A stretch of 64,000 bases of DNA from Haliotis cracherodii (taxonomy: Eukaryota). Location: positions 22,382,001 to 22,446,000 of the forward strand of contig NW_027266268.1 in assembly GCF_022045235.1 (NCBI RefSeq). The letters run 5' to 3'. Below the pieces are notes generated by a model. That model did no database searches. It was not told the DNA's origin and saw only the letters and a program-made list of their open reading frames with translations. The position numbers were made by a program, and so were the translations under genes. Positions 1 through 64,000 of the stretch are shown in pieces (positions within the stretch are counted from its first letter, which is position 1; every line of letters starts with the position of its first letter).

Positions 1-1795
1 GAAAATTTATCAATAAAACCCGTAGCGTTTAATAGATGTCCTAAAACCATATTAGTAAATTTCTTTCTTACCCTTGCTACACTTTTCCACTGTCTGACAA
101 CAGGCGGTATCCATATGCACATGTATACAGATAGGGGAAAGTGCCACAACGTATTTAACCATGCGTGAAGCAGGCGCCCCATTTACAACAATACGTGACA
201 TAAACTGTGAAAAAAACATTCCCAAACATTATCTGAATAAAGGCGTTCCGAGAGAGAATCAAATTAATCGTGTATGGCAAATTATTCTATTTTGTATTTC
301 ACATAATTGCGTTCAAAGGAATAAACGGCTTTAATTCTGATGTTAACTTTTATTCACGGTTTATGAAAATTGTCGTTTGGAAATTATTTCCTTTCAACTT
401 GGTCAAAGAGCACTAACTTTGAAATAGCGTTAATGGCATTTTTCACAGCAGCGATATGCCACGTGCTTTTTATGCAAAGGAAGTCAAACTAAGTATTTAC
501 AACTAATGTCAATTAATGACAACGTGTAATTAATCAATTACATTAATTGCTTGTTTCAAAATTTACCTAAAGGTTATAAATAACAAGCGTTTTTAGAATC
601 CATGTTCCGCGTGTCAGACGTTGCCGATCCAATTTTTAAATAAACCTGCCAACAAACACACCGAAACTGACACGTTTTGAAAGAGATTGACAAGTAAGGT
701 ACAATAGTGTCAGCGACGACTTGCCACGGTGGCGGACTAATCTGATCGAATGACGCAATTAACTCTAATCAAGTCAAGTGGCCATTGTCTGGCGAGAGGA
801 TGGAGACAAAATTAACGGCTTATAACGCTTAGACCAATGATCCGTGAAACAGAGCGATGTAAACATACTTGAGTAGACTCGAGTTCCCAGGCATGACCGT
901 GAGAGGGTTAACAGTGCCTGGGAAGTATGGGACGCTAGCTGTAGAACAAAGCTGTGTCTTCATTTAGTTGTTTAAGTATACTTATATATTTCCGTACGAT
1001 TTATTTATTTATTTGTGTTTTTATTATATATTCATTCATTTATTTGTGTTTTTATTATTTATTTATTTATTGCGAATTTATTTTTTAAAAATTGGTGCTT
1101 TTATTTATTTATTTATATATTTATTTATTTTAATAATAGAGCTCTAATACATAAAACAACAATACCAAAATCTACTAATATGAAATATATTTTCTAACTT
1201 TACAATTATAAAGCACGTTTTGGTTGTGAGATAAACATGTGCATGTCCTTTATCAAAATACTTTCTCACTGTCATGACACAACCGGTTCTCCTTCAATCA
1301 TCAAAGCCCGAATCCCAGTTCTATCCGCGTACTTAGATGGATGAATTGAACCGATATGAGCTAATCATCGACACCATTAAAAAGCAACGTTTTTAAATGT
1401 CAGTTTTGATTTGTACATCGCTGTGCATACCACGGACTTGATGAACCTTGCGCATGTGAACAGCGCAGCCAAATACATGACCTGTGTATTAAAAAACGCC
1501 AACAATAGCAGGGTTCAAAATGCATACCACGACAGCACAACAACCAGGCTGAATTTGCCTTTTTCTAATTCACACCTGAAGCGTTACCTATGCCAGCCTC
1601 TAACCTACCTATATGACTGCTTTACACACAGGTAAGTATGTATATGTACCCGTCTGTGTTCACACCCGGATTTGTCATACCAGAGGAATTTCTGCCCTAG
1701 TCTCCTCGTGGGGAAGTGGCTCGTCTCTATGAAACCATCCTACAATGCATTTGAAATGTAATATATATTCCTGTATATATATATATATATATATA

Positions 1796-1918
1796 CTACT
1801 CAAAAGAACTTTAGGATCAGCAGATTCTTTCAAATTACTATTGTAAATCTGTAATGGCATGAAAGATAAACGATAGTAATAGAAAATAATTGGGTGATCC
1901 TTAACTTCTTTTGAGTAG
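1796..1918. mobile_element. Tc1/mariner-type MITE in (TA)n
   Basis: TIR CTACTCAAAAGAACTTTAGGATCA / TGATCCTTAACTTCTTTTGAGTAG, TA flanks. Confidence 0.75.
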
Positions 1919-1972
1919 TATATATTGCCATCTAGATATAGAACAATCAGGACCGAAACACAGTGTCATTTA

Positions 1973-2203
1973 AACTGCCGGGAAAAGAAAATATACACTT
2001 AAAAAAATAAAATTAATAATTAAAATTTGACCAGAAATTACAAATGTTATCGTAACGTTCCTAGTCTGAAAACAGTCGCCGAACCAATACAATCCAAACT
2101 ATGATCCCCGTATGAAAAACTTCACCAATGAATAACAATTTCTTGTTTGTTTTATGTTTAGCCAGCATCAAACATGGATGTATACTTTCTTTTCCCGACA
2201 GTG
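1973..2203. mobile_element. Tc1/mariner-type MITE
   Basis: TIR ACTGCCGGGAAAAGAAAATATACA / TGTATACTTTCTTTTCCCGACAGT. Confidence 0.7.
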
Positions 2204-2311
2204 TGTGGTGAAAACCCTTCAAGCCGTATACTTCGGATAGTCAGTAAACTTCACTATTAACAGACAAGCGGAATACTTGGACATGAATCCCAAAAGTATC
2301 AAGATATTTTG

Positions 2312-2565
2312 GGTTGATTGGTTGGTTGGTTTGATGTTTAACGCCGCACTCAGCAATAGTCCAGCTATATGACGGCGCTCTGTAAATAATCGAGTCTGGA
2401 CCAGATAAATTCAGTGATTAATATCACGAGCATCGATCGACGCAATTGGGATCGATGATATGCATAAAACCAAGTCAGCGAGCCTGACCACCCGATCCCG
2501 TTAGTCGCCTCTTACGGCAAGCATGGGTTGCTGAAGACCTATTCTACCCCGGAATTTCACGGGTC
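2312..2565 (-). mobile_element. SINE-like family A (non-tRNA head with GTCGTAAGAGGCGACTAA hairpin; tail GCTGGAATATTGCTGAGTGCGGCGTTAAA plus (CAAA)n-like)
   Basis: Over 10 homologous copies in the window. Confidence 0.85.
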
Positions 2566-2981
2566 AGATGATTTGGGAGTTGTGTACATGCTGTGCCGCA
2601 AGCCACGTGCTAGTCTGTCTTACAGACCCTGATACAAATAAATATCAAATATAGCCCATGCAAGTCTATAATGTTTGGCAAGTCTAGATCACTGCAGTAT
2701 CTGAAAATGAAGAGAGTCACTGGGCTCCTTTTTATTATATTTTTATTAAGATAACTGAACAACTGTTTTTATGTACGATATGTTCATTTCAGAGACTAGA
2801 TTTTAGTCTAGCCACGTGCATGCCACGTGTAATATACGATAATGATAGGCTATACATGTGTACATAACGAAGCACCTGCTCGTGTATGTCAATTTACTTA
2901 TCCGTATTAACCATAAACCCATGATTCACCATCAATGTGCAAAAGGACAAGCGAGTGCATGTTGTATTATGTCGCAGCCGC

Positions 2982-3232
2982 TGTTTGTTTGTTTGTTGTT
3001 TAACGCCGACCTCAACAATATTCCAGCTTCATGACGGTGGTCTGTAAATAATCGAGTCTGGACCAGACAATCCAGTGATTCACATCATGAGCATCGATCC
3101 ACGCAATTGGGATACGATGACATGCATCAACCAAGTCAGCGAGCCTGACCACCCGATCCCGTTAATCGCCTCATATGACAAGCATAGTCGCCTTTAACGA
3201 CAAGTAAAAGTCGCCTCTTTACGGCAAGCATG
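2982..3232 (-). mobile_element. SINE-like family A copy
   Basis: Homologous to 2312-2565; head hairpin unit triplicated. Confidence 0.85.
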
Positions 3233-3542
3233 GCCGCAGCTGCTGTGAGTAATCGAGTGTGGACCATGCGAAATAATGGGACTCTCTCTCTAGATTTACT
3301 TGTAAGGCTAGCTAGAAATACAAGCGGATTTAACTCTACAAAAAACAGCACAATAAAAGAATCGGGCTGTAGGCCGCCAGACACCAAAGTTTACTTTACT
3401 TTACAAAAGTGCAATTCTTGGAGTGTCTTACGACGAGCCTGGGGTTCCAGGGACTTAGTCTAGATCGGAATCCTAACAAGTCCTAATTATACAAGGGCCC
3501 CCGCATGAAGACCGGGTAAATAAGGTTTTACCGTCTCTGCTC

Positions 3543-3815
3543 CCCTGTGGGAGTCCGGGATAGAATAGGTCTTCAGCAACTCATGCTTGACGTAAGATGC
3601 GACTAACGGGAACGGGTGGTCAGGCTCGCTGACTTGTCTCATGAGTGTCATCGTATTCCAATTCCACATGCACATGCTTATGCTTATGGTGTCATTCACT
3701 GGATTGTCTGGTCCAGACTCGATTATTTACAGACCGCCGTCATATAGCTGGAATATTGATGAGTCTGGCTTTAAACATCAATCAATCAATTAAACAAACA
3801 AACAAACAAACAAGC
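3543..3815 (+). mobile_element. SINE-like family A copy
   Basis: Homology to the other copies; (CAAA)n tail. Confidence 0.85.
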
Positions 3816-4278
3816 AAAAGTTGTACTATGTAGTTAAACTGCGCTTGTGTCAGTGTGCACCAATGCAGCGGCGTTCGGACATCACTGTAACTGGCAGACA
3901 CTGCATTACGTCTGTCTGTGGACGTATCTGTTGATGTGTATGTAGATGGTGTCTTTTGACATGTCTGAAGGAGTGGACGTATCTGCTGACGTGTATGTCA
4001 ACGTGTCCGTGTCTGGGTCTGTAATTGGTGTCTGATGATAGGTGTCTGTGGCTATAGATGACTCTGTATATGGTACCTGTAATCGTCGTTGGTGTGTCAG
4101 ATACTGACGCAGTAATAGTAGCTGGTAGTAGTAGTAGACGCAGTAGCAGTAGTAATAGACGTAGACGTAGCATTAGCCGCAGTAATAAAAGCGACACTGT
4201 ATACATTTGCATTGTAGTAGTAGCCATGTATAGCAATGTGTATAGTAGTGGTTGTGGTAGTAGTAATGGTAGTGGTAG

Positions 4279-4435
4279 NNNNNNNNNNNNNNNNNNNNNN
4301 NNNNNNNNNNNNNNNNNNNNNNNNNNNNNNNNNNNNNNNNNNNNNNNNNNNNNNNNNNNNNNNNNNNNNNNNNNNNNNNNNNNNNNNNNNNNNNNNNNNN
4401 NNNNNNNNNNNNNNNNNNNNNNNNNNNNNNNNNNN
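4279..4435. other. Assembly gap
   Basis: Run of N. Confidence 1.
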
Positions 4436-4588
4436 GTTGCCATGTATATACACGAGGTAGTGGTGGTGGTGGTAGAAGACGTAGTAGTAATGTTTTTCAG
4501 TTACAGTGTTTTCGGATTTGTGTTCCATATTTGTTATTGTAAATCAACGTCATGGTGTAGTAGTAATAGTAGTTGTAATAGTAGAAGT

Positions 4589-4626
<38 letters not shown>

Positions 4627-5560
4627 CACTAAGACTAGTGTTTTTCAGTAACAATTAGGATCTGTTTTCCATATGTTATAAATCAGTCATATGTAGTAGT
4701 AGTAGTAGTAGTAGTAACAGTAGTTATAAATCAATGTCATGGTTTAGAACTGGTGTTAGTGTCGCCCGTCGTGCCACCTATCGGTAGTCCCAAGCCAGTC
4801 CCCGACCCCCCTTCAACACCGCCACAAGATTCCCCGTCGTTCTTATACATGCCAAGTTGCTCTCGGCGTCACCAGCCCCCCTTTCACCCGCCAAAAGCGG
4901 TGTCGGGTTCTATGCGGTTATTCAGCTATTTGGTCAACGAAGAATGGGCTTTACGCCTTCGTCGATATATATCACCCAAAGCCATAAATTGCCAAGACTG
5001 ACGCGACCGCTAAACATGCCATTTCAACAATGCACCAGTCTACGTCATTGTTTTCACCAACATATAACGCCGTGTAAGTAAAACAGTTCCGACAAGTCCA
5101 CACACAAGTTGAAAACGTTCCCCCCTCAAGAAAATAGAAAACAAATAACTTGACACGGCCCCTTTAATTCCCAGTGTAAACGGATAGCCCACACTAGCGA
5201 GCTGTGACGTAATAGTCGCGATAGGAACAAGTGGTTTACCCGCGCTATAGCGAGAAACAGTCACTCTTGGCCGACAGGGAGGCAGAGCTGTATCGACTGT
5301 CGTTCACACGCACTAACCCAAACCCCGTTATAAGCGGTGTCGGTCGAGGAATGTTGTCGGTTAAAGGGTATTATATAGATATATAGTGTACATGTTCAGT
5401 TGGTGATAGGCTGAAGCCTGATTTCTCCTCCCGAGCTTAAGATTCTCAGGCCACCAACCTCAAAGGCTGTCCGACGGGCGGGGCAGTTACGTCCAGTTGT
5501 TCTCCACATTCTATTACTTTGTCCTGCATACACCACAGGCCGAAGCCTGCGACTCAGGTT

Positions 5561-5568
5561 TTCCCACG
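5561..5568 (-). promoter_or_regulatory. CSL/RBPJ/Su(H) binding site CGTGGGAA upstream of Nrarp
   Basis: + strand TTCCCACG is a perfect YGTGRGAA consensus on -, about 380 bp upstream of the ATG of a known direct Notch target. Confidence 0.7.
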
Positions 5569-5603
5569 GTCAGCCGCTTGTGAATAAACTCCAGTATTAC
5601 ATT

Positions 5604-5720
5604 ATTGGACAAAGGTCGACCAATGAGAATCGTCGTCCCGCCAGCGAGGATTCCCTGTCCCCCATTCTGATTGGCTGGTTGGATCACAGGCATGTCAGTA
5701 CTGCTGCGCCTGAATAAATT
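5604..5720 (+). promoter_or_regulatory. Nrarp proximal promoter: three CCAAT boxes and an AT-rich TATA-like element
   Basis: ATTGG 5604-5608, CCAAT 5620-5624, ATTGG 5670-5674, TGAATAAATT 5711-5720, in a CpG-rich, repeat-free region. Confidence 0.5.
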
Positions 5721-5946
5721 TCTATTCGCACTGTGATGGTATCTAGCTGCAGGAAGGCCACATTTAATTCCTAGCTGACGAGGCGACACGACACGACTGC
5801 AGCGTTTTCTCTCCGTCACTGTGACTGTTCGTGATCCAGCTACCTGTAGACCTCAGTGAGACGTACTGTCACAGCGCTTCTTCTCCGTCAGTAGCTGTTG
5901 TGTTTGTAAACCTCGGTGAACGTTGCGACAGCCCAACCAGACCGAA

Positions 5947-6294
5947 ATGAGAATGAGCCACATGCCACCCCCCTCGATTTCGTCTTACCAAAAGACATTC
6001 CAAGAAGCAGTTCGAAGCGGAGACACGGGAGAACTCCAAAAAATACTGGAAGATCGGGATGGGAAAATTAACATTAACTTTTTTGACAAGGAGGGCCAGA
6101 CAGCCCTCCACCACAGCGTTCAGGATGGGAACTTAGAGCTTGTCAAGTTACTGGTGAAATTTGGAGCGGACATTAAACTAGCAAATAGGGACGGATGGTC
6201 TGCGTTTCACATTGCAGCTTTTGCTGGACATCAGGACATAATTCTTTACCTCCTCCACGCCGGGAGGATGTCGTCTGCTTCAGCTCGACGATAG
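5947..6294 (+). CDS. NRARP: Notch-regulated ankyrin repeat protein (Nrarp), intronless CDS, 115 aa (113 aa if ATG 5953 is used)
   Basis: Translation FQEAVRSGDTGELQKIL...EGQTALHHSVQDGNLELVKLLVKFGADIKLANRDGWSAFHIAAFAGHQDIILYLL closely matches vertebrate NRARP as recalled (EGQTALHQSVIDGNLELVKLLVKFGADIRLANRDGWSALHIAAFGGHQDIVLYL). Length ~114 aa also fits. The ORF-track start at 5923 is TTG; the first in-frame ATG is 5947. Confidence 0.96.
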   Translation: MRMSHMPPPSISSYQKTFQEAVRSGDTGELQKILEDRDGKININFFDKEGQTALHHSVQDGNLELVKLLVKFGADIKLANRDGWSAFHIAAFAGHQDIILYLLHAGRMSSASARR

Positions 6295-6526
6295 CAGACG
6301 ACAATGTGCTTCTTTCATAACCCAAAGAGAAGGACCCCGTCCGTCCGACCGGGTGCGGGTCCCGCCCATCACTAAAGTATATTCACGAGGATGAACCTTT
6401 CTGATGCAAATCAGACGTATCACTCTCTACCTCATCACGTCATGCCAGTATCTACGTGTGTCAGACCTCATTCTGTACTCGTTTGCATTCAGCAGCATCA
6501 CGAATCTAACCTCGCCTGTTCCAACT

Positions 6527-6534
6527 TTCCCACG
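6527..6534 (-). promoter_or_regulatory. Second perfect CSL site, downstream of the Nrarp stop
   Basis: TTCCCACG overlapping an N-box CACGAG, with a weaker TTCTCATG at 6540-6547. Confidence 0.4.
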
Positions 6535-9318
6535 AGACATTCTCATGGTGTCCTTCTGCCGGACAATTGCCTAGAACCGTGCGGAACCATAACAGGCTTC
6601 GTATGACAGATCCCCTCCTCTCCACAAGGAACCTGGACCCGCGAGGTGGGATCAACTAACTTTCAGTTAAAGCACTTGGACCAAGTGAGTGACATTTTTG
6701 TTGTTATAGGGCATCGTACGGCGACAAGACTTGTTATCGCCGAAGCCCACATCCGAGACAGTGTGTGTAGGGCATTCAATCACATGGCTGTGTAGCAGAC
6801 GACATTCTAGATGGAGACCTGCGATGTATATTTTATCATATTCGATACACTGAAACCATGCATTGTACAAATGACTGTGTTTATATTTCACCGTACTTCG
6901 TGTATGGAGTACATTCAACCAAGTTGAACCTGTGACATTTTGTCGTCTGCTCTACGACGACCAGACGACGTTAACTCGAAGTAACAGCGACCCTTGAAAA
7001 CCCCAGCAACAGTTCGATAGTGTTCCGTATACAGGTATTAGACAGTGCCTCGGGAACAGATAACTGACAGTTATGCTTTCAAGCATTACACCTTGAAATA
7101 ATATTTGTGTGTTTTCGTGGATTCAAGAAAGCCTGGAGCTGCCCATGTACCACGTGTTTTCACGGAGAACACACCGGGGACAAAAGTTGGGGAGAACTGA
7201 TATTTGGAGTTCGCTCCGCTTGCCCAGTAGCATCCCTACAATTCATACTGTGACAAAATTCCTGAAATAGTTTCTCGTATTGATTTATCACCTGCTAAAA
7301 GGTGAACGTTTTTTTTAAAGTCATGGACCCTTGTCATCAGATTCAATGTTAAATTTAAAATTTAAAATATTACAATATCTCATTCACGATTTATATTATA
7401 TCTTGGATCATTTTCAATGACACTTATTTCAATCAATTTCCTATAAATATGTTTGAAATTTGTCTAAATGTTTATGAAATACATAGAAACGCTCCCGTGT
7501 ATTAAGGTTCGAGGTTTATCTAATCTGTATGTGTTTGTAGGCCTGCTACAGCGTGTCCGTTGTCCCCTCTTCCCATATGTACACCCCGGCAAAGGAACAC
7601 TGACTCGTCTGTGATTGCCCACGTTTGTTATACCGGGGACCAAAACTTATCTTTGTGTGATGCACTCAACAGATTCAGTCGATTAAAACCACTCTGGATG
7701 GTGACAAAGTGATGATTCCATGCTGTGATTCGCAAGTTTCTCTGTCCTATTCAGCCGGGCCTGGCTGGTCGTCTGCTCAAGTGACGCAGACGATAGTTCA
7801 AACTCGTGAAAAACACAAGCCAGCCAGCAGCCTAGCTCGTCTGCTGTACACAGGAACTAGGCCACAAGAGCAACACGAATTCTGACTCTGTGATTTCAAA
7901 GCAAAAAAGGCCTCGCTAGCTAACCTGGTCTTTTTATGTACAGCTCCGGACTGTGTTAACTCTCTCTCAATTCCCGCCGATTTTCAGGCGCAGGAAAAGA
8001 GACTAGTTAAATATCCCCATAGGTATGTGTGGGTGCTCGAGATCTGATGTTTTAGAATGTTTCTAGGGAAAATTGTTAGTCCCTGATGAAGTATATTTGA
8101 AATGGATGTATCTTGAATGGGTGATTTGATCATGGATGTAATTGTGTAATCTTATTGAAATACGGCATTCGTCGTCACATTCCGACTCATTTTTAACGGA
8201 GGTATATATTTCCTGAGAGTTGCCTCTTCTTAAGTCGCATATTCCTTCCAGTAGCCGTTAAGTGAAGCTCCAGTGGTCCATGGATATAGCCACACAAGTC
8301 ATTGACCGAATTAATGAAATTGACATTTCTCTATCGTATTTACATGGTAATAATGTACGGTTATGCTTTAATCAGAGGCAGGTGTGGACTCGCGTTGTGC
8401 TACGTTAATACTGAGGAAGCTTTCATGTGCATTAATAAGATTCCAAGTTCACACGTGTTCTTTTTTATGTGCTAATTGTTGACAGATGTGATGGGTCAAA
8501 ATATTTATGTACACTGGATAGCAATTTGTTGAATATACTTTGCGCACGTGGTATTTTCGAGCGGACCTACAAATGGCACTTATTTTTTATGTCTATATTT
8601 TCAACGAAAAGCTCACTCTTTGATACATCCCGTTATTTCTTGCATCGTATTATCAATCGTGGTTTTGTTCCACCATTAAATGATATTTGGAAAGTTGCTC
8701 ATTTCTATACTTAAATCCATTTGCCTCACGTTACAAATAGCATTTTGATTTTTACACTGTATTCTAGAACTGTCGGTTTTTATGTAACCATCGAGCATTA
8801 AATATATTGTCATTTTCGTTTTTTTAGAAATACCTACATGCCTAAAATCGGTATAAGAACTTGTCACAGATCACTATTTTGTATCCGCCTGCCAAATTAT
8901 GAGTGTACTTTGAAACCAGCATTGTTATAGCACCAAGAAGTCAGCATGCGTACTTGTTAACCGAAACCCCTTTCAAGCAAATGGCTATTTGGATGACCGG
9001 TAAAGGGTTACCTGTTGCCCGGAGAGTGGGACTCCGCCTTAAGTACGGAGTGTGTAAAACGTTGCGTGTCTGTGTGTTTGTGTGTTTGTGTGTTTGTGTG
9101 AGAGTGTCAGGGTGTAATTCCTGGGTCGCGGACAAGTATGAATGGTATTTGGTGTAAATGAGCCCGAGCGTTGATTGTTAGGTCACGTGATCACGGGACT
9201 GAATTGTATGTATAAGCAAATAGCTGCTAAATGTACATTTTCACCTATTATTGTTGTACAGCTACTATAATATATTGTACGTTCAGGAGTAGCCTAACCT
9301 GGACGTGTATGACAGCAT

Positions 9319-9324
9319 AATAAA
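9319..9324 (+). terminator. Candidate polyadenylation signal AATAAA
   Basis: AATAAA preceded by several TGTA elements (9205-9310), with T-rich sequence downstream. Confidence 0.5.
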
Positions 9325-9969
9325 ACGCTGAACCTCTCGAAATGAAACTCTTGTCCTTTATCCCCATGGCTTGGTTAAAAATGCGATGTTAGCGCCTAGA
9401 CAAGCCTAACTCCCTGTATCGAATGATACTCACCAGAATGAGATGTGCTGGATGGATAAATCAGTATCTCGATTACTCGAAGTCTGATATCTCGAATGGC
9501 TTTCCTGTGCTGAGCTATTGTGAATGTAACAAGCATAAGTTGTTCAATCGCATTACCAGAATCTCTCGTACAATCAATGATCGTCATCTGACAGCGTTGT
9601 GTCTATTTGTATTGCGATAAATATGTATCGGACACTTTTTTAAAAGGGTGTTGTGCTGCACGTGTATTCCATGCACAACATGATGTACGTACTTAAGTAA
9701 GACAGGACGTATTGACAGCACATCGGCGGGATAGTTAGGTACTTCCTGGAATTGTATTAGACGATATATACCTTTATAGGTAGTATATTAGTGGTATAGT
9801 AACGTACTTGTCCTGCCTCGAATTGTCTTCTACGATATCCCTTTATTGATAATACAACGGGATAGTAAGGTACTGCCTAGAATTGTCTTTCAATATATAG
9901 ACAGTACATGAGCGGAATAGTAAGGTTCTTCCTACAGTTGTGTTCCACCGTACACCTTTAGAGACAGTA

Positions 9970-10120
9970 CATGCTTGCCGTAAGTGGCGACTAACGGGAT
10001 CGGGTGGTCAGGCTCACTTGTTGGGTGCATGTCATCGTATCCTAATTGCGTAGATCGATCTCATGGTGTCAGTCACTGGATTGTCTGGCCCAGACTCGAT
10101 TATTTGCGGCGTTAAACAGC
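9970..10120 (+). mobile_element. SINE-like family A partial copy inside the minisatellite flank
   Basis: GGCGACTAACGGGATCGGGTGGTCAGGCTC...GCGGCGTTAAAC. Confidence 0.8.
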
Positions 10121-23874: not shown

Positions 23875-26235
23875 CTTGTGTGTGTGAACACGCCTCTTGT
23901 TGTGGATGAATATTGTCTCTATTGTGGGTGAACTATTCTCTTCTTGTGGATCAACATCCATCCACTCGTGTTATGAACATCCAATCTCTTCTGTGAACAT
24001 CCTCCCTCTTGTGTGTGAACATCCATCCACTTGTGTGTGAACATCCACCCCCTTGTGTGTAAACATCTATCCACGTGTGTGTGAACATCCATCCACTTGT
24101 GTGTGTACATCCATCCACTTGTGTGTGAACATCCTCTCTTTTGTATGTGAACATCAATCCACTTGTGTGTGAACATCCATCAACTTGTGTGTGAACATCC
24201 ATCCACTTGTGTGTGTACATCCATCAACTTGTGTGTGTACATCCATCCACTTGTGTGTGAACATCCATCCACTTGTGTATGAACATCTATCCACTTGTGT
24301 GTGAACATCCATCCACTTGTGTGTGTACATCTATCCACTTGTGTGTGAACATCCATCCACTTGTGTGTGAACATCCATCCACTTGTATGTGAACATCTAT
24401 CCACTTGCGTGTGAACATTCATCCACTTGTGTGTGAACATCCAGCCACTTGTGTGTGAACATCTGTTCACTTGTATGTGAACATCCATCCACTTGTGTGT
24501 GAACATCCATCCACTTGTGTGTGAACATACATCCACTTGTGTGTGAACATCTGTCCACTTGTGTGTGTACATCCATCCACTTGTGTGTGAACATCCATCC
24601 ACCTGTGTGTGTACATCTATCCACTTGTGTGTGTACATCTATCCACTTGTGTGTGAACATCCATCCACTTGTGTGTGAACATCCATCAACTTGTGTGTGA
24701 ACATTCATCCACTTGTGTGTGAACATCCATCCACTTGTGTGTGAACATCTGTCCACTTGTGTGTGTACATCCTCTCTTTTGTATGTGAACATCCATCCAC
24801 TTGTGTGTGTACATCTATCCACTTGTGTGTGAACATCCATCCACTTGTGTGTGAACATCCATCAACTTGTGTGTGAACATTCATCCACTTGTGTGTGAAC
24901 ATCCATCCACTTGTGTGTGAACATCCATCCACTTGTGTGTGTACATCCTCTCTTTTGTATGTGAACATCCATCCACTTGTGTGTGTACATCTATCCACTT
25001 GTGTGTGAACATCCATCCACTTGTGTGTGAACATTCATCCACTTGTGTGTGAACATTCATCCACTTGTGTGTGAACATCCATCCACTTGTGTGTGAACAT
25101 CCATCCACTTGTGTGTGAACATCTGTCCACTTGTGTGTGTACATCCATCCACTTGTGTGTGAACATCCATCCACCTGTGTGTGTACATCTATCCACTTGT
25201 GTGTGTACATCTATCCACTTGTGTGTGAACATCCATCCACTTGTGTGTGAACATCCATCAACTTGTGTGTGAACATTCATCCACTTGTGTGTGAACATCC
25301 ATCCACTTGTGTGTGAACATCTGTCCACTTGTGTGTGTACATCCTCTCTTTTGTATGTGAACATCCATCCACTTGTGTGTGTACATCTATCCACTTGTGT
25401 GTGAACATCCATCCACTTGTGTGTGAACATCCATCAACTTGTGTGTGAACATTCATCCACTTGTGTGTGAACATCCATCCACTTGTGTGTGAACATCCAT
25501 CCACTTGTGTGTGTACATCCTCTCTTTTGTATGTGAACATCCATCCACTTGTGTGTGTACATCTATCCACTTGTGTGTGAACATCCATCCACTTGTGTGT
25601 GAACATTCATCCACTTGTGTGTGAACATTCATCCACTTGTGTGTGAACATCCATCCACTTGTGTGTGAACATCCATCCACTTGTGTGTGTACATCCTCTC
25701 TTTTGTATGTGAACATCCATCCACTTGTGTGTGAACATCCATCCACTTGTGTGTGTACATCCTCTCTTTTGTATGTGAACATCCATCCACTTGTGTGTGT
25801 ACATCTATCCACTTGTGTGTGAACATCCATCCACTTGTGTGTGAACATTCATCCACTTGTGTGTGAACATTCATCCACTTGCGTGTGAACATCCATCCAC
25901 TTGTGTGTGAACATCCATCCACTTGTGTGTGTACATCTATCCACTTGTGTGTGTACATCTATCCACTTGTATGTGAACATCCATCCACTTGTGTGTGTAC
26001 ATCTATCCACTTGTGTGTGAACATCCATCCACCTGTGCGTGAACATCCATCCACTTGTGTGTGAACATCCATCCACTTGTCTGTGAACATCCATCCACTT
26101 GTTTGTGAACATCCATCCACTTGTCTGTGAACATCCATCCACTTGTGTGTGAACATCCATCCACTTGTCTGTGAGTGCTCATCCTTTTGTGGGTGAACAT
26201 TAATCCACTTCTGGTGAACACCCACCCTCTTGTCG
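23875..26235. repeat. 22-bp minisatellite with 572-bp higher-order repeat
   Basis: GTGTGAACATCCATCCACTTGT, about 100 copies. Confidence 0.97.
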
Positions 26236-27283
26236 GTGAAATGTATCGACGACGGTACTCTGCATATTGATATTGTATACGTAAATAATTGTTAGCTAAT
26301 AATTATAACTGGTAATGGATACCTAAGACTTGATGAAGTGATACTCAACATTTATTCGGTTATATGGACATGTACAACAGTTGTTATAGTGGATGTCAAA
26401 GGTGAGGGAGTGAGATGGTTGTCAATATTACAGCAATATCATGGCGGGGGTAACAGAAAAGGCTTTCATACCGGAATCGAACCGGAACGTTCGGTGTGAC
26501 GAGCCAACACTTTACTCATTTGGTGATCCCACCGACCCATAACATCCCCAACCCCTTTCTCCGCCAGACAGTGCTATATGGAGGTATTCACGGCACGCAG
26601 GTACGATCGTCTCACTGATTCTCCATACAGAAAGTGATTGGTATTATATACAGGCCTGGTCTTGACACACGGCACAATTTAGTTGTCTAGTCGCTGTGTC
26701 AGAATACAAGACGTCTCCATGCGCCACGACCGCCATGGAAGGAATTCCTCTATGCAAGACCATACAAGGGGAGGGGAACTATGCCTCGACCTTAGCGTAC
26801 ACCTATTGTTTTCGGGTGACTGAATCCTATATGTCATTTGTTGACATTTCTATATTGCGCTTGCCACATTTGTTCAACACTGAAGATTCACTATCACGTA
26901 ATGAGGGCAGTGAGAAGGCTCTTGCTTCAATCCCCTTTCATAACATCGAGCGTATCATGTTTAATAATTTTGTGTCTGATGTCTGAGCACAGTGCGATCG
27001 AGGACATAGTCACGGAGCGTTCCGGGACATGGGGGACTGTCCCTCTCTACTAGGTTACAGGTCCGTAACGGGGACCAGTCTGACACGGTGATGAAAAGGG
27101 CGGAGGAGTGATAGCTCGTGATGGCTCAGCGTAGAGAAGTGCTTCACACTGACGTCGGACTATACACGCCCATAAGGCCATGGGGGCTCCTTCAACTAAC
27201 TCTTAGTCTCTGATAATATATAATTTTGATAGAAACAAATAATTCCATTTAATATATACACTTGCTTCACAAATAGAGCTGGG

Positions 27284-27428
27284 GCCCTGGGGTAGCCTAC
27301 TGGTTAATGCGTTACCTCGTCACGCCCACGACCCAGGTTCGATTAACCACATGGGTTCAATTCTGGTGTCTCCCGCCATGACATTGCTGGAATATTACTA
27401 AAAGCGGCGTAAAACCATACCCTCTCAC
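27284..27428 (+). mobile_element. tRNA-derived SINE family B copy
   Basis: GGGGTAGCCTACTGGTTAA...GGTTCGATT...GCTGGAATATTACTAAAAGCGGCGTAAAACCATAC. Confidence 0.8.
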
Positions 27429-27867
27429 AGGGCTATAGCATTACAGAAAGGGCTGGGCTGAAGGGAAGGTAATATGGTTGTGGGTCTGTAAGACAGATTA
27501 GGGGCCCCTGCTCACCGCGATGTTCAGTAAAGTAAAGGCCTACCCTGTTTATATTATACCCTTACAGCGTTGACAATTATTACCTTAGATGCTCAAATAT
27601 GAACAGCCACAGACTCTCTTCAACATTTCATGAAGATATAAATTTAAACTCGATCACATGGACTACTTCAATCACCAAACTGTTGCAGTTCTTATTTCCG
27701 AGCTGCGAATCACAAAACATCTGATTAGATAGATAGATAGATAGATAGATACTTCCTTCAGTTACAGCTGCAAAAACAGGAATTTTATTAATTAAAACCA
27801 TGAAGCTGAATATTAATTTTTTGAAAGAAAAACACCTTGCAAGAATGTAATTTTTGTGGCAGACAAG

Positions 27868-28650
27868 TTACGTATCATAACGTGACTTGGGGATGTCGTA
27901 TTACGTTTCATGACGTGACTTGGGGTGTCGTATTAGGTTTCATAACGTTACTTGGGGATGTCGTTTGTCGTATCATAACGTGACTTATGGGTGTCGTATT
28001 ACGTATCATCGCGTGACTTGGGGTGTCGTATTACGTTTCATAACATGACTTCGATGTCTCGCATTGCGTATCATAACGTGACTTCGTTGTGTCGTGGTAC
28101 ATACCACAACGCGACTTAGTGTATCATGTTACGTATCATAACGTGACTTGGTGTATCGTATTACATTTCATAACGTGACTTGGTGTATCGTGTTACGTAT
28201 CATAACGTGACTTCGATGTCTCGCGTTACGTATCATAACGTGACTTCGTTGTGTCGTGGTACGTACCACAACGTGACTTGGTGTATCGTGTTACGTATCA
28301 TAACGTGACTTCGATGTCTCGCGTTACGTATCACAACGTGACTTCGTTGTGTCGTGGTACGTACCACAACGTGACTTGGTGTATCGTGTTACGTATCATA
28401 ACGTGACTTGGTGTCTCGCGTTACGTATCATAACGTGACTTCGTTGTGTCGTGGTACGTACCACAACGTGACTTGGTGTATCGTGTTACGTATCATAACG
28501 TGACTTGGTGTCTCGCGTTACGTATCATAACGTGACTTCGTTGTGTCGTGGTACGTACCACAACGTGACTTGGTGTATCGTGTTACGTATCATAACGTGA
28601 CTTGGTGTCTCGCGTTACGTATCATAACGTGACTCTGGCATGTCGTATTA
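27868..28650. repeat. 32-33-bp CpG-rich minisatellite with a 97-bp trimeric higher-order unit
   Basis: CATAACGTGACTTGGTGTATCGTGTTACGTAT variants. Confidence 0.95.
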
Positions 28651-29144
28651 CACGGACACCATTATGTATTGGAACCCAAATCTACCGACGACGGTAGGCT
28701 TTTGGTTTTTAGCGATTACTCTCACCTGGTTCTATTTCCATATTTGTAAACAATGTGGAACCAGTTCCTGGATTTTCCTGGGGGTAAAACAATACCCATC
28801 TTTCTCCATTCTACACAATTTTCCCAAACCCCGTTGACTGACAACGATCCTGCCTGTGACCTAAAGGTGGATAACGAGCGGTATAAGTAGGGTTAATAGG
28901 AGGCCAATTTGTGGGGACTGGCCTACAAATGAGAGGTTAGTTATCAAGATATCAAACTACTAATTGTTGTAGGTAATTGCATTTAATTATCACAACAGTC
29001 AGTGCATGTAGAGTAACGTTTTATCATTAGCATCATCCAATAACTATTTAAGGTCACTCAATAATTCGTCGGGCGTGGTGAAACAGTTTTTGTCCTTTAT
29101 TCAAAGACTATTAGTTAGACAATGAGGAGGACGTACGTAGATGG

Positions 29145-29463
29145 AGGTGAGGTGAGATGGGGCTTAACGTCGCGTTCAAAATTAATGCACTTATGTGCTC
29201 GTAAGGGGGCCGGTTTGATGCCGATTTTATAGTGCTAGCCCACTGGGATACCATGCAGCAGTTTAACATGAATACCCCACTCAGACACAGTATACTGACT
29301 CAGACCCGACCAGTCCTGGTTTTAGTCCCGTAATGCCGAGCGCCAGTCAGGGTAACAACAAGTACCATATTTTAACGTCTCTTGGTATGATGCGGCCTGG
29401 GATTGAACCCCGGACCTTCCGCTCTCTGGGCGGACGCTCTACCACTAGACAACAGAGGCGGTC
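29145..29463 (-). mobile_element. tRNA-derived SINE family D with a Meta/MESC-like central domain (fragment also at 21468-21548)
   Basis: Head CTAGTGGTAGAGCGTCCG...GGTTCAATCCC followed by ATGGTACTTGTTGTTACCCTGACTGGCGCTCGGCATT...CAGGACTGGTCGG; tail CGACGTTAAGCCCC. Domain assignment is from memory. Confidence 0.7.
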
Positions 29464-31811
29464 TACATGGACGAAATCACTGTAATGATATATCTTTATA
29501 ACGGTACTATCCCTGTAGTGTCATATTCCGGTAACGCTAACTCACTGTACATTGCAACGGTAAATCAGTGTAGGTAGAGTCAATTTGCGTTTTTTGGAAT
29601 ATTCCCGAATCAGACAAATGAAAAATGAAAAGAAATGAAGGAAAACCGGTTGCTTTGTTGATAACATATTTGTTTTACATTGTATACAAAGAGGGCGTTT
29701 ATATGAGCAAGTCATAATGTATATCATTTTGGCAATAAAAGATTTACCATACAACTACTGCTAGTTCTGTAAAGAATGCGCGAATAAGTGTCATCGCCTT
29801 GATGTATTGTAGGGAACATTGACTCTATAAGGCCAGGACGCCTGTTGGGTGATCACCAGTATACCGTGTCTACTAACGTATCGCTAAACTTCAGTCAGGG
29901 TAATAACACACCCATTACGTGTGACAGTGAATGGGAGCTTGATAATAATATAAGATTGCATTGAAGGGGACTGTACATATACGTATTATAAGCAAGCCAG
30001 CCATCTCTGCCAAAGGCGGTCGTTTATGGATCATTAATCTTACTGGTGAGGTATCTACACCAGAGTATTAATGGCATCAGGTTTATCTTGGGGAATGTTT
30101 CGCATTCTCTTGCATAAAGATATGAGAAACCTATGTTTAAAATACGCAACTGGGGCTGATAAGCAGCGACACTCAATGAGCACATAAAGTGATGACGTCA
30201 TCAAGTGCATACTTCAATGGGGAGATTACTTTCTTCTGTGTGAAGCTTCTATGCATGCGCTTTCATGGTCTGTCTTTGCTGTCATATCATACTTAATTTA
30301 TAGTTTTGAAATAAATGTGTGATTTAAAAACTCCTTGTCTGTTCGTATGATTGAGATTCAGGCAGCCAGCCAAACCGAAGACAGTTTACATGCTTCGTAC
30401 AGTTTCTATACCATGAAATGAAATATTTGGAATTCTGAAGTGGAACAAGAAAGGGATTGTTGTTTTGTAGCTCACTTTAATGTTTGTGTTTATCAGACAC
30501 TACAGCTATCAATTTGAAAAATTTGCAATGACAGTTTGGAGAAAGTTCTTTTGATATATTTGCTGGGGTTAAAGGGGCCAGGTTTCAAACACTAACATAA
30601 TGCATTTATATAGAGTCTGACTCCCAGTTTGGAAAGCTGCTCGGCGGCGATACATATTCACCCCGGTTAATGGGCCAGTGTGCACTCGGATTTATACCCC
30701 GCCGCTGTGAGGCGCTAGAAGGATCACAATCACATTACCCCATCTTCCAGGTACCCATTCACCGCTGGATGAACATAGGCATATTTGAACAAAGCCACAT
30801 ACCCAAGGAGACATTAGATGTAAACTGCGTTTCAGCGTGGAGTGAAATAGGAGTCAAGTTTGCTGAACTCGTCACCAATCCGTAGCTTAACTTTGCGTTA
30901 TTCGATGTACGCATCCCTCGTGCCGCCATCATTGTATATATATTTATATATGCAACGTGTATACCTAACTACCAGCAGCTGGTTTCAATTACAACATGGT
31001 GAGATTCCTGATAGTGTTGTTTGTCCTCTGATGGACCACAGTGAATGTCCAGTAAGGGGAGGTAACCCTGTTATCTAGTATGATCGCGTAAAAGATTTGT
31101 TTGTTTGTTGTTTAACGCCGCATTCAGCAATATTATAGCAATATGATGGAGGTCTGCAAAAAATTGGGTTTGGACCAGACAATCCAGTGGTTGACATCAT
31201 GGGCATCAATCTAGAACACGTGGGATCTTTATAAGTACTTACAGGTGTTGCTTGGTTTCCACATCCGACGACCTTAAAATTTAAAAACTCAACAACAAAT
31301 GACACAATCCAGTCCAAGATTTGATTTGTAATCAACCGATACAAATCAAAGTTAAAGTTGATGAAAGTAATCCTGTTAAATGCATTTTATTTTATTTTTT
31401 TCCGACATACCGACAAAAATATTTCACTATCAAAATCCATAAACCAAAAAGAGGTCTGACCTATGTCGACGCTCACGACATGCATGGGGTATTTAGGACC
31501 TATCCCCCACAGGGAATGGAAGATCCTATGGGAAATAGGATAAGGTATCGTTGTGATTTCGCTACAATTTATATCAGGAGCTCATGCAGCTTTGTATTGT
31601 TTTAACTCGTCGTTGAAAAATGGTCAACTTGGTATAACTCCTTATATGACGAAGCCAACGGAGGTTTTATCTGTAGCAATGCATTGGCTAAAGTCGCTCT
31701 TTCCCTTAATATACCAACACTAAATATGTTGGAACAAGTCCTCTCTAATACAGACCCCGAAATACATATAAACCAAAAAACTGGCAAGTCTAAAATACCA
31801 GCAAAGTCCAG

Positions 31812-32028
31812 GGCCCCGTTCCACAAAGCGATCTTAGCGCTAAGGTGATCATAACTTCCATACTTAAACATAGACTTACGACAGTCGTTGCGCTAAGATT
31901 GCTTCGTGGAACGGGGCCCTGGGACCTGTTCCACAAAGCGATCTTAGTGCTACGTTGATCGTAATCCTATGATAAAGTATGAGAGTTACAACCAACTTAG
32001 CACTAAGATCGCTTTGCGGAACAGGTTC
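31812..32028. mobile_element. Two adjacent 107-bp Harbinger-like MITEs in opposite orientation
   Basis: 31812-31918 and 31922-32028, separated by CTG and flanked by CAG. Confidence 0.8.
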
Positions 32029-33507
32029 CAGATGGCTTTCCAGTTTCAAGAGTGATTTGCTGAGTTCCTCTGCAGCATATATTTAAAAAAATAATTTCAT
32101 TTTTTTAAATTCATATCTTTTGCTCCAGTTGGGTCCCCGCCCTAAGGTTTGAGTGGAAAAGACAGTTATACTATATTTCCAAAAATTCACTCATTAAGTG
32201 CTGTGAGAATCAGGATATTCCGCTCTCACGTTCTGCGCTGTGACGAAAGTGACTGAAACGAGTTGGTATTGTTCCTGAACGACCGAAACAATTAGTGAGG
32301 GGTTTGAGTGATGAATCTGTCACGCCATGACACTATAAATTGCCTGCATACACCCTGCATATCTGACTGGTTTCAGCCAATGACTCCTAAATTCACCCCA
32401 TCCGACACCAATACGAATATTATTGTCATTAATCTTTATCTTCCGGGGATCTTTCTGTGAAGCAGACGACACCTGTTCCCACCTGTCACGTGCAGGATGC
32501 ACGTGGGATGCCATCGTCTATTTGCCACTGTCCTGCCTGGTAAGGCACTAAGTGCCCCCTATTTCATCTCCCCCTTCACCCCTAGATGGTCATTCCGCAA
32601 TTAATCTCTCTGTATTGCACACAATCGATGAGATCTGCTTTCAGGGGTGTCATAAAAGACCAAAGGTTATTCATTGAATTCTCAAAGACCATTGAGAGTG
32701 CCTGAACCCCGCGGTCAAAACTCGACCCCAGGGGTGCCGCCTCTCCGATGGACTGTCCAGTCAAAGGATTTAATTGTTGTAACACAGAAGGTGCGTCCCC
32801 CCATGTCAACAGGTGAAGTGGACAATACGACCGGTAGTGCACATGTTGCGAGATGCTGACACCGAGGATTATCTCCCTTTGATAGCGAGGTAATAGTCGT
32901 GTCAGCGAGTTCACGGACAAATGGACTCTTGGATTTCGCTTTAATTGACATGCGGAAGGAATTAACAGTCATGTAGACCTGCATGTAAAATTAATAGTGT
33001 TAAAGGAAGGAATCAATTACTGTTATGTTTTCTCAAATAAATAGTCTTATCTGAAGGTCTTTGGTTTGCGTGATGTTTAACAGCATTATTCGCAAGAACC
33101 CGGCTATACTGAAGGGCAAAATAAAGTATACACCCATGTTTGATGGTGGCTAAAAATGAAACAAGACATTGTTATTCGATGGTGATGTATTTTATACGTG
33201 TATCGGATTTATGTTTTGGCCCTCAGAATTACAGCGTTTTGGCGACTGTTTTCAGCCAAGTAAGGTTTTGATAACGTTTGTATTTTTTTGGTCCCATCAA
33301 TTTTTTTAGTGTAGACTTTCTTTTGCTCGTCAGTTTATATGACGACGTACGGTAAAGAATCGAGTTTGGAAAGGCAATCTAGTGACTGATATATTGAGCA
33401 ACGGTCCATCGGGGTCACTGAACCTGACCATCCGATCCATGAAGGTCGGTGTGGACCTATATTATATTATTCACGAGATACACGCTAGGGCAGTAAATGA
33501 TTACAAT

Positions 33508-33740
33508 ATAACCATATGTAGATTAGTTATACCATATATAGATGGGGTATTGCCATATTTAAACGGGGTATTACCATATTTAGACGGGGTATTACCATAT
33601 TTAGACGGGGTATTACCATATATAGAATGGGTATTACCATATATAGATGGGGTATTACCATATATAGACGGGGTATTGCCATATTTAGATGGGGTATTAC
33701 CATATAAAGAAAGAGTATTACCGTATTTGGATGTAGGTAT
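33508..33740. repeat. 21-bp minisatellite
   Basis: ACCATATTTAGACGGGGTATT. Confidence 0.9.
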
Positions 33741-34141
33741 TTATAAGATTTGACAGTATCATCAGTAAACCTCCCAAATTGAATTCGTCCTTAATGCTTC
33801 ACCGCCCCCTTCTCGAGTGTCATCATTCAAGCAAATAGTGGATAAAACCTGGTAGGTTCGGTTACTCAATGGTCAACTCCAAAATGCACGTGCAACAGAT
33901 GCGATGGACCAATAATGTCGATGTAGTCGTATCTGTTACACAGCCGTGACGGGTGTCGCAGTGGCACTCACATCCAAGGACGAGTTTGAATTTGAATCAC
34001 GGTTCATTATAGGTCAATGACTGAGCAGTTTTATCTTCTGGTTCGCTGAGTGCGAAATGAGTTTCAGTTTCAAATGAGTGACGCCTGTCAATACTTGTCA
34101 CCTCGTCTATTGGCCTTCTTACACTTGAAGGTCATAGCATA

Positions 34142-34483
34142 ATGTAGCAGTGGCAAAGGTAGTGGTTGATGTAACAGTGGCAAAGGTAGCGGTTGATGTA
34201 GCAGTGGCAATGGCTGTGGTAGATGTAGCAGTGACAATGGTAGTGGCAGATGTAGCAGTGACAATGGCTGTGGTAGATGTAGCAGTGACAATGGTAGTGG
34301 TAGGTGTAGCAGTGACAATGGTTGAGGTAGATGTAGCAGTGACAAGGGTAGTGGTAGATGTAGCAGTGACAATGGTAGTGGTAGATGTAGCAATGACAAT
34401 GGTAGTGGTTGATGTAGGAGTGACAAGGGTAGTGGTAGATGTAGGAGTGACAACGGTAGTAGTAGATTTAGCAGTGACAATGG
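34142..34483. repeat. 30-bp minisatellite
   Basis: GATGTAGCAGTGACAATGGTAGTGGTA-type unit (spacing about 27-30 bp). Confidence 0.85.
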
Positions 34484-34523
34484 TTTGGCAGTAGCATTTG
34501 GAATTGGCGTTGCAGTGGGAATG

Positions 34524-34777
34524 GTTTGTTTGTTGTTTGTTGTTTAACGCCGCACTCAGCAATATTCCAGCTATATGACGGCGGTCTGTGTAAATAATCA
34601 AGACTGGACCAGACAATCCAGTTATTGACATCATGTGCATCGGATACGAAGACATGCATCGACCAAGTAAGCGAGCCTGACCACCCGATCTCGTTAGTCG
34701 CCTCTTCCGACAAGTATAGTCGCCTTTCACAAGCATGGGTTGCTGAAGGCCTTTTCTACCCCGGATCTCCACGGGTC
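34524..34777 (-). mobile_element. SINE-like family A copy
   Basis: Full-length homology ending in CCGGATCTCCACGGGTC on +. Confidence 0.85.
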
Positions 34778-35428
34778 TAATGGTAGGTGATGTCGCAGTG
34801 GCAATCGTAGTAGGTAGTAGTTGTTCCTGGTGTCTCGGATGTAAAAAGTACAGCGAACCTGATTCAGTGCCAGAGTGATTATATTGTGACATCATGGTAA
34901 CCGATGACGTCACAATGGTCTGCAAAACAATTGATGCAATTTCACAATAGCGGTATGGAGATATGTCTTGACCGCACACAAGCAAAATCTCCTGTCACAG
35001 TGTGGAAGCCACATTTAGATGATAACACGTTGTCCATGCCGAATTTAATCAGCATGGGCACACGCGACAGTGCACCTTTAAAAAGTTTGTTATTTTGCTG
35101 ACGTGGCAAATTAGAAACCGTAGCCAGACAGTGGTGACGGTTGGAGGAAGGGAATGATGGGGGGGGGGGGGGGATGAGGGGCTGCAGGCTAGAAGCAAAC
35201 CTGATCATCAGTAAAAAATGGGCGTAAAGAAATGTGAGTTGAGGAAGACCCCAGTACGTGTTTTGTCCCATTCAGCCACGCATCCAAGGGAGACAGTACG
35301 TGGAGACTCGGAGCTCGTCTTTCTGTCGATTGAATCGCCCAAAAAACCTTTTTGTCTGTTTTTCGCCCCGCTTCATGAAAACCCTCTATGGAAGAAAAGG
35401 GTTATCCTGTACTTTCTCTTATTACCAG

Positions 35429-35750
35429 AATGAGCTAACCCCAACTCCCATGGGGACACGGGGGGACTTGCTCCGGTGAAAAGCCTCGTTTTGACAATGC
35501 TGGATAAGAGACATACCGCAGATAACTTCCCCTTGTCCTCGTCGCCACCATTGTGGAGTCCCAGTCCTCGACTGGGAGACGATCTCCGCCGAGGCATGCT
35601 ATTGTTACGGCCTGTAACACGGGTCGGTGGCAATTGTCGCTCGATGACCCTGACTCGTTCGCCGTGGATGTTGATCACTGGGGCAAGGACCTCTTCAGCG
35701 TGTTTCAACTAGCGCACAGGAGTGTCGAGTCTAAAACAAGCAGCTTCGTG
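35429..35750 (+). other. Candidate non-coding or 5' UTR exon
   Basis: Polypyrimidine tract plus CAG acceptor (CTTTCTCTTATTACCAG) at 35428 and donor GTG|GTAAGA at 35751. GC/CpG-rich, with no frame open throughout. Confidence 0.3.
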
Positions 35751-37083
35751 GTAAGACAGGTCGTGGTTCGAACCCATTAACACTTCAGAGGGGAAATTGT
35801 ATTGTAGTACCTACAATACACATGGTCATGAAAAGACACTTTTTTTTTATTTTCGTATGAGACATATTCAGCTGCAACCTAATAACGCCACGCACGGCTC
35901 GTTTAAACGTTTAGTACCAACTGCTCTTTGAATTACGTTTAAAAGATAAGATAAGATTTATTGCATTACATTCCTCTAAAGAAAAGATGCAATGGAAAAC
36001 ACAGCTACAATTTCCATTCACTAAAAACACATCAAATAACACAAACACGTCATATGGTGTTTTATACACCATATTTAATGCATAAATAAATAGCAGTTTG
36101 GAACAACAGATCAAACAATAAAAGAAGTCTTAAAGTTTAATAAGTGGTTATGACATCGTCAGGTTTGGGAGTACTTGATCGCTCGAAATAGACATAAGTA
36201 AACTTGACTTGATCTAACAATATTTCTTATCTCAATAACAATTTCGTTGATCGTCTGTTCCATACTCGATTATTTACAGACCGCCGTCTTATAGCTGGAA
36301 TATTGCTGAGTGTGGCGTTAGACAACAAACACATTTTAAACAACAAACACACAATCGCAACAAACAAACAAAAATATCCCGTCTTTGCAGAAAAAAACAT
36401 AAGTAAAGAAAATGGCGTAACTGTCAAGAGTTATAAGTGCTGCTTTTAAGTGAACGTGACAGTTTAAGTCCGAGTGATAGTTGGGCGCAAGAAGGCCCCA
36501 ATGTCGCCCGAGGTCGCTCTAAATCCAATTATTACTACAACGACAAATGTGACATAGTTATTGTTGAGCGTCTCGTCTGAAACGTGCGCGACACAACATG
36601 TCAATCTTCCCACCTGGGTCTATACATACCACGTGATCCCCGTGGCCATCGTGCTTCTCGAGGCAATGACCGTTCTGTACTTGATGCCACGTGAACACCT
36701 GTGCATGTGCAACGATTGATTCAGCTTACGTTGCAAAGTTTAGGTGCTCGAGAAAAAAACACCTTATCTAGTTCTACTCAAATTCATTACCGTTTTTCGA
36801 TCAACTGGTCATCAACAAGTCGAGTGAATATGATTATGATGATTCGCCTATACGTTTTTCGACGTCACCAAACAAATCCAGTTTGGGCTGATACGATAAA
36901 TTTCTACTTCGCGGATCCAGACGGATTCTCGCCCAAAAGCATACAAATCACGTTGACGTGTAACAAGAATAACAATTAAAGGACTCATTTTTGGCTAACA
37001 AACACAAATCGTTTTTGGCATCATGTTTGTGTTTAAAGTGCACCAGAAGTCGATGTACACCATCTTTTCAAGAAAGGCCAAAC

Positions 37084-37115
<32 letters not shown>

Positions 37116-37311
37116 ACTTATCATATAAGGTAGTATCTCCTCTTGTTGATCTTTGATCATGCACCCTGAGGCCAATCTCTGAGTTTAGGCCTCTGAACGA
37201 ATATCGTATATTTTCCATCACGCCTCAGACCGGTGTTTAGGATGCGTGACGAGGTATGGTGGTGTTGTCGTACGACACATAATTTGACCCGTTCCCAAAA
37301 GCGATCATTAA

Positions 37312-37692
37312 CTGGAAACTCCGCTCACCTCAGGTATGCCTGAGCTGGAAACTCCGCTCACCTCATGTATGCCTGAGCTGGAAACTCCGCTCACCTCATG
37401 TATGCCTGAGCTGGAAACTCCGCTCACCTCATGTATGCCTGAGCTGGAAACTCCGCTCACCTCCTGTATGCCTGAGCTGGAAACTCCGCTCACCTCCTGT
37501 ATGCCTGAGATGGAAACTCCGCTCACCTCATGTATGCCTGAGCTGCAAGTACCGCTCACCTCCTGTATGTCTGAGCTGGAAACTCCGCTCACCTCCTGTA
37601 TGCCTGAGCTGGAAACTCCGCTCACCTCATGTATGCCTGAGATGGAAACTCCGCTCACCTCATGTATGCCTGAGCTGGAAACTCCTGGAAAC
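37312..37692. repeat. 33-bp minisatellite
   Basis: CTGGAAACTCCGCTCACCTCATGTATGCCTGAG, about 11 copies. Confidence 0.95.
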
Positions 37693-37795
37693 TATATGCT
37701 ATGTATGTTCCGGAACCGTGATGGCGATGTTGTCCCCTTATTCCCCCAAGAGATAATTCTCATGAGCCAGTAGTAGTAGTAGTAGTAGAGAGAGA

Positions 37796-37862
<67 letters not shown>

Positions 37863-37929
37863 TTGTTTAACGCCGTACTAATCAATTTCGTAGTAGTTCT
37901 ATTCGAAGTAGCAGTAGTAGTAGTATTTG

Positions 37930-38644
37930 TGTGAACTCTTAAATTATCTAATTAATGGAGATAGAGGATATCAAAGTTTCAACTCGATCCAGCACTTTAA
38001 TATTGTCTTTAATTTCAAACTTCACAAATTCCATATACCATAATTCCATATATTCAGTGAATATCCACACAATGATTGAATAACATATCACACACTCCAA
38101 GAATAAGTCGTAATATAATAAACAGTCGCAGCACAGTTGCAGGATAAATGCAGGATAGCTTGTACCGTGGCTCGGACAGTAGCTCGGACAGTAGCTCGGA
38201 CAGTAGCTCGGACAGTAGCTCGGACAGGTTGAAAAACCGTATGTCCTCTATTCCCTTAACACAATCTTCTTACTCTCTCTTAGAAACATGTCTTACTTCT
38301 TTCGTATCTTAAAACTCTCTGCTCTCTTTCTCACACTCATTCGTCCAGCTATATATCTGAAATTCTTGTGGGATGCTTATCGTTGTTGATCAGGTCACGA
38401 CCTCTAAGACTCCACACAAAAACAATTAACTTTAAAGTCTTAGCTGCAACATTATACTATTGCTGTCACCAACCCCTGGGAAAATAGCCTGAAACGGCCA
38501 CTGGCAGCAAGGGCTGGCTGTTTCTAATGTTTTATCTTATAATTATACTAAACACATGCATCCATGCACACATACAAACCCTAACAAAGTTCCAATTAAA
38601 AGGATTCTCAATGAACCACAAATACCTAAAATTCAGCTCTAACA
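37930..38644 (-). repeat. 3' LTR (715 bp)
   Basis: Direct repeat of 45321-46023 with 5 copies of the 12-bp unit CTCGGACAGTAG. Confidence 0.95.
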
Positions 38645-38655
38645 TTCCGGCCCCT
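38645..38655 (-). other. Polypurine tract of the BEL element
   Basis: Minus strand AGGGGCCGGAA immediately precedes the TG of the 3' LTR. Confidence 0.7.
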
Positions 38656-39007
38656 AATTGTTACTTGTATTTGACTATAACAATTACCAAGAACTCATGG
38701 ACAGAGCGAATTTTGAATGTACAACAATGTCTCCCTAAGCAACTGTAATTAGCTGCATAACTACATTCTATAACATAAGATGATCCTGTTTGTCTTATTT
38801 AAATCTTAGTCTTTTACATTATGCATGAATGTAGTAAACATACAATACTGATCAATGCCATTCATCTTAACATCAAGGCAGCTCATTGTCATTGAACATT
38901 GTACAGGAATTACATCCTATGTTCTATACTGTCAACACTTCATAAGCCTCAAAGTCTTGATCCTGTCTTTAAGGCAGTGTCCACATCACACAATCTCAAA
39001 ACACAGC

Positions 39008-42000
39008 TTAAGTGTCACTCTCTAGAAGCAAACATAGCTTGCTAATAGGTCTGTCCAAAACCTTTGTCTGGGTTTTCACCTCAACCCGTCTTACAACACC
39101 CTTTCTGTCAGGCATAAGCTTCACAACCTTGCCCATCGACCAAGAGTTTCTAGGTGCAGTATTGTCCACTATGAGCACAATGTCACCAATCTTCAAATTT
39201 CTTCTAAGCTTCACCCACTTCTGTCGCTCCTGTAGTAATGGCAAGTACTCTCTTAACCATCTCTTCCAAAACAGATCTGCCATGTACTGCACTTGACGCC
39301 ACCTCCGTCTTGGATAATGACCATCCATACCAAACATACCTGGTGGCAAATTTGGTTTTCTTTTCAAGAGCAACAAGTGATTTGGAGTGAGGGCTTCCAA
39401 ATCATTTGGATCACTTGATGCTCTGGAGATAGGTCTATTATTGATAATAGCCTCTACCTCACACAACACAGTTCGCAAAGTTTCATCATCTAACGTTTGT
39501 TCTCTTACCAGAGATCTCAACACTTTTCTCACGGTTCTGATTTGTCTCTCCCATACGCCGCCATGGTGGGAACCAGCAGGAGGATTGAATGTCCATTCAA
39601 CATTTCTTTGTAACATCTCTTGATGAATCTGACATTTGTTCCAGTTTTCTAACTCTTCTCTGAGCTCACGCTCACTTCCAACGAAGTTGGTACCATTATC
39701 TGATTTGATGACTTTGACTTGACCTCTTCTAGCCATGAAACGGCGCAATGCATTAATACAAGAGTCAGTGTCTAAGCTATACGCCACTTCTATATGCACA
39801 GCACGCGTTGTGAGGCACGTGAACAAAACTCCATACCTTTTTTCATGCTTTCGTCCACGTTTTACATCAAATGGACCAAAGTAATCCACTCCAACAAAGG
39901 TAAAAGGAGGTTCATCAGGAGTCACACGTTGAGCTGGCAAGTCAGCCATCTTTTGATTACCTGCTACAACTTGATTGCGTCGGCAAGTTACACATCTGTG
40001 TATTTCTTGCCTCACTGCTGCATTGGCTTTGATAATCCAATATTTCTCAAACAATTTTGAAAGTACAAAGTTTCTGCCTGAATGCCCACATTCACGATGA
40101 ACATGGCGAATTATCAGTTCTGAGACATGCGATTTCTTTGGTAGAATCATTGGGTGTTTGGAGCTTTCGGGCATGTTAGCGCGACTTAGTCTTCCACCCA
40201 CCCTAAGCACACCATCTTCTACAAATGGATCAAGCTTGGAGATTGGACTACCTTTGTTCAAATCAAGCTCTTTGTTTGAATTAAGTCTTTCAAGTTCACT
40301 TGAAAAGTCTTGCTGTTGAACATAGCAAACAATGGCTTTCTCTGCATTTTCTAAGTCTTTCACAGTCAACACTACAGGCATGCTTTGCTGAGGTGCTAAG
40401 CCTGCCTTCTTCTTTTGACTGCGATCCAGGAGTACTTCCCGTATCCTGAGCACCCATGCGATAGCCTTCTTCAGTGCAAACCAGTCAGAATAGTGACTGA
40501 TAAGGCTGTCTATTTCCTTACATGGCTTGCTGTAGTCTATCAAGTTGACTCGGGCAACCTTCTTTAATTCAACGTCTTTCTTGGGAATATCTCTTAAAAT
40601 GTGTGTCTGTTGAGGCCACATTTCTTCATCTTCCCACAGGAACTTTGGTCCAGAGAGCCATCTGGTATCTTTCAGAAATGCATCTATTGACAGTCCTCGA
40701 GATGCTTCATCAGCAGGATTGTTCTGAGTGTCCACATACTTCCATTGAGATGGGCTTGAGCCTTCATGAATTACTGACAGCCTATTTGCCACAAAAGTAT
40801 GGAATCGCTTTGAATCATTGGCGATGTATCTTAAAACTGACATACTGTCTGACCAAAAGTAAGTTTGGTCAATTGGCATTTCCAGCTCTCGTTTGAGCAT
40901 ACTGTCTACCCGTATTGCTAGAGTAGCGGCTGATAGCTCCATTCTTGGTATCGTGATCTGCTTAAGTGGGGCAACTCTTGATTTGCTGATGAGAAATGCA
41001 CAATGAATTTGACCAGTGCTACTGACTTGTCTTAGGTAAGAAACAGTTCCGTAACCTGTTTCACTGGCATCCGAAAAATGATGTATTTGAGATACCATCT
41101 TCTGATTACTATCATTTGGTTGAATGCATCTTCTAATCGCCATTTCCTCAAGCCTGCGTAGTTCCGACAACCATTTGGTCCAGTCCTTCTGCAAGGGAAC
41201 GGGGATTACGTCATCCCATCCTATCTTAAGTCTGCAGAGGTCTTGTAGAATTCCCTTTGCTTTGAGAACATAAGGGCCTGCAAATCCTAATGGATCATAG
41301 ATGGAGCTGACAGTTGACAGTATTCCTCTTCTCGTTATTGGTTTGTCTTTGATTGCAATCCGGAATTTAAATGTATCTGATTCGACGCACCAGTGTACAC
41401 CTAATGCCCTCTCGATTGGTAAAGCATCATCCATGTCCAAGTCTTTAACTTCTTTGGCTCGCTCCTCTCCTGGGATTGATTCTATTGCAGCTCTGCTGTT
41501 ACTTATCCATTTTGTCAAGCGAAATCCACCCTTCTTACAGATTTCTCTCAGCTTATGTGACATTTCAATGGCCATTTTCTCAGATTGGACTGAAGTAAGA
41601 CAGTCATCCACGTAGAAACTCTTTTCAACAGCATGAACAACTTCCTTGCCAAACAAGTCCATGTTGTCCTTCGCTGTTTCTTTCAAGGCAAAGTTGGCAC
41701 AACTTGGTGATGAGACCGCGCCAAATAAGTGCACTTTCATCTGATATTCTTGTAATTCTTCATCCAAGTTTCCATTGGGCCACCATAGGAACCGCAGAAC
41801 ATCATAGTCGTCTGGTTCGACTCTAACCTGGTAAAACATAGCTTCGATGTCTGCCATCAGAGCTATTGGTTCTTGGCGAAATCTCAGGAGCACTCCCAGT
41901 AGGGTATTGGTTAGATCCGGCCCCTGTAGAAGGTGGTCATTTAGAGATTTCCCTCTGAAAGTTGCTGCACAGTCAAATACAACTCGTATCTTCTCTGGCT

Positions 42001-44890
42001 TTTTTGGATGGTACACACCATGATGTGGTATATACCACACCTTTCCATCCTTACGGTCTTTCTTATTCTCTGGTACTTTCTGGGCATAGTCTTTGTCCAG
42101 GAGATCTTTCATGAATACCTTGTAGTCTTCATAAAAGTTTTCATTCTTCTTAAATTTCTTCTTTAGTGAAATGGCTCTTTGCTCAGCTTGTACTTTATTG
42201 TTGGGCAAATCTAATTGGGCATCTTTGAATGGGAGTGACATCTGGTAATGTCCTCCTGTCAGTGTCTTTGAGGAGTTCATGATGTCTAAGAATTGCTTGT
42301 CGTCTCTTGACATCTCAGGTTGATCATTACTGATGCGCTCGTTGAACTCCCTGTTGAAGTATCCTATTAACTGAAGATCCAATTTCTCGTCTCCAAGAAC
42401 ATCAGTCCTGTTTACTGAGATCTCACTGGAAGATTCTGATTCCTGTACTAGCCCATTTACAATCCATCCAAGAATGGTTCTGACTGCATAGGGCCCGTTA
42501 CCATCGCTGTTGATTATCTCATACGGTTCCATTGCTCTTGGGACATTGTTGCCAATAAGGAGTCCTATCTCCGCATCTATAGGTGGTAGTGTGACGTCCT
42601 GTAGATGGGGCCATTGATGGATGAACTTTTCTTTGGGGACTGTGCTTGTGGAAATTGGCATTTCATCCTGTGTAAAGACAGTAGGCAGTTTGACCCAATT
42701 GTTTCCGTCAATGTCACCAACTTCTAGATTTGATAGGATGGAGGTATTAACAGTTTTCCTTTGAGTCATGGTGCTGACAACTATGTTTGTCATCTTTCCA
42801 GTGACTTGGAGCTCCTCTGCCAACTTGCTGGTACAAAAGGTCGCTGAACTGCCGTTGTCAAGGAAGGCATATGTTTTGACATATCTGTCACCAGAGTTGA
42901 CTTTAATCCTAACAGGGACCACAGGCATGTAGCTCAAGTCTTTGTGGTCCCCGCTCTCACTCGTAGCCAAACTGTTGTTTGTGACAACCCTTGGCTTCGT
43001 TTGGTCCATTTCTTTCTTTTCTCTGTCCTTACCGTTGTCATGAAAACAGGTTGCATGTCTCAGTTTACATATATGACATGTCAATCTGCTGGGGCACTCG
43101 CGACTCATATGTCCAAATTGTAAGCAGCCAAAACACAAGCCCTTTGGTCTTAAGAAGTCAGTCTTCTCATCCAACGTCTTACACTGCATTCCCTTGCACA
43201 TTTCCATGGTGTGGTCCTCATTGCAGAACCAGCATGGCTTGATGAATGCTCTAGACGTGTTGGCTGTTCTTTCGCTAGTTGCAGATGGCTTACCAGATGT
43301 CATCAATTTTGGTTTAACTGGGTAGGCTGCCCTGGTGGCAGTTTCTTGACCTAATTCAGACTTTGATGTGTCGGTAGCAAAGCTCTTATATCTCTTTGGC
43401 GCTTCTTTCATCTTTGGTCTTGCTTGAACTTGGATGTCGTCGATGATATTGCCAAACAATGGGCTTGACAAGATCTGTGCTTGTTTATCTACGAAACCAA
43501 CAAGGTCCGCAAAGGTGACATTTCTCCTTTCCAAGATATTAAACGAAACTGTTCTCCATCTTTCTCTTAACTTATATGGCAACTTTTGGATCAACTCTCT
43601 GATGTTCTTTGGATGTTCTAATTCTCTTAGATAGTCGATATCGGTCATGGTATTTCCACAGCTGGTCAGGAATACAGCAAAGCTGTTGAGTGCTTCACTG
43701 TCCTCTGACTTAATAGCCGGCCATTTCAATGCTTTGTTCATGTAAGCTGTTGCTATCTTGTACTTGTTCCCAAATTTCTTATCCAAAAGTGACCTGGCTT
43801 GTTCATAGCCACTTTCAGGGTTCATGAATAAGCAGCTTCTTACCAAGTCATTCGGTTCACCGTTGGTGTACTGATCCAAGTAATAGAGCCTATCTTTTGG
43901 ATTGATGGTTTTATCTTCTATGCCATGCTCGAATGCTTGTATGAAGGGCTTAAACTGTAGTGGGTCACCACTGAACACAGGAATCTTCCTAGTGGGTAGC
44001 GTGGCCAATTTCTGGTGTTCTACCACTAGCTGGATTATCTCATTCTGTTGCTTACATACTTCATCAAATTTTGAATTGTGGACTCCAACCTGTAGGTTTG
44101 TACTCTGAATAGGGGTAAATTCTTCAGCTTCTGGGTTCAAATCTTTATTTCGGGTCTTTACTTGCTTGAAGGGCCTTAGTGAACTTTCTGGTTTTCGAGA
44201 ACTGTGTGATTCTCGGTCATACTGGTCAAAAATTTCATACTGGGCATCGGCAATTTCTACTTCTGTCTCAAGTTCTAATCTTTCTCGTCTTTGTTTTAAT
44301 CTGTTTTCTTCTTCTTCTAATTGGTGTCTTCGTTCTAAACATTTTTGTCTGGCAATAAGTTCGGCCCTTTTCGCTAGGATCTCCATTTTGGCAGAGGAGG
44401 CAGAGGAGATTACTGAACCCTTAGGTAATCCAACTTGAGAAACGCTATCTTCTGGTCTAATGTCATCTCCCGTACTGTAATGTTTAATGAAGGAGGTAAC
44501 ATTTCTTTCAAACTGCGAAAAGGTGCATAGCTTTGATTGGAACCAAGTTGCTTCATCGTCTTTAGCTGATTGGCTATGAAGTTTTTCATGATAAGCTTTA
44601 GCCGATTCTTGAAACTTGTCACATAATTCCTTCCAATCTTCAAATTCATTTTTGACGGCATCTAAATCTGCATCAGAGCTCATCAAGTATTCAATGTCCT
44701 TTATCTTTGAAGAAACCTGCTTGTATAAGAATTTCATTTTATCCTGTGCCATGTTCAAAACATAATTTTGGCCCTTTTCAGTCTGTTTTCTTAATCTTGA
44801 TTCAGTTATTAATGATTTAGCATTTCTTGCAGGTTCATGAATCAGTTCTTTGTCACTTGTTACAGCATCACTCAATGTTCTACTTGCCAT
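39008..44890 (-). CDS. BEL/Pao Gag-Pol polyprotein (~1960 aa): Gag, three zinc knuckles, aspartic protease, RT, RNase H, integrase
   Basis: Gag IPVFSGDPLQFKPFIQAFE; knuckles CWFCNEDHTMEMC, CFGCLQFGHMSREC, CHICKLRHATCFH; protease LDNGSSATF; RT KIRVVFDCAA, ADIEAMFYQV, FYVDD; RNase H HFSDASETGYG, KSRVAP, IPRMEL; integrase HRECGH...CVTC, GVDYFGP, SDNGTNF, GGVWERQI. Domain order PR-RT-RH-IN. First ATG at 44890 (the track start at 44920 is TTG). Confidence 0.97.
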   Translation of the reverse strand: MASRTLSDAVTSDKELIHEPARNAKSLITESRLRKQTEKGQNYVLNMAQDKMKFLYKQVSSKIKDIEYLMSSDADLDAVKNEFEDWKELCDKFQESAKAYHEKLHSQSAKDDEATWFQSKLCTFSQFERNVTSFIKHYSTGDDIRPEDSVSQVGLPKGSVISSASSAKMEILAKRAELIARQKCLERRHQLEEEENRLKQRRERLELETEVEIADAQYEIFDQYDRESHSSRKPESSLRPFKQVKTRNKDLNPEAEEFTPIQSTNLQVGVHNSKFDEVCKQQNEIIQLVVEHQKLATLPTRKIPVFSGDPLQFKPFIQAFEHGIEDKTINPKDRLYYLDQYTNGEPNDLVRSCLFMNPESGYEQARSLLDKKFGNKYKIATAYMNKALKWPAIKSEDSEALNSFAVFLTSCGNTMTDIDYLRELEHPKNIRELIQKLPYKLRERWRTVSFNILERRNVTFADLVGFVDKQAQILSSPLFGNIIDDIQVQARPKMKEAPKRYKSFATDTSKSELGQETATRAAYPVKPKLMTSGKPSATSERTANTSRAFIKPCWFCNEDHTMEMCKGMQCKTLDEKTDFLRPKGLCFGCLQFGHMSRECPSRLTCHICKLRHATCFHDNGKDREKKEMDQTKPRVVTNNSLATSESGDHKDLSYMPVVPVRIKVNSGDRYVKTYAFLDNGSSATFCTSKLAEELQVTGKMTNIVVSTMTQRKTVNTSILSNLEVGDIDGNNWVKLPTVFTQDEMPISTSTVPKEKFIHQWPHLQDVTLPPIDAEIGLLIGNNVPRAMEPYEIINSDGNGPYAVRTILGWIVNGLVQESESSSEISVNRTDVLGDEKLDLQLIGYFNREFNERISNDQPEMSRDDKQFLDIMNSSKTLTGGHYQMSLPFKDAQLDLPNNKVQAEQRAISLKKKFKKNENFYEDYKVFMKDLLDKDYAQKVPENKKDRKDGKVWYIPHHGVYHPKKPEKIRVVFDCAATFRGKSLNDHLLQGPDLTNTLLGVLLRFRQEPIALMADIEAMFYQVRVEPDDYDVLRFLWWPNGNLDEELQEYQMKVHLFGAVSSPSCANFALKETAKDNMDLFGKEVVHAVEKSFYVDDCLTSVQSEKMAIEMSHKLREICKKGGFRLTKWISNSRAAIESIPGEERAKEVKDLDMDDALPIERALGVHWCVESDTFKFRIAIKDKPITRRGILSTVSSIYDPLGFAGPYVLKAKGILQDLCRLKIGWDDVIPVPLQKDWTKWLSELRRLEEMAIRRCIQPNDSNQKMVSQIHHFSDASETGYGTVSYLRQVSSTGQIHCAFLISKSRVAPLKQITIPRMELSAATLAIRVDSMLKRELEMPIDQTYFWSDSMSVLRYIANDSKRFHTFVANRLSVIHEGSSPSQWKYVDTQNNPADEASRGLSIDAFLKDTRWLSGPKFLWEDEEMWPQQTHILRDIPKKDVELKKVARVNLIDYSKPCKEIDSLISHYSDWFALKKAIAWVLRIREVLLDRSQKKKAGLAPQQSMPVVLTVKDLENAEKAIVCYVQQQDFSSELERLNSNKELDLNKGSPISKLDPFVEDGVLRVGGRLSRANMPESSKHPMILPKKSHVSELIIRHVHRECGHSGRNFVLSKLFEKYWIIKANAAVRQEIHRCVTCRRNQVVAGNQKMADLPAQRVTPDEPPFTFVGVDYFGPFDVKRGRKHEKRYGVLFTCLTTRAVHIEVAYSLDTDSCINALRRFMARRGQVKVIKSDNGTNFVGSERELREELENWNKCQIHQEMLQRNVEWTFNPPAGSHHGGVWERQIRTVRKVLRSLVREQTLDDETLRTVLCEVEAIINNRPISRASSDPNDLEALTPNHLLLLKRKPNLPPGMFGMDGHYPRRRWRQVQYMADLFWKRWLREYLPLLQERQKWVKLRRNLKIGDIVLIVDNTAPRNSWSMGKVVKLMPDRKGVVRRVEVKTQTKVLDRPISKLCLLLESDT

Positions 44891-45320
44891 GATTTCAAAT
44901 CGGTTCAACACCAGTTCCAATAATCTTGAAATATTTGATGTAACTTACAGTTCTTGAGTTCCGTAATCCTATGTGATAAGTCCAATTCAGTGTATACACG
45001 ATTCCAGTGACATATAATCCCTCATGTATTTGCTTGTTTCTGAATAAACACACTCTTCAATACTCGAACAGGTAGTCTTATTACCCGTAAGTTCTTTTAT
45101 CACGCATCGATAAAACCATAAAAGTCACATTTACTTCACAAGCTCAACTTCTTGAGAAAATAAAATACCTTACTTCGACTTCGAGTCCTTAATCCAATCT
45201 GTGTTAATCCGTTTTGAACTTTGCAGGATCCTGTTGCCAATTCACGAATGGAGACACAATCTTCTTTATGTCCAAGTCTTAGGTTCACATCCGGATTTTC
45301 ACGGGTTTTTCAACTTTTAA

Positions 45321-46023
45321 TGTGAACTCTTAAATTATCTAATTAATGGAGATAGAGGATATCAAAGTTTCAACTCGATCCAGCACTTTAATATTGTCTT
45401 TAATTTCAAACTTCACAAATTCCATATACCATAATTCCATATATTCAGTGAATATCCACACAATGATTGAATAACATATCACACACTCCAAGAATAAGTC
45501 GTAATATAATAAACAGTCGCAGCACAGTTGCAGGATAAATGCAGGATAGCTTGTACCGTGGCTCGGACAGTAGCTCGGACAGTAGCTCGGACAGTAGCTC
45601 GGACAGGTTGAAAAACCGTATGTCCTCTATTCCCTTAACACAATCTTCTTACTCTCTCTTAGAAACATGTCTTACTTCTTTCGTATCTTAAAACTCTCTG
45701 CTCTCTTTCTCACACTCATTCGTCCAGCTATATATCTGAAATTCTTGTGGGATGCTTATCGTTGTTGATCAGGTCACGACCTCTAAGACTCCACACAAAA
45801 ACAATTAACTTTAAAGTCTTAGCTGCAACATTATACTATTGCTGTCACCAACCCCTGGGAAAATAGCCTGAAACGGCCACTGGCAGCAAGGGCTGGCTGT
45901 TTCTAATGTTTTATCTTATAATTATACTAAACACATGCATCCATGCACACATACAAACCCTAACAAAGTTCCAATTAAAAGGATTCTCAATGAACCACAA
46001 ATACCTAAAATTCAGCTCTAACA
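45321..46023 (-). repeat. 5' LTR (703 bp)
   Basis: Direct repeat of 37930-38644 with 4 copies of the internal 12-bp unit. TATATA-like element near 45729-45735 and ATTAAA signals on - near the U5 end. Confidence 0.95.
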
Positions 46024-46024
46024 A

Positions 46025-46291
46025 TTTGTTTGTTTTGTTTTGTTTTGTTGTTTAACGCCGCAATATTCCAGCTATTTGTGACGACGGTCTGTAAATTAAT
46101 CGAGTCTGGACAATCCAGTGATTGAAATCATGAGCATCGATCCACGCAATTGGGATCGATGACATGTATCAACCAAGTCAGCGAGCCTGACCACCCGATC
46201 CCTTTAATCGCCTTTTACGACAAGCATAGTCGCCTTTTACGTCAAGTATGGGTTGCTGAAGACCTATTCTACCCCAGAATCTTCACGGGTC
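46025..46291 (-). mobile_element. SINE-like family A copy abutting the BEL insertion site
   Basis: Full-length homology; its tail overlaps the right-hand TSD. Confidence 0.85.
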
Positions 46292-46383
46292 AGTAGTAGT
46301 ATTAGTAGTATTAGTATTAGTAGTATAGTAGTAGTAGTAGAAGTAGTAGAAGTAGTAGTAGTAATAGTATAAGTATTAGTAGC

Positions 46384-46417
<34 letters not shown>

Positions 46418-47117
46418 ACAGTAGTAGTAGTATTTCAGTTATATTAGCTTAAAGTGGGAGGAAAGCCAGAAGTGATGCAGCTTTTTGACGTCATTACTTA
46501 GTTGTAGGGGCAGTAGTATCAGTAGTAGTAGAAGCTAGCGGCAGCAGCAGCGGTAGAAGTAGTAGTTGGGTTGCTGAAGACCTATTCTACCCCAGAATCT
46601 TCACGGGTCAGTAGTAGTAGTAGTAGTAGTAGTATAGTAGTAGTAGAAGTAGTAGTAGAGTAAAAGTATTAGTATTAGTAGCAGTAGTAGTGGTAGTAGT
46701 AGTAGTAGTAGCAGTAGTAGTAGTATTTCAGTTATATTAGCTTAAAGTGGGATGAAAGCCAGAAGTGATGCAGATTTTTGACGTCATTACTTAGTTGTAG
46801 GGGCAGTAGTATCAGTAGTAGTAGAAGCTAGCGGCAGCAGCAGCGGTAGAAGTAGTAGTTGGGTTGCTGAAGACCTATTCTACCCAAGAATCTTCACGGG
46901 TCAGTAGTAGTAGTAGTAGTATAGTAGTAGTAGAAGTAGTAGTAATAGTATTAGTATTAGTAGCAGTAGTAGTAGTAGTAGTAGCAGTAGTAGTAGTATT
47001 TCAGTTATATTAGCTTAAAGTGGGAGGAAAGCCAGAAGTGATGCAGATTTTTGACGTCATTACTTAGTTGTAGGGGCAGCAGTATCAGTAGTAGTAGAAG
47101 CTAGCGGCAGCAGCAGC

Positions 47118-47155
<38 letters not shown>
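46250..47155. repeat. Composite ~300-bp unit x3 (SINE A head + (TAG)n + SINE C fragment)
   Basis: Units start near 46250, 46568 and 46861. Confidence 0.9.
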
Positions 47156-48789
47156 GTATTTTCCTCGCGCTCATTTTTATGCCAAGGCCTCCATGATAAC
47201 GATCGAGTGTAGTTTTGCATGCCAAAGCTACTGCCATGTCACAGATTCCTGCCCTATCACATGAATAATATTACGGTCTTCTAATGCTATATCGTTATAT
47301 ACTCACATAAAAGGAAGATACGTATATGAATACGGATAAATGTGCTAAAAATGAGAATGTTGAATACAAATATTCAAATTTATCCATGCATTTTCAAGAG
47401 CTTTCTTCCACCGTGAAACAACAAAAGAAAAGGATTTTGGTAGCGTGCCAACTTTGGTTTCTAAGCGCATGCATGTGCAAGCTGATGTAACGTTATATTG
47501 CAAAAGACGAGCTCTGCGCTCGTGCGGCGTTCATTGCACTCTTACAGCCTCGGCCCGTTGTCAGTTTCATCTGACCTACATTCGACGCGCACGTGCGACT
47601 TTCATTCAGGCCGCTGACATCAACGTAAACAAGTGCGCCATCTTGAACATACAGACAAAATAATTGTTAGACACAATGACGTACTTTATACTGTTAAGGA
47701 TTGACACAACTCATCTCCCTGATATTATTTATACTTAATAAATGAATGACTGTATAAAAGTGACGAGAAAAATGACTGGATATATTGAAGCTGCCACATA
47801 AAGCGACAAATTTGGGACGTTTTGTCATTTTACTGAATAACTGTAAAAACAAATCTATTTATGTACACTAAGACGTAAAAACATATGTACTTAATGTAGC
47901 TTTATAAAATTATCGATATATTTGTTTCTAAAAACTGATACCTCTAAAATACAACTGGGCGGTTTTATGAAACAATAGTCACATTTTATTAAGCTAAAAT
48001 GCTAAACACTTTCATGAAACTCGTGACAAAATGATGAACAAGACCCTATAACCCTTCTTGTCCCAAATGAGGATAAAAATGGTATTTGTAGATAAAACAA
48101 AAAAAACAAAACATGAGACTTCGATGCTACGGAATTTGACCCACAGCATTAGGCCACACAGAAAACACTCTAAAAAGAATCTGCAGAAGAATAGATGTTG
48201 GCCAGTTGACGCCGGCGACAGTGACTGCACTTGCTGCTGATGTGACTCCTCGCTACGTATGCATTCATTCACAAGTACAAGTCACACTGCACTGCCGAGA
48301 TCCCAGGCAAGGCCTGGCCATTCACAAAACATCTGGAGCTGATCAGATTAAAACCATCCTTATCCTACCCATCTCTCATCTTGGTTCGTCCCAACGGAGT
48401 GTCCGTTGCATCTGCTCTGGGCGAGTCCATCTGGATAATGGGTTAGGGGAATATCCGACCCTGACCTTTAAAAGCGGCTTGTGGTGAAGACCCACAGTAT
48501 CAAAATAGCTGAAAAATGGCCAGACATACATGTCGTTGTGCAATTTAACTTTTTTTGTTGTCTGCGGGTTTGGCACAAGGGACGTTATTACCTCGCTGTG
48601 CCATTCCGCGAACACAGCACTATAATGGGGATGTTATCACACAGTAAGTGCTGCTATTCAAGCGGTACATCGCAAACATCCCTGTGTCAATGCTGCGTCT
48701 ACTTCTAACACTGACGTGACCGTAGCGACTGCATCTAACTCTCATGTTAAGGTTGCCGTAGCGACTGCTTCTGCTTGTACTGCTACTAC

Positions 48790-49235
48790 ATCCCCCGTAA
48801 CGACTGACTTTACTTCTAACTCTACACCTCCCGTAACGACTGATTTTACTTTTAACTCTACGTCTCCCGTAACGACTGACGCTACATCCAACGATACACC
48901 TCCCGTAACACTGACTTTACTTCTAATGCTTCACCTCCCGTAACGGCTGATTTTACTTCTAACGCTACGCCTCCCGCAACGACTGACTTTACTTCTAACG
49001 CTATGCATCCCGTAACACTGACTTTACTTCTAACACTACGTATCCCGTAACGACTGACTTTACTTCTAAAGCTACGCCTCCCGTAACACTGACTTTACTT
49101 CTAACGCTACGCACACCGTAACGACTGACTTTACTTCTAACGCTACGCACCCCGTAACGACTGACATTGCTTCTAATGCTTCGCCTCCCGTAACGACTGA
49201 CTTTACTTCTAAAGCTACGCCTCCCGTAACGACTA
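48790..49235. repeat. 35-36-bp minisatellite
   Basis: CCTCCCGTAACGACTGACTTTACTTCTAACGCTACG. Confidence 0.92.
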
Positions 49236-49446
49236 CCATAGCGGCTGCTTCTGCTTCTACCGACCATGTCTGTGGAGTATAGGTAACTCAAAACCAATCT
49301 GGATTCACATAAAATCAGCTATGAAATCAGCATCAGGTAAATGAATTGTTTCAAATTTAGGGGAGAGAAGCATATTGTGTAACAACAAATTTCATAGACT
49401 ATATGATAGTCTACCCGCAGGGGTCTACTTCTAGCGGTATAAGCTA

Positions 49447-49495
<49 letters not shown>

Positions 49496-49714
49496 CTGCT
49501 GCTTCTGCTGCTGTTGCTGCTACTGCTACTATACTGCTACCACTACTATACTGCTACTACTATTACTTCTTCTACTACTATTACAGCTACTACTACTATT
49601 ACTACTACAGCTACTACTACAACTACTATTACTGCTACTGTTCCTGCTACTACTACTATACTGCTACCACTACTATACTGCTACAACTATTACTACTACT
49701 ACCACTACTTCTAT

Positions 49715-49749
<35 letters not shown>

Positions 49750-50165
49750 ATACCACTTCTATTACTACTACTACTACTACTACTACTACTGCTACTGCTA
49801 CTATACTGCTACCACTACTGTACTGCTACAACTACTACTACTACTTCTATTACTACTACTACTTCTATTACTACTACCACTACTACTTCTATTACTACTA
49901 CTGCTACTACTACTACTACTGCTACTGCTACTGCTACTATACTGCTACCACTACTGTGCTGCTACAACTATTACTACTACTACTACTACTTCTATTACTA
50001 CTACCACTACTACTACTACTTCTACTACTACTTCTATTACTACTACTACTACTACTTCTATTACTACTACCACTACTACTTCTATTACTACTACTACTAC
50101 TACTTCTATTACTACTACCACTACTACTTCTATTACTACTACTGCTACTACTACTACTACTATTG
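49447..50165. repeat. (TAC)n imperfect microsatellite (similar (TAG)n tracts at ~4110-4725, 20925-21165, 21333-21730)
   Basis: Directly visible in sequence. Confidence 0.95.
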
Positions 50166-50556
50166 CTAGAGGCGACTGATTTGATCGAGTGATCAGGTTT
50201 GGCAACTTGGTGACAGCATATCATTATAACCCGATTGCCTTTGGATTTATCTATCAGTGGTTTGTCAGTCTCGAATATTTACAGGCTGTCGCCATATGAC
50301 TGGAATAAACAAACACAGTCTCTACATTTGCTTCTACGTGCGCTACCAGTGATATTTCTTCTTCTACAAAAGTACTGGTGACACGGGTGGCCCAGTCGTC
50401 TAGGGCGGGACAGTTCTCTGCGCAGAGTTGCGTCCCTTAGGCTTGTCAGAAACATATGATACTGAGTTCGAATCCCAGTTTCGTCGTGATTATGTTTCTA
50501 GGTTTGTCAGCACCATTCCCGTGCTCTCGGGTTTGACCAAAGTACTGCTACTACCA

Positions 50557-51076
50557 GAATAGGTCTTTAGCAACCAATGCTTGCCGTAAAAGGCGACTAT
50601 GCTTGTCGTAAAAGGCGACTAACGGGATCGGGTGGTCAGGCTCGCTGACTTGGTTGATGCATGTCATCGTATCCCAATTGCGTGGATCGATGCTCATGAT
50701 ATTAATCACTGGATTGTCTGGTCCAGACTTGATATTTTACAGACCGCCGTCATATAGCTGGAATATTGCTGAGTGCGGCGTTAAACAACAAACAAACAAA
50801 CAAGCATGTCATCGATCTTAATTGCGTGGAACGATGCTCATAATGTCAATCACTGGATTGTCTGGTCCAGACTCGATTATTTACAAACCGCCGTCATATA
50901 GCTGGAATATTGCTGAGGACGGCGTTAAACAACAAACAAACAAACAAGCATGTCATCGATCTTAATTGCGTGGAACGATGCTTATGATGGCAATCGCTGG
51001 ATTGTCTGGTCCAGACTCGATTATTTACAAACCGCCGTCATATAGCTGGAATATTGCTGAGGGCGGCGTTAAACAA
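50557..51076 (+). mobile_element. SINE-like family A copy with two tandem duplications of its 3' part
   Basis: GCATGTCATCG...GGCGTTAAACAA occurs three times. Confidence 0.85.
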
Positions 51077-51571
51077 GCCCTCGATCGCTTGTCAGTATGC
51101 GAGTTAGTGTGGCTTAACGCTACTTTTAGCATTATTCCAGCCATATCACGGCGGGACACCGAGTTATATCCTTGATGTGACCGAAAGGAGGGGACAACAT
51201 TCCTGTCACGTTTCCCCAGTGCTTGGTCTCATGACGGACACATCAAGTAGTTCGGTGTGCGAAGTCGATGACTATTTCAGCTGTTGGTCTTTTGATCTGA
51301 AAATTCGTCAAATAACGTATACATTTCTTCCTTCTCTTAGTTTTTCAATGGTAGGCGTGGGCTCATTGCTCCTAATACATCGGACCGATCCAACACCCAA
51401 TATATCTTTGTATTTGATGTTCGTTATAGTGAGTGAGTGAATAAACGTTTACGCCGCAGTCAGTAACGTTCCGGATCTACCCCGTATGTCTGTACATGTG
51501 TGTGACCTGGTCAGGCAAAGCAGCTGTTTTTAGCATGATCAACGATCAACGATCTACCAGGCTACAAATTG

Positions 51572-51740
51572 TGAGTGAGTGAGTGAGTATGGTTTTACGC
51601 CGCTTTTAGCAATATTCCAGCAATATCACGTCGGGGGACACCAGAAATGGGCTTCACACATTGTACTCATCTCGGGAATCGAACTCGGGTCTTCGGCGTG
51701 ACGATCGAACGCTTTAACCACTAGGCTACCCGACCGCCCC
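51572..51740 (-). mobile_element. tRNA-derived SINE family B copy (fragments also near 14141-14232, 26405-26537, 52305-52442)
   Basis: Closely similar to 21165-21332. Confidence 0.85.
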
Positions 51741-51876
51741 TTCAGCTTGTGACTACCCTATCGTCAGTACTCGGCTCTGATGTTTGTTTGTTTGTTTGTT
51801 CTTTAACGGCGAATTGGAATAATCGTCAATTTCATTAAAGCTGCAAATTAAGCCTGGACAAAGCGGACCAGTTATG

Positions 51877-52151
51877 TCTGTTTGTTGTTTAAAGCGGCAC
51901 TCAGCAATATTCCAGCTATATGACAGCGTTCTGTAAATAATTGAGTCTAGACCAGACAATACAGTGATTGACGTCATGAACATTGATCTACGCAAGTTGG
52001 AGACGATGAGACGCGAGCCTGACCACCCGATACCGTGAGTCGCCTCTTACGACAAGCATGGGTTGCTGTAGACCAATTCTAACCGGATATTCACGTGGGG
52101 AGGCCAGCATGGGATCATGAAGACCAATACTAACCCGGATCTTCACGGGCC
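51877..52151 (-). mobile_element. SINE-like family A copy with duplicated head
   Basis: Homology; two ACCCGGAT(A/C)TTCACG ends. Confidence 0.75.
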
Positions 52152-53097
52152 ACTCGGCTTTAATGACAAACATGGGATACCGGAGAGTTATTCCATTCTT
52201 CAATCCCAACGAGGTCCAGGTTTCAAGACAAATATATTACCCTAATATTATGAAAGAAATAATATCACATTTAACACGCATTGTATGACAGGTGGGAAAC
52301 TTTTGAGTGAGTATAGGTTTACACTGCTATTAACAATATTCCAGCAATACCACTACAGGGGACGCACACGCTACCTGCGTTGGTAACGCGGACCTTCGAC
52401 TCGACGACCGAACACTTTAACCACTGGGCTACCCATCCACCCGTTTTCTAATAGACAATCGGAAACACTGATTTTAATTTGGCACAATTCGGACAGTCTC
52501 GTGTATGTAGATATGAGACAACTTTTGACAACCCTTGACTTTTCGTGATCAAGCCACTCCATGCAGGGGTCCGTTCCTTTGTGAGATTAGCACAGTTGTC
52601 TGTATGGCTTTAAATATCCCCGATCTTATCTCACCTTTAAGACTCGAGGAGACCACCAGGGTAGTCTGATGTTACATGGGGAAAGCATGACCCAATGATA
52701 GCAGCGTTATCTTGATAACCAAAGGAGTAAAACAGCCCCTTGAACCGCGTTCACTGCCAACAATATGCTTGGCATGGAAAAATATACTAAATGAAATGTG
52801 ATAACCTAAAATATAAAAATAATAATTGAAGGTATGTAGGTGTTTGCTTTGATGGGCTATCGGTGTTTCTGACGCTGTGAATCCAACCTGGAAAACGTGT
52901 TGAAGTGGAGTTTAGTTACGATATCATCACCTTTACACAAGCCAGTAGACAGGTGTTGTGTTTCCTGCGAGCGTACACGCGCTTTCCCCGGGTCGCCCGC
53001 CATCCGTCTTATGTAACCAGGTGTAAAGAGCCAACATCTCGCGGTCATCCTTGCACTCTTTCAAAACCTGTAAGTGTTAAAGCTGCACATCTGCTTC

Positions 53098-53312
53098 TGT
53101 TTGTTTGTTTGTTTGTTTGTTTGTTGTTTAACGCCGCAGTCTGCAGTATTCCAGCTATATGACGGCTGGTCTGTAATTAATCGAGTCTGGACCAGACAAT
53201 CCAGTGATTGATATCATGAGCATCGATCCAATTGGGATCGATGACAGGCATCAACCAAGCCTTTTTATGGCAAGCATTGGTTGCTGAAGACAGATTCTAC
53301 CCCGGATCTTAC
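53098..53312 (-). mobile_element. SINE-like family A copy, internally deleted
   Basis: Homology; (TTTG)n tail. Confidence 0.8.
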
Positions 53313-53515
53313 TTTCGTGATTGAAAAAGTCATAGTCACGAGGGATAACGATTGTGTAAGGTGGCGATTAGCATGACTTAGAAAGATGATAATTGTAGTC
53401 TTTAATGGTTGTGAAAGGTGACAATTGAAACAGGATTATAAAATGATTCTGTATGATACTGATTGAAAAATATAGTTATGACTGTGAAATATGATGGTTA
53501 GCATGATTTCAAAAG

Positions 53516-53850
53516 AGTGAGTGAGTTGGGTTTAACGCCGCTTTTAACAGTATTCTAGTTATATCACGGCATGTCAGCTTAAAGTGGGAGGAAAGCCAGA
53601 AGTGATGCAGATCTCAGACGTTTACCACTTCGGTGAAACCCACGAGCACGGGTATGGTGCTGACAAACCTTGAAACATAATCGGGGCGAACCGGGATTCG
53701 AACCCACAATCATAGATTTCTGGCGTGCTCAAGGGACGCAACTATGCACAGCGAATCGCGGCGCCTAATACGACTGGGCGAACCGGGATTCGAACCCACG
53801 ATCATGTTTCTGGCGTACCCAAGGGAAGCAATTCTACACAGCGAATTCCT
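53516..53850 (-). mobile_element. SINE family C copy with duplicated tRNA head
   Basis: Reverse complement of 57290-57558; GGGATTCGAACCCAC occurs twice. Confidence 0.8.
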
Positions 53851-54149
53851 GCTGCTCAGACGAATAGGCCAATGATCGCGAAACATAATCATGATTGCAG
53901 AGGATTTTATGCTTTACAGATTGACATGATTGTGAAAGCTAGTGATTGAAATGATTGTGAATTATAATGATTGCAAACGATAACGATTGACAAACAAGAT
54001 AATGATTGACATGTTTGTGAAAGACTCACACTCACACTATAACTATATTCTTCCAACTTCCACCATGAATCATAAAATACATTTCAAGCTATCACAAAAT
54101 GCACTGTAAGATATAATAAATTCATCTATTGATACTTCAAAATCGAATT

Positions 54150-54246
54150 GGGGGCGGTCGGGTAGCCTAGTGGTTAAAGCGTTCGCTCGTCATGCCGAGA
54201 TATTGCTGGAATATTGCTAAAGCGGCGTAAAACCAAACTCACTCAC
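54150..54246 (+). mobile_element. Internally deleted SINE family B copy with 13-bp TSD
   Basis: TSD TCAAAATCGAATT at 54137-54149 and 54247-54259. Confidence 0.85.
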
Positions 54247-55799
54247 TCAAAATCGAATTTGTGAGACCAGTCATTATTTTATGTTGTTATGAAATCGAAT
54301 TTGTGATAGTTTTTCTGAAGTATTTTTAATTTTGTGATATTACTAAGTGAATTATTGATAAAAACTAGTGAGTAAATGTTAAAACGTCCCTTTTTATTTC
54401 TGAAACCTTGTCAATCTGGACGACGGTGCATTCCTTTTAAACAGCTGACTAAAACACCACCCAGCCACAGGCACTTCGATAAACACCGTTGATCCAAGCT
54501 GAATTTCATTTCCCGTTCTGACAGCCAACAGCCGGCTACCGACATAAAAGGAGTCACGTTATTTTCTTCATTTAATGGTATTTGCCTATCTATTTATATA
54601 AATATTATTTTATCAAGTCGTATTTAATGTTTGCACTGACACAGAATCAAACACACGACATCCTTTGTAAATTCATAAATTTAAATATTAAATTACACCA
54701 CGGAAAAGTGTGGTTAATTGTCACTACTGTTGACTTTATTATATTCAGATATACTTGCGGTCCTACAATGATTCAATCATCTCCCTAATACAATCGTCGC
54801 TCCCTTTAATAGTTCGCATCAGTTTACATTAATCATAAATATTTCAATAAGGTGAAGTATTTTCGACATTCATATATACTGTGCACTTGAATCGCTGGCA
54901 GAACCCCGAGGGCCAAAACTACCCGCGCTTGTGTCAATACCATTCACATCTTACATACTTGTCAAGTCATTCCCGTTCGGGGTCAAAGGTCATGAAATGA
55001 TGGGATATTTTTACTTCGTAGAAAAAAGTCTAAGCGCCCTGCACGCGATGTCCTATGCTATGGAAATAAGCATCTTTCTTTTCGTTTTCATATATTTGTG
55101 TTATATACAAAACCCGGAATGGCTCCATTGGTACGAAAGAGGATTCCATCTACTCCTTGTTGATCGGAGCTATGCGGGTTTCAATGATGAGTATATTTCG
55201 TGTTTGCATTAAGTCAGTGGTGGAGAGCAGTGTGTTTACTTCATTCAATAGCAAATGGGCTGACGGTGAGAATAAATGTTAGAATACAATGATTTCTAAA
55301 CAGGGTTGCGTGCGGCAGATGTACCAGGTCAGAGGTTAACTGTTGTGGCTGAATTTCACGTTTTCATTTGGAGTAAACGCGAATAGGCTTTAGAAAATAA
55401 GGTGATCCACGCCAATTCCGCGGGTGAAGGGACAAAAGGTGCTGGTTTCGTCTCGTTGGTGGGTCAAAGGGTTAAAATATGAAGATATTTTGAGGCAGAA
55501 AAGCAACATTGGTATTCTGCGTCAACGTTAACCCCTTCCCACCTCTCAGGGCTGTAGGTATAACTGGCTGTGTTCAGAGAAGGTTTTCCAGGAGAATTAC
55601 TTTACGAACTTTTTCTCTTCAATATAGACACATCTTAAAAATACTAAAGGTCGAAACACTCCACAACCCCCGAATAAGTAATATTGATATTAACATTAAT
55701 GTTGTATCAAAACTTACAATATCAATATACAATGTACTTCAACTGGCATCACTAATGTTGTTTTTTGTGCGGTTAGGTCATCTGGTCCGTTTGATGGCC

Positions 55800-56495
55800 C
55801 TGTTGTAGGCCATTGGTAAGAGTTGCTGTAGGCCATTTGTAAGTGTTGTACGTTCATGTGTAAGTGTTGTTGCAGACCATTTGTACGTTAGTGCTATTGA
55901 ACGTCCATTTGTAAGTGCTGTTGTACGTCCATGTGTAAGTGCTATTACATGTCCATGTGTAAGTGCTGTTGTACGTCCATGTGTAAGTGCTGTTGTTCGT
56001 TCAATTTTAAGTGCAATGGTACATCCATATGTAGGTGCTATTGTACGTCCATTTGTAAGTGCTATTGTACGTCCATTTGTAAGTGCTATTGTACGTCCAT
56101 TTGTAAGTGCAGTTGTACGTCCATTTGTAAGTGCTATTGTACGTCCATTTGTAAGTGCTGTTGTACGTCCATTTGTAAGTGCTGTTGTACGTCCATTTGT
56201 AAGTGCTGTTGTACGTCCATGTGTAAGTACTATTGTACGTCCATTTGTAAGTGCTGTTGTACGTCCACTTGTAAGTGCTGTTGTACGTCCATTTGTAAGT
56301 GCTGTTGTACGTCCATAAGTAAGTTCTATTGTACGTCCACCTGTAAGTGCTATTGTACGTCCATTTGTAAGTGCTGTTGTCACCTATAAGTGCTGTTGTA
56401 CGTCCACCTGTAAGTGCTATTGTACGTCCATAAGTAAGTGTTGTTGTTCGTCCATTTGTAAGTGATGTTGTACGTCCACTTGTAAGTGCTATTGA
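55800..56495. repeat. 24-bp minisatellite
   Basis: GTACGTCCATTTGTAAGTGCTGTT. Confidence 0.95.
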
Positions 56496-57289
56496 TTCCT
56501 CAGATGGGTGCTATTTCTGAATCCTGTTCTTTCTGTCGTGGTATGACCAAACTGTTGTTAAAAGCGGCTGTCACCATACCAACTCACTGCAGGAACAGGT
56601 TTAACATCCCTACAAGTTGCACACAAACGATTAAAATACAAATAAACGGCATGCTGCTCTCTTCAGTTGGTTGAATTTAATCCACAAGTGTTTTTTTCAA
56701 TTATGAACCTATTTTCATTTTGGCTGTCATTAAAACAATTATGGTCGCTTGGTGAGCCACGAGCATCCTCCGCAACGTCTGACGGGGACATCCTGACGTT
56801 TCTGACAAGATCGGCCATTTTAACGTGAACTGATTGGCACGGTAAACGATGGCGGCCTTCGCATCTCAAATCTTCCCAGTAGGTGGCGGAGGAACTGGGA
56901 AGGGCTGTCACCCTAGCTGCTTGAGTCATAAGAATGTATATGACACTGCAGCAGCAGTTACACCCGAATCTAAACGTCGGTTAAACCGCGGATGTACTAC
57001 ATGTACCTGTGGTTTAACAAGCCTCGTGACACGTCAACCAAGCTGGACAGCGTCGAAAGTTCAGTTTCTCACAGTTCACGATAGAGACTGTTCCTGGCAT
57101 TGCGGCAATTGCTGCCCTTCTTCCACAGTCATTTCGATAAACCGCTTCCATTGGCCAAATATAACATTGCTCATTTAACAAGAACTACAACAGCTGCTAC
57201 TTCTAGGGCTACTGGTGCTTCTACTAATGCTTATGTTTCAACTACTAATACCCCTGCCACCACCACCACTACTACTACTACTACTACTG

Positions 57290-57558
57290 AGGGGTGGCCC
57301 AGTCGTCTAAGGCGCCACGATTCGCTGTCCCTTGGGCACGCCAGAAACCTATGATTTTGGGTTCGAATCCCGGTTTGACCCGATTATGTTTCTAGGTTTG
57401 TCAGCACCATACCCGTGCTCGTGGGTTTCACCGAAGTAGTAAACGTCTGAGACCTGCATCACGTAGGGCTTTCTCCCAAATTAAGCTAACACGCCGCGAT
57501 ATAACTGGAATAATGTTAAAAGCGGCGTTAAACCCAACTCACTCACTCACTCACTCAC
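57290..57558 (+). mobile_element. tRNA-derived SINE family C (~270 bp)
   Basis: A box GTGGCCCAGTCGTCTAAGGCG, B box GGTTCGAATCCC, tail GATATAACTGGAATAATGTTAAAAGCGGCGTTAAACCCAA(CTCA)n. Confidence 0.85.
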
Positions 57559-58171
57559 TATTACTGCTGCTGCTGCTGCTGCTGCCCACAGTCAGTCTCA
57601 CAGTCCCCGAACCACCTTATTTTCCTTTCGCCCAGCCCTGACCGCACTGCTGCTTCTGCGACTTCTCTACTTAAGCTGCTTCTATCAGGACAGACTATGG
57701 GTTCCATTTTGCTGTACACCTTCCCGCTAATTAATCGTGATGTTAACCCACTTATTCAATTCAAAGGGGTCAACATGAAACCAACCTCATACGTTTCTCT
57801 CGATGCCCTTGGAATGAAACCTTTCTTCGGCTCTTTCGTAAAAGATGACATATTGAACGGGAACAAATATGCTCATATTTCACCAGAGTTATATTTTCAT
57901 ATATCATTCCACAAAAAAAAATCGGCGGAACCACCCAAGCTTCGATTGTGACATTGGGTTGTTTGACAAGCACCTCCTACTTCTGTGTACACAGTGAAAC
58001 ACACGCCTTGAAAATATACAGCGTTGAACTTGAGGACATAAAGACCACGACCAGATGAATTTCGCCATACGTTAAATACTTCAACTCATTTGTACCCGAA
58101 ACGTTAACCCTCTCAATACCAAACCAAGTTAAATAAAATTTACATAAACCAATCCATTTTACGAAAAAGGT

Positions 58172-58395
58172 TTCTTTGTTGTTTAACGCCAATATTTCCG
58201 CTGTATAACGGTGGTCTGAACAAAATCGAATGTAGACCAGACAATGCAGTGATTGATATTATCAGCAACGACCCGAGCCTTGGGGGTACGATGGCACGCA
58301 ATCAACCAAGTCACTGAGTCTGACCACCCGATACAGATAGTCCCCTCTGACGACCAGCACAGTTTGTTTGGGTACCTATGACCTGAATCCCCGGG
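58172..58395 (-). mobile_element. Old SINE-like family A copy (further fragments near 13395-13520, 21817-21903, 31095-31225, 36255-36330)
   Basis: Diverged homology. Confidence 0.65.
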
Positions 58396-58430
58396 GAAAT
58401 TTGAGAGAGACGTCGCGTTGTGTCAAGCAC

Positions 58431-58610
58431 GAGTGAATGAGTGAGTGAGTGGGTGAGTTGGGTTTAACGCCGCTTTTAACAGTATTCCAGTTATATAACG
58501 GCGTGTCAGCTTAATGTGGGAGGAAAGCCCGAAGTGATGCAGGTCTCAGACGTTTACCTTTCGGTGAAACCCACGAGCACGGATATGGTGCTGACAAACC
58601 TAGAAACATA
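58431..58610 (-). mobile_element. SINE family C 3' portion, truncated next to the Tc1 relic (a 5' portion also at 50384-50545, +)
   Basis: Homology to 57290-57558. Confidence 0.8.
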
Positions 58611-59848
58611 GAAACATAAAAGGGACGGTCTCAAGCACGAAGAACTAAAAGTTAATTATCTCCATAACGAACCTGTAGTACGCGTGACAAACTTTAGATA
58701 TAGCTCTCTTTAAAATGAATCATGTGTGACTTCATCATGCCAGCCACAGGCTTGAGTATTGAGCTCCTTACCGGACAACAAGGTCCAGTGGTTTTCTCCC
58801 CTGTAGACAGATTCCTCCCTACACCATAACATCTACTCCACCATACGGTACGATCTCCTGAACGCAACATCAGCTCCTGAACGCTCCCGTCAGCTCTGAA
58901 CAGACAGAACCGGCTTTTATCAGTGAAGACGACCCTCTGACAGTCACGTCGCTGCCAACGAAGTACAATCCGGGCCCATCTCAATCTCTGACGACGATGT
59001 TGCGCTGTTAATAACTGTCCTTTGTAAGGTCTGCCCGCCCTAATTCCTTGAGCCCTGACTCACCTGGCCACTGTCTGTCAACTAACCACAAGCCCTAAGG
59101 CATTCGTCGCTGATGACATCACTGTCAGAAATCGATTCCAGAGATGCAAAGTACGCAAGTACCGGTCTTCATTTGGCGTAGTTACCCTGGGTCTGCCTTT
59201 TCTTGGCCTTTCTGATGCCTGTCCGGCCTGTCTGATGCCTGTCAGGTCTGTCTGTAACATTGCATCAGATTCGTTAACCATAAGCCCTAAGGCATTCGTC
59301 GCTGATGACATCACTGTCAGAAATCGATTCCGGAGATGCAAAGTACGCAAGTACCGGTCTTCATTTGGCGTAGTTACCCTGGGTCTGCCTTTTCTTGGCC
59401 TGTCTGATGCCTGTCCGGTCTGTCTGTAACGTTGCATCAGATTCGTTAAAACGACACGAGAGCAACCGAAAGTTCTAGCAATGTGGGCATGGGTGGCTAC
59501 CATCTGCATCATACCCACTGTCCGCTCGGATTGTTCGAGTATCAGTCGTGGCATTTCTGTGTTTTTGTTTCTGTTTATCAGTGTGAATGTCTGACATGCC
59601 GACCGTATTATTTATAAACCATTATTGCACGTGTAAATCCGACTGTCTAATCGGCACGTGTTTTTTTCACTTTTTAGCATTTTCTACAAACAAAACCGTG
59701 GACGTATATCACTATCTGAATAGATCGTTTTTGTGTTTGGACGATGTGTTTTGCATTGACGTTTTAAATTTGTGTTTTAAATTATTTGCAAATTCATTTG
59801 TAAATTGGTAAAGTGTCTTCTGGCCGTCAGTTTATTTTATGCCCTATA
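58607..59848 (-). mobile_element. Degenerate Tc1/mariner DNA transposon
   Basis: Contains a Tc1 transposase remnant. Ends are approximate (possible decayed TIR TATAGGGCATAAAATAAACTGACGGCC on - at 59848). Confidence 0.75.
58780..59554 (-). pseudogene. Tc1-like transposase pseudogene (HTH domains plus start of DDE domain)
   Basis: MPRL...IARTFGCSR...RYRQTGQASDRPRKGRPRVTTPNEDRYL (paired-like HTH with GRPR linker) and RWAR...VVFTDKSRFCLF (first catalytic D motif). Has an internal duplication, stops and a lost C-terminus. Confidence 0.85.
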
Positions 59849-60209
59849 CATGCGTATCAGTTGGATAAACGTACACTTATGCGCTTATATCGTGAAATAT
59901 AATAACATGTATTATATACCCAGTATGCATTGTTCATTAGGTAGAGGTAGACTCGGGGTCAAGGTTGAGGTTTATGTAGTGTCGCATATAGGTTACCATG
60001 CACCTTGAGTAGACATCAAACATCACTGTGGCAGTCAGTAACATTCAAGTCGCCCCAGTTATAACGTTAGACCAGACCTGTGTTTCTGCAGACAGGTCGT
60101 TTTGTTGCTTAGCGGGCTGTTAATGTCTGACAACTGGTATTGTTATGATAAACATTGTCGATGTGCGTTACAGACATCGTGTCGACCAACGGTGTGCATG
60201 AAGGATAAG

Positions 60210-60369
60210 NNNNNNNNNNNNNNNNNNNNNNNNNNNNNNNNNNNNNNNNNNNNNNNNNNNNNNNNNNNNNNNNNNNNNNNNNNNNNNNNNNNNNNNNNNN
60301 NNNNNNNNNNNNNNNNNNNNNNNNNNNNNNNNNNNNNNNNNNNNNNNNNNNNNNNNNNNNNNNNNNNNN
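60210..60369. other. Assembly gap
   Basis: Run of N. Confidence 1.
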
Positions 60370-60815
60370 TGGTGCGGGGTGTATGGGGGTGTGTGTCTGT
60401 CGAGGGGGATGGGGGTGTAGGGTGTGTGTGTATGTGTGTATAGTGTGTATGTAGAGAGTGGGGGTCTATGGGTGTGTGTATGTAGAGAGTGGATGTGTGG
60501 TGTGTGAATGTGTGTGGGTGTGTGTAGAGTGTGGATGTGTGGTGTGTGTACGTGGGTGGCGTGTGTGTGGTGTGTGTGTGGTGTGTGGGTGTGGGTGTGT
60601 GTAGAGTGCGGGGGTGTATGGGTGTGTGTAGAGTGTGGATGTGTGGTGTGTGTACGTGGGTGGCGTGTGTGTGGTGTGTGTGGATGTGTGGTGTGTGTAC
60701 GTGGGTGGCGCGTGGGTGCGTAGTGTGTGGGTGTAAAGTGTATGAGTGTGTGTATCGGTTGTATAGGGTGTGGTGTGTAGATGTGGGTGGTGTGGGAGTA
60801 TTGTGCGCGTGTGTG
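60370..60815. repeat. GT-rich low-complexity repeat next to a gap
   Basis: Directly visible in sequence. Confidence 0.9.
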
Positions 60816-61229
60816 TCTTTATGGCTGGGGATTACTGGGAGGCAGAACAAGTTCACCATTTGTGTATCACAGTGGGATTCAGTGACAGACCAGGTTCCAA
60901 GTTCACAATCTGTGTCTGAAGAGGCTTGCGAACCCTTGTTAATTCTCTGTGCTCTGATCTAGTCTTCAAAGGCGGGTTCGGACTCAGTAACGACCGTTGT
61001 GAGAACTTGTGCTCCAAATTACTCGTCTACAATCATTTGGGACTTTAATGAGGTTTTTTAAAATACTGTTTAAACCGACGTTAAACCCGCGCATTAGACA
61101 ACGTCTGATGGAAACGGTCATTTTCACTCTGGAACACAATCATGTTCATACACGCCCACTGTGCCTCCTATCAAATATCCCGCCATTCATCCTCGCCTAA
61201 AGTTTAACAGTACTTATCCGGAATAACAA

Positions 61230-62220
61230 ACCGCCCACTTCATCCCACCCATCGACACACAACACCGACCCTTCCAATCGACCCCAGCACCCGACTCCAT
61301 CCACGGACACCAAACACCTGCCACACCCACCGACCGACACACAAGACCGACACCAGCCCCCGACTCCAGCCCCCGACTCTATCCACGGACACCAAACACC
61401 TGCCACACCCACCGACCGACACACAAGACCGACACCAGTCCCCGACTCCACCCACCGACTCCACCCATCGACTTCACCCACCGACGCACAAGGCCGGCCA
61501 CTGCCTTCGACTCCACACAACAACAATAAATACCTGCCACTCCCACCAACACACAACACTGACCTCTCCAATCGACACAACCCACCAACCCTATCCAACC
61601 ACTCCACCCACTGACACCAAACAGCTGCCACTTCCACCGACCGACACACAAGGACGACACCATCGACTGACCGAGCCCACCAATCAGCCTCATTCATCAA
61701 CCCTTATCAACCGATTCATCCCACGAACACAAAACACTGACCACCGGTCAAATCCACCGACACACAACACTGACCAGCGGTCACACCCACCGACACACAA
61801 CACTGACCAGCGGTCACATCCACCGACACACAACACTGACCAGCGGTCACACCCACCGACACACAACACTGACCAGCGGTCACACCCACCGACACACAAC
61901 ACTGACCACCGGTCACACCCACCGACACACAACACTGACCATCGATCACACCCACCGACACACAACACTGAGCCTACCGACAGACACACCGATCCCGCCT
62001 ATCGGCCACCTCCGCCAACTCCACCCACAGACAACACTCACCGTCCCCACACACTGACAACAACCACGGACCGCACCAACCGACCCCATCCACTGACAAC
62101 AACCACCGGCCGCACCCAAAAACAACACCGACCCCACCCACCGACAACACCCACCAGCCACCGCCACTGACCCCAACCACCGGCCGCACCCACCGACCCC
62201 ACCTACTGACAACATCCATC
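61230..62220. repeat. CA-rich degenerate repeat with a 33-bp tandem core (61730-61985)
   Basis: CACACAACACTGACCAGCGGTCACACCCACCGA. Confidence 0.9.
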
Positions 62221-62734
62221 TACTTTCAACTTCCTTTCAATCGACGCTCCCCTTCGGTACAAGCGAAATCCATCTTCATCTTCATATGTCCACCGATCTG
62301 CACTATTTTACCAATCCGCAACAATAACGCAGTGACGAACTACACGACACTCTACCATTAGAAATTGTATATTCTTCACTTAACACATATTTACAAACCA
62401 CAAATTTCCAGCCGCCACCTCTGTTAAGCCCGACCTATATACTCGACTACGTGACAGATAGGTCAGGTATCTCCACGCTCTAGTAAGTATTTACGCAAAG
62501 CATCCTAAACGAGCCCCCGCCTATCTCCTATCAACATTCATATCTCCACACCCCACTTCCACCTGTGTATACGAACCCACTGGCTTTATCCCCGACAGAC
62601 CCACAAGGTATATGTTTATATACATAATACTTATGTAGAACCCGGGGTATACTGTCCCGAGGCGATTGTCTCACTGATAACACAGGCTATGCGCTACGTA
62701 CCTGCGTGCCGCAATGGCACATATAAGTGGCCAA

Positions 62735-62841
62735 GGACCCGTTCCACAAAGCGATCTTAGCGCCACGATTGTCGTAAGTCTATGTTAAAGTATAAGAGTT
62801 ACAATCGCCTTAGCGCTAAGATCGCTTTGTGAAATTGGGCC
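62735..62841. mobile_element. 107-bp Harbinger-like MITE
   Basis: Same family as 16339-16445. Confidence 0.8.
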
Positions 62842-62843
62842 CA

Positions 62844-64000
62844 GGTGTGTTGTGACGTGGACAGGCAGATGTGTTGTGAGGTGGACAGGCAGATATGTTG
62901 TGAGGTGGGGTAGGTGTGTGGTGAGGTGGGGAAGGTGTGTTGTGAGGTGGGGTAGGTATGATGTGAGGTGGATTAGGTGTGTTGTGAAGTGGAACAGGAA
63001 GGTGTGTTGTGAGGTGGACAGGTAGATATGTTGTGTGGTGGGGTAGTTGTGTTGTGAGGTGGGGAATGTGTGTTGTGAGGTGGGGAAGGTGTGTTGTGAA
63101 GTTGGGTAGGTATGTTGTGAGGTGGGGTAGGTGTGTTGTGAGGTGGACAGGCAGATGTGTTGTGAGGTGGGGAAGGCGTGTTGTGAGGTGGGGAAGGTGT
63201 GTTGTGAGGTGGACAGGTAGCTGTGTTGTGAGGTGGGGTAGGTGTGTTGTGAGGTGGACAGGCAGATGTGTTGTGAGGTGGGGAAGGCGTGTTGTGAGGT
63301 GGGGAAGGCGTGTTGTGAGGTGGACAGGTAGCTGTGTTGTGAAGTGGGGTAGGTGTGTTGTGAGGTGGACAGGCAGATGTGTTGTGAGGTGGGGAAGGCG
63401 TGTTGTGAGGTGGACAGGTAGCTGTGTTGTGAGGTGGGGAAGGTGTATTGTGAGGTGGACAGGTAGATATGTTGTGAGGTGGGGTAGGTGTGTTGTGAGG
63501 TGGACAGGTAGATGTGTTCTGAGGTGGGGAAGGCGTGTTGTGAGGTGGACAGGTAGATATGTTGTGAGGTGGGGAAGGTGTGTTGTGAGGTGGGGAAGGT
63601 GTGTTGTGAGGTGTGGAAGGTGTGTTGTGAGGTGTGGTATACGTAGGTGTGTTGTGAGGTGGACAGGTAGATGTGTTGTGAGGTGGGGAAGGTGTGTTGT
63701 GAGGTGGACAGGTTGGTGTGTTGTAAGGTGGACAGATAGATGTGTTGTGAGGTGGACAGGAAGGTGTTCTGTAAGGTGGGGTAGGTGTGTTGTGAGGTGG
63801 GTTAGGTGTATTGTGAGATGGACAGGTTGGTGTGTTGTGAGGGAGACAGGTTGGTGTGTTGTGAGGGAGACAGGTAGGTGTGTTGTGAGGTGGGGTTGGT
63901 GTGTTGTGAGGGAGACAGGTTGGTGTGTTGTGAGGGAGACAGGTAGGTGTGTTGTGAGGTGGGGTAGGTGAGTTGTGAGGTGGGGTAGGTGTGTTGTGAG
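62844..64000. repeat. G-rich 21/24-bp minisatellite running off the window end
   Basis: GTGTGTTGTGAGGTGGGGAAG and GTGTTGTGAGGTGGACAGGTAGAT units. Confidence 0.95.

Follow-up and report, generated by a model that had tools for sequence, protein, structure and literature searches.

Probable Tf1-like self-priming by a BEL/Pao retrotransposon of Haliotis cracherodii, with a primer predicted to be built by splicing in most relatives

How does an intact LTR retrotransposon prime minus-strand DNA synthesis when no tRNA-complementary site follows its 5′ LTR? The question is raised by a 64,000-nt stretch of the Haliotis cracherodii genome (contig NW_027266268.1, positions 22,382,001 to 22,446,000, forward strand), which we call the window and number from its first letter. 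An intact element lies at 46023-37930 on the minus strand. Its LTRs (5′, 703 nt; 3′, 715 nt) differ solely by one additional 12-bp unit in the 3′ copy, a target site duplication (TSD), CAAAT, is present at both flanks, and the coding region is one open frame of 1978 codons with matches to Pao peptidase A17, DUF1759, DUF5641, reverse transcriptase (RT) and integrase. PF05380, DUF1759 and DUF5641 together with RT and an integrase that follows it in a single gag-pol frame are the domain content of BEL/Pao (Belpaoviridae), and the TG...CA LTRs, 5-bp TSD and polypurine tract are the corresponding structure; judged by these features, the element is a young BEL/Pao retrotransposon. The acidic motifs that we take to be those of RT and RNase H are intact in its translation. 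No TGG follows the LTR, so the element is not of the tRNA-primed type, and the initial annotation of this DNA, which described an intact BEL/Pao element without a tRNA primer-binding site (PBS), was right on this point. A search of the host genome (1.18 Gb) with the element returned 41 matches, 16 of which comprise LTR plus leader at 84-100% identity. The features of the element, in window coordinates, are:

46024..46028, minus strand: TSD CAAAT, upstream copy
45321..46023, minus strand: 5′ LTR, TG...CA, 703 nt, intronless at the primer segment
45729..45734, minus strand: TATATA flagged by the initial annotation, not supported as a working promoter
45618..45625, minus strand: initiator-like motif GGACATAC, likely start at ~45619 suggested by cross-family motif counts
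45607..45617, minus strand: candidate self-primer segment GGTTTTTCAAC; one-bulge pairing reaches 45620
45561..45606, minus strand: 12-bp tandem array, beginning at the predicted cut; 3.8 units (4.8 in the 3′ LTR)
45387..45404, minus strand: two ATTAAA, candidate poly(A) signals
45315..45320, minus strand: spacer TTAAAA, 6 nt, LTR to PBS
45304..45314, minus strand: candidate primer-binding site GTTGAAAAACC, without tRNA match
45269..45278, minus strand: leader segment predicted by folding to pair with the tandem array (rival helix)
39008..44890, minus strand: single gag-pol ORF from the first Met, 1960 aa
38645..38660, minus strand: polypurine tract
37930..38644, minus strand: 3′ LTR, 715 nt
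37925..37929, minus strand: TSD CAAAT, downstream copy

Long tandem arrays also occur elsewhere in the window, at 10215-12369 (67 bp), 23953-26240 (22 bp) and 27867-28651 (32 bp).

Priming by an element's own RNA is known from Tf1, in which bases 1-11 of the transcript anneal to the PBS and are severed from base 12 by RNase H (PMC7175516), and Tf1-type self-priming has been implicated for Tj1 and elements from fungi to vertebrates (PMC4600332). As far as the accessible text of these papers goes, the window element resembles Tf1/Tf2 of Schizosaccharomyces pombe, Tj1 and the Tf1/sushi group in having no tRNA site and a PBS complementary to about 11 bases of its own LTR transcript. Behind its 5′ LTR comes TTAAAA and then GTTGAAAAACC (45314-45304), which is complementary over 11 nt to GGTTTTTCAAC (45617-45607), a segment that directly adjoins the 12-bp array (45606-45561). 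The initial annotation had noted this perfect complementarity, its extension across one bulge and the array border at the segment's 3′ end, and all three stand: duplex folding of the PBS against the LTR segment gives 14 pairs with one bulge at -14.4 kcal/mol, and the array starts at 45606, one base beyond the segment. The PBS 11-mer is identical in 15 of 16 copies of the element. On the window LTR, 11 nt were reached by 2 of 100 PBS shuffles, none of 30 leader controls and none of 36 PBSs from other elements. Because two shuffles also reach 11 nt, the match taken alone is modest and suggestive, not decisive.

We therefore rest the case on relatives. Of 442 candidates for a PF05380 query and 452 for an RT query, 150 matches each were scored; 119 ten-kilobase element stretches were examined, along with 62 metagenome loci, most of which have no definable LTR pair and nine of which were scored. 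LTR ends were set by eye for L189 and L176 and from sister contigs for L171 and L162. TSDs define the ends of 71 elements in the host genome, and a TGG site is present in 29 of these. This site (TGGTAGCAGAGCG) matches the 3′ end of tRNA-Met(CAT) and is preceded by a spacer of 1-5 A/T bases, so the 6-nt gap between LTR and duplex in the window element, raised as a caveat by the initial annotation, is no objection to priming. The tRNA-Met-primed families of the same genome share the domain order, the 5-bp TSD and the short A/T spacer with the window element; unlike it, they carry TGGTAGCAGAGCG and show no match to their own LTR. In the non-TGG families, the sequence behind the LTR is different in each. 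In some families (L072, L077, L128, L130), the LTR ends in TA instead of CA, with intact TSDs. The tRNA-Met 3′-end pattern has 261 genome matches, including a tandem array with 400-bp spacing from G000:C78:27742775; two matches outside this array were confirmed as tRNA-Met. Three consecutive BEL copies at 6.3-6.5 kb spacing, probably tandem elements with common LTRs, lie at G000:C23:76024108-76037233 and C67:22968319-22981778.

For each family, we scored the longest Watson-Crick helix starting at most 7 nt from the LTR end, either contiguous or across a strict GT..AG pair, in 25 non-TGG families (19 from the host genome and 6 from metagenome contigs), 9 TGG families and 600 cross-family pairs. 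A helix of at least 10 pairs with the own LTR was found in 22 of 25 non-TGG families and of at least 11 pairs in 19, compared with 28 and 10 of the 600 cross-family pairs, respectively; none of the 9 TGG families reached 10 pairs on its own LTR (range 4-6). The matches are 10-15 nt long, each family's own and different, and the PBS-side end of the helix lies 0-6 nt from the LTR. Thus the PBS can pair with about 11 nt of the element's own LTR, and the two covary between families, as in Tf1-type elements, and the suggestion that the window element may self-prime gains sequence support from the very comparison that the initial annotation had proposed. Three families fall below 10 pairs (L113, 9; L162, 9; L141, 6), and two metagenome loci with uncertain LTR ends (L203, L175), among the nine scored and excluded from the 25, gave no match. 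Only 16 of 25 rows have the own LTR as the sole best match, in part owing to cross-matches between sister families, and the family counts overstate independence because the families are related. Across 38 family LTR copies, the helix is conserved no better than the LTR average (0.043 vs 0.047). The predicted primer 3′ end is AC or AT in 22 of 22 families, with C as the next base in 17. In a quick unrooted tree of 32 rows (L112, L126, L149 and L176 excluded, <250 aa), a branch with support 100 separates the TGG families from the rest.

The window by itself could not reveal that an intron interrupts the primer segment of most relatives. Most non-TGG families complete their match only when a canonical LTR intron is removed; with splicing disallowed, at least 10 pairs are reached in 12 of 25 families and at least 11 in 5. 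The donors (GTAAGT or GTATG) and the pyrimidine-rich YAG acceptors are mostly textbook sites, separated by 76-444 nt. Contigs from four runs of related organisms, which are only guessed to be RNA, were aligned to L111 and show a joint at 2824-3048 (223 nt, CT..AC ends) in runs X1 and X4, from two studies; this joint coincides precisely with the minus-strand intron predicted for L057. For a second intron-bearing LTR on L111, no joint was present among the joints listed. The L111:4710-5097 repeat has very high contig depth in all four runs. The other line of evidence is a loss: compared with its sister L072, L130 lacks exactly LTR bases 283-455, a 173-nt intron, from both LTRs, and its 14-nt match is therefore contiguous. 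The LTR intron is real, with one spliced in RNA-type contigs and one lost exactly. Upstream of the donor, the junction contigs extend for 30 nt, and a contig from X4 takes in the entire LTR on that side. Some spliced RNA therefore starts well ahead of the helix, in the 3′ LTR or at an upstream start; a spliced 3′ LTR would explain both these contigs and the intron losses.

A contiguous, intronless match is found in the window element, L130, L042, L048, L101, L149, L184 and L191, and the six contiguous rows of the quick unrooted tree require four changes. An intron in the window LTR was considered and rejected: its contiguous match is unbeaten by any junction, and no GT-AG joint is present there among the joints listed for RNA-type runs X1, X2 and X4. 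Two further elements bear on LTR architecture. The tRNA-Met-primed L103 has a canonical-looking 146-nt LTR intron in the same CAC-AGAT|GTAAGT context as L072, and the two LTRs of L065 are twins of 321 nt that have lost ~360 nt, including the acceptor and the 3′ half of the match; its TSD is intact.

Self-priming of this kind places the primer at the RNA 5′ end, and the position of the transcription start is thus of interest. Of 22 families, 14 have a YA two bases upstream of the helix (3.2 expected) and 11 have GG[TCA]C in the 12 nt that precede it (1.1 expected), both motifs having been picked post hoc; a TATA-like box 22-36 nt before the helix is found in 1 of 22. Since GGACATAC directly precedes the window helix, motif and folding indicate a likely start at ~45619, 2 nt before the match. 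For an RNA whose 5′ end lies 2-5 nt ahead of the helix and whose 3′ end lies 22-40 nt past the LTR, the predicted helix probability is 0.90-0.96; with a TATA-based start it is at most 0.03. The initial annotation's placement of the segment ~85-100 nt into the transcript, reckoned from TATATA, is thus not supported, and we rejected a start near 45700, at which the helix vanishes in folding and for which relatives have no TATA box at such a distance. The prediction depends on leader length: the probability is 0.00-0.04 with a 70-nt leader, because the tandem array pairs with 45278-45269, and 0.46-0.89 with a 150-nt leader. Predicted splicing raises the helix from at most 0.11 to at least 0.7 in 8 of 15 intron-bearing rows and from ~0.7 to at least 0.96 in three more; helix probability remains below 0.2 in 6 of 23 folded rows. 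A U5-IR-like stem beside the duplex is a feature of Tf1-type self-priming, and across the 23 folds the LTR end has no common partner. The tandem array was also considered as a marker of the cut and rejected (2 of 22 families vs 0.5 expected, not significant).

We consider it probable, from the family comparison and by analogy with Tf1, that the window element self-primes in the Tf1 manner and that in the group the primer is usually built by splicing. The first 11-14 bases of the window RNA would pair with the site behind the LTR and prime minus-strand DNA synthesis; this 5′ end would be spliced in most families and ready-made in the window element. Element RNase H would cut behind the match, at ~45607/45606, freeing the primer as in Tf1, and RT would extend it from 6 nt outside the LTR, with integrase trimming the spacer. 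For the window element, the start, the cut and the extension are all modelled on Tf1. With the predicted cut placed 3′ of the splice junction, the junction would never be copied into strong-stop DNA; the intron would therefore be inherited from the unspliced 3′ LTR, and 5′ splicing would not be inherited. Occasional splicing of the 3′ LTR would yield intronless elements such as the window element. In one family copy (L028 / L255, G000:C1:2204894 region), TTAAAAGT stands behind the 3′ LTR, and the terminal 13 bases of the LTR then appear a second time as a slipped repeat, inside an intact TSD, GTATG. By its sequence, this copy shows a cDNA end that ran through the spacer and slipped back, which fits self-priming and is not specific to it. 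On balance, and with limited confidence, we also lean towards a broader reading, in which the host spliceosome builds the RT primer across several deep BEL/Pao lineages, only RNA that has lost the intron of its 5′ LTR and kept that of its 3′ LTR both primes and transmits the intron, splicing acts as a transposition switch, and intronless elements are repeated escapes via a copied spliced 3′ LTR.

The primer could instead be element RNA supplied in trans or from elsewhere, such as a short spliced LTR or solo-LTR transcript, the spliced 3′ LTR of another, co-packaged RNA or the product of a small-RNA-guided cut. We regard this as unlikely. It would accommodate junction contigs that reach at least 30 nt upstream of the donor (one X4 contig covering the LTR upstream of the donor), the first exons of only ~5-12 nt that the cis model implies, and the copying of L065 with LTRs that lack half the match. 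However, an initiator-like motif lies directly before the helix, folding forms the helix in cis, and L065 is the sole such copy among those examined, with an 8-nt overlap at its deletion of the sort that a one-off template jump would leave.

We give still less credence to a purely structural helix, serving packaging, dimerisation, translation or splicing control while priming takes another route, for example a protein primer or an RNase H fragment. The own-LTR helix occupies the exact position of the tRNA site in sister families and never co-occurs with it (0 of 9 vs 22 of 25), and on the PBS side it ends 0-6 nt from the LTR, where a primer would have to end. These points outweigh, in our view, the rival helix predicted in the window element and the intron of tRNA-primed L103, whose similar context means that the intron need not exist for priming.

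Priming by a host RNA (a tRNA fragment, trailer or other small RNA), with the LTR match a copy or coincidence, is very improbable. The host search covered the exact 13-nt complement of the window PBS across the whole genome; of its 27 matches, 15 are element copies, and the remaining 12 loci carry no tRNA or Rfam RNA at the matching site, so that for this exact pattern the PBS is not tRNA-complementary and the host tRNA that the initial annotation had named as a possible counter-explanation did not appear. Moreover, each family's different site is matched by its own splice junction, and this covariation, at the level of sequence, leaves a host primer disfavoured. A chance A/T-rich match, which the two shuffles would allow for the window element alone, has next to no probability given at least 11 nt in 19 of 25 families vs 10 of 600 cross pairs, and is refuted for the group and, only by analogy, for the window element. 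A Pol III transcript whose 3′ oligo-U would pair with the AAAA spacer was discarded in view of the spacer length, which ranges from 0 to 6 nt across families.

The preferred reading, Tf1-like self-priming, sets the window element beside known systems without placing it among them. It appears to work like Tf1 and is not a member of the Tf1/sushi group, a Ty3/gypsy chromovirus lineage, since its protein carries BEL/Pao families; the BEL group also has spacers of 0-6 nt. In most BEL relatives, a spliceosomal intron splits the matching segment, a feature unmentioned for Tf1 in the text available, and in the BEL element the start at the helix and the RNase H cut are predicted only. For plant Tcn1 (gypsy) and TAR/Houba/Osr-1 (copia), self-priming was predicted from PBS-LTR complementarity alone (PMC6317226), and the mechanism had therefore, on that paper's accessible text, already been proposed in two superfamilies; BEL/Pao would be a third, and no splice-built primer is mentioned there. 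The accessible text on BEL/Pao names the clades Sailor (Sinbad, Sparrow, Surcouf), Suzu, Tas, Dan and Flow (PMC6238403); BEL LTRs were not modelled in PMC3601003, and a term search of the available portions of PMC6238403, PMC554778 and PMC8556966 returned no PBS or priming terms. No report of BEL/Pao self-priming or of a splice-built primer was found in the literature searched, a body that excludes subscription journals, Repbase reports and supplements, whose tables may list BEL primer sites.

The phenomenon is real and general, and the literature searched does not describe it; a known mode of priming has probably gained a splicing step. The analysis gives exact, testable coordinates for start, cut and primer, and an annotation rule for BEL elements that PBS-based tools score as defective. 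If true, the reading would account for replication without a tRNA site in a large share of the BEL/Pao elements of animals, would extend self-priming to a third LTR superfamily, and would add a step absent from the literature searched, the assembly of the primer by host splicing.
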